A stretch of DNA of 64,000 nucleotides, from positions 192,001-256,000 of the forward strand of contig CAXXNO010000004.1 in the NCBI GenBank assembly GCA_963663235.2, read 5' to 3'. Shown here piece after piece: positions 1-64,000 of the stretch. Under the pieces are notes generated by a model. The model saw nothing but the letters and a program-made list of their open reading frames with translations. It ran no database searches and was not told the origin of the DNA. Source of the DNA: Dehalococcoidia bacterium. GTDB lineage: Bacteria > Chloroflexota > Dehalococcoidia > Bin125. The translations under genes were made by a program, and so were the position numbers. The number at the start of each line of letters is the position of its first letter. Position 1 is the stretch's first letter.

Positions 1-332
1 CGGTGCACACGGCCCTCATCGACCTGCGCGACCACCTCTTGAGCAATGACACGACGGCGATCCGTAACACGGATCTGGTCGCGCTGGACGGCGCCCTGGA
101 GAACCTGGTGGAGATCCGCGGGAACCTTGGTGCGGCCGCCAACCGGCTGGAGATCACGCGGACCCGGCTGGAAGATGCCGGGCTGGCCAACCAGCAGTTG
201 CTCTCCGACGTGGAGGACGCTGACCTGGTGGCGACCATTGTGGATCTGAACGTGCAAGAGAACGTCTTCCAGGCAGCGCTGGCGGCCAGCGCGCGGAGCG
301 TCCGGGTGACGCTCTTGGACTTTCTTCGATAG
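1..332 (+). CDS. flgL: Flagellar hook-associated protein 3, C-terminal part (5' truncated by window)
   Basis: Flagellin_C-like end (LSDVEDADL...VTLLDFLR) typical of FlgL; followed by fliW. Confidence 0.9.
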   Translation, partial: VHTALIDLRDHLLSNDTTAIRNTDLVALDGALENLVEIRGNLGAAANRLEITRTRLEDAGLANQQLLSDVEDADLVATIVDLNVQENVFQAALAASARSVRVTLLDFLR

Positions 333-343
333 GGGTGAGGGTC

Positions 344-862
344 ATGCGACTGCGAATTGAGCGGATGGGCCAAGAATTGGACGTGGAAGTGAACGAGGCC
401 GATCTGATCCGCTTCGAAGAGGGCATCCTGGGCTTCGCGGCGATCAAGGAGTACGCGCAGCTCAGCGACGCCGACAGCGGTCTTGTCTGGCTGCACGCTA
501 CGGGGGACGAGCGAATCGCCTTTCCGGTGATCGATCCGTTTCTGGTGTGGCCCGAGTACGACATCACCATCCCGGACGGGGACCGGGAGGCGCTGCAACT
601 GAGCGAGCCGGGGGAGGCGCGGCTGCTGGTGATCGTGACGCCGCAGGAGGACCCCACGGAGATCACCGCCAACCTGCGGGCGCCGCTGGTGATCAACCGG
701 GCGCTGCGCGTTGGGCGGCAGGTGGTGCTGGAAGAGCCCGCCCCGCCGCTGCACGCGGCGATCCTGCCGGCGCTGGGCGACCGCAACGCCGAGCGGGAAC
801 GCGCGGAGACGCAGCCGTCCCGCCCGGTGAAAAAGGCCGCGGCCAAGAGCCGCGCCGCATAG
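344..862 (+). CDS. fliW: Flagellar assembly factor FliW (CsrA antagonist)
   Basis: IRFEEGILGF, FPVIDPF, ITANLRAPLVIN, GRQVVL motifs; ATG 344 or GTG 335. Confidence 0.92.
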   Translation: MRLRIERMGQELDVEVNEADLIRFEEGILGFAAIKEYAQLSDADSGLVWLHATGDERIAFPVIDPFLVWPEYDITIPDGDREALQLSEPGEARLLVIVTPQEDPTEITANLRAPLVINRALRVGRQVVLEEPAPPLHAAILPALGDRNAERERAETQPSRPVKKAAAKSRAA

Positions 863-865
863 CGA

Positions 866-3067
866 ATGAGCGGAAGGACGGACGCACACGTGGCGGACGA
901 TGGACCAGGCAGCGACGTGACCGGGGAAGCGGGCAGCCGTCTCCAACTCCAAGCGGACGAGACCGATATCGTGCTGTTCCTGGAAGACAGCACGGATCAA
1001 CTGGAGCTGTTGGACCGGGATCTGGTCCGCCTGGAGCAAGAACAAGACGACGCGATTCTGCAAGGGATCTTTCGCGCGGCGCACTGCCTGAAGGGCTCCT
1101 CCGCCACCATCGGGCATACGCGGATGGCCGAGCTGACGCACGCCATGGAGAGCGTGCTGGACGCGCTTCGCAACCACTCGCTCGCGGTCAGTACGGCGGT
1201 CATCGATACGCTGCTGCAAAGCCTGGACGCGCTCCGGGTCTTGACGGATGAGGTCTCGACGCTGCGTCACTCGGGGATGGAGGTGGGCGCGCTGGCGGCG
1301 CGGTTGCTGGCTTTGCTGGAGGCCGCCGGCGAAGGGGTGGCGGAGGAGCGGGGCCCGGCGGCCGAGCGGCCGGGGCCGGAGGGGCCCAGCCGTTCGCCCG
1401 ACGCTGAGCTGGATGCGCAGATCGCCGAGCGACGGGGCCGCGGCCTGAACATCGTGCAGGTCAGCGTGGCGCTGGAGGATGGCTGCACCATGCCCGCGGT
1501 GCGGTTGCTGCAATGTTTGATGGCGCTGGGCGCGGCGGGTGAGATTCTGGACTCGCAGCCGAGCGAGGCGGAGATCGAGCGGGAGGACGTGGGCTCCGCG
1601 CTGAGCGTGCTGCTGGCCACGGATCGCGAGGCCGCGGAGGTTCCCGCGCCGGTAGAGGCGGTGCCGGACGTGCGGTCTGTGGCCGCCGTGATCCACGAGG
1701 GCGGGGAACCGCCGGCGGCGGAGGTGGACGAGCGGCAGCCGGAGAGCGGCGGCGGCGGGGAGGGAGATGACCGGCGGATCATCGACCTGGGACCGGAGGC
1801 GCGGGGGGCGTCGCAGCCGGATCAGTTGCGGCTGGCGGCGAGCAAGTTGAATGTGCAGGCGAAGTCGATCCGCATCGATGTGGCGCGGCTGGACAAGCTG
1901 ATGAACTTCACCGGCGAGCTGGTGATCAATCGAGGCCGGCTGGCCGCGCTTGTGCCGCGCTTCGGTGCGGCGGACGTGGCGCACGAGCTCACCGAAGCGC
2001 TCAACGAGGTGGCCGCGCATCTGGGCCGCACGACGACGGAGCTCCAGGACGAGGTGATGAAGAGCCGGATGCTCCCCATGGAGCACGTGGTGAATCGCTT
2101 TCCGCGCATGGTGCGGGACTTGGCGCGCAAGGCGGACAAGCGTGTGGACTTCCAGATCACGGGGCAGGAGACGGAGCTGGATCGATCCGTGATTGAGGAG
2201 ATCGGGGACCCGTTGACGCACCTGCTGCGGAACGCGATGGACCACGGGATTGAGCTGTCAGCGGAGCGGACGGCGGCCGGCAAAGCGGAGACCGGCACGA
2301 TCCACCTGGACACATCGCATGAAGAGAGCACGATTGTGATCCGGGTGCGGGACGACGGCCGCGGGATCGATCCCGTGCGGATGCGGGAGCATGCGGTGCG
2401 CGCCGGCGTGCTGAGCGACGAAGCGGCGGCGGCCCTCAGCGATCAGGAAGCGCTGGATCTGATCTGGATGCCCGGCTACACCACGGCGAAGACCATCACG
2501 GACGTGTCCGACCGTGGCGTGGGGATGGACATTGTCAAGACGAACATCCTGAAGCTGAACGGCAGGGTGAGCGTTCAATCGGAGGTAGGCCGCGGGACCA
2601 CGGTCCAGGTGCGGGTGCCGCTGACGCTGGCGGTGATCGAGGGGCTGGTGCTGCGGGTGGCGCAGTCCGTGGTGGTGGTGCCGATCTCGAGCGTGACGGA
2701 GGCATTGCGGATCTCCGCGGACAAAGTCAAGACGGTCCAGAGCGCGCCGACGATGCGCGTGCGAGGCGTGATCCTCCCGCTGATCGACCTAGCCCAGATG
2801 TGGCGACTGGGGAAGAGCGAAGCGGAGGGCGAGGAGCCAGCCGCCGACGTCCGTTACGTGGTAGCGGTTCACGTGGGGGATCAGCGCGCGGGCCTCATTG
2901 TGGATGAACTGTTGGGGGAACAAGAAGTGGTCATTAAAAGCCTTGGAGGTCTCCTGCGTGGGATGCGGGGGATCTCGGGCGCGACTCTCATGGGTGATGA
3001 GGTGGCGCTCATTGTAGACGTCCCGAACCTCCTGCAATTGCACTACGAGAGACAGCGAGCAGCATGA
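866..3067 (+). CDS. cheA: Chemotaxis histidine kinase CheA
   Basis: Hpt (IFRAAHCLKGSS), P2, HATPase (HLLRNAMDHGIE, DDGRGID), CheW-like C-terminus. Confidence 0.97.
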   Translation: MSGRTDAHVADDGPGSDVTGEAGSRLQLQADETDIVLFLEDSTDQLELLDRDLVRLEQEQDDAILQGIFRAAHCLKGSSATIGHTRMAELTHAMESVLDALRNHSLAVSTAVIDTLLQSLDALRVLTDEVSTLRHSGMEVGALAARLLALLEAAGEGVAEERGPAAERPGPEGPSRSPDAELDAQIAERRGRGLNIVQVSVALEDGCTMPAVRLLQCLMALGAAGEILDSQPSEAEIEREDVGSALSVLLATDREAAEVPAPVEAVPDVRSVAAVIHEGGEPPAAEVDERQPESGGGGEGDDRRIIDLGPEARGASQPDQLRLAASKLNVQAKSIRIDVARLDKLMNFTGELVINRGRLAALVPRFGAADVAHELTEALNEVAAHLGRTTTELQDEVMKSRMLPMEHVVNRFPRMVRDLARKADKRVDFQITGQETELDRSVIEEIGDPLTHLLRNAMDHGIELSAERTAAGKAETGTIHLDTSHEESTIVIRVRDDGRGIDPVRMREHAVRAGVLSDEAAAALSDQEALDLIWMPGYTTAKTITDVSDRGVGMDIVKTNILKLNGRVSVQSEVGRGTTVQVRVPLTLAVIEGLVLRVAQSVVVVPISSVTEALRISADKVKTVQSAPTMRVRGVILPLIDLAQMWRLGKSEAEGEEPAADVRYVVAVHVGDQRAGLIVDELLGEQEVVIKSLGGLLRGMRGISGATLMGDEVALIVDVPNLLQLHYERQRAA

Positions 3068-3684
3068 GTAAACACGCGACTCCGAACGTCAGGATCGATG
3101 CGACGCACCTGGGCGACATCGCCGCCCGTGGTGCGGCGCGCGCGGCGGAACAGTTGACGGAGATGCTGGGCCGTCCGATCTCGGTCGAAGCGACTGGGAT
3201 GCACTACGGGGACAGCGCGCGGCTGATGCCGCTGGTGGGGGGAGCGGATGCCGCGGTAACGGCCGTGTATCTGGCCATGGGGGACGAGATCCGGGGCCAC
3301 ATCATGCTGCTGTTCACCGTGGAGCAGGCGCACCAGTTGGTGGATCAGCTCTTGGAGCAGGAACCGGGGACCACCAAGTTTCTGGACCCGATGGCGGAGT
3401 CCGCGCTGGGCGAAGTGGGGAGCATCACGAGCGCGGCGTTCTTGAACGAACTGGGCGACGCCGCCGGGATCCAGATCCATCCGTCGCCGCCGACGGTGGT
3501 GGTGGACCTCGCGGGAGCGTTGGTGGACTCCGTGTTGACGGAGATCAGCCAGCTGGGCGGGGAGTTGTTGGTGGTGGAGACGGGCTTTCGCCAAGGGGAC
3601 ACGCGGATCGATGGCTTCATCTTGCTCACGCCGGAGCCGAGCTCGCTCAGGCTGCTGTTGGAGCGCCTGCGGAAGGCGGTATGA
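3064..3684 (+). CDS. cheC: CheY-P phosphatase CheC
   Basis: ESALGEVGSI and PSPP motifs; directly upstream of cheD. Confidence 0.85.
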   Translation: MSKHATPNVRIDATHLGDIAARGAARAAEQLTEMLGRPISVEATGMHYGDSARLMPLVGGADAAVTAVYLAMGDEIRGHIMLLFTVEQAHQLVDQLLEQEPGTTKFLDPMAESALGEVGSITSAAFLNELGDAAGIQIHPSPPTVVVDLAGALVDSVLTEISQLGGELLVVETGFRQGDTRIDGFILLTPEPSSLRLLLERLRKAV

Positions 3685-4184
3685 GCACCGAAGTGGAGCG
3701 AACGCTTGCGGTCGGCATCGGCGATTTGGTGGTCACGTCCGATCCGGATGTGGTGTTGGTGGCGCACGGCCTGGGGTCGTGTGTGGCGGTGATCGGGCAC
3801 TGCCGCAAACCGCTGGTGGGGGGAATGCTGCACGTGATGTTGCCCAACTCCAGCGATCATCAAGACCAGAGCAACCTCACCCGGTACGCGGATACGGGGA
3901 TCGCGGAGCTGGTGGCGCGCCTGAAGGCCGCGGGCGCCGATCCGCGCCGTGCGGCGTTCAAGCTGGTGGGGGGCGCGGCGGTCCTCAGCGTGGCGAAGGG
4001 CCACGGCGGCCGGTTCCGTGTGGGATCGCGCAACGCCGAGGCGTCGCAGGCGATGTTGCGCGAGCTGGGGCTGCGGGTGCAGGCCGAGGACCTGGGTGGC
4101 AAGCGCGGCCGGACGGTGGAGTTTGCGGTTGGGGCGGGACGGGTGATGGTGCGCAAACTCGGCGAAGCGACGACCGAACTGTAG
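3681..4184 (+). CDS. cheD: Chemoreceptor glutamine deamidase CheD
   Basis: GLGSCV, HVMLP, YADTGI, KLVGGA, VGSRN, DLGG motifs. Confidence 0.95.
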   Translation: MSTEVERTLAVGIGDLVVTSDPDVVLVAHGLGSCVAVIGHCRKPLVGGMLHVMLPNSSDHQDQSNLTRYADTGIAELVARLKAAGADPRRAAFKLVGGAAVLSVAKGHGGRFRVGSRNAEASQAMLRELGLRVQAEDLGGKRGRTVEFAVGAGRVMVRKLGEATTEL

Positions 4185-4205
4185 GTCGGTGAAGAGAGAT
4201 CCACG

Positions 4206-4562
4206 ATGCCAACTATCCTTGTCGTCGACGACGCGGCCTTCATGCGGAAGCGCTGCGCGAAGTTCTTGCAAGAGCGTGGCTACGACGTCCTGGAGGCTGA
4301 CAACGGCCTCAAGGCGCTGGAGATGTACAAGGAGGCGCGCCCGGACGGCGTCCTGCTGGACATCACCATGCCCGAGATGGATGGGCTGTCGGCGCTGAAG
4401 GCGCTGCGGGAGATTGACCCGAATGTGCGGGTGGCGATGGTCACCGCCATGGGACAGCAATCGATCATCATGGACGCGATCAAGAACGGCGCGCGCGACT
4501 TTGTGGTCAAGCCGTTTGAGAAGGACCGCGTGCTGGCCGCGGTCGAGAAGATGCTGGAATAA
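4206..4562 (+). CDS. cheY: Chemotaxis response regulator CheY
   Basis: Single receiver domain: VVDD, LDITMPEMDG, FVVKPF. Confidence 0.93.
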   Translation: MPTILVVDDAAFMRKRCAKFLQERGYDVLEADNGLKALEMYKEARPDGVLLDITMPEMDGLSALKALREIDPNVRVAMVTAMGQQSIIMDAIKNGARDFVVKPFEKDRVLAAVEKMLE

Positions 4563-4588
4563 CGCGGCGACGTGACAGGCCCACCGAG

Positions 4589-5647
4589 ATGACCCCGACT
4601 TCGGCGCGCACGCGGGTGCTGATCGTGGACGATGCGGCGTTCATGCGCCACATGGTGCGCAAGATGCTGGAGTCGGATGCGGCGCTGGAGGTGGTGGGGA
4701 TCGCGCGCAATGGGGTGGAGGGGCTGGAGAAAGCGGCTGCCCTGCGTCCCGACGTGATCACTCTGGATATCGAGATGCCCGAGATGGACGGGCTGTCCAT
4801 GCTGCGGCTGTTGCTGCAGCAACAGCCGCTTCCGGTGGTGATGCTTTCCTCGCTGACCCAAGAGGGGGCGGCGGCGACGCTGGAGGCGCTGGACCTGGGC
4901 GCCGTCGACTTCGTCTCGAAGTCGACGGCGGGCCGGGCCGGCGAGATGGACGTGATTCACGATGCTCTGTTGCGGGCCGTGCACGCCGCGTCCATGGCGC
5001 GGGTCCAGCGGCGTCCGCCCGCGGCAGCCGCGCCCCCGATCGCGCCGCGCGCCGCCGCGAGGGCGCGGGCGAGTGAGAGCGGCCGGCTGGTGGTCATCGG
5101 CAGCAGCACGGGAGGGCCATCCGCGCTGGCGCAAGTGGTGCCGCGGCTGCCGGCAGATCTCGGGGCCCCCGTGGTGGTGGTGCAGCACATGCCGCCGCAC
5201 TTCACGGCGTCGCTGGCAATGCGGCTGGACGACATCTCCGCGCTGCGGGTCCGCGAGGCGCGGGACGGGGAGCGGCTCCAGCCGGCGTGCGCCTACCTGG
5301 CGCCGGGCGGCGTCCACCTGACGATCACGGCGAACCGCAGCGTACGGCTGACGGAGGACCCGCCGCTGCACGGCGTGCGGCCGTCGGTGGACCAGACGCT
5401 GCACTCGCTGAGCTCCAACCTGGCCGCGCAGACCGTGGTGGCGATCCTCACGGGCATGGGACCGGATGGCGCCGACGGAGCGGTCCGCGTCAAAGAGGCG
5501 AGCGGCAAGATCATCGTCCAGGACGAGGCGTCCTGCGTGGTCTACGGCATGCCGCGCGTGACGATGGAGCGGGGAGTGGCGAAGCGGGCGACGCCGCTTT
5601 CGCGGGTGGCCGACGCGATTCATACAGCGCTACAGCGGGCAGCCTGA
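4589..5647 (+). CDS. cheB: Chemotaxis methylesterase CheB
   Basis: Receiver domain plus GSSTGGP, VQHMP, RPSVD, LTGMGPDG. Confidence 0.96.
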   Translation: MTPTSARTRVLIVDDAAFMRHMVRKMLESDAALEVVGIARNGVEGLEKAAALRPDVITLDIEMPEMDGLSMLRLLLQQQPLPVVMLSSLTQEGAAATLEALDLGAVDFVSKSTAGRAGEMDVIHDALLRAVHAASMARVQRRPPAAAAPPIAPRAAARARASESGRLVVIGSSTGGPSALAQVVPRLPADLGAPVVVVQHMPPHFTASLAMRLDDISALRVREARDGERLQPACAYLAPGGVHLTITANRSVRLTEDPPLHGVRPSVDQTLHSLSSNLAAQTVVAILTGMGPDGADGAVRVKEASGKIIVQDEASCVVYGMPRVTMERGVAKRATPLSRVADAIHTALQRAA

Positions 5648-5663
5648 AGGAGAGCGAGAGCTG

Positions 5664-5924
5664 ATGCTGGTGCTGCGACGCCGGACGGGGCAGGGAATCG
5701 TCATCCAGTCGAACACGGTGGTGCGGATGCTGGCCGTTGAGGGCGAGCAGGTCAAGCTGGGCGTGACGGCGCCGGCGAGCGTGGTGGTGTTGCGCGAGGA
5801 GCTTGTCGACGCCGTGCGAGACGAGAACCGCCGGGCGGCGAGCGGCGGGGCGCAGGAACTAGAGCCGCTGCGCCGCACCCTCCGGCGCATGCGCCGGGCG
5901 GACGCGCCGGGCGACACGCCTTAG
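5664..5924 (+). CDS. csrA: Carbon storage regulator CsrA
   Basis: MLVLRRR...VKLGVTAP...VLREEL...EN; in cluster with fliW and flagellin. Confidence 0.92.
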   Translation: MLVLRRRTGQGIVIQSNTVVRMLAVEGEQVKLGVTAPASVVVLREELVDAVRDENRRAASGGAQELEPLRRTLRRMRRADAPGDTP

Positions 5925-6955
5925 CGAACCAGGGTCAACGTGGGCCGGGCGCGGCCGGGCTGCGGTTGCCGGCGTCCGCCCGGGATCAGCTGGAGGCGGG
6001 GCGACTCGCACACCTCCTGCCGGTAGGAGACGGGCAGCGTCTGCCCGCCCTGGCGTGCCGATTCCCAAAGGCGTTCGGACAGGCTGAGGCCGTAGGCCAA
6101 TGTGGCGAGGTCATCGGCGCCGCCGTTATTGATGCGGCGGAGGAAGCGTTGCATGATCGCGAGCAGGGGGTCCGGCACGGGCAGGCGGCGGCGGGTCAGA
6201 TCGAGCGGGGGGGGATCGGACTCGGCGCCGGCGGCCGCGGCCAGCGGCTGGGCGTCGGCCTGCACGCAGAGGAGGCCGACGGCAGCGGTTTCTTCGAGCA
6301 GTAACGTGGCCGCGTCCGTCACGACCCGGATCCGTCGTGCGGGGGCGCCCGGGCCCGCCGCCACGGCCAGGCTTGCGGTGGCGCCGTTGGCGCAGAGGCC
6401 GGTGGCGAGCACGGCCCGGGCCGGACCGTCCGCGACGGCGGCGGAGACCGCCGCGACGCGCAGGGGCCAGCCGTCGGCGAGGTGCGCGAGTGTCACCGCC
6501 CCCTCCAGCAGCGCCTGGCGGAAGTGGGAGACCGACGGCTGGGGGGCGATCTGCTGCTCCACTTGAATGGAGAGGGGGAGGCGGCCTTGGGCCCAGCGCG
6601 AGAGCTCCAGCTGCAGCGCGGCCAGGCCGGGGGTCACTGGGCCCGCCCAGCCCACGGTGACCATCGACGCCCGGTCCGCCGCTGCCCCGCGGAGGGCGGC
6701 CGCCTGGGCGGCGGTCAAGCCTTGCGGGCAGGTGATCAGCAGAGGCAGGCCGGCCTGCACGACGCGTGCCGCCAGGTCGGCAGCGGGAGGGAGGGCGGCG
6801 CAGAGGGCGACGCCGTCCCAATCGCCGGGCCGGATGGCGTCCGCGGCGCGCTGCGGCTGGAGGCGGCAGACGCCGTCGCGGGCGCCAAGGGTGCGCGCCA
6901 GGGCTTCCTGCGCGGCGACGGATTCCCAGCCGGAGCCGACGATAAGGAAAGTCAC
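5921..6955 (-). CDS. Hypothetical protein, degenerate Gfo/Idh/MocA oxidoreductase-like
   Basis: N-terminal FLIVGSG Rossmann-like strand and overall layout; catalytic motifs not recognisable. Confidence 0.5.
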   Translation of the reverse strand: MTFLIVGSGWESVAAQEALARTLGARDGVCRLQPQRAADAIRPGDWDGVALCAALPPAADLAARVVQAGLPLLITCPQGLTAAQAAALRGAAADRASMVTVGWAGPVTPGLAALQLELSRWAQGRLPLSIQVEQQIAPQPSVSHFRQALLEGAVTLAHLADGWPLRVAAVSAAVADGPARAVLATGLCANGATASLAVAAGPGAPARRIRVVTDAATLLLEETAAVGLLCVQADAQPLAAAAGAESDPPPLDLTRRRLPVPDPLLAIMQRFLRRINNGGADDLATLAYGLSLSERLWESARQGGQTLPVSYRQEVCESPRLQLIPGGRRQPQPGRARPTLTLVR

Positions 6956-7129
6956 TGGCCCACCCTAGGGAGCGAGCGGGTGTGGCGAATGGGGCATCGC
7001 CCTAGAACGGCGGCCCGCGCCCCCGCATCCGGTGGCGGAAGGTCCCCAGACTCCGCCGCCGGCCGGAGCGAGGGGCCAGCACGGGGGTGCACCTGCGGCG
7101 ACATTGGGGTAAACCCCTAGACCGACCAC

Positions 7130-7159
7130 TCTAGGGAGAGCCCGCGCGTTGCCGATGAT
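7130..7159 (+). promoter_or_regulatory. Putative sigma28 (FliA) promoter of flagellin 1
   Basis: -10 GCCGATGA at 7151-7158; related GTCGATGA lies upstream of flaG and flgM; -35 weak. Confidence 0.6.
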
Positions 7160-7174
7160 TGGGTTGTGCACAAC

Positions 7175-7198
7175 GAGCGCCGGAGGAACCGGCGTCTC
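7175..7198 (+). promoter_or_regulatory. Putative CsrA-binding hairpin in flagellin leader
   Basis: CGCCGG-AGGAA-CCGGCG stem with GGA in the loop; more GGA motifs near the RBS. Confidence 0.6.
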
Positions 7199-7297
7199 AT
7201 GGGTGACGGTTTGCCGCGCCCAACCCGCGTCGACGCAACGACAACGAGTCAGGACCGGGCGCCGCCCGGTCCGCAAGGAAGCAATTGAGGACTCATC

Positions 7298-8485
7298 ATG
7301 GGATTTCGAATCAACACGAACGCGGAAGCGGGCAATGCCCGCCGCAACCTAAACATCAGCAGCATGCGCATGGGCCGGGCGATGGAGCAGCTGTCGAGTG
7401 GTCTGCGGACCAACCGGGCCGCCGACGACGCCGCGGGCTTGGCGATCAGTGAAAAACTGCGCGCCCAGGTCCGCGGTCTGGGACAGGCCAGCCGCAACGC
7501 CCAGGACGCCGTCTCCATGATCGGGACGGCTGAGGGCCCCCTGGCCGAGGTGCACTCCATCCTCCAGCGGATGCGAGAGTTGACCGTCCAGACCGGCAAC
7601 ACGACGCTGTCCGGCGCCGACCGCACGGCCATCGGCGAGGAGATGCTCGCCCTCAAGGACGAGATCGACCGGATCGGCAACACCACGAAGTTCAACGGCA
7701 ACCAGCTGTTGACCGGCGCCCTCGTGACGGCGCTAGACGCCGCCAGCGAGATCAAGGTTGGGGTGGCCGTCAGCAACAACGTGGTCGCGTCCGTGGACGT
7801 GAGCAAGGCCAACGCCGGCACGACGTACAAATTCACCTACGTCGCCGGCACCAACGCCCTCACGCTCACCAACGCGACGACCAGCGTGGCCGAGACCATC
7901 ACCTTCGCCACCGCGGGCGCCGCCGGGGACAAGGTGCTGAGCTTCTCCCAGCTCGGCGTCACGGTCACCCTCACCGGCCCGGCCGAGGCTTTGGCCGACG
8001 ACATCGGCACCGCCCTGGACGCCGCCGGCACCGACGACGTGATCACCGCCGCCGGCAATAGCTCGGCGCAGTTCCAGGTGGGCGCGGATGCGGGCCAGAA
8101 CATCACCGTGGCCTTCGCGGACATGCGCTCCACGGCCATCGGCACCGGCGTGGGCAACCAGGTCTCCGACAAGGTGGCGGACAACCAGGCGGTGTCCACC
8201 ACGGCCAAGGCGGACGCGCTGCTGACCATCCTGGACGACGCCATCGCGGACGTGTCCACGCAGCGTGGCATTCTGGGCGCGGTGCAGAACCGCGTAGAGC
8301 ACACCATCGCGGCGTTGGGGATCGTGGTGGAGAACTTGAGCGCGCCGGAGAGCCGAATCCGCGACGCCGACATTGCCGCCGTTTCATCGACGCTGGTGAC
8401 GCAGCAGATCCTGCAGCAAGCGGGCATCTCCGTGCTGAGCCAGGCCAACCAGAACCCGCAAGCGGTCCTGTCCCTCCTCCGGTAG
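7298..8485 (+). CDS. fliC: Flagellin (copy 1)
   Basis: RINTN, LSSGLR.NRAADDAAGLAI, ESRIRDAD, QANQ.PQ.VLSLL. Confidence 0.97.
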   Translation: MGFRINTNAEAGNARRNLNISSMRMGRAMEQLSSGLRTNRAADDAAGLAISEKLRAQVRGLGQASRNAQDAVSMIGTAEGPLAEVHSILQRMRELTVQTGNTTLSGADRTAIGEEMLALKDEIDRIGNTTKFNGNQLLTGALVTALDAASEIKVGVAVSNNVVASVDVSKANAGTTYKFTYVAGTNALTLTNATTSVAETITFATAGAAGDKVLSFSQLGVTVTLTGPAEALADDIGTALDAAGTDDVITAAGNSSAQFQVGADAGQNITVAFADMRSTAIGTGVGNQVSDKVADNQAVSTTAKADALLTILDDAIADVSTQRGILGAVQNRVEHTIAALGIVVENLSAPESRIRDADIAAVSSTLVTQQILQQAGISVLSQANQNPQAVLSLLR

Positions 8486-8519
8486 GACAGCCGCCCAACG
8501 GCACGGATTGGCACCTCGT

Positions 8520-8553
8520 AGCGGGGGCCCCAATGGGGCCCCCGCTCGTTTTT
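8520..8553 (+). terminator. Rho-independent terminator after flagellin 1
   Basis: AGCGGGGGCCCC-AAT-GGGGCCCCCGCT followed by CGTTTTT. Confidence 0.8.
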
Positions 8554-8753
8554 AACCCCGCGGGCGCCGTGTACACGGTCTCGAGCGGCCGCATGGTGCG
8601 TTTTCCGGGCGGACATGGGGGGCTCGGCCCATCCGGCCGGCCGGCCCGGACCCGATGCTCCAAACGAGCGGGCAGCGGCGGCCAAGCGGGCACGGATGAA
8701 GCCCCGCGGCCGGACCCCCCAGCCGCCGTCCCGCCAGCGAGGAGGCGGGAACC

Positions 8754-9941
8754 GTGAGGCTACAGATCAACACCAACATTCAAGCGCTCAACGCGCAGCG
8801 GAACCTCAACGCCACCAGCGCGCGGCTGGGAAAGGCCCTGGAGAAGCTCTCGAGCGGCCTGCGAATCTACCGGGCCGCCGACGACGCCGCGGGCCTGGCG
8901 ATCAGTGGAAAGCTGCGCGTCCAGATCCGCGGACTGGGACAGGCCAGCCGCAACGCCCAGGACGCCGTCTCCATGATCGCGACGGCTGAGGGCCCCCTAG
9001 CCGAGGTGCAGAGCATCCTCCAGCGGATGCGGGAGTTGGCCGTCCAAGCCGGCAACACGACGCTGTCCCCCGCCGACCGCACGGCCATCGGCGAGGAGAT
9101 GCTGACCCTCCGGAACGAGATCGACCGGATCGGCAACACCACGAAGTTCAACGGCAACGCGCTGCTGACCGGCTCCCTGGTCACGGCGCTAGACGCCGCC
9201 AGCGAGATCAAGGTTGGGGTGGGCGTCAGCAACAACGTGGTCGCATCCGTGGACGTGAGCGAGGCCGCCGCCGGCACGACGTACAACTTCACCTACGGCG
9301 CCGGCACCAACGCCCTCACCCTCACCAACACGACGACCAGCGTGGCCGAGACCATCACCTTCGGCAGCGCGGGCGCGGCCGGGGACAAGAAGCTCAGCTT
9401 CTCCCAGCTCGGCGTCACGGTTACCCTCACCGGGCCGGCCGAGGCGGTGGCCGACGACATCGGCACCGCCCTGAACGCCGCCGGCCTCGACGACGTGATC
9501 ACCGCCGCCGGCAGTAGCTCGGCGCAGTTCCAGGTGGGCGCGGATGCGGGCCAGAGCATCACCGTGGCCTTCACGGACATGCGCGCCACGGCCATCGGCA
9601 CCGGCGCGGGCAACCAGGTCGCGGACAAGGTGGCGGACAACCAGGCGGTGTCCACTCCGGGCAAGGCGGACGCGCTGTTGACCATCCTGGACGACGCCCT
9701 GTTGGACGTCTCGACGCAGCGCGGCATCCTGGGCGCGGTGCAGAACCGCGTGGATCGCACCATCGCGGCGTTGGGGATCGTGGTGGAGAACTTGAGCGGG
9801 TCGGAGAGCCGCATCCGCGACGCCGACATCGCCGCCGTTTCATCGACGCTTGTGACGCAGCAGATCCTGCAGCAAGCGAGCATCTCCGTGCTGAGCCAGG
9901 CCAACCAGACGCCGCAGTCGGTCCTGCAGCTGCTCCAGTAG
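8754..9941 (+). CDS. fliC: Flagellin (copy 2)
   Basis: Same flagellin motifs and same 395-aa length; central domain nearly identical to copy 1; GTG start. Confidence 0.96.
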   Translation: MRLQINTNIQALNAQRNLNATSARLGKALEKLSSGLRIYRAADDAAGLAISGKLRVQIRGLGQASRNAQDAVSMIATAEGPLAEVQSILQRMRELAVQAGNTTLSPADRTAIGEEMLTLRNEIDRIGNTTKFNGNALLTGSLVTALDAASEIKVGVGVSNNVVASVDVSEAAAGTTYNFTYGAGTNALTLTNTTTSVAETITFGSAGAAGDKKLSFSQLGVTVTLTGPAEAVADDIGTALNAAGLDDVITAAGSSSAQFQVGADAGQSITVAFTDMRATAIGTGAGNQVADKVADNQAVSTPGKADALLTILDDALLDVSTQRGILGAVQNRVDRTIAALGIVVENLSGSESRIRDADIAAVSSTLVTQQILQQASISVLSQANQTPQSVLQLLQ

Positions 9942-10041
9942 TGGACGCGAGGGCGCGCCAGTGAGGGTCGCGGGGACAGCCCGTCGACCGCCCCCGCGCC
10001 GCGTTCCCCGGAGAATCCTGATGTGGAGGGGGGCGGGGGCG

Positions 10042-10050
10042 GTCGATGAT
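10042..10050 (+). promoter_or_regulatory. Putative sigma28 -10 element upstream of flaG-fliD
   Basis: GTCGATGAT about 50 nt before the flaG ATG. Confidence 0.45.
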
Positions 10051-10100
10051 CGGACGGAAGCGGGGCGGTGCGTGGCGGCCGCGCCAGCGGGGCAAGCAGC

Positions 10101-10439
10101 ATGGACGACCTGACGATCCGAGCCGACCCCGCCGCCGCCGTCAGGCCCGCGGGCCGTGAGGGCGGCGGGTCCCGCGAGCAGGGCCGGCGATCCGCGGCGC
10201 AGGAGCGGGAGCGTCGCGAGGCGCTGGCATCGTTGCTGCAGGAGCAGGGCGTGGAGGCCGGAGAGGATCTCGATCTGGTGGTACAGCTCGTCACCGATAC
10301 GACCAGCGGCGCCGTGCGCGTCCGGGTGATCGACGAGCAGAGCGGGGCGCTGCTGGCGGAAGTCGACGCGGAGGAATTCGCCGCAGCGGCGAGCGCCCAT
10401 CAGGCGATCGAGGGGCTGCTGCTGGAGCGCAGGTCCTGA
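10101..10439 (+). CDS. flaG: FlaG-like flagellar protein
   Basis: VRVIDEQSG.LLAEV..EE...GLLLE; position between flagellin and fliD. Confidence 0.75.
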   Translation: MDDLTIRADPAAAVRPAGREGGGSREQGRRSAAQERERREALASLLQEQGVEAGEDLDLVVQLVTDTTSGAVRVRVIDEQSGALLAEVDAEEFAAAASAHQAIEGLLLERRS

Positions 10440-12474
10440 TGCCGGCGATCAACTTCACCGGCCTGGCCTCTGGTCTGGACACGGGCGCGATCGTCGACCA
10501 GTTGATCGCCGCCGCCAGCCGGCCGATCGTGCGGCTGGAAGAGCGGATCGACACGTACGACGCGCGGAAGGACGCGATCGGCGACGTCCGGAGCACGGTG
10601 GCCAACCTTCTCACGCAGATTCAAGCGCTGACCAACGTGGCCGGGCTGAACGCCCGCACGGCGCTGGCATCGAAGACGGCGACGGGGGACAAGACAGTCG
10701 TCAGCGTGGCGGTGGACAGCACGGCGGCGGTGGGGAGCTTCCAGATCTCGGTGGAGCAGCTGGCCACGGTGACGACGGCGGGCTCGGCGACGCCGATCGG
10801 GGACCCGATCGTGACGAACGTGGCGCTGAACAGCGCCGGATTCGCCACGACGATCACGACGGGCACGTTCACCATCAACGGGACCACGATCACGATCGAC
10901 GCGAACACCGTGCTATCGGACGGGGTGGACGATGGGACGTCGAACTCGATCCTCGGGCGGATCAACAACGCCGGGGTCAGCGTGACGGCGGCGATCGTGA
11001 ACGATGCGCAGAGCAACCCCAACCTGCTGCAGCTCACATCCGCGTCCGCGATCACGCTGGGCGCGGGCGACGACACCAGCAACTTCCTGACGGCCGCCCA
11101 TCTGCTGGCCTCGCCGGGGACGACCACGCGCACGAGCACCCAGGCGATGGGCCAAGTGAACGCCGCGGTGAACCTCACCGTGGCGCGGCTGGCGACGAGC
11201 CTGTCGGCGACGACGGGGACGTTCAGCATCAACGGGGTGCAGATCGCCTACGACGCGGACAACGAGTCGCTCAACGACATCATCAGCAAGATCAACGGAG
11301 CGGGCACCGGCGTCACCGCGACCTACGACGGCACCGGCGACACGCTCAAGCTCAGTGCGGACGCGACGGGGTCCATCGCGATCAGCCTCGTGGACGTGAG
11401 CGGCAACTTCCTGGCGGCGACGGGGCTGTTGAGCGCCACGCAGACGCTGGGACAGAACGCAGCCTACAAGATCGACGGCGGGCCGACGCAGTATGCGTCA
11501 TCCAACACGATCACGACGGCGATCACGGGGGTGAGCCTGCTGTTGCTGGATGCCGCAGCGGGCGACAACGCCACCGTGACGGTGTCGGACAACGTGGAGG
11601 CCGTGGTGGATGCGGTCGACGATTTCGTCATTCAGTTCAACTCCACAATGACGATCCTGGAGGACGTGACGAGGCTGAACCTGGAGGGGGAGAACGCGCC
11701 CTTGGCGTCGGACAGCAGCGTGCGCCTGCTGCGAACCCAATTGCGCTCGCTGGCGGTAGGGCTGGGCGACAACCTGACGACGAAGTACACGAGCATGAGC
11801 GACGTGGGGGTGACGCTCGGCGCCGTCGGCGCGGTGGTGGGCACCACGGGCACGATGCTCTTGGACCAGACGGTCCTGCGCGAGAAGATCGCTGAAGATC
11901 GCGACGCCGTGGTGGAGTTGTTCGCGGCCCTGACCGTCTCCGCGACCTTGCAACCCAACGACGGGAGCTTGGCCAGCGTCTCGGGATCGCCGGACAAGAA
12001 GCAGGCGGGGACCTACACCGTCACCGACGACGGCACCGGCAACCTGACGGTCTCGTTCGTTCCCGGCGACGGCAGCGCCACCACCAGCACGACGGGCACG
12101 ATCACCGCCAGTGGCACCAACACCATCCTGATCCTGGGCATGACCCTGACCGCCAAAGCGATCCTGCAAGCGGGATCGGACAGCATCGTGGTCACGCGGG
12201 ACAAGGCGGGCGTGGCCGTCAAACTGGAGGAGTTGCTGACATCCTACACGCGCGCCGACGGCTTCCTGGACTCGAAGGGGACGCGATTGACGAGATCATC
12301 GAGGACTACAACGACCGGATCGCACGCCTGGAGGACCGACTCACGAGGCAGCGGCTCACGCTGGAGGCCAAATTCACGGCGATGGAACGGATCTTCTCCC
12401 GATTCCAGGCGCAGCAGAGCGTGCTGACGAACCTGAACTCGACGTTCGACTCGATAAACCGGCTGCGGTCGTAG
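10439..12474 (+). CDS. fliD: Flagellar cap protein FliD; one G missing at 12277-12280 (frameshift)
   Basis: GLASGLDT N-terminus; conserved end (RIARLEDRL...LEAKFTAME) continues in another frame to TAG 12472-12474. Confidence 0.93.
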
Positions 12475-12489
12475 TAGCGAGGATCGCGC

Positions 12490-12903
12490 ATGCAGAACGG
12501 GTACGAGGCCTACCAACGCATCAAGCTGGAGACAGCCAGCAAGCCACAGTTGCTGCTGGCGCTCTACGACAGCGTGTTGCGGTTCCTGGGACGCGCGCAA
12601 GCGGCCGTGGCGAAGCGAGACGTCGAGAAGGCCCATCACGACCTGGTCCGCAGCCAGGAGATCATCACGGAGCTGATGAGCACGCTGGACCCAGACTATG
12701 GGGAGATCCCGCAACAACTGCTGGAGCTCTACATCTACCTGTACGGGGCGCTGACCGAGGCGAACCTCCGCAAGGACGCCGCGAAGATCGCCGAAGCGGA
12801 GGCGATCCTGCGGCAGTTGCGGGACGGCTGGCGCGTGGCCGTGGCGCAGTGCAACGCGGAGGCCGCCCAGTCCGACGGGGGCTCCGCCCAGGCCGGCGGC
12901 TAG
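12490..12903 (+). CDS. fliS: Flagellin chaperone FliS
   Basis: TASKPQLLLALYD, QEIITELMSTLD, LYIYLY, LRDGW. Confidence 0.95.
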   Translation: MQNGYEAYQRIKLETASKPQLLLALYDSVLRFLGRAQAAVAKRDVEKAHHDLVRSQEIITELMSTLDPDYGEIPQQLLELYIYLYGALTEANLRKDAAKIAEAEAILRQLRDGWRVAVAQCNAEAAQSDGGSAQAGG

Positions 12904-12916
12904 GGAATCGCAGGCG

Positions 12917-13315
12917 ATGGACCCCGCTGAGGACACCAAGTTCGCGCTGCTGAAGCGGATCTTCCGGATCGCGGAGGAGCAGCGGGGCGCGCTGGAGGCG
13001 GACCGGCTGCAGCGGTTCGAGGCGCTGCTGGACGAGCGGCAGGGGCTGATGGAGGCGCTGCTGAGCGCGGCGCCGGGCACGCGGCCGGAGAACGTGATCG
13101 AATTCCCCCGTCGGGGGCAGGGCGAGGACGACGCGATCGCCATCGAGGCGCTGATCAAGGGGATCGTGGAGATCGACCAGCAAAACGGCGAGAGCCTGCG
13201 CGCCGCGATGAGCGAGGTGGCGCGCGCGCTGGGCACCCTGGCCGAGGGGCGTCGGGTGGCCCAGCGCTACTGGAGCGTCCCAGAGCGCCGCCCGCGCCTG
13301 GAGCGCCGCGGATAA
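12917..13315 (+). CDS. FlgN/FliT-like flagellar export chaperone
   Basis: Small helical protein between fliS and flgM. Confidence 0.55.
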   Translation: MDPAEDTKFALLKRIFRIAEEQRGALEADRLQRFEALLDERQGLMEALLSAAPGTRPENVIEFPRRGQGEDDAIAIEALIKGIVEIDQQNGESLRAAMSEVARALGTLAEGRRVAQRYWSVPERRPRLERRG

Positions 13316-13348
13316 ACCGCGCGGAGGGCTGCATTAATGCGAGGAGCG

Positions 13349-13357
13349 GTCGATGAT
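13349..13357 (+). promoter_or_regulatory. Putative sigma28 -10 element upstream of flgM
   Basis: GTCGATGAT, identical to the element upstream of flaG. Confidence 0.45.
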
Positions 13358-13403
13358 CTGGTGAAGGCCGCGGGGCCGTCTTCCAGCGCAAGGAGGACCC
13401 AGA

Positions 13404-13682
13404 TTGCCAATCTCTGAGATCGGACGTTTTTCAGCAACGCCGCCGCCGTCCCCCGGGGGGGCGCGCGGAGCCGAGCCGGGCCCGCGACCCACCAGCGGCG
13501 CGCCCGCCGTTTCCAGCCAGGTCAGCCCGCGCGCGCGCGCAGTGCGCGCCGCCGCCGCGGGCGTCCAGGAGGCGCCACCGATCCGCACCGAGAAAGTCTT
13601 TGCGTTACGCGGCGCTATCGCCAGCGGCGCCTACCGGATCGACGCGGCCCGGATCGCCGAGCGATTGCTGGATCAGCTCTAA
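13404..13682 (+). CDS. flgM: Anti-sigma28 factor FlgM
   Basis: IRTEKV.ALR.AIASGAY.ID...IAERLL; TTG start after AGGAGG. Confidence 0.9.
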   Translation: MPISEIGRFSATPPPSPGGARGAEPGPRPTSGAPAVSSQVSPRARAVRAAAAGVQEAPPIRTEKVFALRGAIASGAYRIDAARIAERLLDQL

Positions 13683-13802
13683 CCCCCTGACCCGTCGCCG
13701 CCGCCTTTCCCCTCCCACCGCACATCCGTGTGGCGCCTTTCCGTGCCTGTGCGAATCAGGCCTTTGTCTCCAGGGCATCAGGCGTCCCGATCCGAGGCCT
13801 AA

Positions 13803-13849
13803 GGAATCATGCTATGAAGCCCGGTGCGCGGGCTTCATAGCATGATTCC
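13803..13849. repeat. Perfect 21-bp inverted repeat with 5-nt loop upstream of fliF
   Basis: GGAATCATGCTATGAAGCCCG-GTGCG-CGGGCTTCATAGCATGATTCC. Confidence 0.95.
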
Positions 13850-13884
13850 AGACAGTCATCGCATCACACGGAGGCGACGTTTTC

Positions 13885-15456
13885 TTGGGATTCCTCAGCA
13901 ACCTGCCCCGCGACCTGAGTTCCGTTTGGAACCGACTGCCGCGGGGGCAGAAGATTACCCTGCTTTTTCTTGGTGTCACAGCAATCGTGTTGTTCGTGCT
14001 GTTCACGTCCTGGTCGAACACGCCGGACTACGTGCCGCTGTACTCGGGCCTGGACCCGTCTGACGCCTCCGCCGTGGTGGACCGCCTGCAAGAGCAGGGC
14101 ATCCCACACCAGATCGGAGACGGGGGGGGCACGGTGCGCGTGCCGTCAACGCGAGCGGCGGAAGCCCGGCTGGACCTCGCCGCGGTGGGGTTACCGAGCG
14201 GCGGCGGTGTGGGCTTCGAGATCTTCGATCGGCAATCGTTCGGCGCTACGGATTTCGTGCAGCAGATCAACTTGCGGCGCAGCCTGGAGGGTGAGCTAAC
14301 GCGCACCATCAACCAATTCGACGCCGTCCAGGGGTCGCGCGTCCATATTGCGATACCGCAGGAACAGCTGTTCAGCGACTTTCAGGCGCAATCAAGCGCG
14401 TCCGTGGTGCTGTCCCTGCATCCAGGCCGCACGCTGTCCGGCGCGCAGGTGCGCGGAATCGCACATTTGGTGGCGCAGAGCGTGGACGTGCTGGCGGTCG
14501 AGCAGATCACGATCCTCGATACGCAAGGGGACATCCTCTACGACGGCAGTGAAGACATAGCCGGGGGCGGCAACACGCAACTGGAGCTCACCCAATCATT
14601 CGAGACGCAGATCGAGCGGGACCTGGCCACGTTCCTGCGCACGGTGCTGGGACCGAACAAGTCGGCCGTGGCAGTATCGGCGGTGCTGGACTTCACGCGC
14701 GCCGAGACGACACGCGAGACGTTCACCCCGGTGGAGGGCGCGTCGCGCTCATCGCAGAGCGTCACGGAGACGTTCAGCGGCAGCGGGACGAGCGCCGACA
14801 TCGCCGTCCCGGGCGCGGTGGCGAACGTTCCCGGCCTCGCCGAGGTGGGGAGCACGGCCCCCGGGGACACGAGCAGCTCCGAATACAGCCGCAGTGAGAG
14901 CACGACGAACAGCGAGCTGAACCGCACGCAGGAAGTGATCTCGACGGCGCCGGGCGACGTGGAACAGATCTCGATCTCGGTGCTGCTGGACGAGTCGATT
15001 CCGGACGAGGAGGCGACGAGCCTGCAGTCGGCGATCGCGACAGCGGCCGGGATGGAAGCGGATCGTGGCGACACGATCACCGTGACGCGCATCGCCTTCG
15101 ACACCACGGAGATCGAGGAGGCGAAGGTGGCGATCGCGGCGGCGGAGGCGGCGGCGGCGCAGACGAACATGCTGCGGCTAGCGATCCCCGTCGTGGCGGT
15201 GGTGCTGGCGGGCGGGATCTTCTTTTTCTTGCTGCGCAAGGTGAGCCGCGCGCAGGCGGGGCAGGGCTACGCGCTGGCCGTGGGCGAGGGGCCGGCGGCC
15301 CTAGGCCCGGGCAGCGAAGTCGCCAACGCCATGGGGGCGCTCCAGGCGGCCGAACAACGGCGTCAGAGTGAGGCGAACCAGGAGGTGACCACCTTCGCGC
15401 GGGCGCAGCCGAAGGCCGTCGCCGAGGTGGTGCAGACTTGGATGCGCGAAGACTGA
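13885..15456 (+). CDS. fliF: Flagellar MS-ring protein FliF
   Basis: Two TM segments, VGFEIFD..SFGATDF, RSLEGEL.RTI; TTG start after GGAGG. Confidence 0.96.
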   Translation: MGFLSNLPRDLSSVWNRLPRGQKITLLFLGVTAIVLFVLFTSWSNTPDYVPLYSGLDPSDASAVVDRLQEQGIPHQIGDGGGTVRVPSTRAAEARLDLAAVGLPSGGGVGFEIFDRQSFGATDFVQQINLRRSLEGELTRTINQFDAVQGSRVHIAIPQEQLFSDFQAQSSASVVLSLHPGRTLSGAQVRGIAHLVAQSVDVLAVEQITILDTQGDILYDGSEDIAGGGNTQLELTQSFETQIERDLATFLRTVLGPNKSAVAVSAVLDFTRAETTRETFTPVEGASRSSQSVTETFSGSGTSADIAVPGAVANVPGLAEVGSTAPGDTSSSEYSRSESTTNSELNRTQEVISTAPGDVEQISISVLLDESIPDEEATSLQSAIATAAGMEADRGDTITVTRIAFDTTEIEEAKVAIAAAEAAAAQTNMLRLAIPVVAVVLAGGIFFFLLRKVSRAQAGQGYALAVGEGPAALGPGSEVANAMGALQAAEQRRQSEANQEVTTFARAQPKAVAEVVQTWMRED

Positions 15457-15471
15457 TAGTGCGAGCGAGCG

Positions 15472-16507
15472 ATGGCCAGCGCGACGACATCTCCGAAGGC
15501 GAGCCGACTGCGCGGCATGAGCAAAGCGGCGGCGCTGCTGGTGGCGCTGGGGCCGGAACTCTCCGCCCTGGTCCTCAAACACGTCAACGAGGAGGACATC
15601 GAGCGTCTCACGGCGGCGGTGTACGGCATGAAGGCGCTCCCGCCGGAGGCGCGGGACGCGGTGCAATCCGAGATGTTGCACACGGCGAAGGCACGGGAGT
15701 ACGTCCTGGCCGGCGGCGTGGATTACGCGACGGAGATGCTGGAGCGGGCGGTGGGACCCGACAAGGCGGCGATGATCGTCGGGCGGATCGCGGAACACGA
15801 GCAGGGCATTCGCTTCGGCTTCGTGCGCGAGGCCGACCCCATGATGTTGCTGAACTACCTGCAGCGGGAACATCCGCAGACCATCGCGCTGATACTGGCG
15901 CATCTGCCGCCAGGGCGGGCATCACAGGTTCTGGAAGGGCTGGAACCCGCCTTGCGAGCGGAGGTGTCGATCCGGATCGCCACGATGGGGCGCACGTCGC
16001 CGGACATCGTCACGGAAGTGGAAGAGGTGCTGCGCAAGCGGCTGGCGAGCATGCTCACGTCCAACCAGGAGTTCACCGGGATCGGGGGCCTGACGGCGCT
16101 GGTCAACCTGCTCAAGCAGGTCGACCGCGGCACGGAGCGATCGATTTTGGAATCGCTGGAGCGGGAACGACCCCAAGCTGGCCGACGAGATCAAGAAGCA
16201 GATGTTTGTCTTCGCCAACATCACGCAACTGGACGATCGATCCATTCAACGGGTCCTGCGCGAGGTGGAGACGAAGGACCTGGGCCTGGCGCTCAAGGGA
16301 GCGAACGAGGAGGTGCGTGAGCGGGTGGTCCACAACATGTCGGAACGGGCGGCGCAGATGCTGGAAGAAGACATGGCCTCGCACGGCCCGGTGCGGCTGC
16401 GGCACGTGGAGGAGGCCCAGGGGCGGATCGTGAGCGTGATCCGCAACTTGGACGCGGCCGAGGAGATCATCATCTCGCGCGGCGGCGAGGACGAGATCCT
16501 TGTCTGA
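15472..16507 (+). CDS. fliG: Flagellar motor switch FliG; extra G at 16163-16165 (frameshift)
   Basis: KAAALLVALG and EHPQTIALIL in one frame; MFVFANI...IQRVLREV...VEEAQ.RIV in the next. Confidence 0.95.
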
Positions 16508-17228
16508 GGCGCGCTCGGCCATTCTGCGGGGCGGGCGCCAAGCGCGGTCGGCCGTCGCATTGCGGCGGGCCCGCGCCAACGTGGTGCGGCTGCGGCGCGT
16601 CCACGGGCGGCCCGTGGTCCCGCGCCGGGCGCAGGCGTCGGAGGCGGTGCGGCTGGCGGCTACCCAGCTTCAGGCTGAGGAGATGATGCGAGCCGCCGAG
16701 GAGGCGGCGCAGCGGAGAGGCGACGACGCCCAGCAGGCCATCGACACCGCCACGGAAGCGGGGCGGGCGCAGGGCTACCGCGACGGGTACGCGACCGGGC
16801 GCGAGGCCGGACGCGCGGACCTCCTGGAGGCGCTGGAACTGGTGCGGAGCGTGGCCAGCGACGGCAAGCGCCTGCGGGACGCCATCCTGGGCAACTCCGA
16901 AGCGCAGATCGTGCGGCTGCTGGCCGCTGCGGCGCGGCGGCTGGTGGGGGAGATCGCGGAGCGTCATCCGGATCTGGTGCTCCGCGCGGCCCACGAAGCG
17001 CTGCAACAGGCGGGGAACCAGCACATCTTGCGAGTGCGCGTGCATCCGGATTCGAAGGCGGTGCTGGAGGCGCGCTACGGCCCCACGGATCGCGACTGGG
17101 AGGTCCGCGGCGACCGAGGGATCGCGGCCGGCGGATGCATTGTGGATACCGAGGCGGGCGTGATCGACGCGTCGTTCGACGGGCAGGTCAACGAGATCGG
17201 CGCGGCGTGGGAAGAGCTGGCGTCGTGA
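16500..17228 (+). CDS. fliH: Flagellar assembly protein FliH
   Basis: GxxxG repeats, VRVHPD, GGCIVDTEAGVIDAS. Confidence 0.88.
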   Translation: MSEARSAILRGGRQARSAVALRRARANVVRLRRVHGRPVVPRRAQASEAVRLAATQLQAEEMMRAAEEAAQRRGDDAQQAIDTATEAGRAQGYRDGYATGREAGRADLLEALELVRSVASDGKRLRDAILGNSEAQIVRLLAAAARRLVGEIAERHPDLVLRAAHEALQQAGNQHILRVRVHPDSKAVLEARYGPTDRDWEVRGDRGIAAGGCIVDTEAGVIDASFDGQVNEIGAAWEELAS

Positions 17229-18613
17229 GCAACGACCCGACGCCGATCGCGCTGGACCTGCGCCGCTACGAGGCCATCCTGCCCACGATCACGCCGGTGC
17301 GGGCGCGCGGCCGCGTGGTGCGGGTGGTCGGTCTGACTGCCGAGGCGGAGGGAGTGAGTGCGCGGACGGGCGAGGTCTGCCACATCTACGACGACGAACG
17401 GGGCGAGCCGCGGGCGGCGGAAGTCGTGGGGTTTCGCGACGGGCGCCTGCTGCTCATGCCGCTGGACACGCTGGCGGGCCTGGCACCCGGGAGCCGCGTG
17501 GTGGGGAGCGGGCGGCTTTCCCGCGTCCCCTGCGGCGAGGCGTTGCTGGGCCGGGTGGTGGACGGCTTGGCCCGGCCGATCGACGGCGGCGGCCCTATTG
17601 AGGCGCGCGACAGCGTGGCCGCGATGAGCGGTCAGCCGCCGGCGCCGCTGACCCGGGCTCCGATCAACGAGCCGTTGACCACCGGCGTGCGGGCCATCGA
17701 CGGCCTGACCACGATCGGAGTGGGCCAGCGGATGGGGATCTTCGCCGGCTCCGGCGTGGGCAAGAGCTCATTGCTGGGGATGATCGCGCGCTACACCAAC
17801 GCGGAAGTCACCGTGATCGCGATGATCGGCGAGCGCGGACGCGAAGTGCGCGCGTTCCTCGAGGAGAACCTGGGGCCCGAAGGGCTGCGTCGCTCGGTGG
17901 TGGTAGTGGCGACATCGGATCAGCCGCCGCTGCTGCGGACGAAAGCGGCCTGGCTGGCGACGTCAATCGCGGAGTGGTTCCGCGACCGCGGTGCGCGCGT
18001 GCTGCTGTTGATGGACTCGCTCACGCGCTTCGCGCTGGCGCAACGGGAGATCGGATTGGCCATCGGCGAGCCGCCGACGGTGCGCGGCTACCCGCCGTCG
18101 GTCTTCGCCGCGCTGCCGGCGCTCCTGGAACGGGCAGGGACCGCAGACACGGGGTCGATCACGGGGCTGTACACGGTGCTGGTTGAAGGGGACGACCTGA
18201 ACGAGCCGGTGAGCGACACGGCGCGCGCCGCGTTGGACGGGCACATCGTGCTCTCGCGCGCGCTGGCGCAAGAGAACCACTATCCGGCGATCGACGTGCT
18301 GGCCAGTATTTCGCGGCTGGCGCCCGCCATTCAGAGTCCGGAGCACCAGCGGGCGGCGGGGCGGCTGCGGGAGCTGCTGGCCGCCTACGAGGACGCCCGC
18401 GACCTGATCTCCATCGGCGCGTATCAAGCGGGGAGCAACGCAGACGTCGACACCGTGATCCGCGCGCGCGCCGACATCCAGGGCTTCCTGCGGCAACCGA
18501 TCGACGAGGCAGCGTCGCTGCCGCAAACCCTGACCGCCCTGCTCACCCTCGCGCCGATGGGCGGGCCAGCGGGCGCGCTGGTCGCTCAGGAGACGGAGGC
18601 CGCGAATGCCTAG
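17225..18613 (+). CDS. fliI: Flagellar export ATPase FliI
   Basis: GIFAGSGVGKS, IGERGREV, MDSLTRFA, LLERAG; GTG start overlapping fliH stop. Confidence 0.97.
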   Translation: MSNDPTPIALDLRRYEAILPTITPVRARGRVVRVVGLTAEAEGVSARTGEVCHIYDDERGEPRAAEVVGFRDGRLLLMPLDTLAGLAPGSRVVGSGRLSRVPCGEALLGRVVDGLARPIDGGGPIEARDSVAAMSGQPPAPLTRAPINEPLTTGVRAIDGLTTIGVGQRMGIFAGSGVGKSSLLGMIARYTNAEVTVIAMIGERGREVRAFLEENLGPEGLRRSVVVVATSDQPPLLRTKAAWLATSIAEWFRDRGARVLLLMDSLTRFALAQREIGLAIGEPPTVRGYPPSVFAALPALLERAGTADTGSITGLYTVLVEGDDLNEPVSDTARAALDGHIVLSRALAQENHYPAIDVLASISRLAPAIQSPEHQRAAGRLRELLAAYEDARDLISIGAYQAGSNADVDTVIRARADIQGFLRQPIDEAASLPQTLTALLTLAPMGGPAGALVAQETEAANA

Positions 18614-19052
18614 AGCGTTCCGGCTGCAGAAAGTGCTGAACTACCGCCAGCTTCGCGAACAGGAGCAGCGGGCGACGGCAGCGCGCGCGCAACGAGAGGC
18701 GACGGCCGCCCAGGCCGATCTGGACGGTGAGCGCGCCCGCCTGCAAGCGGAGCAGCGCCGCGCGCGCGCGACCGCCCCCGGGCGGATGGATCTGGCAGAG
18801 ACCGAGCAGGCGCAGGCGTATCGCGAGCTGCTGGAGCGTCGGATCGGCGAGCGCGCCGACACGAGCGAGGCGCGGCGGCATGAGCAGGAGCGGGCCAACG
18901 CGGATCTCCTGGTGCGCCGGCAGGAGCGGCGGGCGCTGGAGAAGCTGCGCGAGCGGCACGAGGCCGCCCGCGCGACCGCGGATCAGCGCCGCGAGGCCGC
19001 GTTCATGGACGAGATCACGGCGAGCCGTGAAGGCCGCCGCATGAGGCAGTAG
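18606..19052 (+). CDS. fliJ: Flagellar export protein FliJ
   Basis: FRLQKVLNYR, LEKLRER, MDE; follows fliI. Confidence 0.88.
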   Translation: MPRAFRLQKVLNYRQLREQEQRATAARAQREATAAQADLDGERARLQAEQRRARATAPGRMDLAETEQAQAYRELLERRIGERADTSEARRHEQERANADLLVRRQERRALEKLRERHEAARATADQRREAAFMDEITASREGRRMRQ

Positions 19053-19061
19053 GAGCGCCAT

Positions 19062-19514
19062 ATGTCGCGCATCGACGTGGAGTTCATTCGGCAAGCGTTG
19101 GACGGGCTGGCCCAGCGGCAGGCCGCGATCGCCACCAACATCGCGAACGCGGAGACGCCGGGCTACCAGCGGGCCACGGTCAACTTCGAGGCGCTGCTGC
19201 GGCAGCAGTTGAGCCGTCAGGAGGCCGCCGGGCGGAGCGTCACGCGATCGCTGGAGGGCGGGCGGGTGGCGCTGCAGCGCACGGACGCGCGGCACCTGCC
19301 GGTGAAACTCCGGGGCGGGGGCGGGGGCTTCGCCGACATGACGGCGGGGAGAGCGCGCGACGTGATCGGAGGCGGCTCTCGCAACGACGGCAACACGGTG
19401 GATCTGGACCAGGAGATGACCGACCTCGCGCTCACGCAAGTGCGCTATGCGGGCCTCGCCGCGGCGCTCAGCGCGCGGATGCGCACGCTGCGCGCCGTGA
19501 TCGAGAACGGCTAG
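19062..19514 (+). CDS. flgB: Basal-body rod protein FlgB
   Basis: NIANAETPGY, RNDGNTVDLDQEM. Confidence 0.95.
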   Translation: MSRIDVEFIRQALDGLAQRQAAIATNIANAETPGYQRATVNFEALLRQQLSRQEAAGRSVTRSLEGGRVALQRTDARHLPVKLRGGGGGFADMTAGRARDVIGGGSRNDGNTVDLDQEMTDLALTQVRYAGLAAALSARMRTLRAVIENG

Positions 19515-19523
19515 GAGACGATC

Positions 19524-19973
19524 ATGGGATTCCTCGACTCCATCCGCATCAGCGCCTCCGCCCTGACGGCGCAACGATTGCGCATGGACGTGACGGCCAA
19601 CAACGTGGCCAACATGGAAAGCACGCGGGGGCCGGAGGGCGGGCGGTTCCGCCGGCAGATGGTGACGTTCCGCGCGCTGCCGGCCGGCCCTTCCACATTC
19701 GCGGCGCTGTTCAACCGGCGGACGGGGGCCACGCCGCCGACCGCGGGAGTGGGCGTCGACCGGATCCTGACCGACAACAGCCCCGGACGCCTCGTCTTCG
19801 ACCCGAGGCACCCGGACGCCGACGACGACGGCTTTGTGGAGATGCCGAACGTAAACCTCGTCGTCGAGATGACCGACATGGTCGCGGCCACGCGGGCATA
19901 CGAAGCAAACGTCACGGTACTCAATGCCGCCAAGAGCATGGCGATGCGAGCGATCGAGATCGCCCGACGCTAA
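19524..19973 (+). CDS. flgC: Basal-body rod protein FlgC
   Basis: LTAQRLRMDV.ANNVAN, DP.HPDA...G.V.MPNVN, RAYEAN. Confidence 0.97.
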   Translation: MGFLDSIRISASALTAQRLRMDVTANNVANMESTRGPEGGRFRRQMVTFRALPAGPSTFAALFNRRTGATPPTAGVGVDRILTDNSPGRLVFDPRHPDADDDGFVEMPNVNLVVEMTDMVAATRAYEANVTVLNAAKSMAMRAIEIARR

Positions 19974-19984
19974 AGGAAGGCGCG

Positions 19985-20284
19985 ATGGATATCCCCAAGA
20001 TCGGAAGCCAAGGCGACAGCCTGCAGATCGGCAGCGGGCCGGTGAAGGCGCCAACCGGATCGGGCGGCGGCTTTGCCGACGTCCTGGAGGGCTTGGCGAG
20101 CAACCTGGAGAGCGCCCAAGCGAAGGCCGACGTCGCGATGGAAGCGATTGCGCTGGGAGAAGACGTGGACCTCCACGACGTGGTCATCGCCACGGAAGTG
20201 GAAGCGCTCTCCATCCAATTGGCGCTGCAAACCCGCAACCGGCTGGTAGAGACCTTCAACACCGTCTTCAACATGCAAGTCTAG
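19985..20284 (+). CDS. fliE: Hook-basal body protein FliE
   Basis: DLHDVVIA...RNRLVE.F...NMQV. Confidence 0.93.
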   Translation: MDIPKIGSQGDSLQIGSGPVKAPTGSGGGFADVLEGLASNLESAQAKADVAMEAIALGEDVDLHDVVIATEVEALSIQLALQTRNRLVETFNTVFNMQV

Positions 20285-20309
20285 CACAACGAGAGAGATT
20301 GGAGGAGCG

Positions 20310-21980
20310 ATGACCGTTCCAGCACCGCCGCCCGCCCGTGTGACGCCGGTACCAACGCCGGGGCCCGGAGCCGATCGACCGATGGCCGACGGCCTGGCGA
20401 GCAAGTTCCCGGCGGCACTCGCGTCGGCGGAGACGGAGCAGCCACTCGTGCCCGACGCGGCCGCCACGCCGGGCGCTGCCAGGGACGCAGCCGCGAGCGC
20501 GAACCCGCCCGCAGGGAAAGAGGCCGGACCCGATCCACCTCTCGTGCCGACCGAAGAGCGCGCAGCGGGGCTGCTGGACCACTCGGTGGAGGCGCCTCGC
20601 GAAGCCGGAGCGATCGCGATCAAGTCGATCCCCCTGCCGACGCCGATAGGGACGGCCGCCGTCGACGAATCGACGGAGCCGGAGAAGGGATCGAGCGCGA
20701 CGGGGGCGGCCCGGCCGCCGGCCAACGCCGGCGGCGATGGCCCGGTAGGGCCCAACGGCAACGGCCCGCCCGGCCCCGACGGCAACGGCCCGCCCGGCCC
20801 CGACGGCAACGGCCCGCCCGGCCTCGACGGCAACGGCCCGCCCGGCCTCGACGGCAATGGCCCGCCCGGCCTCGACGGTGACGGCCCGCCAGGTCTGTTG
20901 CGTGAGGAGAGCCACAACCGCGCGAATATCGACCCCATCGCTGCGGGCATCGCGCCCGTGGGTCCGAACGGCAAGGGAGCCGTGACGCCGGCCGGCAGCG
21001 CCGCGCCCGGCCCGGCAGCGGGCCGGGCCCTCCCGTCGCAAGGCGGCGACGCGGGCGGGCGAGCGGGCGCGGGGCAAGCCGCGTCCGGGGCGGAGCAGCA
21101 GAGAGCATCGAGTGCGAAGCCTGTAGCGGGTACGCAGCCGCAGGGCACGCTGGAGAGCGGGCCGCGCGCGGTCGACGGGCCCGCGCGCGGCGAGGGTTCG
21201 GGGGGCGACGCCGCGCTCCCAACTCAGCCGGCCGCGAAGTCAAGCGAGAGCGCAGCGCCCACACCGCGACCCGAGAGCAGCGGGCCGAGCCTGCCGACGA
21301 GGCAGCCCGGATCCGCCGATCGAAGCGGAGCAGCGAGCCTCGAGACGGGTGTGCGGGGCGAGGACGACGGCAGCGAGGCGGCGCGAGCGAGCGTCGGGCC
21401 GCGCACGCGCGCTGACTCTCAAGGAACCGTAGAACGCGAAGCCACGGAGTCGACGGCCCCTGCGGCGCCGCATCGAGGCGGGGGCGAAGCGACGGTGCAG
21501 GCGGGAGCGGCGGCGCCGCTGAACGGCCCACCCGAGGGAGCGGCAGGCACGACAGCCGTGGCCGCGCCGCAGCGGCCGCCGCCGACCCCACCGCTTGCGG
21601 AGCAGATCGTGACATCGGTGCGGCTGCTGCGAGCGGAAGGCCGCGACGAGATCCGGATCCGCCTGGATCCGCCCGAGCTGGGCACCCTGCGTATCCGCGT
21701 GATCGACGCGGAGGGAGGACTGTCCGTGCAGATGCGCGCGGAGCAGGCCGCCGCCTTTGAAGCGATCCAAAAGGCGCTGCAGCAGGCGCAGGTCCCGTCG
21801 CACGAGCTGGATGTCACGCAGGGTGACGGGTGGGACTTCCAAGCGGGCCAGCCGCACCAAGACAGCGGCGACCGTTCGGCTCCCGAAGGAGGCGGCGCGG
21901 CGCCGGACGCGGAGAGCGGGAGCGCGCCCGCCGCCGAAAGCGACCCGCGAGGCGGGAGCCTGGTGGACTACCGAGCGTAG
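20310..21980 (+). CDS. fliK: Hook-length control protein FliK
   Basis: Long low-complexity N-terminus; C-terminal IRLDPPELG.LRI; upstream of flgD. Confidence 0.88.
   Translation: MTVPAPPPARVTPVPTPGPGADRPMADGLASKFPAALASAETEQPLVPDAAATPGAARDAAASANPPAGKEAGPDPPLVPTEERAAGLLDHSVEAPREAGAIAIKSIPLPTPIGTAAVDESTEPEKGSSATGAARPPANAGGDGPVGPNGNGPPGPDGNGPPGPDGNGPPGLDGNGPPGLDGNGPPGLDGDGPPGLLREESHNRANIDPIAAGIAPVGPNGKGAVTPAGSAAPGPAAGRALPSQGGDAGGRAGAGQAASGAEQQRASSAKPVAGTQPQGTLESGPRAVDGPARGEGSGGDAALPTQPAAKSSESAAPTPRPESSGPSLPTRQPGSADRSGAASLETGVRGEDDGSEAARASVGPRTRADSQGTVEREATESTAPAAPHRGGGEATVQAGAAAPLNGPPEGAAGTTAVAAPQRPPPTPPLAEQIVTSVRLLRAEGRDEIRIRLDPPELGTLRIRVIDAEGGLSVQMRAEQAAAFEAIQKALQQAQVPSHELDVTQGDGWDFQAGQPHQDSGDRSAPEGGGAAPDAESGSAPAAESDPRGGSLVDYRA
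20733..20900 (+). repeat. 24-bp tandem repeat x7 (GNGPPG[P/L]D) inside fliK
   Basis: Units of ggcaacggcccgcccggcc(c/t)cgac with degenerate first and last copies. Confidence 0.92.
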
Positions 21981-22005
21981 GTGCGGGGCTAGAAAGAAGG
22001 AGCGA

Positions 22006-22418
22006 ATGGAAATCTTACCGATCGGCGCGCAGTTCGAGCCCAACGCGGGGCAGCAATCGCTCGGCGATGCATCGACCCTGGGGCAAGAGGACTTCCTGCA
22101 AGTGCTGGTGGCGCAACTGCGCAACCAGAACCCTCTTGAGCCGCAGAGCGACAGTGATTTCTTCGCGCAGATCGCGCTGTTCGAGCAGTTGGCATCGCTC
22201 AACCGGATCGATGGGCGCTGCGCACGTTCGTGGAGCGATCGCGCATCGGACAAGCGAGCGGCCTGCTGGGCCGGGAGATCCTGGCGATAGCGGGAACGGA
22301 GGCTGAGCCGATCACCGGGATCGTCGAGGGCGTGGAGATCCACGAGGGTGTGCCGATGCTGCGCGTCGGCGACACGATCATCGACGTCGACAGTGTGATC
22401 GCCGTGGGCTTGGCCTAG
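22006..22418 (+). CDS. flgD: Hook capping protein FlgD; one G missing at 22213-22215 (frameshift)
   Basis: LGQEDFLQVLVAQLRNQNPLEP; QASGLLGREI...GIVEGV continues in another frame. Confidence 0.92.
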
Positions 22419-22438
22419 CGGAGGAGGGAGAGTCCAGG

Positions 22439-22825
22439 GTGGATCGCATCGACAGCAACTCTCTCGGGCGGATCGGGCCGTCCCCGACGGGGGGCGCCGC
22501 CGGCAGTGCAACCGGCGCCGACGCGGACGTGGCGTTCGCGGAGGTGCTGCGCCGGGAGGCGGCGTCGCAGGACGGCGTGCGCTTCTCCAAGCACGCCCGG
22601 GAGCGACTGGACCGGCGTGACATCCAGCTCACGCCGACGCATCTCACACGGCTCCACAACGCCGTCGCGCGGGCACAGGCGCGCGGCGCGCGGGAGTCCC
22701 TTGTCCTCATGGATGACCTCGCGTTGATCGTGAGCATCCGCAACCGGACCGTGATCACCGCGACCACGGCGCCGAGCCGACAGGAGAACGTCTTCACGAA
22801 CATCGACAGCGCGGTTATCGCCTGA
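22439..22825 (+). CDS. Flagellar operon protein (TIGR02530-like)
   Basis: FSKHA.ERL..R.I, ESLVLMD, NRTVITA, NVFTNIDSAVI; between flgD and flgE. Confidence 0.88.
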   Translation: MDRIDSNSLGRIGPSPTGGAAGSATGADADVAFAEVLRREAASQDGVRFSKHARERLDRRDIQLTPTHLTRLHNAVARAQARGARESLVLMDDLALIVSIRNRTVITATTAPSRQENVFTNIDSAVIA

Positions 22826-22914
22826 GAGCCAACCACGCGGGGCCGGACCTCTAGGAGGGAGCCCCGCCGTCGCGCCCCCGAGGAGCGCGGCGCCACCAGA
22901 GAGGATCACGACCC

Positions 22915-24393
22915 ATGACCATGCGAGCGCTTTTCTCCGCCATTTCCGGCTTGCGCAACCACATCACCTTCATGGATGTGGTGGGGAACAACATTGCCAA
23001 CGTGAACACCATCGCCTTCAAGTCGAATCGGGTGTCGTTCCAGGACGTCCTGGGGCAGACCCTCCGCGGCGCCGCCGCGCCGCAGGCCAGTGTGGGCGGG
23101 ACGGATCCGGTGCAGATCGGGCTGGGGATGCAGCTGGGCGGCGTGCGGACGATACACACCCAGGGCTCGTTGCAATCAACGGGGAAGGCCACGGACTTCG
23201 CCATCCAGGGAGACGGCTTCTTCCTGGTGAGCGATAGCGCGCGCACGTACTACACCCGGGACGGATCGTTTGACGTGTCCGTGAACGGCGATCTGGTGAG
23301 TCCGATCAGCGGCCTGAAGGTGCTGGGCTGGGCCGCGAACCAGAGCGGGATCGTGGACACGACCATCGTGCCGGCGCCGATCTCGATTCCATTCGGCACG
23401 CAGATCGCCGCCAAAGCCACGACCACGGTGGGTCTGACCGGCAACGTGGACGCCAACCACAGCGTCGGCCAGGCGTTCAGCACCACGGCCACGATGATCG
23501 ACTCGCTGGGGGTGGAACACCCCGTGAAGATGGCGCTGACGAAGAAGGCGTCCAACCAGTGGACGGTCACCACCTCGGCCGATGCCACGGCCACGCTGCA
23601 GGGCGGCGGCACGGGGTCGGTGGACACCGTCACCGGGACGCCAACGCAGGAGATCCGGCCCGGCAGCTGGAGCATCATCTCAGACGTGGGCGGGAACCTG
23701 ACGGCCGTCTTCACCCCCACGGGTGGCTCGGCGGAGCCGGCGGTGGTGGGCACGATCACCGCGAGCGGGACCAATACCACGCTGATCCCGGGCTTGACGC
23801 TGACAAACGGGGGTGTGCTGCAAGCGGGCACCGACCAGATCGACATCGCCGGTGGCACGGACGTCAACTTTTCATCAACCGGGCAGTACCTGGCGACGAA
23901 CCCGGCGATCTCGATAAACCTCACGGTGACCACGGGCGCCAATACCCCGCTGAACGTGACGCTGAACCTCACTGGGGTGACCCAGTTCGCCGACTCGGGT
24001 CAGATCGTCGCAGGCTCGAACGACGGGCAGGCCGCCGACTCGCTCGTGTCGTTCGCCGTCGGCTCGAGCGGCAATGTATCAGGCATCTTCTCCAACGGGT
24101 CCAATCAATCGCTGGGGCAGATTGCGCTGGCGCTGTTCACCAACCCGGCAGGGCTGGCGAAGGAAGGCAACAACCTCTTCGGGCTCAGCGCCAACTCGGG
24201 CGATCCGATCGTGGGGCTGCCGGGTACCAACGGCCGCGGTGTGGTGACTCCGGGCGCGCTGGAGGGCTCCAACAGCGACCTGGCGCAAGAGTTCACCAGC
24301 GTGATCATGGCGCAGCGCGGCTTTCAGGCCAGCGCCCGCGTGATCACCGCGGCGGACGAGATGTTGCAGGACCTGGTGAACATCAAGCGGTAA
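22915..24393 (+). CDS. flgE: Flagellar hook protein FlgE
   Basis: MDVVGNNIANVNT.AFK, AIQGDGFF, YTRDGSF, LEGSNSDLAQEF, QRGFQAS. Confidence 0.96.
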   Translation: MTMRALFSAISGLRNHITFMDVVGNNIANVNTIAFKSNRVSFQDVLGQTLRGAAAPQASVGGTDPVQIGLGMQLGGVRTIHTQGSLQSTGKATDFAIQGDGFFLVSDSARTYYTRDGSFDVSVNGDLVSPISGLKVLGWAANQSGIVDTTIVPAPISIPFGTQIAAKATTTVGLTGNVDANHSVGQAFSTTATMIDSLGVEHPVKMALTKKASNQWTVTTSADATATLQGGGTGSVDTVTGTPTQEIRPGSWSIISDVGGNLTAVFTPTGGSAEPAVVGTITASGTNTTLIPGLTLTNGGVLQAGTDQIDIAGGTDVNFSSTGQYLATNPAISINLTVTTGANTPLNVTLNLTGVTQFADSGQIVAGSNDGQAADSLVSFAVGSSGNVSGIFSNGSNQSLGQIALALFTNPAGLAKEGNNLFGLSANSGDPIVGLPGTNGRGVVTPGALEGSNSDLAQEFTSVIMAQRGFQASARVITAADEMLQDLVNIKR

Positions 24394-24463
24394 GGGCTTG
24401 TCGGGGGGCGGGCCGCGCGGCCCGTCCCCCGACGGAGGCCGGAGAGGGAACGAAAGCATCAGG

Positions 24464-25778
24464 ATGGGACGCCGAGTCGAGCTAGAGGAAACCGCCGCAG
24501 CGCGCGCCGCGTTCGGCGCGAGCCATGAGCAGGGGGCGATGATCGTCCGCGAGGGCGAGGGGGAGAGCGGCCTGTACGTCGTCTTGAGCGGCCGGGTGGT
24601 GCTGTCACGCGGGCGGCAAGGCGCGCACAAGAACCAACCGCTGCGCATCATTGGGGCGGGGGAGATGTTCGGGCTGGTCGCCGCCCTCACCGATGCGCCG
24701 TCCGACGTCACAGCGCGGGCAGTGGAGGCGGTGGAGATCCTGCACGTCCCGCGAGAGCGCCTGGCGGAGCTGTTCCGAATGGAGCCGGACATCGGGCTGA
24801 CCGTGGCGCGGGAGCTGGCGGAGCGGCTGTGGGCCAGCGAGGGCGGTGCGGAAGCGGCGGCGGCGGCAACGGACCAGGCGGAGCGAAGCGGGCGGCGGGC
24901 GCCCGTCGATCCGGGCGGCGTGGCGGCGGCGGCAACGGACCAGGCGGAGCGAAGCGGGCGGCGGGCGCCCGTCGATCCGGGCGGCGCGGCGGCGGCGGTC
25001 CGACGAGGGAGCGCGGCGGGCTCGAGCGCCGACGGCGGAGACGCAGCCGAAGGCCACCGGGCGGGTTCCGGAGGAGAGCAGACGCCGGACGCCTTCTATC
25101 AGGAAGCGGTGCACTGTCCGGTCTGCGAGAGCGACTTCGAGGCGCGGCGCGTCCGTTCAAGCGCCGTCCGCCCGGTGCGGCGCGACAGCGACTTCCGCAC
25201 CGTCTACGAGGGCGTGAACCCGACCCACTACGCCGTGACCATCTGCCTCCAGTGCCGCTACGCCGCCTTCGCGGACGGCTGGGCCGGGGCTGAGCGACGA
25301 GGAACGCCGCCACCTGCAAGCGGACAGCGAAGGGCGTGAGGAGGCCGCGGGCGGGATCGAATTCGCAGGAGAGCGGGATGCGGAGGCGGCGTCGATCGCG
25401 TACCGGCTGGCGCTGCGCTGCTACGACCTGCGCGAGGCGGATGCGCGGCGTCGCGCCGGGATCCTCCAGCGGTTGGGCTGGATCGCGCGCGAGCAGGCGG
25501 ACGATGAGAGTGAACAGCGGTACCTGGCATTGGCGCGCGACGACTACCTGCAGGCGTTCCAGCGCGACGATCGGGTCAGCGAGGACGCCGCCGTCACGTT
25601 GAGCTACCTCGTGGGGGACCTGTCGCTCCGGCTCGGCCTGATCGATGAGGCGATGCGGTGGTTTGACGCCACGCTGCAGATGGAGCGCGCCAAAGGCCAC
25701 CCGGAGATCATCCGGCGGACGCGGGACCGCTGGGGGGAGGCGCGGGATCTGGCCCGCGCCAAGCGCGCGGCACCCTAG
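24464..25778 (+). CDS. cNMP-binding domain fused to DUF2225-like (CxxC/CxxC plus TPR-like) domain; extra G at 25286-25289
   Basis: IVREGE..GLYVVLSGRV...GEMFG; CPVC...RDSDF..Y.GVNP..Y.V..C..C.YA; LGWIARE...YLVGDL..RLG in shifted frame. Confidence 0.75.
24854..24997 (+). repeat. 66-bp tandem duplication in interdomain linker
   Basis: AAAATDQAERSGRRAPVDPGG occurs twice with near-identical DNA. Confidence 0.9.
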
Positions 25779-26425
25779 CCCAGGGAGACCGGCAGCGGCG
25801 GCGGCAGAGCGAACTCTTGCGCGAACGCCCGCACCAGGCGGTCGCGCACGCCGGCCATGGGCGGGGCGACGGGCAGGTGCTGCGCCATGGACGCGGCCGG
25901 GGCATCGGAGCGGCCGCAGGGCGCGATCAGCGCCCAGTGCGCCATGTCTGGATCGACGTTCAGCGCCAGGCCGTGGATCGTGACCCAGCGCGACACATGC
26001 ACGCCGACAGAGGCGATCTTGCCGCAGGCGGTGAAGACGCCGTGCTGGTCCGGGTCACGCCAGGCATCGATGCCGCACTCCGCCAGCAAGCGGATGACAG
26101 TCCCTTCCAGGCGCTGGACGTACCAGCGCAGGTCGGTATCGAAGCGCCGCAGATCGAGGATGGGATAGGCGACGAGCTGACCGGGGCCGTGGTAGGTGAC
26201 GTTGCCGCCCCGCTCGGTGTGCACGACGTCGATGCCGGCGCGGGCCAGCGCGTGCGGAGCGAGGATGCCGCCGCGGTCCCCGCGTCGTCCCAGCGTGACC
26301 ACGGGATCATGCTCCACCAGGAGGAGGGTGTCGGGGGCGGCGCCTGTGCGCACGGCGTCGCGGGTGGCGTGCTGGAGCGCCAGCACCTCGGCGTAGGGCA
26401 TGCGACCTAGATCCCGCACCAGCAC
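25775..26425 (-). CDS. lipB: Lipoyl(octanoyl) transferase LipB
   Basis: EHDPVVTLG, RGGNVTYHGPGQ, KIASVG, HGLALN, PCG. Confidence 0.95.
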   Translation of the reverse strand: MLVRDLGRMPYAEVLALQHATRDAVRTGAAPDTLLLVEHDPVVTLGRRGDRGGILAPHALARAGIDVVHTERGGNVTYHGPGQLVAYPILDLRRFDTDLRWYVQRLEGTVIRLLAECGIDAWRDPDQHGVFTACGKIASVGVHVSRWVTIHGLALNVDPDMAHWALIAPCGRSDAPAASMAQHLPVAPPMAGVRDRLVRAFAQEFALPPPLPVSLG

Positions 26426-26449
26426 GCAGCGCCTCCTCCAGGCGGATGG

Positions 26450-27853
26450 CTAGATATGGATGGCGCGACCGTGCGAGGCCATCGCCGCCTCGGCCAGCGC
26501 CTCCGCCAGGGTGGGGTGCGCGTGCACGGCATGGAAAAGCGACTCGGCGGTCGCCTCCAGGCTGAGCGCGGCCGAGGCCTCGGCGATGAGCTCAGTGGCG
26601 TGCGCGCCGATGATGTGCACGCCCAGGACTTCGTCGTACTGCTTGTCGCTCACGATCTTCACGAAGCCGCGCGTGTCGTTGAGGATTTTCGCCTTGCCGA
26701 TGGCGGAGAAGGGGAAGGAGCCCACGGCGACATCGTGTCCGCGGCGGCGCGCCTCCTCCTCGGAGAGGCCGACGGAGGCGACCTCGGGGGCGCAGTAGGT
26801 GCAGGAGGGGACCTTGTCGTAGTTGAGCGGTTGCGGCGGGCTGCCAGCGGCGTGCTCCGCGGCCACGATTCCCTCGTGCGAGGCGACGTGGGCCAGCATG
26901 GGCGTGTTGACAATGTCGCCGATGGCGTAGATTCCCGGCTGGGCGGTCTGCATCATCTCGTCGACCTCGACGAAGCCGTCTTTCAGACGGACGCCGGCGC
27001 CGTCGAGGCCGAGGTCGTCCGTGCGGGGCGCGCGGCCCACGGCAACCAGCAGCGTCTCCGCCGCCAGGCCCAGCGGCTCGCCGTCCGTCGACGCGGTGAT
27101 GCGCACGCCGTCGCCGTCCAAGTCCACCTCCTCGACGCGGGTGTTGGTGTGGACGGCGATCTTGCGGGCGCGGAAGGCTTTTTCCAGCTCCGCGCCGAGA
27201 TCGGCGTCCTCCAGGGGCAACAAGCGGGGCAGCAACTCCACGAGCGTGACCTGCGCGCCGAAGGAGGCGTAGATCGAGGCGAACTCGACGCCCACGGCGC
27301 CCGCGCCCAGCACCACGATGGAGGCGGGCAGGCGCGCCATGGCGACGGCGTCGTCAGAGCTGATGATGCGGTCGCCGTCGAACTCGATGCCGGGCAGCGC
27401 GCGGACGGTCGAGCCCGTGGCGAGGACGATGGCGCGGGTCTCGATGATGGCCGGCGGGGCGTCGGGGCGAGTGACCTCCACCCGGCCCGGCGCGGCGACG
27501 CGCCCGCGGCCGGCGAAGGCCGTGATGCCGTTTTTCTTCAAGAGGTACTGGATCCCCTTGGCGTTGGACTGCACGATCCGCTCTTTGTACGCGTTCAACG
27601 AGGGGAGATCGACATCGGCGCTGGGGATGGTGACGCCGAAGCGGGCGGCCTCATGCGCGCCATCCAGGGTCTCGGCGGCCTGCAGCAGCGCCTTGGTGGG
27701 GATGCAGCCCGAGTGGAGGCAGGTGCCGCCGGGGAGCGGGGCCATCTCCACTACGGCCGCCCGCAGCCCCAGTTGCGCGGCGCGAATGGCCGCCACGTAC
27801 CCGCCCGGCCCGCTGCCGATCACCGTGAAGTCGAAGGCGCCGTCGGAGGTCAC
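26450..27853 (-). CDS. lpdA: Dihydrolipoyl dehydrogenase (E3)
   Basis: GSGPGGY, GGTCLHSGCIPTK, HAHPTLAE. Confidence 0.97.
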   Translation of the reverse strand: MTSDGAFDFTVIGSGPGGYVAAIRAAQLGLRAAVVEMAPLPGGTCLHSGCIPTKALLQAAETLDGAHEAARFGVTIPSADVDLPSLNAYKERIVQSNAKGIQYLLKKNGITAFAGRGRVAAPGRVEVTRPDAPPAIIETRAIVLATGSTVRALPGIEFDGDRIISSDDAVAMARLPASIVVLGAGAVGVEFASIYASFGAQVTLVELLPRLLPLEDADLGAELEKAFRARKIAVHTNTRVEEVDLDGDGVRITASTDGEPLGLAAETLLVAVGRAPRTDDLGLDGAGVRLKDGFVEVDEMMQTAQPGIYAIGDIVNTPMLAHVASHEGIVAAEHAAGSPPQPLNYDKVPSCTYCAPEVASVGLSEEEARRRGHDVAVGSFPFSAIGKAKILNDTRGFVKIVSDKQYDEVLGVHIIGAHATELIAEASAALSLEATAESLFHAVHAHPTLAEALAEAAMASHGRAIHI

Positions 27854-29079
27854 GCAGGCCTCCCAGCCGGCGCGCCGCCATCGAGGAGGAGCAGGGAGGG
27901 GCGCTCAAGATAGCGTCGCACGATCCGCAGGAACTCCGCCGCCGGCGCGCCGTCAAGGATGCGGTGATCGATCGTCAGGCTGAGGGCCATGAACGAGCGC
28001 CGCTCGATCTGCGTGCCCGTCTCTCCCACGAACACCGGGCGATCCGCCACCCGTCCCACACCCAGGATGGCGGCCTGGGGCGGATTGATGATGGGCGTAA
28101 AGGCGTCGATGTCGAGCATGCCGAGGGCGGTCACGGTGAACGTGCCGCCGGTGACATCGTCGGGCGAGAGACCGCCCTCGCGCGCCTTGCGCGACAACTC
28201 CCCAGACTCCAGCGCGATCTCGCGCAGCGACTTGGTGTCGGCGTTGGGGATCACGGGAGCGATCAGCCCCTCGTCCAGGGACACGGCAAAGGCGACGTGG
28301 ACGGCCGACTGCACGCGGACCACGTCGCCATCGAGGGTGACGTTGACGCGGGGAAAGTCGCGGAGGGACAGCGCCACCGCGCGGATCACCATATGGGTGT
28401 AGGTGACGCGCAGCCCTTGCCCCTCCCAGGCTTCCAGCAGATCGCGGCGGAGCCTGATGGCGTCCGTCATATCGGCTTCCGTGACCAGCGTGAGCTGCGC
28501 CATGTCCTGCAGCGAATCGTGCATGCGCTGGCCGACGGTGCGTCGCATCCCGCGGTAGGGGATGGCGCCCTCAAGCGGAGCAGCGGCGGGCTGCGGAGCG
28601 GCGGCGGCCTTCTCCACGTCCTCGACCACGATGCGGCCGCCGGGGCCGGAGCCCTGGACCGAGGCGATATCGACGCCGCGCTCGGCCGCGATCCGCTTGG
28701 CGGCGGGTGAAGCCTTGACCCGCTCGCCCGGGGCCGCAGGCTTGGGCTGAGAGGGCGCGGGCCTTGCATCGGCGGCTTTGGGGGCATCGACGGCTTTGGG
28801 GGCGGCCGGAGCAGGGGCAGCGGACGCTTCGGGGGGCGATTCGCCCGGATCGAGGATGTAGCCGGTGACGGCGCCGGCGTCGAGCGTGGAGTCCACGGAG
28901 GCGACGATGCTCAGGATGCCAGCCGCCTCCGCGGCGACGTCGTAGTTCACCTTCTCCGTCTCGAACGAGAAGAGCGGCTGGCCCAGCTCGACCGTATCGC
29001 CGTCGTCAACGAACCACTCGGTGACGGTGCCTTCGACCATTGTCATGCCCTGCTTGGGCAGCACGACCGTGAACGCCAT
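27850..29079 (-). CDS. Dihydrolipoamide acyltransferase (E2)
   Basis: Lipoyl ETEKV, E3-binding GSGPGGRI..EDV, catalytic DHRILDG. Confidence 0.95.
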   Translation of the reverse strand: MAFTVVLPKQGMTMVEGTVTEWFVDDGDTVELGQPLFSFETEKVNYDVAAEAAGILSIVASVDSTLDAGAVTGYILDPGESPPEASAAPAPAAPKAVDAPKAADARPAPSQPKPAAPGERVKASPAAKRIAAERGVDIASVQGSGPGGRIVVEDVEKAAAAPQPAAAPLEGAIPYRGMRRTVGQRMHDSLQDMAQLTLVTEADMTDAIRLRRDLLEAWEGQGLRVTYTHMVIRAVALSLRDFPRVNVTLDGDVVRVQSAVHVAFAVSLDEGLIAPVIPNADTKSLREIALESGELSRKAREGGLSPDDVTGGTFTVTALGMLDIDAFTPIINPPQAAILGVGRVADRPVFVGETGTQIERRSFMALSLTIDHRILDGAPAAEFLRIVRRYLERPSLLLLDGGAPAGRPA

Positions 29080-29109
29080 CTGTGTTCCCTCCTCAGAAGC
29101 TGGGGCGCG

Positions 29110-30117
29110 TCAGTCGCGCCGCAGAAAGCCCGTCTCCCAGGCCGCGGCGAGACAGCGAGAGATATCCACCACGGGCGGGCCAGAGCGGGTCACATAGAAC
29201 GTCGCCCGCGCGTCCGGCCCCAGCCTGAATTCGCGCTCGCCGTCGAGGGCGACGAGAGCGGGGCCGGTCACGGCGACCATATCACCCAGCCCAAGGCGGC
29301 AGGCGCGGGCCAGGGGCACCTCCCGGATGAGGCCGGGGGCGATGGCCGCTGCGAGCGTGGAACCGCCCGGGCCGAAGGTCAGATGGACGCCGCCGTCCTC
29401 GTCGGGCCTGGTGGGGAGGACCATGCCGCCCACCGCCGCCATGCCGATAGCGTCCGGCACCGCGCGGGTGAGCACGACTTCCTTCACATTCTCGATCTCC
29501 CAGATAGCGCGGCTGCCCACGAAGCCATCGGCCATGACCACGGCGTCGATCAGGGCGACGTCGCGGCCCACGCCGTCGACGGCGACTTCCACCCACTTGC
29601 AGGGACGCGCAACGGCGGTGAGGTCGACGGCCCCGACCGCCACGGCGCCGGCGGCCAGACCGGCCACCGTGCCCTCAATCATCACAGGGAAGACGTTGTT
29701 GGTCCCCGTGGAGACGGCGACCAGCGGCAGCTTGTGGCTCCCCTTGGCCAGGGCGCGGTTGGTGCCGTCCCCACCGAGGGAAACCACCACATCGACGCCG
29801 GCCTGTTCCATGGCCGCGGCGGCGGCGGTGGTGTCCTCCGCGGAGGCGTGGATGCGCTTGATGACGGGCTGCAACGGAAAGGGAAGGTGGAGCCCGTCAG
29901 CCGCCTTCTCGCAGATGTGGAACGAGTCCGGCATGTAGAGGACGCGATCCACACCGGCCGCCGCGAGGCCGTTCAGCACGCGGCGGACGATGTTGATCTT
30001 CTCGAAGTTGTTGAAGACGGACGCATGCGCCACCAGCCGGCGGATGTCCCTGCCGGACGCGGGATTGGCGATGATCCCAGCCGTGCCAGCCACCGCGCGC
30101 TCTCCGTCTTCCCTCAC
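29110..30117 (-). CDS. acoX: AcoX-like ATP-NAD kinase family protein
   Basis: GIIANPASGRDIRRLVAHA, GGDGTNR, STGTNNVFP, ALDGERE; start may be GTG 30093. Confidence 0.85.
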   Translation of the reverse strand: MREDGERAVAGTAGIIANPASGRDIRRLVAHASVFNNFEKINIVRRVLNGLAAAGVDRVLYMPDSFHICEKAADGLHLPFPLQPVIKRIHASAEDTTAAAAAMEQAGVDVVVSLGGDGTNRALAKGSHKLPLVAVSTGTNNVFPVMIEGTVAGLAAGAVAVGAVDLTAVARPCKWVEVAVDGVGRDVALIDAVVMADGFVGSRAIWEIENVKEVVLTRAVPDAIGMAAVGGMVLPTRPDEDGGVHLTFGPGGSTLAAAIAPGLIREVPLARACRLGLGDMVAVTGPALVALDGEREFRLGPDARATFYVTRSGPPVVDISRCLAAAWETGFLRRD

Positions 30118-30159
30118 CTGAGGCGACCACGGCCGTCGGGCCGCGGGAAGGGCCGGGCG

Positions 30160-31149
30160 CTAGGCCCGCGCGCTTGCGGGCACCACCGCCTCGACCGCAG
30201 CGATGATGTCGTCTTTGCCGGGTAGCCAGGCGCGCTCCAGCGTCGGATTGAAGGGGACCGGGGAGAAGGGAGCGCCGACACGCTTGACGGGCGCGTCTAA
30301 GTCATCGAACGCCTCTTCCGCGATCTGCGCGGCGATCTCGGCGCCGACGCCGCAGAAGGTCACGGCCTCGTGGGCAACGACGGCGCGGTGCGTCTTCCGG
30401 ACCGAGGCGAGGATGGTCTCCGAGTCCAAGGGAAGCAGGGTGCGGGGATCCACGATCTCCACGCTGACGCCGCGCTCGGCCAGCTCCTCGGCGGCCTGCA
30501 GCGCATCCTGCACCATGGAGCTCACCGCAACGACGGTGACGTCGGTCCCCTCTCGCTTGACGTCGGCCAGGCCGAGGGGAATGGCGTAGGCCTCATCCGG
30601 CACGTCACCGCGCCAGCCCAGGCGGCGTTTGTGGGTGATGTAGAGCACAGGGTTGTCGTCGCGGATGGCGGCGACCATCAAGCCCTTGGCGTCGTAGGCG
30701 GTCGCCGGCGTCACCACCTTGAGGCCGGGGATATGGCAGAACCAGGCCTCCAGGCTCTGGCTGTGCTGCGCGGCCATGCTCAGGCCGCCGCCCTGGTGTG
30801 TGAGCAAGACGATGGGCAGTCGCGCCTTGCCGCCGAACATGTACTTCATCTTGGCCATCTGGTTGACGATCTGGTCCATGGCCACGGGCGTGAAATCGAT
30901 GAACTGGATCTCCACGACCGGCCGCATGCCCACGGCCGCCGCGCCGATGCCCAGGCCGACGATGGCGGACTCCGAGATGGGCATGTCGCGGACGCGATCG
31001 GGGCCGATGCGCTCGCGCAGGCCGGCGTTGGTGTTGAAGATGCCGCCGTGCGCCACGTCGAGGCCGGCGAGGAAGGTGTCGGGGTCGCGCTCCATCTCGG
31101 CGATGAACGCCTCCGCGATAGCGCGCGAGTACTTCTTGCCCTCTGCCAC
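30160..31149 (-). CDS. TPP-dependent dehydrogenase E1 beta subunit (copy 2)
   Basis: PISESAIVG, DQIVNQMAK, AAQHSQSLE; GTG start after GGAGG. Confidence 0.93.
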   Translation of the reverse strand: MAEGKKYSRAIAEAFIAEMERDPDTFLAGLDVAHGGIFNTNAGLRERIGPDRVRDMPISESAIVGLGIGAAAVGMRPVVEIQFIDFTPVAMDQIVNQMAKMKYMFGGKARLPIVLLTHQGGGLSMAAQHSQSLEAWFCHIPGLKVVTPATAYDAKGLMVAAIRDDNPVLYITHKRRLGWRGDVPDEAYAIPLGLADVKREGTDVTVVAVSSMVQDALQAAEELAERGVSVEIVDPRTLLPLDSETILASVRKTHRAVVAHEAVTFCGVGAEIAAQIAEEAFDDLDAPVKRVGAPFSPVPFNPTLERAWLPGKDDIIAAVEAVVPASARA

Positions 31150-31190
31150 TAGGCCGACGCCTCCCGTCCCCGCGAGCCCTGTCGCGCGGG

Positions 31191-32201
31191 CTAGGCGGTG
31201 ACCGCCGCCGGCACGATCTCCTCGATCGCGGCGATGATCTGCGCCTTGCCGGGCAACCAAGCCTGCTCCAGCACAGGGCTGAAGGGAACGGGGCTGAAGG
31301 GCGCGCCGACGCGCTTGACCGGCGCGTCCAGGTAGTCGAAGCCTTCGTCGGCGATCTGGGCGGCGATCTCCGCCCCAAAGCCGCAGAAGCGGACCGCCTC
31401 CTGGGCCACGACCACGCGGCCGGTCTTTTTCACCGACTCGAGGATGGTTTCGGAGTCCAAGGGAGAGAGCGTGCGGGGGTCGACCACCTCCACGCTGACG
31501 CCACGCCGGCCGAGCTCCTTGGCCGTGTCGAGGGCGTCTTTGACGAGGGCGCCGGTGGCAACGACGGTGACGTCGGTACCCTCGTGCTTCACGTCCGCCT
31601 TGCCCAGGGGAACGGTGAAGGGCTCATCCGGCACATCGGCGCGCAGACCCAGCGCGCGCTTGTTGGTGATGTAAATGATGGGGTCGTCCGAACGGATGGC
31701 GCTGTGCATGAGGCCCTTGCCGTCGTAGGGACCGGAGGGCATCACGACTTTGAGACCGGGGATGTGGCAGAACCAGGCTTCGAGGCTCTGGCTGTGCTGC
31801 GCCGCCATGCTGGTTCCCGCGCCCTCATGCGTGACGATGACCAAAGGGAGTTTGGCCTTGCCGCCGAACATGTACTTCATCTTGGCCATCTGATTGACGA
31901 TCTGATCCATGCAGACGGCCATGAAGTCGATGAACATGATCTCGACGATCGGCCGCATGCCGGCGGCGGCGGCGCCGATGGCCAGGCCGGCCATGGCCGA
32001 CTCCGAGAGCGGCGTGTTGCGGACGCGATCGGGGCCGAACTTTTCGCGCAGGCCGGCGGCGGTGGACCAGAGCGAGCCCATCTCGATGTCCTGGCCGGCG
32101 AGGAAGATATCGGGGTTGTGTTCCATCTCCCAGGCCTGCGCCTCGGCGACGGCCTGCCAGAACTTTTTGCCCTTCTTTTTTTCCTTCGTTTCGGCAGCCA
32201 T
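31191..32201 (-). CDS. TPP-dependent dehydrogenase E1 beta subunit (copy 1)
   Basis: TPLSES, DQIVNQMAK, AAQHSQSLE; ATG overlaps the alpha-subunit stop. Confidence 0.93.
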   Translation of the reverse strand: MAAETKEKKKGKKFWQAVAEAQAWEMEHNPDIFLAGQDIEMGSLWSTAAGLREKFGPDRVRNTPLSESAMAGLAIGAAAAGMRPIVEIMFIDFMAVCMDQIVNQMAKMKYMFGGKAKLPLVIVTHEGAGTSMAAQHSQSLEAWFCHIPGLKVVMPSGPYDGKGLMHSAIRSDDPIIYITNKRALGLRADVPDEPFTVPLGKADVKHEGTDVTVVATGALVKDALDTAKELGRRGVSVEVVDPRTLSPLDSETILESVKKTGRVVVAQEAVRFCGFGAEIAAQIADEGFDYLDAPVKRVGAPFSPVPFSPVLEQAWLPGKAQIIAAIEEIVPAAVTA

Positions 32202-33175
32202 TACGCCGTCACCTCCGTGTAGACATCGTCTAAGAGGGTGGACACATCGGGCTCCGGGCTCTCCTCGGCGAATTTGATGGCCTCTTCCACATCGTTGCGG
32301 ATCGATTCCACGATCTCGTCGGCCTGGGCCTGGGAGAGGACGCCGCGCTCCGCCAGCAGGGAGCGGAAGAGTGCGATGGGATCGCGCGACTTCCAGTGGG
32401 CGACCTCGTCCTCGGGGCGGGGGACCGCGCCGTAATCGCGGCCCACGTGGTCGTAGTAGCGGTAGGTCTTGGTCTCGATGAGAGAGGGCCCTTCGCCGCG
32501 GCGGGCGCGGGCGACGGCCTCGCTGGCCGCTTCGTGGACGGCGAGGACGTCCTGGCCGTCGACGGCGACGCCGGGCATGCCGTAGCCGTTGGCGATGTCG
32601 GAGACGTCCTGAATGGCGTGCTGCGTGTCGAAGCGCATGAACTCGCCGTAGAGGTTGTTCTCGCAGACGAAGACGACGGGCAGTTTCCAGGTGGCGGCGA
32701 GGTTCATGGCCTCGTGGATGGCGCCCTCGGAGGCGGAGCCGTCGCCGAAGAAGCAGACCACCACCTGGCCCTTGTCCCGGTGCTTGCAGGCATAGGCGGC
32801 TCCGGCGGCGATGGGCGCCCCGGCGCCGAGGATGCCGTTGGCGCCGAGGATGCCCAGGTCCAGATCCGCCATGTGCATGGAGCCACCCTTGCCGTGGCAG
32901 TAGCCGGTGGCCTTGGCGTAGAGCTCGGCGAACATCTTCTTGATGTCGCCGCCCTTGGCGATCAAGTGGCCGTGGCCGCGGTGGGTGGAGGTGATGTAGT
33001 CGTCGTCGTTCAGGGCGGAGCAGACCCCGACGCCGGACGCTTCCTCGCCCACGTAGAGGTGGACGGCGCCGACGACCTTGGCCTGCTCGGAGAGGACGCC
33101 GGCGCGCTCGTCGAACTCGCGGATCCTGACCATGCGCGTGAGCATGTCGATGAGCTTGTCGTTGCTGATCTCCAT
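32201..33175 (-). CDS. TPP-dependent dehydrogenase E1 alpha subunit (acetoin dehydrogenase-like)
   Basis: STHRGHGH, GKGGSMH, FFGDG...ENN TPP motif, TYRY. Confidence 0.95.
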   Translation of the reverse strand: MEISNDKLIDMLTRMVRIREFDERAGVLSEQAKVVGAVHLYVGEEASGVGVCSALNDDDYITSTHRGHGHLIAKGGDIKKMFAELYAKATGYCHGKGGSMHMADLDLGILGANGILGAGAPIAAGAAYACKHRDKGQVVVCFFGDGSASEGAIHEAMNLAATWKLPVVFVCENNLYGEFMRFDTQHAIQDVSDIANGYGMPGVAVDGQDVLAVHEAASEAVARARRGEGPSLIETKTYRYYDHVGRDYGAVPRPEDEVAHWKSRDPIALFRSLLAERGVLSQAQADEIVESIRNDVEEAIKFAEESPEPDVSTLLDDVYTEVTA

Positions 33176-33271
33176 CCGCCACACCTCCCGTGCCGGTAAA
33201 GCGCCCGGATCCGGAGACAGTCCGGCCCGGTGAGTCTGCCGCGCCAGACTAGGAGCCGGGATCAGAACGTG

Positions 33272-33775
33272 TCAATTGAGCCCGCGGGCCGCGCGCCAGG
33301 CGGCCAGCACGTCGGGGTCGGAGGGGAAGGCCGGGGGCGGGAGGGCGTCCCAGGGAAAGTAGCGCAGCGCCCGCGCCTCCGGGCCGGGGCGAAGCACGCC
33401 CCCGACAGGCCGGGCGCGATAGACCACGAGGACGACGGGATCGCCACGATGGGAGAAGACGCCCAGCAAGCCGTCCAAGGCGACCTCCAGACCGGTCTCC
33501 TCCCGCACCTCGCGGATCGCGGCCTCGGGCACTACCTCGCCCCGATCGACGAAGCCGGCGGGGAAGGCCCAAGCGCCCATCTGGGGCTGGTGATCGCGCT
33601 GGGTGTAGAGCAAGCGGCCCTCGTCGTCCTCGATGAGCACCGCCACCGCCAGTTTGGGGTCGGCATAGTGCACGAAGTCGCAGCGGGGGCAGGCGGGCCG
33701 GCGCGCGCCCTGGACGTCCCGTGGCTGGAGCGGTGCGCCGCAGGCGGGACAAAAGCAAGGGTCGGCGTTCTCCAT
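33272..33775 (-). CDS. NUDIX hydrolase with N-terminal Zn ribbon
   Basis: CPACG...CPRC; Nudix box GFVDRGE....AA.REV.EETG. Confidence 0.92.
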   Translation of the reverse strand: MENADPCFCPACGAPLQPRDVQGARRPACPRCDFVHYADPKLAVAVLIEDDEGRLLYTQRDHQPQMGAWAFPAGFVDRGEVVPEAAIREVREETGLEVALDGLLGVFSHRGDPVVLVVYRARPVGGVLRPGPEARALRYFPWDALPPPAFPSDPDVLAAWRAARGLN

Positions 33776-33792
33776 GGAACGAGCAGCCAGCG

Positions 33793-34566
33793 CTAGAAGG
33801 GGAATTGCAGGCGCCGGAAGCGCTCATAGAAGCGCCCGTCCTCGTCCTTCCAGCGGGCGCGGACGAAATCGAAGAACTCCTTCTCCCGATCAGCGAACTG
33901 CGAGGTGTGCTGGAGCAGCGCCTTGATCTTCAGTTCGACGATATCGGTGATGTCGACACGGAAGTTGGGGTCGTTGCTGCCGAAGACGAAGAGCTCGGCG
34001 ACGTTGTGGGTCTCGAGGCCTGCGTCCAGCTGCTCAGGGAAGTTGAGATGGTCGCGGGCGGTGGGGTAGACGGCGTCGATGGCCATGGTGCCGGCCATGC
34101 GGTGGTCGCGGTGATTGACGAAGCCCATGAACTCCGGCGTGTCCGGGGTGCGGGTCGACTCGGTGGGAAACTGCAGGACCTCCGGGCTGTGCGTAAAGAC
34201 GGCATGGGGCCGCAGCCGGCGGATCTCCCGCACGATCATCCCGAGCACGTCGCGGTGGTACTCCAACTCGCCGTCCTCCCAGCCGAGGAAGGTGCAGCTG
34301 AGCACGCCGAGGGTCTCGGCGGCGGCGCGCTGCTCGGGCTCGCGCAGGGCGATCAGGCGCTCGCGGGGCATCTCCCGGTCGGCGGTGCCTTTGGCACCGT
34401 TGGTCACGACGAGGTAGTGGAACTGCCAGCCGTCGCGCGACCAGAGCGCCGCCGTGCCGCCGACGCCGAAGTCGGGGTCGTCCGGGTGGGCGGCGATCAC
34501 CAGCGCCACCTTGGGTGGCGTCTCCTCAGGGGGTTGCGTCTGCTCAGGCGTTTCGTCCACCGGCAA
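33793..34566 (-). CDS. PIG-L/LmbE family deacetylase
   Basis: AHPDD and HRDH metal motifs; start uncertain (TTG after AAGGAG). Confidence 0.92.
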   Translation of the reverse strand: MPVDETPEQTQPPEETPPKVALVIAAHPDDPDFGVGGTAALWSRDGWQFHYLVVTNGAKGTADREMPRERLIALREPEQRAAAETLGVLSCTFLGWEDGELEYHRDVLGMIVREIRRLRPHAVFTHSPEVLQFPTESTRTPDTPEFMGFVNHRDHRMAGTMAIDAVYPTARDHLNFPEQLDAGLETHNVAELFVFGSNDPNFRVDITDIVELKIKALLQHTSQFADREKEFFDFVRARWKDEDGRFYERFRRLQFPF

Positions 34567-34725
34567 TCCGAGCGCGCTCCTTTTATCGGTCGTTGGGCCG
34601 GCGCGGCCGGCCACCAGCCCTGTGGGGTGCGCGGCTGGACCGCAACGGGACTGAGTCTCTCAGCCATTCTAGGAACGACGAGGCTTGAGGCGGAGGAGGG
34701 AGGCGTTGCATCGCGGCGAGGGCGG

Positions 34726-34755
34726 TTGACATAGGCGAAATCGCGGTGTTATGGT
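34726..34755 (+). promoter_or_regulatory. Sigma70-type promoter of lexA
   Basis: TTGACA 34726-34731 and extended -10 TGnTATGGT ending at 34755. Confidence 0.7.
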
Positions 34756-34765
34756 ACCGCCGCTA

Positions 34766-34777
34766 GAACACACGTTC
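34766..34777. promoter_or_regulatory. LexA (SOS/Cheo) box
   Basis: GAAC-ACAC-GTTC just downstream of the -10; Gram-positive/Chloroflexota-type consensus. Confidence 0.85.
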
Positions 34778-34863
34778 CATCTGTGGATAAGATGTTGGAT
34801 AATCCGTACAAGTCCGCAGGGGGCGTGGAAGGCACGGGCCGGCCAACGAGACGCAGGGATCCC

Positions 34864-35502
34864 ATGAAAAGCCGCTCTGACAAGCAAGAACGCATCCTGG
34901 CATTCATCGGCGCCTTCCTGGAGGAGCACGACTATCCGCCCAGCATCCGGGACATCCAGGCGGGGTGCGGGATCTCGTCGACCTCCGTGGTGGACTACAA
35001 CCTGAAAGCGCTGGAGGCGCAGAACCTGATCCGGCGCGACCGGGAGGTCTCGCGGGCGATCCAGCTGGTGGAAAGCAGCAGGCGGGGCAACGGCACCGTG
35101 GCGGTGCCGGTCCTGGGCACCATCGCGGCCGGGCAGCCGCTGCCGCTGCCGGACGTGGAAGGGCTGGACGCGCGGGGGGCGGAGGAGACCGTCAGCGTCA
35201 CCCGGGAGATGCTGCGCGGGCGCGCCCACGTGTTCGCCCTGCGGGTGCGCGGCACGTCGATGATCGACGCCCTGGTGAACGACGGGGACATCATCCTGCT
35301 GCAACCGACGGACAGCGTGGATGACGGAGAGATGGCCGCCGTCTACCTCAACAGCAGCAACGAAACGAGCTTCAAGCGCGTGTTCCGCGAAGGCCCGCAG
35401 GTACGGCTCCAGCCGGAGAATGCCACGATGGAGCCGCTCTACGCCGCCGCCAACGACGTCACCGTCCAGGGAAGGTTCGTGGGTGTGGTGCGGGCGCTCT
35501 AG
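34864..35502 (+). CDS. lexA: SOS repressor LexA
   Basis: YPPSIRDI..GCGISSTSVV, Ala-Gly site IAAG, catalytic Ser (GTSM) and Lys (FKR). Confidence 0.97.
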   Translation: MKSRSDKQERILAFIGAFLEEHDYPPSIRDIQAGCGISSTSVVDYNLKALEAQNLIRRDREVSRAIQLVESSRRGNGTVAVPVLGTIAAGQPLPLPDVEGLDARGAEETVSVTREMLRGRAHVFALRVRGTSMIDALVNDGDIILLQPTDSVDDGEMAAVYLNSSNETSFKRVFREGPQVRLQPENATMEPLYAAANDVTVQGRFVGVVRAL

Positions 35503-36524
35503 CGTCGTGCCGCAGCGGCGCGTCGGCGGCCGAGGCCGGCCAAGTCCGCAACCAGCAACTCCACCGCCAGGTCCTGGGGCATCCCCCCGGGCCGGTCCTG
35601 CCAGTAGTCCTGAATCTGCACCTCACAGCGCAGGATCCGCTGCATCGCCGCGCCGAGCGCCGCCAGCGAGAAGCGACGGGCCTGCTCGACGACGCGCCGG
35701 GCGACGAAGTCCTGCACCTTGAGCTGCTCCTGGACGTCGGCGGGGGAGCCGCCCCGGTCCAAGATCTCCCGCGCGACCACCAACATGCGGAACTGACGGG
35801 CGAGCATGGCGATGATGCGTTGGGGGGCCTCGCCCTCGTCGCGGAGGCGTTCGAGGGCCTGGAGAGCAACGGACCCGCGGCCCTCCGCTACGCCGTCCAC
35901 GAGGCGGAAGATGTTGCCCTCGCGGCTGCGGGCGACGAGGGCGCGGACGTCCGGCTCATCGACGGTGTCGGCGCCGGCGTAAGTTTTTAGTTTGTCCACT
36001 TCCGAGGCGAGCACCCAGAGGTTGCGCCCCACCCGTTCCACGAGGAGGCGCACGGCCGCCGGGGTCAGATCAAGGCCGAGCGCGCGGGCGCGATCGCGCA
36101 CCCAGGGGGCGAGCTGGCGCTCCGCGGGGAGCGGGAACTCCCGCACCTCCCCGGCGGCGTCGATCATCTCGCGGATAGGGTTGCGGAGACGCACGGCGTC
36201 TTCGACGAAGACGAGGAGGGTCGTGTCGGGGACGGCGGCGAGCAGATCGGCGAGCGGCGTCCAGTCGCCGACGTCACGGCGGCGGCGGCCGGCGCCGTTG
36301 CGCGCGTCGAAGCGGCGGCAGAGCCCCTCGACGACGACGAGGCGGTACTCGGCCAAGAACGGCACCGTGGTCGCGGCGGCGCGGAGCTCGGCCAGCGTGA
36401 TCGATGCGCCGTTGAGGGTGACGGTGTTGGTGGCCAGGCCGCCGTCGCGGTCGTGGGCGGCCTTGAGAGCGGTTAAAGCCTCGCGGCGGGAGAAGTCGTC
36501 GGGGCCGGTGAGGAGGAGGATCAC
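35499..36524 (-). CDS. holA: DNA polymerase III delta subunit
   Basis: LLTGPDDF, PFLAEYRLVVV, SEVDKL, NIFRLVD. Confidence 0.92.
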   Translation of the reverse strand: MILLLTGPDDFSRREALTALKAAHDRDGGLATNTVTLNGASITLAELRAAATTVPFLAEYRLVVVEGLCRRFDARNGAGRRRRDVGDWTPLADLLAAVPDTTLLVFVEDAVRLRNPIREMIDAAGEVREFPLPAERQLAPWVRDRARALGLDLTPAAVRLLVERVGRNLWVLASEVDKLKTYAGADTVDEPDVRALVARSREGNIFRLVDGVAEGRGSVALQALERLRDEGEAPQRIIAMLARQFRMLVVAREILDRGGSPADVQEQLKVQDFVARRVVEQARRFSLAALGAAMQRILRCEVQIQDYWQDRPGGMPQDLAVELLVADLAGLGRRRAAAARR

Positions 36525-36720
36525 GAAGTCACGCGCCGATCACCACGGTCAGTGACCCAGTGTAGGGGGCTCCGTGTGTGGCGGCGTCTCGGCCGCGGCT
36601 AGTCCGGGACCAGAGTGACGCCGTCCTTGCGCGAGAGCCCGGCTATCTGAAAGCCGGGGTGGGTGTCCTGCGGCGGGCCGCCGTCAGCAGCCATTGTGTG
36701 CTTCCGGTGGTGTCGATGCG

Positions 36721-37584
36721 CTAGGGCCAGCCCACGCCTTCGACCTCGACCTGGACCGCGCGGATGCGGGCGTTGCCGGGGCCTTTAATCTGGTGGAGGC
36801 GGCCGCTGAAGGCTTCCAGCAGGAAGAGGGTGCGGCGGTCGGGGCCGCCGAGCATGCAGGCGAAGCCGTTGCGGTCATCGGCGAAGATCTGCTCTTTCAC
36901 CTCGCCGCCCTCGGCGACGCGGACGAAGCGGCCGGGCGGGCGGGGGACGGCGAACCAGACGCAGCCCTCGGCGTCCAGGCAGATGCCATCCGGGAGGCCG
37001 TCGACATTGGCCCAGAGGCGGCGGTTGGAAAGCGAGCCATCGGCGGCGACGTCGAAGGCGGAGAGGCGCTTGGCGTAGGTCTCCGCCACGATCAGCGTGC
37101 GGCCATCCGGGGTGATGACCGCGCCGTTAGGGAAGGCGAGGCCGGAGGCGGCGACGCGGGCCATTCCAGAAGAAGGACCGTCCGGGGTGACGAGGATGAG
37201 GTCGGCATCGCGCTGGTCGGCGCCGCCGAGCATGTCGAAGCCGAAGTTGCCGACGTAGGAGCGGCCCTGGGCGTCGGTGACCATGTCGTTGCAGTGGCCG
37301 GTGGCGAGGGCGGAGAGATCGGCGTGGAGGGCGAGGCCGTCGGGGTCGAGGCGCATCAGTTTGAGGTCGGTCATAGAGACGACGAGGAGCCGACCGTCCG
37401 GCAGGAAGCCGAGGCCGGAAGGCCAGTTGGGGACCGCGACGATGGTCTCGCGGTTGCCCTGGAGGTCGACGGCGACGACCTCGTGGGCGTGCATGTCGGA
37501 GAACCAGAGGCGGCCCTCGTGCCAGCGCGGTCCCTCCGCGAAGAGGAGGCCGTCAAGCAGGACGGTGGGCTTGCGCTCCGGCAT
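36721..37584 (-). CDS. SMP-30/gluconolactonase family protein
   Basis: FAEGPRW, CNDMV.D..GR.YVG, FPNG, PDGICLDAEG. Confidence 0.92.
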   Translation of the reverse strand: MPERKPTVLLDGLLFAEGPRWHEGRLWFSDMHAHEVVAVDLQGNRETIVAVPNWPSGLGFLPDGRLLVVSMTDLKLMRLDPDGLALHADLSALATGHCNDMVTDAQGRSYVGNFGFDMLGGADQRDADLILVTPDGPSSGMARVAASGLAFPNGAVITPDGRTLIVAETYAKRLSAFDVAADGSLSNRRLWANVDGLPDGICLDAEGCVWFAVPRPPGRFVRVAEGGEVKEQIFADDRNGFACMLGGPDRRTLFLLEAFSGRLHQIKGPGNARIRAVQVEVEGVGWP

Positions 37585-37633
37585 CAAGGATCCTTTCTCA
37601 GGCCATCTGCGGCCAGCCAGATCCGGCCGCGGC

Positions 37634-39976
37634 TCAGCCCGTCACGGTGAACGCCGTCATGGCGGTTGCCGCGGGATCGGCCTGGGTGGCGGTCATGGTG
37701 AGCACCTCATCGATCTCGCCGAAGAACTGGTAGTTGAACGTGGCCGTGCCGGCCGCGTTCGCGACCGCCATCAAGGTGTCGCCGGTGACGATGTCCAGAG
37801 TGATGGTCGCTCCGGGCTCGGCGCCGACGACGGTGATGGTGGCCATGGTGCCGTTGGGGCCGCTGTCGGGGCTGACGGAGACGCCGAAGGGCGGCGGCTC
37901 GGTGATGGTGAAGGTGGCGAAGGCGGTCTGCTGATCGCCCGTCGGTCCGGCCGTGACCTCGAAGTTAAACACGTCCCCCGGCTCGCCATCGGCGAAGAAG
38001 AGCGAGAGGACGCGGCCGTCGGCATCGGCCGTTCTCACGTCGGTGCTGAGCAGAACGCCGCCCCGCAGGACGCGAATCACGATCGGGTCGCCGGGGAGGG
38101 CGCCGGTGATGATGATCTCGCCGGTGGTCCCGACGAGTCCCGACGATGGCACAATCGCCACCGCCAACGCTCGCTCCTCGATCTCCATCACCGGCTCGGC
38201 AGCCGTCCCGGTGATGGTGAACTTGGTGGTGGCCGTCTCGGTTCCAGCGGTGGCCTTGATGGCGATCTCGTCGCCGGGCTGGCCGGCGAACTGTTCGGAG
38301 GCCGAGGCGCGGCCGTTCCGGTCGGCGGTCAAGAAGTGCCGAGGCGTGCCAGCGACGTCGATATCGACGGCCTGGAAGGGGTCGGCGCCCTCGACGCTGA
38401 TCTCGCCGGTCGTCGCGGAGGGCCCGCTGGCGGGCGTTACCGTCACGGTCAACGTCTGCGCCGCTCCAGCGCCGGCCTGGGCCGCCTGTGGCAGCCAGAG
38501 GAACTGCAGCGTGGAGGTGAGCCAGTAGACCCCACCGCTCATAAAGCTGGTGAAGCCTTGCAACGTATCGTCGCGGCCGGGCACCCAAAGCAGCCAGCTG
38601 GCGACCGGGTCCAAGTACCAAATGCGAGTGACGTAGGCCAGAGCGTCAGCGCCGAGAACGTCCGCCACGGGGGCAGTGACGCCCGCGTACCCATACGGGT
38701 TGGAGCCACGGTAGAGTTGCGCGCCTTCGCGGCCGGTGATCGTGAACGTCGCGCGGACCTCGATCTCGCCGGTCGGCAGGAGCCACTCGATGGCCCGGAT
38801 CTCGATGGTGTCGCCGGGCTCGCCGCGGAACGTGTCCTGGATCTCGATCACGCCGTTCTCGTCGGCGACCTCGCCAAGATTGACGGTGGGCAATTCGCGC
38901 AAGGCCACCGACCCGCCGGGGCGCACGCCGGTGACGCGAATCGTCGCGACGGTGCCGCTGGGGCCCTCGGATGGCATGATGGTCACCGCGAGGCCGGCGG
39001 CCCCGCCGCCGACCACTCCGCCGCCCTGCTCGCCGTCTTGCGGCAGGGCGGTGATCGTGAACTGGGCCGAGCCGGTGCGGTCATTGCCACCAAAGCCGGC
39101 CGTGGCGTCGATCGGGACGACGTCGTCCACTTGCCCGTTGAAGGTGTGCGTGGTGGTAGCGCGGCCGTTGGCGTCGGCGGTGAGGTTGGTCGAGCCCTGG
39201 CCGATCTGCAGAGTGATGGGTGCGCCGGGCTCAGCGCCCTCGATGGTGATGGTGGCGGTCGTGCCGGTGGGGCCGGAGTCCGGAGACACGGTCACCGTGA
39301 GAGCGGCGGCGTTGCCGTCGCCGGCTGCCACCGGGAAGAGCCAGCGGAAGCCCGCGGTGGTGACGAACCAATAGAGCTGTCCGTCAACGAACTCCGGCGG
39401 GGGCTGCGTGCTCAGATTCGGGGGGAGGGGAGAAAGCGGCCAGACGAGCTGCCACTGCTGGGTGGCGGCGTCGAAGGTCCAGATCCGTTCGACGTTGTCG
39501 AGGTTGGACCCAAGCGCGGTGTCGATGCTCACGGTGGGGCCGGAGTAGACGACGGCGCTGCCGCCGGCCGCGACGTCGACGCCGGTGGGGCCTGCGGCCT
39601 TGATCGTGAACTGCGTCGAGGCGGTGGGACTGTCGGCCGAGGGCCCCGCCTGGGCGCTGATCGGGATCACCTCGTCGGGCCGGCCGAAGAACGTATGGGT
39701 GAAGGTGGCGTTGCCGTTGGCATCGGCGATGCCGGTGGTCAGGCCCCGGCCGATGGTCAAGGTGATGGGGTCGCCGGGCTGAGCGCCGCTGACGGTAATG
39801 GTGGCCTGCGTGCCGGAGGGGCCCTCATCGGGCGACACCATGACCGCGAGCGACGAGCCCCCCTGCGCGTGCGGCCCCGCATCCGCAAGCAGCGCCGCGA
39901 GCAGCATGGCGGCAAGCAGTGCCGCAACGACCCCGACCCGGTGTATCCGTCTGGCCACGACGACCTCCCTTATCAT
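37634..39976 (-). CDS. Secreted protein with six Ig-like repeats and two Trp-rich modules
   Basis: Signal peptide; six LxVxVsPxSGPxGT..TI repeats; RIWTFD..W and RIWYLD..W modules. Confidence 0.75.
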   Translation of the reverse strand: MIREVVVARRIHRVGVVAALLAAMLLAALLADAGPHAQGGSSLAVMVSPDEGPSGTQATITVSGAQPGDPITLTIGRGLTTGIADANGNATFTHTFFGRPDEVIPISAQAGPSADSPTASTQFTIKAAGPTGVDVAAGGSAVVYSGPTVSIDTALGSNLDNVERIWTFDAATQQWQLVWPLSPLPPNLSTQPPPEFVDGQLYWFVTTAGFRWLFPVAAGDGNAAALTVTVSPDSGPTGTTATITIEGAEPGAPITLQIGQGSTNLTADANGRATTTHTFNGQVDDVVPIDATAGFGGNDRTGSAQFTITALPQDGEQGGGVVGGGAAGLAVTIMPSEGPSGTVATIRVTGVRPGGSVALRELPTVNLGEVADENGVIEIQDTFRGEPGDTIEIRAIEWLLPTGEIEVRATFTITGREGAQLYRGSNPYGYAGVTAPVADVLGADALAYVTRIWYLDPVASWLLWVPGRDDTLQGFTSFMSGGVYWLTSTLQFLWLPQAAQAGAGAAQTLTVTVTPASGPSATTGEISVEGADPFQAVDIDVAGTPRHFLTADRNGRASASEQFAGQPGDEIAIKATAGTETATTKFTITGTAAEPVMEIEERALAVAIVPSSGLVGTTGEIIITGALPGDPIVIRVLRGGVLLSTDVRTADADGRVLSLFFADGEPGDVFNFEVTAGPTGDQQTAFATFTITEPPPFGVSVSPDSGPNGTMATITVVGAEPGATITLDIVTGDTLMAVANAAGTATFNYQFFGEIDEVLTMTATQADPAATAMTAFTVTG

Positions 39977-40159
39977 GCAGGCGCAGGAACGGCTCGCAAG
40001 CGGCCCACCGCCGCAGCGGAGCGCGCCCGCGGCGAGTCCTGGGGGATCTTAGGAGAACGGGAGACGGAGCGCATCGGCGCCGGGGCATCGGACGGTCGTG
40101 CGAGTATTGACGCCTCGCGGCGCGGACACCTAGCCTCGGCCGAACTATCGGAGGCAGCA

Positions 40160-41710
40160 ATGACACTCCTCTTCCGTCGTTGGTCTGGAGCCCTTGGCGT
40201 CCTCGCACTGGTCGCCGCCGTCGTGGGGCTCTCCGGTGCGCCGGACCCGAGTGCGGCCGCCTCGCCCGACGTTCGCGCGCAACAGGTCGACGAATCGGAC
40301 GGCGCCCTCACTCTCAACGACGGCGGCCAGTTCGTCTTCTGGTCCTTCGGGCCCTTCGACGCTGCCAACATCTTCGGGACTGTCAAGATCGCCTGGCTCT
40401 TCGACCCCGGCGCCGTGACCTGGACGGCCTTCATCCCCGCCCTCGGCACCGTCAACTTCCCCCTCGCCGATGGCGACGTGCTCTGGATCGTCTCCGAGGG
40501 CGATCAGGTCATTGACCTCGCGGGCGACGTTGTCACCGCCGACGATGGCAGCGCCACCCTCACCATCCCCCCCGGCGCGCTCCCCGAGGGCGTCTCCCCG
40601 GCCGACATCCGCATCCTCCCCGCCGACCGCGGCGAGGCCCTCGCCGCCTTCGAACTGCTCCCCGATGGGCTCACCTTCGCCGCGCCCGTCACGCTCACAC
40701 TGAGCCTGGAGGAGGGAGTGGAGGGCGCGGTCATCTTGCTGATCTCATCGGATGGCGCGGTGGAGTTGCTCGACACGGCGATCAGCGAGGATCCTGAAAC
40801 CGGCGGTCTCTCCCTCAGCGCCAGGCTGAGCCACTTCAGCTTCTCCTACGGGATCGATCTCATGGGCGTGATGGACACCGACCTCGCTCTCGCGGACGCC
40901 AGACCACAGGTCGGCGAACAGTTCGACGCCACGGTGGAGATCGACTTGGGCTCCGGCGCGTCGGGCACGGTTCCGGACCCTCTCACCGGCGAACCCCTCT
41001 TCGTGTTCTTCCAGCCCGTTAGCGACGCGGGGTTCCTCGCCGGTGGGCGACTCACGGCGGAGGGCCCGCTGGATCCAGCCACAGTCGATGATCTCCCTGC
41101 CGACCGCTCCGATCCCGGCACAACCGCGCCCTTCTTCTTTGAGCGCGCGATGTTCACCTGCCTGACGCCCGGCGCCTTCAGCCTGAATTACGCGGGCGAG
41201 GCTGAGTTGACGATCGGTGGCTCGGTGCTGCCAGAATCGGGTGATCTGCGGTCCCTGAAGCCGCGCGTTGTCACGGTCCGCCTCCGGGACGTGGTCCGCG
41301 ACGAGTGCGGCCCCAACCCCACCCTCGCCTGGGAAAACGTCTACACGCCCTTCGACGACACCAACGTCTACACGGCCGGGCTCCTGGATCCGTTTGATGA
41401 ACTCGACGCCGACACCAGCACGGTCGAGTGGATACTCATCAATAGTGTCTGCGGCGATCCCCGGCGCACGGGCGAGTTCAGCTACGCGTACTCTCACGGC
41501 ATCAACAGCGCCGACGGGGAGGGCCCGCTCTCCTCCTGTAGCCTCCCGCAGGAGGAAGTCTTCAGCCTGGCGTTTGTCGTCACGCTGACGCTCCGCTCCG
41601 GCGGAGCCTGCGAGTTCAGCTACCTCCAGGAGACCGCCCGCGCCCTGCAGAACCGGGGCCCACAGAACGTCCAGTGGACCGGCTTGTTCTGCGACCTGCC
41701 GGGAGGTTGA
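40160..41710 (+). CDS. Secreted protein: Trp-rich module, ZU5-like domain, unknown C-terminus
   Basis: ATG 40160 after GGAGG; signal peptide; LTIPPGAL...PDGLTFAAPVTLTL...SHFS. Confidence 0.75.
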   Translation: MTLLFRRWSGALGVLALVAAVVGLSGAPDPSAAASPDVRAQQVDESDGALTLNDGGQFVFWSFGPFDAANIFGTVKIAWLFDPGAVTWTAFIPALGTVNFPLADGDVLWIVSEGDQVIDLAGDVVTADDGSATLTIPPGALPEGVSPADIRILPADRGEALAAFELLPDGLTFAAPVTLTLSLEEGVEGAVILLISSDGAVELLDTAISEDPETGGLSLSARLSHFSFSYGIDLMGVMDTDLALADARPQVGEQFDATVEIDLGSGASGTVPDPLTGEPLFVFFQPVSDAGFLAGGRLTAEGPLDPATVDDLPADRSDPGTTAPFFFERAMFTCLTPGAFSLNYAGEAELTIGGSVLPESGDLRSLKPRVVTVRLRDVVRDECGPNPTLAWENVYTPFDDTNVYTAGLLDPFDELDADTSTVEWILINSVCGDPRRTGEFSYAYSHGINSADGEGPLSSCSLPQEEVFSLAFVVTLTLRSGGACEFSYLQETARALQNRGPQNVQWTGLFCDLPGG

Positions 41711-41713
41711 GCG

Positions 41714-41836
41714 GCCGACTTCACCGTGCCCGAGGAGACCCGCCTCACGCTCGACGGCCTGCGCGCCTTCGTGCGCGCCGAGGTGGAGCCGCGTGAGGAG
41801 CAACTGCGCGACGTGCTGGACGATCCGCGCCGCCGG
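41714..41836 (+). pseudogene. Remnant of the 5' end of an acyl-CoA dehydrogenase-like gene
   Basis: ADFTVPEETRLTLDGLRAFVRAEVEPREEQL...DPRR, then similarity stops. Confidence 0.45.
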
Positions 41837-41837
41837 C

Positions 41838-43060
41838 CTACGAGCCGGTCGCGTCCTCGGGGGGCATCGGCGATCCCGATGCGTCGCTATCGGTCTCCGC
41901 TCCGTCCGCCTCCGCCGGGGGGGGGGGAGGGGGGGGCGCCCACCCCGGGAGATCACGGCGTAGGGGTCGGGTTGGTCCTTGACGGCCTCGACGAACTGGA
42001 TGATGTCGGACGTCGCCGTGTACTGGCGGTAGGTGGAGAGCGCGACACGAACCGGGGGGTCGCGATCGGTGTAGTAGCCGTACTGGTCGATGCGGCCGGC
42101 GAGCGCGGGGAAGGCGAGCTGCATGAGTGCGCTCACGCCGGTCTCCTCAGCGTAGTTGTCCGCCAGTTGGTCGAAGGGCCCGTCGTAATAGTCGTTCCGG
42201 CGGACGTTCAGCAGGCGCACGCCGGCAAACACCTTCCGGCCGAGTGAATCCTCCCAGAACGCAAAGCCGCTCCGCCGGCCGATGAGGAGCTCCTCACCGA
42301 ATGCGTCGAGGACGTCGGGCACGTCGCGCTCCTCGTTGAGCACCCAGATGAAGTAGTTGTCCTGCTCGTTGAAGAGGAGATAGAACTCATAGCCCGATTC
42401 ATCGAAGGTCCGCTGCACGAACCGTTCGTCCGGAAGGAGGAACAAGGCGTCGGGCAGCGTCTGGTCAAGCGGATGGAGATGGAAGATCACGCGCTTGGCT
42501 TTGAACTCCACGGTGTACGTGAGCGGATCCCGCTCCGTCACGAGGACCCCGTCCTCCTCCGAGAAGAAGCGCGAACCGCTGAGGCTCTGGCTGCCGAAGG
42601 TGGGAAACTCGATGAACTCAAAATACCCGAACGAGAGCACGCCCTCCTCCCGCTGCCCGGCGGCGAGACGGATGTTCCCCCAGATCTCGCGGCCCTGGAC
42701 GTCCAAAATGAAGTAGTAGTAGTTCTCCGAGGGGTAGACGATCACCTCGTCCGGGAGCCCGGCGAATACGGTGGCGAAGACGCTCGCGGGCTGCTCCAGA
42801 TCGACGCCGTCGGCGCGGAACCCTTCGACCAGCACTTGATTGAACGTCAGGTAGGCGCCGGGGGCGGCGCTCACATCGCTGCCCTCGGGCGGTGGCGCTG
42901 CCTGGGGGGCAGACGCCGAATCGACGGTGGTCGCGGTTTCGGCGGCCGGGGCGGAGGGCGCATCGGGAGTGTCTTCGTCCTGACCCGACGAACAGGCGAC
43001 GGTGAAGGCGGCCACGAGCGGCAGGAGGAGCCCGAGCACATAAAGCGGGCGCAGGTTCAC
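41838..43060 (-). CDS. Uncharacterised lipoprotein; frameshift in C8-T-C11 tract near 3' end
   Basis: Lipobox FTVAC; aromatic core YPSENYYYF, GNIRL, YYDGPFDQLADNY; acidic tail ending at TAG 41838 lies in another frame. Confidence 0.7.
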
Positions 43061-43301
43061 GGAAGCACACCTCCCTCCAGATGCCGGTGTGCGGCGACCG
43101 CCCGCAGCGCCGACGGGATCGGCGACCAGCCGGGATCACCGCCTTGCCCCCCCGACCGAGCTCGACATCAGAGCGCCGGGCCTGCGCGGTTAGGATAGCC
43201 ACGAAGCCTCCTTGAAGTATCTCCGATGCGGCTGCTGGAGTAGAATCGCGCCGCATCCGACTCGGCACGGCATCCAGACCGGGCCGCGGGGCGGGTGAGG
43301 G

Positions 43302-45326
43302 TTGGAGTGTCCGATACGTCGTCGCCTCCTTATTCTCGGCCTGCTGGTTCTTGGACTGTCCGCCATCGCCGGAACGGTCATCGTCACGCAGCAGTCCGGC
43401 GATAGCGTCCACGCGGGTCCGGGCGGCCCCGGTCCCGGTCCCGGCGGCGGCTGCCCGGCGGGGGTGGCGATCGACGGGGGAGGGGGATGCCCCGACGGCG
43501 GCCTGATCTGCCCGGCAAGCACCGGCGGGGGAGGGGGATGCCCCCCCGACGACGGCGTGATCTGCCCGGCGGGGGTCACGCTCAAAGGGGAATGCCCCAG
43601 TGGTCGTGACGGCGGCGGTTGCCCCCCGTTGCGGACCGGCGGCCAGTTCGCCGTCCCTGGTCCCAACGCCGATCCCCCGCTCGGGGTGGTCAAACCGGAC
43701 GGACTCGGCGGCGGCTGCCCCGACGGCGGTGTGATCTGCGTCGCCGGGGATAGCGGAGGGCCTCCCGGTCCCGTCTGCCATGACGCGGCGCTAAGCGGGA
43801 TCCACGATGCGGCTCTGAGCGCCACCCATGATGCGGTGGCGAGCGCCCTCCACGACCCGACTGGCAGCGCTCTTCACGATCCGGGTCTCAGCCTGGTCCA
43901 CGACGCTGTGGTGAGCTCTACGCACGACCCGGTCCTCAGCGTCATGCACGATCCCGCACTCAGCCTGATCCACGATGCGGTCCTCAGCGCGGCCGGCCCG
44001 GTCTGCGGGGGAGACCTCGTCGTGCTAGGAGAAGTCGACGGCGGGGGCAGGCTCCCCAGCTGCGACATACACGGGGGCCTTTTGAGCGACCTGCATCTCC
44101 CGGACGCGAGCCTGGAGCACGATCCAGCCCTCAGTCTCGTCCATGACCCGGCACTGACGGGCAGCGGCCACAGTCCGCTCCTCAGTGGCGGGCACGATCC
44201 GGCAATCACCGCCATCCATGCGCCCTTCTCCACCGCACTCCACGACCCGGTTCTCACCGCCGTGCACGACCCGACCTCGACCGCCGGCCACGACCCCGTA
44301 GCGAGCGATCTGCACGGTGCGGTGATCAGTGGTGCGCACCTGCCGGAGTTCAGCCTGGTGCACGAGCCGCTCCTCAGCGCCACGCACGATCCCGACTTGA
44401 GCCTGGTGCACGATCCGGCTCTCACCGCCGCGGGCCCGCTCTGCGCGGCAGGCGTCCCGGCCTGCCATGACCCGGTGGTCAGCCCGCTCCTCGGGCTCCA
44501 TGACCCGGCCCTCACTGCCCTCCACGACCCGGCGCTGAGTGCTTTGCACGATCCTGGGATCAGTACGCTCCACGATCCGGGGGTGAGCGTTCTCCACGAC
44601 CCCGTCCCCAGTAGTGTCCACTTCCCGCTCGTCAGCGGTGGACATGCCCCTGTAGACAGCGCCATCCACAATCCCGTCGCGAGCGCCATCGGGGGCGACC
44701 CCCCAGTCGTCGACTTGTGCGCTCTCTTCGGCTTTTGCCTTGGGCCCGCAGCCGCGTCCTTCGCGGACACCCTGCCGGCCGGGCTGCACAGCGCACAGCT
44801 CGGGGGCTGCGACGCTGCGCAGCTCGCGGACGCGGAATACAGCGTGACCACGCTCGACGACGCGACCTCACTGGAACTGGGCTACGGCATCGGTGGGCAA
44901 CTGGCGACACTGGACGCCTGCGTGCAAGTCTTGCTCCCGGCCGACTTCACCTTCACCGACGGCTGGCAAGCGCCGCCGCAGGGCGCCGTATTCGATTTGG
45001 ACGAGAGCCTGGAGGGGTTGGAACTCGCGGCCATCGGCTCCGTGCTTCCAGCCAGTCTCGAAGACTGGAGCCTCGACTTCTTCCTGCCGGTTGATTCCGG
45101 CGAGGTCCTTGCCTTGGTCACGGGCGGGCAGTTCCTGTTCTGGCAGTTCGGGCCGGCGAACGCGGCCGATGTGTTCGGCACGGTCAAGATCGCCTGGCTG
45201 TTCGATCCCGTGGCGATCAGCTGGATCTCGTTCATTCCCGCGTTGGGCATCACCGACTTTGCGCTCGACGCCGGCGCCGTGCTGTGGATCGTGTCGGAGA
45301 CCGATCAGGAGATCGCCATCGGCTAG
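43302..45326 (+). CDS. Secreted Cys/Gly-rich and His-octapeptide-repeat protein with C-terminal Trp-rich module
   Basis: Signal peptide; GGGCP..GG.IC repeats; 33 H-D-P-x-L-S-x-x units; C-terminal module shared with the 40160 gene. Confidence 0.8.
   Translation: MECPIRRRLLILGLLVLGLSAIAGTVIVTQQSGDSVHAGPGGPGPGPGGGCPAGVAIDGGGGCPDGGLICPASTGGGGGCPPDDGVICPAGVTLKGECPSGRDGGGCPPLRTGGQFAVPGPNADPPLGVVKPDGLGGGCPDGGVICVAGDSGGPPGPVCHDAALSGIHDAALSATHDAVASALHDPTGSALHDPGLSLVHDAVVSSTHDPVLSVMHDPALSLIHDAVLSAAGPVCGGDLVVLGEVDGGGRLPSCDIHGGLLSDLHLPDASLEHDPALSLVHDPALTGSGHSPLLSGGHDPAITAIHAPFSTALHDPVLTAVHDPTSTAGHDPVASDLHGAVISGAHLPEFSLVHEPLLSATHDPDLSLVHDPALTAAGPLCAAGVPACHDPVVSPLLGLHDPALTALHDPALSALHDPGISTLHDPGVSVLHDPVPSSVHFPLVSGGHAPVDSAIHNPVASAIGGDPPVVDLCALFGFCLGPAAASFADTLPAGLHSAQLGGCDAAQLADAEYSVTTLDDATSLELGYGIGGQLATLDACVQVLLPADFTFTDGWQAPPQGAVFDLDESLEGLELAAIGSVLPASLEDWSLDFFLPVDSGEVLALVTGGQFLFWQFGPANAADVFGTVKIAWLFDPVAISWISFIPALGITDFALDAGAVLWIVSETDQEIAIG
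43779..44690 (+). repeat. Degenerate 24-bp coding repeat (HDPxL[S/T]xx) in blocks of 9, 15 and 9
   Basis: His recurs every 8 residues (two longer units); blocks are separated by Cys-containing linkers. Confidence 0.92.
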
Positions 45327-45429
45327 CGAGGCCCGATTCGTCACCGCGGCTGCCACGCGTCCGGCCAGCCTCGTGCTGCGCGACGGAGCGGCGATGGGCA
45401 GCAGCAGCTCGTTGCAGACGCCGCCTGCC

Positions 45430-47667
45430 TCACGTCGCGGCGGCGGTCAGGCGGATGAAGAAGGCGTCGCCGTTGGCGAGCGTCTCCAACGTGTTACCGA
45501 CGGGTGCGCCGCGGCGCCAGGTGTCGTAGCCGACGCCGTTCCAGCGGAAGACGGCGTCCGCGGCGTCGAGGCCTGCGAGGGCGGCCTCGATGTCCATGGC
45601 CGGGCCGGTCCACATCGCCAGGTTGAGCCCGGCGAGGAGGGCGACGGATCGGGCGTCGTTGAAGGCGGGCTGCTCCCAGGTCGCTGCCTGGTCCATGACG
45701 ATCCAGAAGGCGTCGCCGGTGTTCACGTCGGTCAGGCCCTGCACCGCCGCGGGCAGGCCGGGGATGAAGGAGACGTAGCCCTGGGCGGCGGCGTCCCAGC
45801 CCAGGATCTGGCTGAAGAGGCCGGCGATGGAGGCCGTGGCGTCGAGGATGGCGGTGTCGCCGGTCCAGCCGACGAGGTTGAGGCCGGGGACCAGGCTCAC
45901 GCTGCGGGTCTGGGCCACCACCTCCATCACCTGATCCGGCGTGCCGAGGAAGCCGTAGAGGGCGCCGGTGGGGGCGGCGAAGGGGCTGCTCTTGTGGAGG
46001 CGGGCCGTGACCACGAGGTCGGGGAGGCCGTCCAGGTTGATGCCGGCGACGTCCAGGTCGCCGCCGAAGAGCTCGCCCGGGGGCCCCACGTAGGCGCGGG
46101 TCGCCAGTTGCGCGAGGGTGCCGGACTCAAGCGGGCCTTCGACGACGTAGACCACGCCGGCCTCGTCGCTGACGCCGGCCTGCGCGGCCTGGACGTCGGC
46201 ACTGTCGGCGCCGGGGACGCCGATGAGCAGGTCGAGCGCGCCGTCGAGGTTGACGTCGGCCAATTCGAGCGCCAGGCCGCGGTGCCCGTTGGGGATGCCG
46301 GAGATGCGCGCGGCCCAGGGCTGGGCCTCGTCAATTTGCTCGTCCGCGCCTTGCGGGCCGAAGGGGAGCACCGCGTCGATCAGCCAGACGGAGGAATCGC
46401 CGGCGCCAGCGGCGGCGCCGACAGCGACGCAGGCGCCGGCGCAGAAGCCGCTGCGGCCTTGCCCGCTCACGGCGAGCGTGCCGCCGAAGGCGGGGTCATC
46501 GGCGCGGACGGTGCGGACAGGGGCGGGATCGAAGGGCGTCTCCACCCCGCCGGAGCGGACCAGCATCTCCACACGGCCGCCGGCGCCGTCCGCGCCGGGA
46601 ATCCCCACGATGATCACGCGGCGCGTGACGAACAGCGCCTCGCCGAAGGCGGGCTCAGCGCCCGGTTCCCAGATCGTGATCGGGACGTGCGAGGGCACCG
46701 GGACTTGCTGCACCGAAAGGGAATCCAGGGGCGTGAGGGCATCAGGGTGATCCGCGGGAGCGGGGGAGACTTGCGTATCAACTGGAGTGAGAGGGCGCTG
46801 GCCGGGGCCTAAGCGGCCGAAGGGTAGGTCGTCCGACGTGGGGTCGTCGTCCGGCGTGGGGTCGCCGCCAAAGGGGTTGTTGCCGTCCGACGAGATGTCG
46901 TCGCCAAAGGTGTCGTCGATACCGCTGTCGTCGCCGGGGACGCCCGGCAGGGGGTCAAAGAAGTCGTCATCAGGTTCGGCATCCGGAGCCAGATCGCACG
47001 CCCCGAAGAAGACGCCGAAGCCGGGGTTCGTCTCGCAGATGTCCGGATCCAACTGCCCCAGATCGACAAGCTCGGCCCCGCGCTCCGTGAGGACGAATGT
47101 GGGACCAGCAGAGGTGTTCGCCGTTCGCGCGACCCGAACCTGGGCGCTGGTCGGAGGGACGGCGAACACGATGTTCAGAATCCCGTCTCCGTCGAGGTCG
47201 AAGATCTGCGGATTGCGGTCAAGGGAGCCGAAAGCGCGGCCAACCAGAGAAACGGCGGCCACCCTCGACCAGGGGCGGCCGTCCAGCCGGGTGCAGTCGG
47301 GCGCACCGCCGACCTGGGGGCATAGGACCGCGAACGACTCACCGGCGCCGACGGGGAGCGTGTCGGCAAGGGGGTCCGTGATGAAGAAGGCGGCCTGTCC
47401 CGCCGCCGGGCTGACGCCCGCGAGGACGTTGACGGGAAAGAGCAGGGGCGCATCGAAGTCACCGGCCTCGCGTACGTCCAGGACGGGACCGCCGAGGAGA
47501 AGGAAGTCGGCGTCGGCGGCGTCGATGACGTTGAGGCCGGTGATCTGAGCGACTTCCGTCGCCGCGTGTGGTCCCGCCGCGCGGGACGGGGCGGGGTTCG
47601 CGGTCAGACCAGCGCTCAGAACGATGGCCACCATGACGGCAGCGAAGAGCAGTCTTGTCCGGGACAT
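45430..47667 (-). CDS. Secreted FG-GAP repeat protein with two C-terminal Trp-rich modules
   Basis: Signal peptide; DLDGDG, DVNLDGALDLLIGVPG..AGVVYV, INLDGLPDLVV; LVPGLNLVGWTG and LLAGLNLAMWTG repeats. Confidence 0.78.
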   Translation of the reverse strand: MSRTRLLFAAVMVAIVLSAGLTANPAPSRAAGPHAATEVAQITGLNVIDAADADFLLLGGPVLDVREAGDFDAPLLFPVNVLAGVSPAAGQAAFFITDPLADTLPVGAGESFAVLCPQVGGAPDCTRLDGRPWSRVAAVSLVGRAFGSLDRNPQIFDLDGDGILNIVFAVPPTSAQVRVARTANTSAGPTFVLTERGAELVDLGQLDPDICETNPGFGVFFGACDLAPDAEPDDDFFDPLPGVPGDDSGIDDTFGDDISSDGNNPFGGDPTPDDDPTSDDLPFGRLGPGQRPLTPVDTQVSPAPADHPDALTPLDSLSVQQVPVPSHVPITIWEPGAEPAFGEALFVTRRVIIVGIPGADGAGGRVEMLVRSGGVETPFDPAPVRTVRADDPAFGGTLAVSGQGRSGFCAGACVAVGAAAGAGDSSVWLIDAVLPFGPQGADEQIDEAQPWAARISGIPNGHRGLALELADVNLDGALDLLIGVPGADSADVQAAQAGVSDEAGVVYVVEGPLESGTLAQLATRAYVGPPGELFGGDLDVAGINLDGLPDLVVTARLHKSSPFAAPTGALYGFLGTPDQVMEVVAQTRSVSLVPGLNLVGWTGDTAILDATASIAGLFSQILGWDAAAQGYVSFIPGLPAAVQGLTDVNTGDAFWIVMDQAATWEQPAFNDARSVALLAGLNLAMWTGPAMDIEAALAGLDAADAVFRWNGVGYDTWRRGAPVGNTLETLANGDAFFIRLTAAAT

Positions 47668-47790
47668 GCGCGCCTCCGTTTCCGCAGGGCGCAAGGGCTA
47701 GTCGTCGGGGCGCGGGGCGTCAACGCGGCGGCACGTGCGGCGATACGGTCCGCGTCGCGCTCGATGCAGCGCAAGCGTCGATCTGAAGGG

Positions 47791-47888
47791 TGGCGGGAGC
47801 GCGTGGGAGTCGAACCCACCCAGGACGGCGTGGACCGCCCCGCAACGGTTTTGAAGACCGCGAGAGCCACCGGGCCCCCTCCGCTCCC
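47791..47888 (-). tRNA. selC: tRNA-Sec (anticodon UCA)
   Basis: 98 nt GGGAGCGG...GGTCTTCAAAACC, long variable arm, GGTTCGACTCC, encoded CCA, extended acceptor stem. Confidence 0.95.
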
Positions 47889-47977
47889 TCGCAAGCGCTG
47901 CCAGGATAAAGCGCGGCGCACGCCTCCGCTGTACCGCTCTGGGCGCGGCCGACGATCAGGGCCGGGGTCTGGGTGGG

Positions 47978-48304
47978 CTAGACGAGCGCGTCGTCCAGGC
48001 GCTTCTTGAGATCGCCCTTGGGCCGGAAGCCGACGATCTGCCCTACCTGCTCGCCGTTCTTGAAGACGAGCAGCGTGGGGATGCTGCGGATGCCGTACTG
48101 GGTGGCAATCTTGGGGTTCTCGTCCGTGTTGAGTTTGTAGAAGGCGACGCGCCCGTCGTACTCCGTGGCCAGTTCCTCAACGACAGGGGCCACCATGCGA
48201 CAGGGACCACACCAGGGCGCCCAGAAATCCACGAGGACGGGAACCGCGCTATCCAGCACATCTACTTTGAACGTGTCGTCCGTGACTTCCGCGGGCTTGG
48301 TCAT
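47978..48304 (-). CDS. trxA: Thioredoxin
   Basis: [18 protein letters not shown]. Confidence 0.97.
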
Positions 48305-48360
48305 CTCGGGTGATCCCCTTTCCCGGCTAGTTTAGTAATCGACCATAGGATCGGTCGACT

Positions 48361-48412
48361 TTGACAACTTCGTTATTAGTAAATACGTTATTAGTATACC
48401 CCGTGGGGGTAT
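48361..48412 (+). promoter_or_regulatory. Promoter and CsoR/RcnR-type operator
   Basis: TTGACA-17-TACGTT, then ATACCCC-GTG-GGGGTAT palindrome at 48396-48412. Confidence 0.8.
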
Positions 48413-48480
48413 CTGATCCGGCGGCGCTCCGCCGCCCTGTTACCTGAGCGACAGAAGCAGGGACCGAGTGAGGAGGGCCC

Positions 48481-48741
48481 ATGGCGAGCAACCCCGTGCA
48501 GACCCGCCTCCGCCGGATTGAGGGGCAAGTGCAGGGCGTGCAGCGGATGCTGGACGCGGACCGCTCTTGCGACGAGGTGCTCACCCAACTGCTGGCGGTC
48601 CGGGCCGGGCTGGAGCAGGTGTCCGTGCTGGTAGGCGAGAAGCACCTGCGGGAGTGCGTCCTGGACGGCCTGGACCCCGAGGACCCGCGGATTCCGGCCG
48701 TCCTAGAGATGCTGCGGCTGTGCGTCCGCTGCGGCCCCTAG
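48481..48741 (+). CDS. CsoR/RcnR family metal-sensitive repressor
   Basis: RLRRIEGQVQGVQRM...C.EVL.Q..AV...H..EC. Confidence 0.93.
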   Translation: MASNPVQTRLRRIEGQVQGVQRMLDADRSCDEVLTQLLAVRAGLEQVSVLVGEKHLRECVLDGLDPEDPRIPAVLEMLRLCVRCGP

Positions 48742-49823
48742 GACGAACGACGCACCGGCGCGTCGGGTGAGCCCCAGGCCTGGGCGGGGTCCGGGGAGCG
48801 CCCGGATCCGGCGGCGGGCTGGGGGCGCCGGTCGGGGGGCGCGTCTCGCAGCACCTCGGCGATGGCATCGACGAAACCGGACTCGCTCACGCTGCGGGCG
48901 AGCCGCAGTCCGCTGACCACGGCTTCGGCGTCGGCGCGGCCGTGGCCGATGATCACGACGCCGTCGACGCCGAACAAGGGGGCGCCGCCGATCCGCTGAT
49001 AGTTCAAGCGCCCCTTCATCTGCCGGAAGACGTCTCGCAGCAACCAAGCGGCGAGCATGTAGCGGCGCTTGCTGCGCACGGCCTGGCGCAGCTCGCCGGT
49101 GATGAGATTCGTGATCGCCTCAGAGACCTTGATGGCCACATTGCCCGCAAATCCATCGCTGACGACGATGTCGGCGACGCCCTCGACCAACTCCTTCCCC
49201 TCCACGTTGCCGATGAAGTTGGGCTCGCGCTGCGACAGCAACTCGTAGGCCTGGAGCGTGAGGTGGTTGCCCTTGGACTGTTCCTGGCCGACGTTGAGCA
49301 AGCCCACGCTGGGGTTGCCGTGGTGCAACACGCGCTCGAAGTAGGCCTTTCCCATGGTGGCGAACTGCGAGAGAAACGCCGGGCGGCAGTCCACGTTTGC
49401 GCCGACGTCCAAGAGCAAGGTGCGGGATCCGCGAGCGTTGATGAAGAGGACGCCCAAGGCGGGGCGGTCGACGCCGGGAATGCGGCCCAAAGTCCGCAAA
49501 CTCGCGGCCGTCACCGCGCCGGTGTTGCCGAACGAAAGAAAGGCCTGCGCCTCCCCGCGCTTGACCGCCTGCAGCCCGACGATGATGGAGGAGCGCGGCT
49601 TGCGTCGCAGGGAGGCCACCGCCGACTCATCCATGGCCACGGCGTCCGGGGCATCGACGAAACGGACGTTGGAGGGAAGCGTGGGCGCCAGAGGGCGCAA
49701 CTCATCGACGCGGCCGATGAGGAGCACCTCCAAGCCGGGATCGGCGGCGGCGAGGAGCGCGCCCTGGACCGTGGCCTTGGGCGCGTTGTCGCCGCCCATG
49801 GCATCAAGCGCGATGATGGTCAT
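48738..49823 (-). CDS. plsX: Phosphate acyltransferase PlsX
   Basis: IALDAMGGDNAP, GNTGA, LDVGAN, LLNVG.E..KG, DGFAGN. Confidence 0.96.
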   Translation of the reverse strand: MTIIALDAMGGDNAPKATVQGALLAAADPGLEVLLIGRVDELRPLAPTLPSNVRFVDAPDAVAMDESAVASLRRKPRSSIIVGLQAVKRGEAQAFLSFGNTGAVTAASLRTLGRIPGVDRPALGVLFINARGSRTLLLDVGANVDCRPAFLSQFATMGKAYFERVLHHGNPSVGLLNVGQEQSKGNHLTLQAYELLSQREPNFIGNVEGKELVEGVADIVVSDGFAGNVAIKVSEAITNLITGELRQAVRSKRRYMLAAWLLRDVFRQMKGRLNYQRIGGAPLFGVDGVVIIGHGRADAEAVVSGLRLARSVSESGFVDAIAEVLRDAPPDRRPQPAAGSGRSPDPAQAWGSPDAPVRRSS

Positions 49824-49849
49824 CGGCACTCCCTCCCGGCGACCTGCGA

Positions 49850-51094
49850 TCACTCAGCGGCGCAGCGGAAGCCATCCAAGCTGGGCTGCGCCAGCGCCCG
49901 CACGTCGTCCGGGCTGAGGGATTGTAGGACGAACGATCGTCCGGTGTCCTGGCAATACCAGGCGAAGACGCCCAGTTGCCCGCTGACGCCGGGAAAGGCC
50001 ACGTCGACGATGACTGCGCGGCCGGATACGCCGGCGTTGAGTGCCAGATCGCTGCGCTCCACCTCGGTGAAGTCGGTCGCGGCTCCCTGAAGGCCGGCGA
50101 CCACGATGCTCACCGCCTCCTCGGGGTCGAAGAACTCCGCATTCACTGTCTCCCAGCGGAGCAGGAACTCCAGGATGCCGTCCGGCGTCCGCTGCTCGAA
50201 GAGGCCGAGATCGAACGTGGGCAGGGGCGTGCCCAACTCCGAGGTGACGGAGGTGGCATTGTAGGGGAAGAGGAACCCAAACCTCGATCCGTAGAGCCCC
50301 GGGCGGCTGGGCGGAATGGCGCGCGCGATGAAGGAATCCTGCGCGCGTTGGAGGTCCGTATCCAGGAGGCCAAACTCGTCGGAGGCCGCGCCGGCCTCGA
50401 CGAAGTAGCCGAGGGGGCCCACCTGCACGATCAGCGATCGCACGCGCAAGAGATCGCCGCCGGATCCCCGAGCGTCGACCTCCCACTCCAGGAGCAGGCC
50501 CGGCGTTTGCCCGTCCGACGCCAGGACCGTCGTGCGGCGGTCTGTCACGGCGAAGGAGGGGTTGGCGCCGCGGCGGTCGAGCCATTCCGCCTCCAACCCG
50601 TTCAGCCCCGGGTCCAACCCGAGCGACTCCGGGTCGAGCACGGAGATGTCGATGAAGGCGCGTCCGCTATTGGAGACGAAGACCACACGGTCCACGCCGT
50701 TCGTCGTCACGTCGCAGAAAGCGCCGCAGACCAGCTCCAGACTGAAGCCGTAGGTGTCGTTCAAGTAGCGGCGGAGGATGTCCTCGGCGAGATCCAAGTC
50801 TCCCAGGTCGTTGGGATCGTCGGCGGGGAAGGCCGGCTCTTGCTCTTCCGCGGGGGCAGCATCCGCGGGGGCGTCCGTTTCGGCGGGCGTGGGAGGCTCG
50901 ATCTCCTCGGAGGGCTGGACCGTCTCGGCGACAGGCGCGCGGATGAACGCGTCCGCGTCGATGCCCGTGTCGGGGTCGCCGCCGCAGGCCACGAGGCCGA
51001 GGGCGAGGAGCAGGAGCGCTCCCCCCAGCGCGCCTGCCGGCCGAGGACCGGCCGAGCGCCAGCGACCCCGCCATCGATTCCACAGCCACGTCAT
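49850..51094 (-). CDS. Lipoprotein of unknown function (possibly tandem PsbP/DcrB-like domains)
   Basis: Lipobox LVAC, acidic linker, two Y....GFS/GFLF starts. Confidence 0.65.
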   Translation of the reverse strand: MTWLWNRWRGRWRSAGPRPAGALGGALLLLALGLVACGGDPDTGIDADAFIRAPVAETVQPSEEIEPPTPAETDAPADAAPAEEQEPAFPADDPNDLGDLDLAEDILRRYLNDTYGFSLELVCGAFCDVTTNGVDRVVFVSNSGRAFIDISVLDPESLGLDPGLNGLEAEWLDRRGANPSFAVTDRRTTVLASDGQTPGLLLEWEVDARGSGGDLLRVRSLIVQVGPLGYFVEAGAASDEFGLLDTDLQRAQDSFIARAIPPSRPGLYGSRFGFLFPYNATSVTSELGTPLPTFDLGLFEQRTPDGILEFLLRWETVNAEFFDPEEAVSIVVAGLQGAATDFTEVERSDLALNAGVSGRAVIVDVAFPGVSGQLGVFAWYCQDTGRSFVLQSLSPDDVRALAQPSLDGFRCAAE

Positions 51095-51222
51095 CGCCTC
51101 GCCCCTTCGTCGCGCCCTACCCGCACGGTTCATCTTAGAGGGCTCCGGAACGGGGTAGCGGCCACGTCGATTGACCGACGCGGGGCCCCCTCCGTAGGCT
51201 GAGTCCCCGCAACGGGAGAACC

Positions 51223-51741
51223 ATGAGCGACGACCTGCGCGCATTAATCCGCGACATTCCCGACTTCCCGCAGCCCGGCGTGCTGTTCCGGGACATCACA
51301 CCGCTGCTGCGTCAAGGTCCCGCGTTCCAACACGTGATCGACTGGCTGGTCCGGCTCTACCAGGACGAGAACCTGGACGCGGTGGTGGGGATCGAATCGC
51401 GCGGGTTCCTGTTCGGTGCGCCGTTGGCGGACCGGCTGGGGATCGGCCTGACGCCGGTCCGCAAGCCGGGAAAGCTGCCGGCCGACCGGTACATGGAGGA
51501 GTATGCGCTGGAGTACGGGAGCGGCGTGCTGGAGATACATCGCGACGCGCTCAAGGATGGGGAGCGGGTGGTGATCGTGGACGATCTCCTGGCGACGGGC
51601 GGCACCGCCGCGGCGGCGGCGAAGCTAGTGGAGCGGACCGGCGCGCACGTCGTTGCGCTGGCGTTCCTCATCGAGCTGAGCGACCTGAAAGGGCGCACGC
51701 GGCTGCCCCACTACCGGATCGACGTGCTGCTGCCGTACTAG
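51223..51741 (+). CDS. apt: Adenine phosphoribosyltransferase
   Basis: IPDFP.PGV.FRDITPLL, RKPGKLP, YALEYG, IVDDLLATGGT. Confidence 0.97.
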   Translation: MSDDLRALIRDIPDFPQPGVLFRDITPLLRQGPAFQHVIDWLVRLYQDENLDAVVGIESRGFLFGAPLADRLGIGLTPVRKPGKLPADRYMEEYALEYGSGVLEIHRDALKDGERVVIVDDLLATGGTAAAAAKLVERTGAHVVALAFLIELSDLKGRTRLPHYRIDVLLPY

Positions 51742-51836
51742 CACGGGCCTGCCCGTAGCGCGCCCGGGCTGCCCGAGCGGCCATCTTGACGAGGCCAAAC
51801 GCCCCCCCATACGGTATTTGAGCGAAACGGCCTAAG

Positions 51837-51949
51837 TTCTCATCAAGAGTGGTGGAGGGACCGGCCCGACGAAGCCCAGCAACCGGCCGGCATGGAGCAA
51901 AGCCGGAACGGTGCCAAATCCGGCAGACGCGAGTCTGAAAGATGCGAGC
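51837..51949 (+). ncRNA. SAM-I (S-box) riboswitch
   Basis: CATCAAGAGTGGTGGAGGGACCGGCCCGACGAAGCCCAGCAACC...GGTGCCAAATCC...GAAAGATG upstream of mtnA...metK. Confidence 0.95.
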
Positions 51950-51991
51950 GGTGCGCGGGCGTTCCCGATCACCGCGGAGCGCCTGAAATCA

Positions 51992-53057
<1,066 letters not shown>

Positions 53058-53065
<8 letters not shown>

Positions 53066-53926
53066 GCCGACCGCGCAAGTGGCGGTGATCGGCGGATCCG
53101 GCTTTTACGACCTGGCCGACTTGGTTGAGCGCGAGAGCTGGACACCGGAGACGCCGTTCGGCCCGACCAGCGATCCCGTGGTGGTGGGAACGCTGCACAG
53201 GAAGCGGGTGGCCTTCCTGCCCCGGCACGGCAGCGGCCACGTGTTGCTGCCGCAGGAGATCCCCGTGCGCGCCAACCTGTGGGCGCTCAAAGCGATGGGG
53301 GTGCAGGGGATCATCGCGGTCAGCGCCGTGGGGTCGCTGCGGGAGGAGATTGCGCCGCTGGACATGGTGGCGCCGGACCAGATCATCGACCGGACGCGGC
53401 ACACGCGGCCGACCAGCTTCTTCGGCAGCGGTGTGGTAGCGCACGTGGGCTTCGCCGACCCGTTCTGCCCGGACCTGAGCACTCGATTGGTGCAGGCGGG
53501 CCGCGCGCTGGGCCAGACCGTGCACCAAGGCGGCACCTACGTGTGTATAGAAGGGCCGCTGTTCTCGACGCGGGCGGAGTCACAGTTGTACCGCTCCTGG
53601 GGAGCGGCGGTGATCGGGATGACGGCGATCCCGGAGGCGAAGCTGGCGCGGGAGGCGGAGATCGCCTACGCCATGCTGGCCACGGCCACCGACTACGATG
53701 TCTGGCATGAGAGCGCCGCCGACGTGAGCGCCGACCTGGTGGTCGAAACCCTGCGTAAGAACGTAGATACGGCGCGGCAGATCGTCGCGGCGGTGATCCG
53801 GGATCTGCCGGAGGACTGGCGCAGCAGCGCGGCGGGCGCGCTGGCGGGCGCGATCGTGACAGATCCCGCGCGCATTCCAGCGAAAGCGAAGCAGGACCTG
53901 GCGCCGATCATCGGAGCGTACGTGTC

Positions 53927-53930
<4 letters not shown>
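53058..53930 (+). CDS. mtnP: S-methyl-5'-thioadenosine phosphorylase
   Basis: IGGSG.Y, LPRHG, EGP.FSTRAES, GMT..PEAKLARE, TDYD.W. Confidence 0.96.
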
Positions 53931-56112
<2,182 letters not shown>

Positions 56113-56122
56113 AGGCATAGCG

Positions 56123-57334
56123 ATGACCACGACCTTCACCAGCGCGAGCTCGCTGCTGTTGACATCGGAATCCGTCACGGAGGGGCATCCCGACAAGCTC
56201 TGCGACCAGATCTCGGACGCCGTGCTGGACGCTTGTTTGACGGAGGACCCCAACTCGCGGGTGGCGTGCGAAACGTCCGTGACGACCGGCTTGGTTCTGG
56301 TCTTCGGCGAGATCACGACGCACGCCCGTCTGGATATCCCGCGGATCGCGCGCGAGGTCATCCGCGAGATCGGCTATACGGACTCCGGCATCGGCTTCGA
56401 CGCCGACACCTGCGGCGTCACCGTGGCGATGGGGCGGCAATCGCCGGACATCAAGGAAGGCGTGGACCGGTCGATTGAGGTGCGCGAGGAGGAGGGGGCG
56501 GTCGACCGATTCGACCGCCAGGGCGCCGGTGACCAGGGCATGATGATCGGTTTCGCGTGCAACGAAACGCCGGAGCTGATGCCGCTGACTATCTCGCTGG
56601 CGCATCGGCTGACGCAGCGCCTGGCAACAGTGCGGCGTGACGGAGAGATCCCCTATCTGCGGCCGGACGGCAAGTCGCAAGTGACGGTGGAGTACGCCTA
56701 CGGGATCCCCAAGCGCGTGGCGGCCGTGGTGGTGTCCGCGCATCACGACGGCGGGATCAATATCGAGCAGATCAAGCAGGACATCCATCACGCCGTGATC
56801 GAGCACGCGATCCCGGCGGAGTTGATGGACGAGGGGACGCATCGCTACGTGAACCCGGCGGGCCGCTTTGTCCGCGGCGGGCCGATGGCGGACGCGGGGC
56901 TGACGGGGCGCAAGATTATTGTGGATACGTATGGGGGCATTGCGCGCCACGGGGGCGGGGCGTTCTCGGGCAAGGACCCGTCCAAGGTGGATCGGTCGGG
57001 CTCCTACGCCGCGCGCTGGGTGGCGAAGAACGTTGTGGCGGCCGGCCTGGCGGAGCGCGTGGAGGTGCAAATCTCCTACGCCATTGGGGTCGCGCGCCCG
57101 ACGTCCGTGGCGATCGAGACGTTCGGCAGCGCGGCGATCGATGAGAACCGCATCACCGAACTGATTAACGAGCACTTCGACCTGCGGCCGGCGGCGATCG
57201 TGGACGCGCTGCGGTTGCTGCGGCCGATCTACCGCCAGACGGCGGCCTACGGCCACTTCGGCCGGGAGGACCTGGACCTGCCGTGGGAGAGCACGACCGT
57301 GGCGGAATCCCTGCGTCGGGCGGCCGGGGGGTAG
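56123..57334 (+). CDS. metK: S-adenosylmethionine synthetase
   Basis: [40 protein letters not shown]. Confidence 0.98.
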
Positions 57335-57368
57335 AGCGCCGGCGCTCCGCTGCTCCGCGCTGGGTATT

Positions 57369-57770
57369 CTAGCGCTTGGTGTACTGAGGCGCCTTGCGGG
57401 CGCGCTTGAGCCCGTACTTCTTGCGTTCCTTCATGCGGGAATCGCGGGTGAGGAGGCCGGCCTTCTTCAGCGGCGGGCGCAAGGACTCATCCGAGGCGGT
57501 GAGGGCGCGGGCGATGCCGTGCCGAATGGCGCCGGCCCAGCCGCTGGTGCCGCCGCCCGCGCACTTGATCTGGGCGCTGAACTTGCCTTGGGTACCGGTG
57601 ACCACGAAGGGTTCCTCGATCTGCTGGCGGTGGATCTGCCGCGCGAAGAGCGATTCAGCGGGCTTGCCGTTGACCACGATGGCGCCCTCACCGGGGTAGA
57701 GACGCACACGCGCCACGGCGTCCTTGCGCCGGCCGGTGCCGTAGTAATAAAAGTGCCCGCCCGTGGTCAT
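57369..57770 (-). CDS. rpsI: 30S ribosomal protein S9
   Basis: GTGRRK.AVARV...[20 protein letters not shown]. Confidence 0.98.
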
Positions 57771-58210
57771 GCGTCCGCTCCTTCAGTTGTGGGCGTCGCC
57801 GGCATCTGTCCGGCGTGGGGATGATCGGGGCCAGCGTAGACCCGCAGGTGCCGATACTGACCCCGGCCCAAGCGGGTCTTGGGCAGCATGCCACGCACCG
57901 CCTTCTCGATCACGCGCTCTGGATGCGAGGCCAGCAGGTCCCGGAGGCGGATCTCCCGCAAGTTGCCGGGATACCCCGAGTGACGATAGTAGCGCTTCTG
58001 GTCCAGCTTGCGGCCGGTCACGGCGACGCTGGCAGCGTTGACGACGACGACATAGTCCCCGACGTCCAGATGCGGCGAGAAGGTGGGCTTGTGCTTGCCG
58101 CGCAAGAGCGTGGCGACCTCGGTGGCGACGCGGCCCAGGGGGCGGCCGGTGGCGTCGATCACGTGCCAGGTCCGTTGGATATCAGCCTGGCGTCCAACAT
58201 ATGTCTTCAT
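57767..58210 (-). CDS. rplM: 50S ribosomal protein L13
   Basis: [25 protein letters not shown]; ATG 58210 lies within the truA 3' end. Confidence 0.97.
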
Positions 58211-58985
58211 CGTCTTCGTCCCAGCCCTCCAACTCCGCCAGATCGTAGCGCACCCGGACAAGATACAGTCCTTGCGGCGGCGCGGCGGGCCCGGCTGCAC
58301 CGGTGCGGGGCTCTGCTAAGAGCCGCGCGATGATCGCGGGATCGGCCCGTCCCCGGCCCACCGCCAGCATCTGGCCCACCATGCGGCGGACCTGGTGGGG
58401 GAGGAAGCTGGGGGCCCGAAAGCGAAAGCCGACCCCGTGGCTGCTCTCCCATAGCGACGCCTCCCGGAGCGTTCGCGCCGTCCCCGGGCGGGAGGGCCGG
58501 CCGGCGAAGGCGGCGAAGTCGTGCTCCCCCTCCAACTGCGCGAGCGCCTGCCTCATCGCATCGTAATCGAGCGGGCCGGGGATGGCCCAAGCGCCGCCCT
58601 CCCACATCGGCTGTCGCTCCGGCGCCAAGCGCACGAGGTAGCGATAGATCCGCTCCTGGGCGCAGCGCCGGGGATCGAACGCCAGCGGCACTTGGCGCGC
58701 GGCCTGCACGGCGGCGGCCGGGGGCAGGAAATGATTGAGGCCCCGGACCCACCGCTCCGGCGGCAGGGTGGCGGTGGTCGTGATCGCGGCCACCTGCCCC
58801 AGTGCATGGACGCCGGCGTCCGTGCGGCCCGCAAGATCGACCCGGCGCCAGCAGCCGGTGAGCGCGGCGGCCGCGCTTTCCAAGGCGTCCTGGACGGTTG
58901 GGGCGTTTGGTTGTCGCTGGGAGCCGGCAAAGGCCGCGCCGTGGTACTGGAGGCGCAGCGCAATCCGCTGCGGGGATGTGCCCAC
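58182..58985 (-). CDS. truA: tRNA pseudouridine(38-40) synthase
   Basis: [38 protein letters not shown]. Confidence 0.95.
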
Positions 58986-58993
58986 CGTGGGGC

Positions 58994-59404
58994 TCAGGAC
59001 GCCTCCTTTCCGCCGAGCTCGGTTGTCTCCTCCTGCGGCCCAGGCTCGAGCCCTTCCACCAGCTCGATCTGGGCCATGTGCGCGCCGTCGCCCACGCGGG
59101 GGCCCAACTTGGTGATGCGGGTGTAGCCGCCGGGCCGGTCTTGATAGCGCGGGGCGATATCGTCGAAGAGGCGCCGGACGATCTTGGGGTCTTGGAGCAG
59201 GGCGTGCGCCTGGCGGCGGGCATGCAGATCGCCGCGCTTGCCCAGCCCGATCACGCGTTCCGCGAAGGGGCGCAGCTCCTTGGCTTTGGCCTCCGTGGTC
59301 ACGATCCGTTCGTGGCGAAGGAGTTCCATGGCCTGATTGCGCGCGAGCGCCTTGCGATGAGCGGCGGTCCGCCCGAGGGCGCGGCCGGTGCGTCGGTGTC
59401 GCAG
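58994..59404 (-). CDS. rplQ: 50S ribosomal protein L17 (apparent CTG start)
   Basis: (M)RHRR.GR.LGR..AHRKAL.RN...I.TT.AKAKELR...RPGGYTRI; CTG 6 nt after AAGGAG. Confidence 0.95.
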
Positions 59405-59407
59405 CGG

Positions 59408-60529
59408 TTACTCCTTGCCCAGCGTGTCGGACTCCTGGCCGGCCTCGCGCAAGGCGTCGAGGAGGGCGGAGCCAAGCGAGCTGATCTCTTCGTTTTCCTC
59501 TTCGCGCGCGACCTCGGCGGGGGCTTCTTCGCCGGCGGCCGCCGGGTAGGGCGCGGCGTCGGCGGCGGCGGCGACCGTCTCGGGGCGGTGGCCGCGGGCC
59601 TCATCCTCGGCGACGAAGCCCAGTTCGCGCAGCCGATCCATGAGCTCGTAGAACGACTTATCGCCGAAGTTGCGCAGGGCCAGGAGTTCTTCGTCGCTCT
59701 TCTCGAGGACTTGCCCGACGGTCATGAGCCCACTGCGTTTGAGGCAGTTGTAGGCGCGGACCGAGAGATTCAGCTCCTCGATGGACGTGTTGTAGCGTTC
59801 CGGCGACATGCCCAGCGTCTCGGCGGCGCCGATCTCCTCGGCGGGCGGCGGTTGGCCGAGATGGATGAAGAGGCTCATCTCGCTCTGGATGACCTGCGCG
59901 GCGCTGTGGACGGCGTCGGAGCCGCTGATGGTGCCGTCGGTCCAGACTTCTAGGATGAGACGATCGAGGTCGCTGCGCTGGCCGACGCGGGTGGGCTGCA
60001 CGAGGTAGTTGACTTTGCGCACCGGGCTGAAGATGGCATCAACGGGGATGGCGCCGATGGGGAGGCCGTCGCCCTCGATGGCGGGGACGTAGCCGGTGCC
60101 CTGCTCGACGTCGAAGGTGGCGGTGAGCCGGGCTTTGGGCGTGTCCAAGGTGGCGATGTACAGGTCCGGGTTGACGATCTCGTAATCGCCGGGGACCTCG
60201 AGATCGCCGGCAGTGACGACGCGCGGCCCGGCGACGTCCAGGAAGAGCTTGGCCGGGCGGTCGGAGAGCGCGCGCAAGCGGATGCCGCGAATGTTCAGGA
60301 GTAATTCGGTGGTGTCTTCCCTGACATCGGGGATGGTGGAGAACTCGTGCTGCACTTGGTCGATCCGCACGGCCACGATGGCGGCCCCCGGCAGCGCGCT
60401 GAGGAGGACGCGGCGCAGGGCATTGCCGATGGTGGTGCCGAAGCCGTGTTTGAGGGGCTCCACCACCAGGCGGGTGTACACGTCGGTGGAGTCTTCGATC
60501 TCCAACCGCGGGAGTTCTTGGTCCGACAT
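59408..60529 (-). CDS. rpoA: RNA polymerase alpha subunit
   Basis: EPL..GFGTTIGNALRRVLLS, IPVDAIFSPV, LSVRAYNCLKR; acidic C-terminal extension; start may be TTG 60538. Confidence 0.98.
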   Translation of the reverse strand: MSDQELPRLEIEDSTDVYTRLVVEPLKHGFGTTIGNALRRVLLSALPGAAIVAVRIDQVQHEFSTIPDVREDTTELLLNIRGIRLRALSDRPAKLFLDVAGPRVVTAGDLEVPGDYEIVNPDLYIATLDTPKARLTATFDVEQGTGYVPAIEGDGLPIGAIPVDAIFSPVRKVNYLVQPTRVGQRSDLDRLILEVWTDGTISGSDAVHSAAQVIQSEMSLFIHLGQPPPAEEIGAAETLGMSPERYNTSIEELNLSVRAYNCLKRSGLMTVGQVLEKSDEELLALRNFGDKSFYELMDRLRELGFVAEDEARGHRPETVAAAADAAPYPAAAGEEAPAEVAREEENEEISSLGSALLDALREAGQESDTLGKE

Positions 60530-60569
60530 CACGATCAAGGGTTCCTCCTGGACGGGATCTGGTAGCGCG

Positions 60570-61196
60570 CTAGCGGGAGTAGTACTCCACGATGGCGCTC
60601 TCGTTGAAGCGGGCGTCCACCTCATCGGGGGTGGGGAGCGCCACGACCTCGCCTTCCAGCGTGGACGGGTCCACGCTCAGCCATGCGGGCACCTCGCGTC
60701 CGCCCTGCCACTCTTTGACCATGGTGAAGAAGGTGGTCTTGCGGCCGCGCTCGGTCCAGCCGATGCGATCGCCGATGCGCAATTCCACGGAGGGCACGTC
60801 GGTGGTGCGGCCGTTGAGGGTCATGTGGCGATGGAGGACGACCTGCCGGGCCTGGGCGCGGGACTCTGCGAGACCCAAGCGGTAGACCACGTTGTCCAAG
60901 CGCCGCTCCAGCATCTGGATGAGGATCTCGCCGGTGACTCCGGGGCGGCGGGTGGCCTCGCGGTAGAGCCGGCGGAACTGGCGCTCCAAGAGGCCGTAGG
61001 TCTGCCGCGCCTTCTGTTTCTCGCGCAGCTGGAGCCCCCGGTCCGACATCTTGCGCCGCCGCGGGGAGCGCTGGCCGGGTGGATTGGGGCGGCGCTCGAT
61101 GGCGCACTTGGGCGTGAAGCAGCGCTCGCCTTTGAGGAAGAGCTTCTCCCCGCTGCGACGGCAGAGGCGGCAGACGGGGCCGGTGTAGCGGGCCAT
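60570..61196 (-). CDS. rpsD: 30S ribosomal protein S4 (Zn-binding form)
   Basis: MARYTGPVCRLCRR...KGERC...KC, LERRLDNVVYR. Confidence 0.98.
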   Translation of the reverse strand: MARYTGPVCRLCRRSGEKLFLKGERCFTPKCAIERRPNPPGQRSPRRRKMSDRGLQLREKQKARQTYGLLERQFRRLYREATRRPGVTGEILIQMLERRLDNVVYRLGLAESRAQARQVVLHRHMTLNGRTTDVPSVELRIGDRIGWTERGRKTTFFTMVKEWQGGREVPAWLSVDPSTLEGEVVALPTPDEVDARFNESAIVEYYSR

Positions 61197-61209
61197 TTGC
61201 GATCCTTCG

Positions 61210-61605
61210 CTAGACGCGGCGCCGCTTGGGAGGGCGGCAGCCGTTGTGTGGGATGGGCGTGCGATCGCGGATGCTGGTGAGGGTGAGGCCCACGCCCTGC
61301 AACGCGCGGACGGCGGCCTCGCGGCCGCTGCCGGGACCCTTGACGTAGACGTCCACTTCCCGCAGGCCGTGGTCCATGGCCTTGCGGGCGGCGCGCTCGG
61401 CGGCGATCTGGGCGGCGTAGGGCGTGCTCTTGCGCGAGCCTTTGGTGCCGGCGCTGCCGGCGCTGCCCCAGGCCAGCGCGTTGCCCTGGGGATCCGTGAA
61501 GGTGATCAGGGTGTTGTTGAACGTGGACTGGATGTATACCCGGCCGCGGGGCACGTTCTTGCGCTCCCGCCGCCGGGTCCGCTTGGACGCTTTGCGATCT
61601 GCCAT
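61210..61605 (-). CDS. rpsK: 30S ribosomal protein S11
   Basis: [29 protein letters not shown]. Confidence 0.98.
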
Positions 61606-61619
61606 TCGTGCGCCGCCCC

Positions 61620-62000
61620 CTACTTCCGGATCGCCTTGCGCCGACCGGCCACGGTCTTGCGGGAGCCGCGGCGGGTCCGCGCGTTGGTGCGCGTGCGCTG
61701 GCCGTGCGCCGGCAGGTTGCGCCGGTGGCGCTGGCCACGGTAACAGTTGATATCGATCAGGCGCTGGATGTTCTGCCGGACCTGGCGGCGCAAATCGCCC
61801 TCGACCATGTAGTCGCGGTCGATCACTTCGCGGATGCGGGTCATCTCGACGTCGCCGAGTTCGTGGACGCGGGCCTCGGGGTTGATCCGGGTCTTGTCCA
61901 GGATCAGGCGGGCGCGGGTGGAGCCGATGCCGTGGATGTAGCGCAGGGCGAACTCCACGCGCTTGTTGTCAGGGATATCGACGCCGGAGATGCGAGCCAT
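61620..62000 (-). CDS. rpsM: 30S ribosomal protein S13
   Basis: [30 protein letters not shown]. Confidence 0.98.
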
Positions 62001-62010
62001 CGATGCTTGC

Positions 62011-62280
62011 CTAGCTCTTGAACCGGTAGGTGATGCGGCCGCGGGTGAGATCGTACTCGGAGAGTTCCACGAGTACGCGGTCGCCGGGGAGGATCTTGAT
62101 GAAATGCTTGCGGATCTTGCCGGAGACATGCGCCAGGACTTTGTGATCGTTGGCCAGCTCAACGCGGAACATGGCGTTGGGCAGGGCCTCGCGCACGAGC
62201 CCTTCGACTTCGATCTTGTCTTGTTTGGGGGCCGGCTGGGGCCGGGCCTGAGCGCGTCCGCGTGCGGGTGATCGGGCCAT
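62011..62280 (-). CDS. infA: Translation initiation factor IF-1
   Basis: [21 protein letters not shown]...I.ILPGD.V.VELS.YDL.RGRI. Confidence 0.97.
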
Positions 62281-62294
62281 GCGGTTCTCTTCTT

Positions 62295-63065
62295 TCAGTT
62301 CACCAGGGTGAGGACGTCCGCGGGGCCATCGCGCAGCGCCAGGGTGTGCTCGAAATGAGCACATAGCGTACCGTCGGAGGTGGAGACGGTCCAGCCGTCG
62401 TCCGCGACGACGGTTTCCGGGCTGCCCATGGTGACCATGGGCTCCAAGGCCACCACCATACCGCGGCGCATCTGCATGCCGGTCCCGGCGTTGCCGAAGT
62501 TGGGCATCTGGGGCGGCTCATGCATATCGCGGCCCACGCCGTGGCCCACATAATTGCGGACGATTCCGTATCCGCCCGTCTCAATCACCTCCTGGATGGC
62601 GGCGCCGATATCGCCCTTGCGGACACCGGCGCGGGCCGCGTGGATCCCGGCCCAGAGGGCTTCGTGCGTGACATCGATCAGCCGCTGCGCCTCGCGCGCG
62701 AGAGCGCCGCAGCCGACGGTGATGGCGGCGTCGCCGACGAACCCGTCGACGGTGGCGCCGAGATCGATGGAGATGACATCGCCCTCGTTGAGGATACGCC
62801 GCTGGGGGATTCCGTGGACGAGCTGTTCGTTTACGGAGACACAGACCACATCCGGGTAGCCCTGATAGCCCTTGAAGGTGGGGGTCACGCCGAGTTGGGC
62901 GAACTTGCGGACGACGAAGGTGTTGAGGGCGCGGACGTCGGAGCCGGGGCGCACCATGTCCGCCAGTTCGCTCAGGGTCTCGCCGACGACGCGCCCGGCG
63001 CGGCGCATGACGTCGATCTCGGCGTCGCTCTTGATGATCACTTGCGCTTCCCGCTCGACGATCAT
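62295..63065 (-). CDS. map: Methionine aminopeptidase (type I)
   Basis: CVSVNE..VHGIP, D.G...DG..GDAA, GHGVG..MHE.P, EPM, AHFEHT. Confidence 0.97.
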
Positions 63066-63715
63066 GCGGAGACGGCCTCCAGCGCCGCCAGCAGATCCCG
63101 GCTCACTTCGCGCGGGCCTTGCTCGCCATTCACGCGCACCAGCTTGGCGACGCGCTGGTAGTAGGCGATGAGCGGCACGGTCTGCTCGCGATAAACCTGG
63201 AGGCGATGCTTGACGGCGCTGGGTTTGTCGTCGTCCCGCTGGCTGAGGGGGTGGCCGCAGCGGTCGCAGTGGCCGTCCACGCGGGACGGGTTGGTGGCCT
63301 CGTGGTAGATGGCGCCGCAGTCGGGGCAGGACCATCGCCCGCTCAGCCGCCGGAGGAGCTCGGCCTCGCCCACGCCGATCATCAACACCTTCTCCACCTG
63401 CCGTCCACGCTGCGCCAGCGCGTCATCCAGTGCCTGCGCCTGTTTGATGGTTCGGGGGAACCCGTCCAGCGTAGCACCCCCGGCCGCGTCCGGGCGGCCG
63501 ATGCGCTCCAGCAGCATGGCGATGGTCAGGTCATCCGGGACCAAGGCGCCGGCCTCTATGGAGGAGCGCGCCTGCTTGCCGAGGTCGGTGCCGCGGCGGA
63601 CGTTATCGCGGAACATCTCGCCGCTGGCGACGTGGACCAGACCGGCCGTTTCGGCAAGCAGCGCCGCCTGCGTTCCTTTTCCTGCGCCCGGCGGCCCGAG
63701 CAAGATCACATACAT
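63062..63715 (-). CDS. adk: Adenylate kinase (Zn-lid)
   Basis: GPPGAGKGTQA, LDGFPR, CPDC...CDRC, RDDD. Confidence 0.98.
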   Translation of the reverse strand: MYVILLGPPGAGKGTQAALLAETAGLVHVASGEMFRDNVRRGTDLGKQARSSIEAGALVPDDLTIAMLLERIGRPDAAGGATLDGFPRTIKQAQALDDALAQRGRQVEKVLMIGVGEAELLRRLSGRWSCPDCGAIYHEATNPSRVDGHCDRCGHPLSQRDDDKPSAVKHRLQVYREQTVPLIAYYQRVAKLVRVNGEQGPREVSRDLLAALEAVSA

Positions 63716-63718
63716 GGG

Positions 63719-64000
63719 CTAGCGGATGAATCCTTCGTAGTTGCGCATGAGCAGTTGCGCCTCGATCTGCTTCATGGTGTCCAGCGCCACGCCCACGACG
63801 ATCAGCAGGCCTGTGCTGGAGATCGTGAGCGCTTGACTGTCGGGGATGAACTCGGTGCCGAGGAAGGGGACCACGGCGACGAAGCCGAGGAACAGCGCCC
63901 CCGCCCAGGTGATGCGGAAAAGGACACGATTGATGTAGTCCTGGGTGGGACGGCCCGGCCGGATGCCGGGGACGAAGCCGCCCTGTTTCTGGAGGTTCTC
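63719..64000 (-). CDS. secY: Preprotein translocase SecY, C-terminal part (truncated by window)
   Basis: ENLQKQGGFVPGIRPGRPT..Y...RIT...GLLIVVGVALDTMKQIEAQLLMRNYEGFIR read from the reverse complement. Confidence 0.97.
   Translation of the reverse strand, partial: ENLQKQGGFVPGIRPGRPTQDYINRVLFRITWAGALFLGFVAVVPFLGTEFIPDSQALTISSTGLLIVVGVALDTMKQIEAQLLMRNYEGFIR

Follow-up and report, generated by a model that had tools for sequence, protein, structure and literature searches.

The DNA analysed here, a stretch of 64,000 nucleotides from a marine Chloroflexota (Dehalococcoidia) bacterium (the window), carries a gene for a predicted exported protein built largely of histidine- and serine-bearing octapeptides, read divergently from a gene for a conserved lipoprotein. 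The features of the locus are listed below.

41912..43060 (about), minus strand: partner gene, conserved lipoprotein with the signal peptide LVAAFTVAC and a conserved body running to ...DPYAVISRGG (from 48 related loci)
43061..43301, no strand: divergent intergenic region between partner and repeat gene, with an 11-nt inverted repeat (43222-43232 / 43250-43260)
43302..45326, plus strand: repeat gene, 674-aa His/Ser octapeptide-repeat protein (P0001; ORF and translation, TTG start)
43302..43385, plus strand: N-terminal signal peptide or membrane anchor, residues 1-28, RRRLLILGLLVLGLSAIAG (AlphaFold2 helix 4-27, pLDDT 81-91)
43413..43778, plus strand: Gly/Pro/Cys-rich region, residues 38-159, ~18-residue GGGCP..G.ICPAG units, 10 Cys (TRF, Cys positions)
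43779..43994, plus strand: repeat block 1, 9 units, residues 160-231 (His positions 160-224)
43995..44069, plus strand: linker 1 with Cys235 and Cys254 (translation, Cys positions)
44070..44432, plus strand: repeat block 2, 15 units, residues 257-377, one of them a 9-residue unit (His positions 257-370)
44433..44465, plus strand: linker 2 with Cys381 and Cys388 (translation, Cys positions)
44466..44690, plus strand: repeat block 3, 9 units, residues 389-463, the first of 11 residues (His positions 389-456)
44691..45101, plus strand: linker (Cys473/479) and middle domain, residues 464-600 (alignment with relatives)
45102..45326, plus strand: C-terminal beta-rich domain of ~74 aa, residues 601-674 (pLDDT 70-77)

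GC content by codon position in the ORF at 43302-45326 was 0.74/0.52/0.81, as is typical of coding sequence in this window (69% GC); the periodic ORFs on the opposite strand are therefore shadows. Independent contigs (runs X1 and X3) spanned the repeats of P0001 with one or two differences and no gaps. The hydrophobic helix at residues 4-27 agrees with the original prediction that the protein is secreted, and the signal is probably cleaved after AIA. In the Gly/Pro/Cys-rich region TRF detected a period of 54 nt (2.3 copies, 43451-43576); the AlphaFold2 pLDDT there was ~30. The middle domain, modelled with a pLDDT of 76-83 at residues 501-555, aligned only within a Dehalococcoidia subfamily of repeat proteins (P0003-P0005, P0009-P0011, P0013, P0014 and P0019). 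The C-terminal domain was seen again in ~25 other ORFs of the same genome, and most of the 33 matches to P0001 in genome G000 covered residues 595-674; it may serve as an envelope-attachment module. A fold search with the full-length P0001 model, which probes the C-terminal domain only, gave no fold match (best Z 5.1, to small RCK_C/HPr-like beta-alpha folds, not informative). Alignment of the divergent intergenic region with four relatives revealed no conserved block or regulatory site.

The repeats lay exactly where they had been placed, at residues 160-463 (nt 43779-44690), and recounting confirmed 33 units of the form H-[D]-[P]-x-x-[S/T]-x-x, divided 9, 15 and 9 among the three blocks. Within blocks the His spacing was 8, bar one 9 and one 11. 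There were 28 His-His pairs at +8; 20,000 shuffles of the protein produced at most 9. Every repeat His was followed at +5 by Ser (26 units) or Thr (7). Asp occupied +1 in 23 of the 33 units, and +2 held Pro in 26 and Ala in 6. The 304-residue region contained 33 His and 31 Asp, no Lys and one Arg. Positions 5 and 8 were mostly L/V/I, and some local structure is therefore possible.

At the DNA level the units had diverged. Mean identity among the 24-nt units was 0.57 with no identical pair among 528, and TRF found only short, weak 24-nt arrays. Identity by codon position (0.64/0.61/0.45) was lowest at the third position while His and Ser/Thr were kept, a pattern that fits protein-level selection rather than recent slippage, as had been proposed. 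All 26 repeat Ser codons were AGY, so Ser codons offer no two-family evidence on selection. The Cys residues said to bracket the blocks are present in P0001 (C159, C235/C254, C381/C388, C473/C479), where by position they look like pairs inside linkers, but they are not conserved: P0003, P0005, P0010 and P0011 have no Cys, and Cys is missing from most relatives.

The family was reported as unnamed, and P0001 indeed had no Pfam or NCBIfam match above cut-off; a sequence search of the PDB with the repeat protein was also without a match (best E 1.2). Some profiles gave matches to repeat proteins of the family. The Cornifin / small proline-rich family (PF02389) shares proline-containing octapeptide repeats, and scored L053 at 101.7 bits, L046 at 77.2, L017 at 64.6 and P0007 at 44.6 (gathering cut-off 34.8). 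As most of these matches lacked any individually significant stretch, they are explained by period and composition. Cornifins are a mammalian epidermal family. The P0001 repeat region has no Lys, and at 13.6 bits P0001 was rejected as a member. The grass antifreeze beta roll (PF21300, LbR_Ice_bind) resembles the repeats in its 7-8-residue units, which often end in Ser-Gly and start with His or Asn; at a gathering cut-off of 30 bits P0003 scored 30.7 and P0004 21.7, and P0005, P0006 and P0001 did not match. The only PADLOC match, to a REase_II profile (PDLC03396), came from the repeats of L017 and L046 (75-78 bits, profile positions ~400-485; P0001 14.3 bits). We take it to be a repeat stretch inside the profile and rejected a nuclease relation. 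In the full-text literature outside subscription journals, neither the repeat nor its partner was found described.

The relatives showed what is constant in the repeat. Both His and the Ser/Thr at +5 were kept in every one of 36 relatives (1047 units; Ser 91%, Thr 7%). The other positions were loose (Asp at +1 37%, Pro 45%): besides His and Ser no single residue exceeded 45% anywhere, and there was no fixed hydrophobic site, position 5 being L in 21%, V in 11%, R in 9% and T in 9%. Unit number rose from 33 in P0001 to 100-276 in relatives. In 15 large partner-linked proteins the core spacing was 8 in 1797 of 2058 cases; spacings of 9 and 10 accounted for 100 and 80 more. Beside the same partner, the H-D-P-x-x-S core also occurred in units of 10 (L014), 11 (L013, L043), 12 (L043, L045) and 13 residues (L023). 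The repeats were combined with unrelated head domains (VWA with HExxH, subtilase with fn3, Laminin_G_3, PG_binding_1, FGE-sulfatase and dockerin), and a peptidoglycan-binding domain was present in four distant carriers (P0039, P0044, P0124 and P0134).

The partner is, by its lipobox Cys, predicted to be a bacterial lipoprotein: the window copy reads LVAAFTVAC-SSGQ, its relatives FLAAC, LIMAC, VIAC or LAAGC, and the paralogue on contig C5 LLAAAC. Its ORF is formally open to 40745; the coding signal stops near 41750, and other assemblies have indels at 41917/41918. Identity among the 48 related loci, from Chloroflexota, Verrucomicrobiota and Planctomycetota, was 36-61%. Alignment A3 had 26 invariant columns, including E53, D161-E162-S163, N230, D234, D238, Q239 and R279, and no conserved His, Cys or Met. 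The AlphaFold2 model was confident (pLDDT 87.1, pTM 0.83). Searches with the partner nevertheless returned no match to any family, peptidases included, and brought out neither a recognisable catalytic fold nor a cofactor site. Its profile had no match among PDB sequences (best E 0.72), Foldseek against the PDB gave nothing at E<=0.001 (TM<=0.15), and VIA-align against 48,161 chains reached a best Z of 4.3 over 72 residues. The conserved columns and the model of the partner suggest a specific binder or an enzyme.

Repeat gene and lipoprotein gene are linked. In 25 of the 48 loci a His/Ser-repeat ORF was found no more than 1.5 kb from the lipoprotein gene; a further 10 loci were cut by a contig end, and 13 had no adjoining repeat gene. 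A quick tree was built from 41 rows. The 26 rows with a repeat neighbour all fell into one 34-row clade (SH-aLRT 97), and none of the seven rows outside it had such a neighbour. Core-clade loci with no adjoining repeat gene were L019, L020, L041 and L044. Gene order changed by lineage (upstream, downstream or divergent) while adjacency was kept, and the pair was found in three phyla, Chloroflexota, Verrucomicrobiota and Planctomycetota, with no third gene family common to the loci across them. The genome of the window carries the pair twice, on contigs C4 and C5, with unrelated flanks. We assessed co-occurrence in 461 genomes. In the related set (61 genomes) the same three, G000, G001 and G010, carried both the lipoprotein and the repeat region, and a search of 400 further Chloroflexota genomes turned up neither. 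Because relatives do not count as independent samples, these numbers overstate the case.

Neighbouring genes were scanned in the window (12 neighbours) and in 41 of the 48 loci (96 flanking ORFs). In eight Dehalococcoidia loci the lipoprotein gene is followed by GT2 and GT4 glycosyltransferase genes; in the window no such gene adjoins the pair. No metal transporter or metal regulator was a shared neighbour. The only copper-related genes among the 96 flanking ORFs were at L044, where a repeat-less lipoprotein paralogue has a Cu-type P-type ATPase, with cupredoxin and HMA domains, and a His/Asp-rich plastocyanin-like lipoprotein encoded nearby.

We weighed several explanations for this pair. The original prediction favoured a solenoid with a His ladder for storing or templating metal ions or binding a mineral or haem. 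We weighed it as a beta-solenoid or beta-roll with stacked His side chains and with Cys clamping each block. The strict 8-residue period of P0001, its mostly hydrophobic positions 5 and 8 and the PF21300 scores of P0003 and P0004 speak for such a coil, but the AlphaFold2 model and the relatives did not bear it out. AlphaFold2 gave residues 26-500 a pLDDT of ~30, with no strands or other secondary structure over the repeats, from an 18-row alignment and so not as proof of disorder. No beta roll was predicted for P0001, which itself has no PF21300 match. Family-wide there is no conserved hydrophobic core position (Arg is common at position 5), most relatives lack the Cys brackets, and unit length is not constant, spacings of 9 or 10 making up 180 of 2058 in the 15 large proteins. 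The 10-13-residue units beside the same partner also argue against a coil of fixed geometry, which would not tolerate such variation. For haem in particular, no CxxCH or other haem motif was present in the P0001 sequence. We consider the solenoid improbable. Metal binding needs no solenoid: a disordered brush at the cell surface could buffer Zn, Cu, Ni, Co or Fe through His and neighbouring Asp, with the lipoprotein taking or passing the metal. His is the sole fully fixed residue family-wide, the 33 His and 31 Asp face almost no basic residues, and the L044 paralogue sits near copper-related genes. The prion protein's PHGGGWGQ octarepeat region, likewise a flexible extracellular chain with one His per eight residues, binds copper (PMC6721516, PMC7504422). 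The two are not related in sequence, and the present repeats differ in Pro at +2, fixed Ser/Thr at +5, a strongly acidic character and a partner gene; the prion-type copper site is His-Gly-Gly, and here 26 of the 33 units have Pro at +2. Proline has no amide hydrogen, and at +2 it blocks amide-nitrogen coordination of the prion octarepeat type, which counts against the brush. So do the strict Ser/Thr at +5, with no obvious metal-binding role, an Asp at +1 in just 37% of relative units, a lipoprotein with no conserved His, Cys or Met, and the absence of metal transporters or regulators as shared neighbours in the scan. Metal binding by the His/Asp of the repeats is plausible; as the purpose of the pair, a metal-buffering brush is possible but unlikely.

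Two further explanations give the repeat no chemistry of its own or treat it as a precursor. The repeats might be a passive stalk that distances head domains from the cell, with His and Ser serving solubility, protease resistance or hydration and the lipoprotein doing an unrelated job. Many different head and anchor domains are joined to the repeats, and their composition resembles that of low-complexity linkers. A passive stalk would not retain two exact residues five apart across 1047 units, nor stay next to one gene in three phyla while the order of the two genes changed, and we hold it to be very doubtful. Multi-copy precursors occur in other systems, and a lipoprotein peptidase might cleave the chain once per unit, perhaps between Asp and Pro, to release octapeptides; the invariant D-E-S triplet and other acidic residues of the lipoprotein would suit such a role. 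Four of the eight unit positions vary freely, however, so the products would be heterogeneous. The folded head and anchor domains suit an intact surface protein, and the lipoprotein has no peptidase fold or family match. We regard such a polyprotein as extremely improbable.

The explanation we favour, by somewhat better than even chances, is a two-gene cell-envelope module in which a non-globular surface polymer has its hexapeptide cores bound or modified by the lipoprotein. The repeat protein would be exported, and its C-terminal 74-aa domain probably keeps it at the cell surface, its repeat chain extended, non-globular and acidic. The functional unit would be a short linear motif, H-[D]-[P]-x-x-[S/T], set on short variable spacers. 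The co-inherited lipoprotein, presumably tethered on the membrane's outer face, may read this motif, with His as a recognition or helper residue, either holding the polymer through many simultaneous contacts or altering the Ser/Thr hydroxyl covalently. Speaking for this reading are the fixed His and Ser/Thr on spacers of varying length, the lack of a confident fold, the use of the repeats beside unrelated head domains and the gene linkage across three phyla. Speaking against it are the lipoprotein's lack of a recognisable catalytic fold or cofactor site, the 13 loci with no adjoining repeat gene (four of them in the core clade), the mostly L/V/I positions 5 and 8 of P0001 and the PF21300 score of P0003. 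The 33 His/Asp pairs could also give the chain a capacity for cation binding or a response to pH. A repetitive substrate for modification had been offered as an alternative to the solenoid, and it gains from the conserved partner gene.

A known system with similar parts is the HXS anti-phage system, in which the exported HxsA carries five H-x-S tripeptides and its partners are two cytoplasmic radical-SAM enzymes and HxsD (PMC13128918). Both families pair an exported protein bearing tandem His and Ser units with dedicated partner genes, and the peptidoglycan-binding domain of HxsA recurs in P0039, P0044, P0124 and P0134. They differ in the repeat (five H-x-S against 33-276 H-x4-S units) and in the partners (cytoplasmic radical-SAM enzymes and HxsD against one exported lipoprotein). 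In P0001 Ser/Thr stands five residues past His in all 33 units, and is thus not arranged as His-Xaa-Ser. The NCBIfam model for HxsA (TIGR03979) matched neither P0001 at E<=1 nor eight relatives at E<=0.01. No Radical_SAM family, as would mark the maturases HxsB/HxsC, turned up in the neighbour scan (12 neighbours in the window and 96 flanking ORFs from 41 of the 48 loci). Another comparison is with the Ser-Asp repeat stalks of staphylococcal Sdr/Clf proteins, which are non-globular and stand between a head domain and a wall anchor; their unit is a dipeptide without His, and their hydroxyl residues are modified by SdgA/SdgB, cytoplasmic glycosyltransferases encoded nearby. The present family shares the long non-globular repeat stalk and, in the eight Dehalococcoidia loci, the GT2 and GT4 genes. 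It differs in that a lipoprotein, not a glycosyltransferase, is the universal partner, and no glycosyltransferase lies beside the window pair.

A bolder form of the modification idea, which we think quite unlikely, makes the lipoprotein a cofactor-free extracytoplasmic enzyme of new fold that chemically rewrites every H-x4-S unit and yields a ribosomal, post-translationally cross-linked surface polymer. The His ring might be tied to a Ser-derived carbon in a histidinoalanine-type six-residue ring, or the Ser might be esterified or glycosylated. Such an enzyme would mean a new class of modified biopolymer of hundreds of units, made by a two-gene cassette spread between marine phyla. 

We found no curated family for either gene and no solved fold resembling the partner, yet the pair is kept together in three phyla. 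A motif of two fixed residues repeated hundreds of times with one dedicated exported protein points to envelope chemistry, be it binding, modification or metal handling, not described before, and an answer would assign a function to very large hypothetical surface proteins of abundant marine bacteria. The largest of the repeat polymers reach 2,600 residues and 276 units, and so represent a large investment by the cell.

The repeat protein encoded at 43302-45326 (+) belongs to an undescribed two-gene module, which it forms with the adjoining divergent lipoprotein gene. A full-text literature search returned no paper on the repeat or its partner. GC content by codon position (0.74/0.52/0.81) shows that this ORF is the coding one and that the periodic ORFs opposite it are shadows. 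The 674-residue product is organized as follows:

Residues 4-27: hydrophobic N-terminal helix
Between the helix and the repeat blocks: Gly/Pro/Cys-rich stretch in units of about 18 residues
Residues 160-224: His block 1, 9 units, the first of three blocks preceding the middle domain
Residues 257-370: His block 2, 15 units
Residues 389-456: His block 3, 9 units
After the repeat blocks: middle domain common only to close relatives
C-terminus: domain of 74 residues, also present in some 25 further ORFs of the 2.75-Mb genome

The original prediction placed 33 units, in blocks of 9, 15 and 9, at 43779-44690; this was confirmed exactly, the interval corresponding to residues 160-463. Ser or Thr was found five residues after His in all 33 units (Ser 26, Thr 7), Asp directly followed His in 23, and Pro occupied +2 in 26. 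His-His pairs at +8 numbered 28, compared to a maximum of 9 in 20,000 shuffles. The region contains 33 His, 31 Asp, 4 Glu, 1 Arg and no Lys. The 24-nt units were diverged at the DNA level (mean identity 57%, 0 of 528 pairs identical), and agreement by codon position was lowest at the third (0.64/0.61/0.45), indicating that the period is maintained by protein-level selection, as had been proposed. Contigs from two other runs of one study spanned the repeats with 1-2 differences and unchanged length. Cys residues flank every block (159; 235 and 254; 381 and 388; 473 and 479) and look like pairs inside linkers. Cys brackets had been described as part of the architecture; they are present around every block here, but several close relatives lack Cys altogether.

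The absence of a named family also held: the repeat protein had no named Pfam or NCBIfam family, and no match was found among PDB sequences. The Pfam families cornifin and grass antifreeze beta roll matched through period and composition; the query fell below the cut-off. The 74-residue C-terminal domain belongs to no Pfam family, and its fold search gave no clear match (best Z 5.1). Genome-wide, its copies sit at either end of the protein; within the window two further genes, at 37634-39976 (-) and about 40160-41710 (+), contain it, and the FG-GAP protein at 45430-47694 (-) shows a weak match. The domain is probably confined to this lineage and used for attachment to the envelope. The interval 37634-47694 forms an island of five exported proteins.

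A search with the repeat protein against 1.84 billion representatives recovered 177 proteins at E<=0.001, most matching through the C-terminal domain alone. Among the other 152 proteins examined, 37 contained four or more H-x4-[S/T] units in tandem, although a simple repeat of no relation to the family may account for one or two of them (P0152, for example). Across 1047 units of 36 relatives, the +5 position was Ser in 91% and Thr in 7%, Asp occurred at +1 in 37% and Pro at +2 in 45%; no single residue exceeded 21% at any remaining position. The domains found beside the repeat indicate that it is a movable module:

P0007 (2410 aa, 148 units): VWA domain and HExxH motif
P0008: Cys-rich modules
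P0017: subtilase and fn3
P0033: Laminin_G_3
Four proteins: PG_binding_1
Partner-linked proteins: FGE-sulfatase or dockerin domains

Within the set of loci L029 (2625-7757), L033 (2813-7915) and L018 (6110-10105), an FGE-sulfatase-like domain was fused N-terminally to the repeat polymer in Opitutales, and in one locus from Phycisphaerae the polymer was closed by a type I dockerin. The repeats of two partner-related loci, L017 and L046, matched positions ~400-485 of PADLOC profile PDLC03396 (REase_II, type II nicking endonuclease) at 75-78 bits; the profile itself may contain such a repeat stretch.

The repeats had been proposed to form a solenoid with a His ladder, a reading that the analysis did not support. 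AlphaFold2 modelling of the full-length protein, with an alignment of 18 relatives, gave a mean pLDDT of 41.6; residues 26-500 showed no secondary structure at a pLDDT of ~30, which is not by itself proof of disorder, and confidence was limited to the N-terminal helix, the C-terminal domain and a portion of the middle domain. The low pLDDT agrees with two further observations. No position across the 1047 units was conserved as hydrophobic, and proteins adjoining the same partner gene carry other unit lengths around the H-D-P-x-x-S core:

L014: HDPAASATPV, 10 residues
L013: HDPVASDGGGG, 11 residues
L043/L045: SHSDVFSNHGDA, 12 residues
L023: 13 residues

In 15 large relatives, 1797 of 2058 core-to-core spacings were of 8 residues, 100 were of 9 and 80 of 10. 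These comparisons indicate that the conserved feature is the hexapeptide motif and not a geometric period, and the solenoid with stacked His side chains was therefore dropped as the leading model.

The partner gene runs from 43060 down to about 41912 (-) and begins with a lipoprotein signal, LVAAFTVAC. It had no Pfam, NCBIfam or PADLOC family. An alignment of 41 rows contained 26 invariant columns, many of them acidic, Tyr, Asn or Arg, with motifs such as YPSENYYYF, RTFDESG and RNDYYDGPFDQLADNY and no conserved His or Cys. The AlphaFold2 model was mostly beta (pLDDT 87.1, pTM 0.83). Foldseek gave no match at E<=0.001 (TM<=0.15), VIA-align against 48,161 chains peaked at Z 4.3 over 72 residues, under the usual noise, and a PDB profile search was empty. 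The partner is predicted to be well folded and is strongly constrained, with no recognised fold. Its ORF stays open to 40745, and the run-on would pass antisense through the next gene. Indels occur in contigs from other runs at precisely the G/C-rich run that follows ISRGG (2 nt missing at 41917 in X1, 11 nt at 41918 in X8), and the paralogue on contig C5 stops 27 residues past ISRGG. The run-on frame is probably an assembly indel or strain variant.

Using the partner as query against 185,579 species genomes, we found 48 related loci (36-61% identity) in Dehalococcoidia, SAR202 and other Chloroflexota, Verrucomicrobiota and Planctomycetota. A His/Ser-repeat ORF lay within 1.5 kb of the lipoprotein gene in 25 loci (22 if only uninterrupted arrays are counted); the lipoprotein was <1.5 kb from a contig end in 10, and 13 had flanks and no neighbouring repeat ORF. 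As a rule, the repeat gene precedes the lipoprotein gene on the same strand; in two Planctomycetota loci it follows the lipoprotein gene, and in this genome and its closest kin the two genes are divergent. All-against-all clustering of flanking ORFs revealed no third family common across phyla, and scanning 96 of these ORFs, taken from 41 of the 48 loci, against Pfam turned up unrelated housekeeping genes. A quick lipoprotein tree of 41 rows (9 partial, redundant or stop-containing loci omitted; window and paralogue added) placed all 26 rows with a repeat neighbour inside one 34-row clade (SH-aLRT 97), and the seven deeper rows all lacked one. Planctomycetota rows were nested among Chloroflexota rows, suggesting transfer between phyla.

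The repeat region and the lipoprotein were each found in the same three of 61 related genomes and in none of 400 further Chloroflexota genomes, counts that are descriptive and not a test, as kin are not independent. This genome carries the pair twice, on contigs C4 and C5, with unrelated flanks. The second repeat gene (locus L011 on C5, 2526-4600 (-)) is broken over at least three reading frames in this assembly; proteins from other assemblies (P0026, P0019) read through the broken stretches, which suggests that the breaks in the repeats are errors of sequencing or assembly and not signs of a dead gene. A low-depth contig of run X8 (depth 2) joins 42836 to 45199, omitting the lipoprotein N-terminus and nearly the whole repeat gene; it may come from a relative that lacks this gene, or be chimeric, joined through the multi-copy C-terminal domain. 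The divergent intergenic region holds an 11-nt inverted repeat at 43222-43260 (TCCGATGCGGC / GCCGCATCCGA, 17 nt apart), not kept in four relatives.

A cell-envelope module of repeat polymer and lipoprotein is the best-supported reading of the pair. An exported, anchored, non-globular chain would present a short motif, repeated tens to hundreds of times, for the membrane-tethered lipoprotein to bind or modify. Interchange of Ser and Thr suggests that the hydroxyl group matters, as at modification sites. In eight Dehalococcoidia loci (L021, L025, L026, L027, L028, L030, L038, L039) a small GT2 glycosyltransferase gene directly follows the lipoprotein gene, with a GT4 gene next in six and a GFO/IDH/MocA oxidoreductase gene further downstream in five, which hints that the polymer or surrounding envelope is glycosylated in that lineage; no glycosyltransferase lies beside the pair in this window. 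The nearest described system, the HXS defence system, has His-x-Ser repeats in an exported protein, HxsA, which is matured by radical-SAM enzymes (PMC13128918). The repeat protein differed from HxsA/HXS on every feature tested.

Binding of metal or protons by the His/Asp pairs is chemically plausible and may coexist with the two-gene module, but it leaves the fixed Ser unexplained. Its genomic support was not consistent: at one locus, L044 (4190-11233), a repeat-less lipoprotein paralogue is found in the vicinity of a P-type ATPase that carries cupredoxin and HMA domains; a cytochrome c and a plastocyanin-like lipoprotein, its N-terminus rich in His and Asp, are encoded there too. This was the sole metal-related context among the 41 of 48 loci with scanned flanks.

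Elsewhere in the window, tandem genes at 7298-8485 and 8754-9941 (+) encode proteins of 395 aa each, 85% identical, beginning MGFRINTNAEA and MRLQINTNIQA; from their sequences, these look like flagellins.
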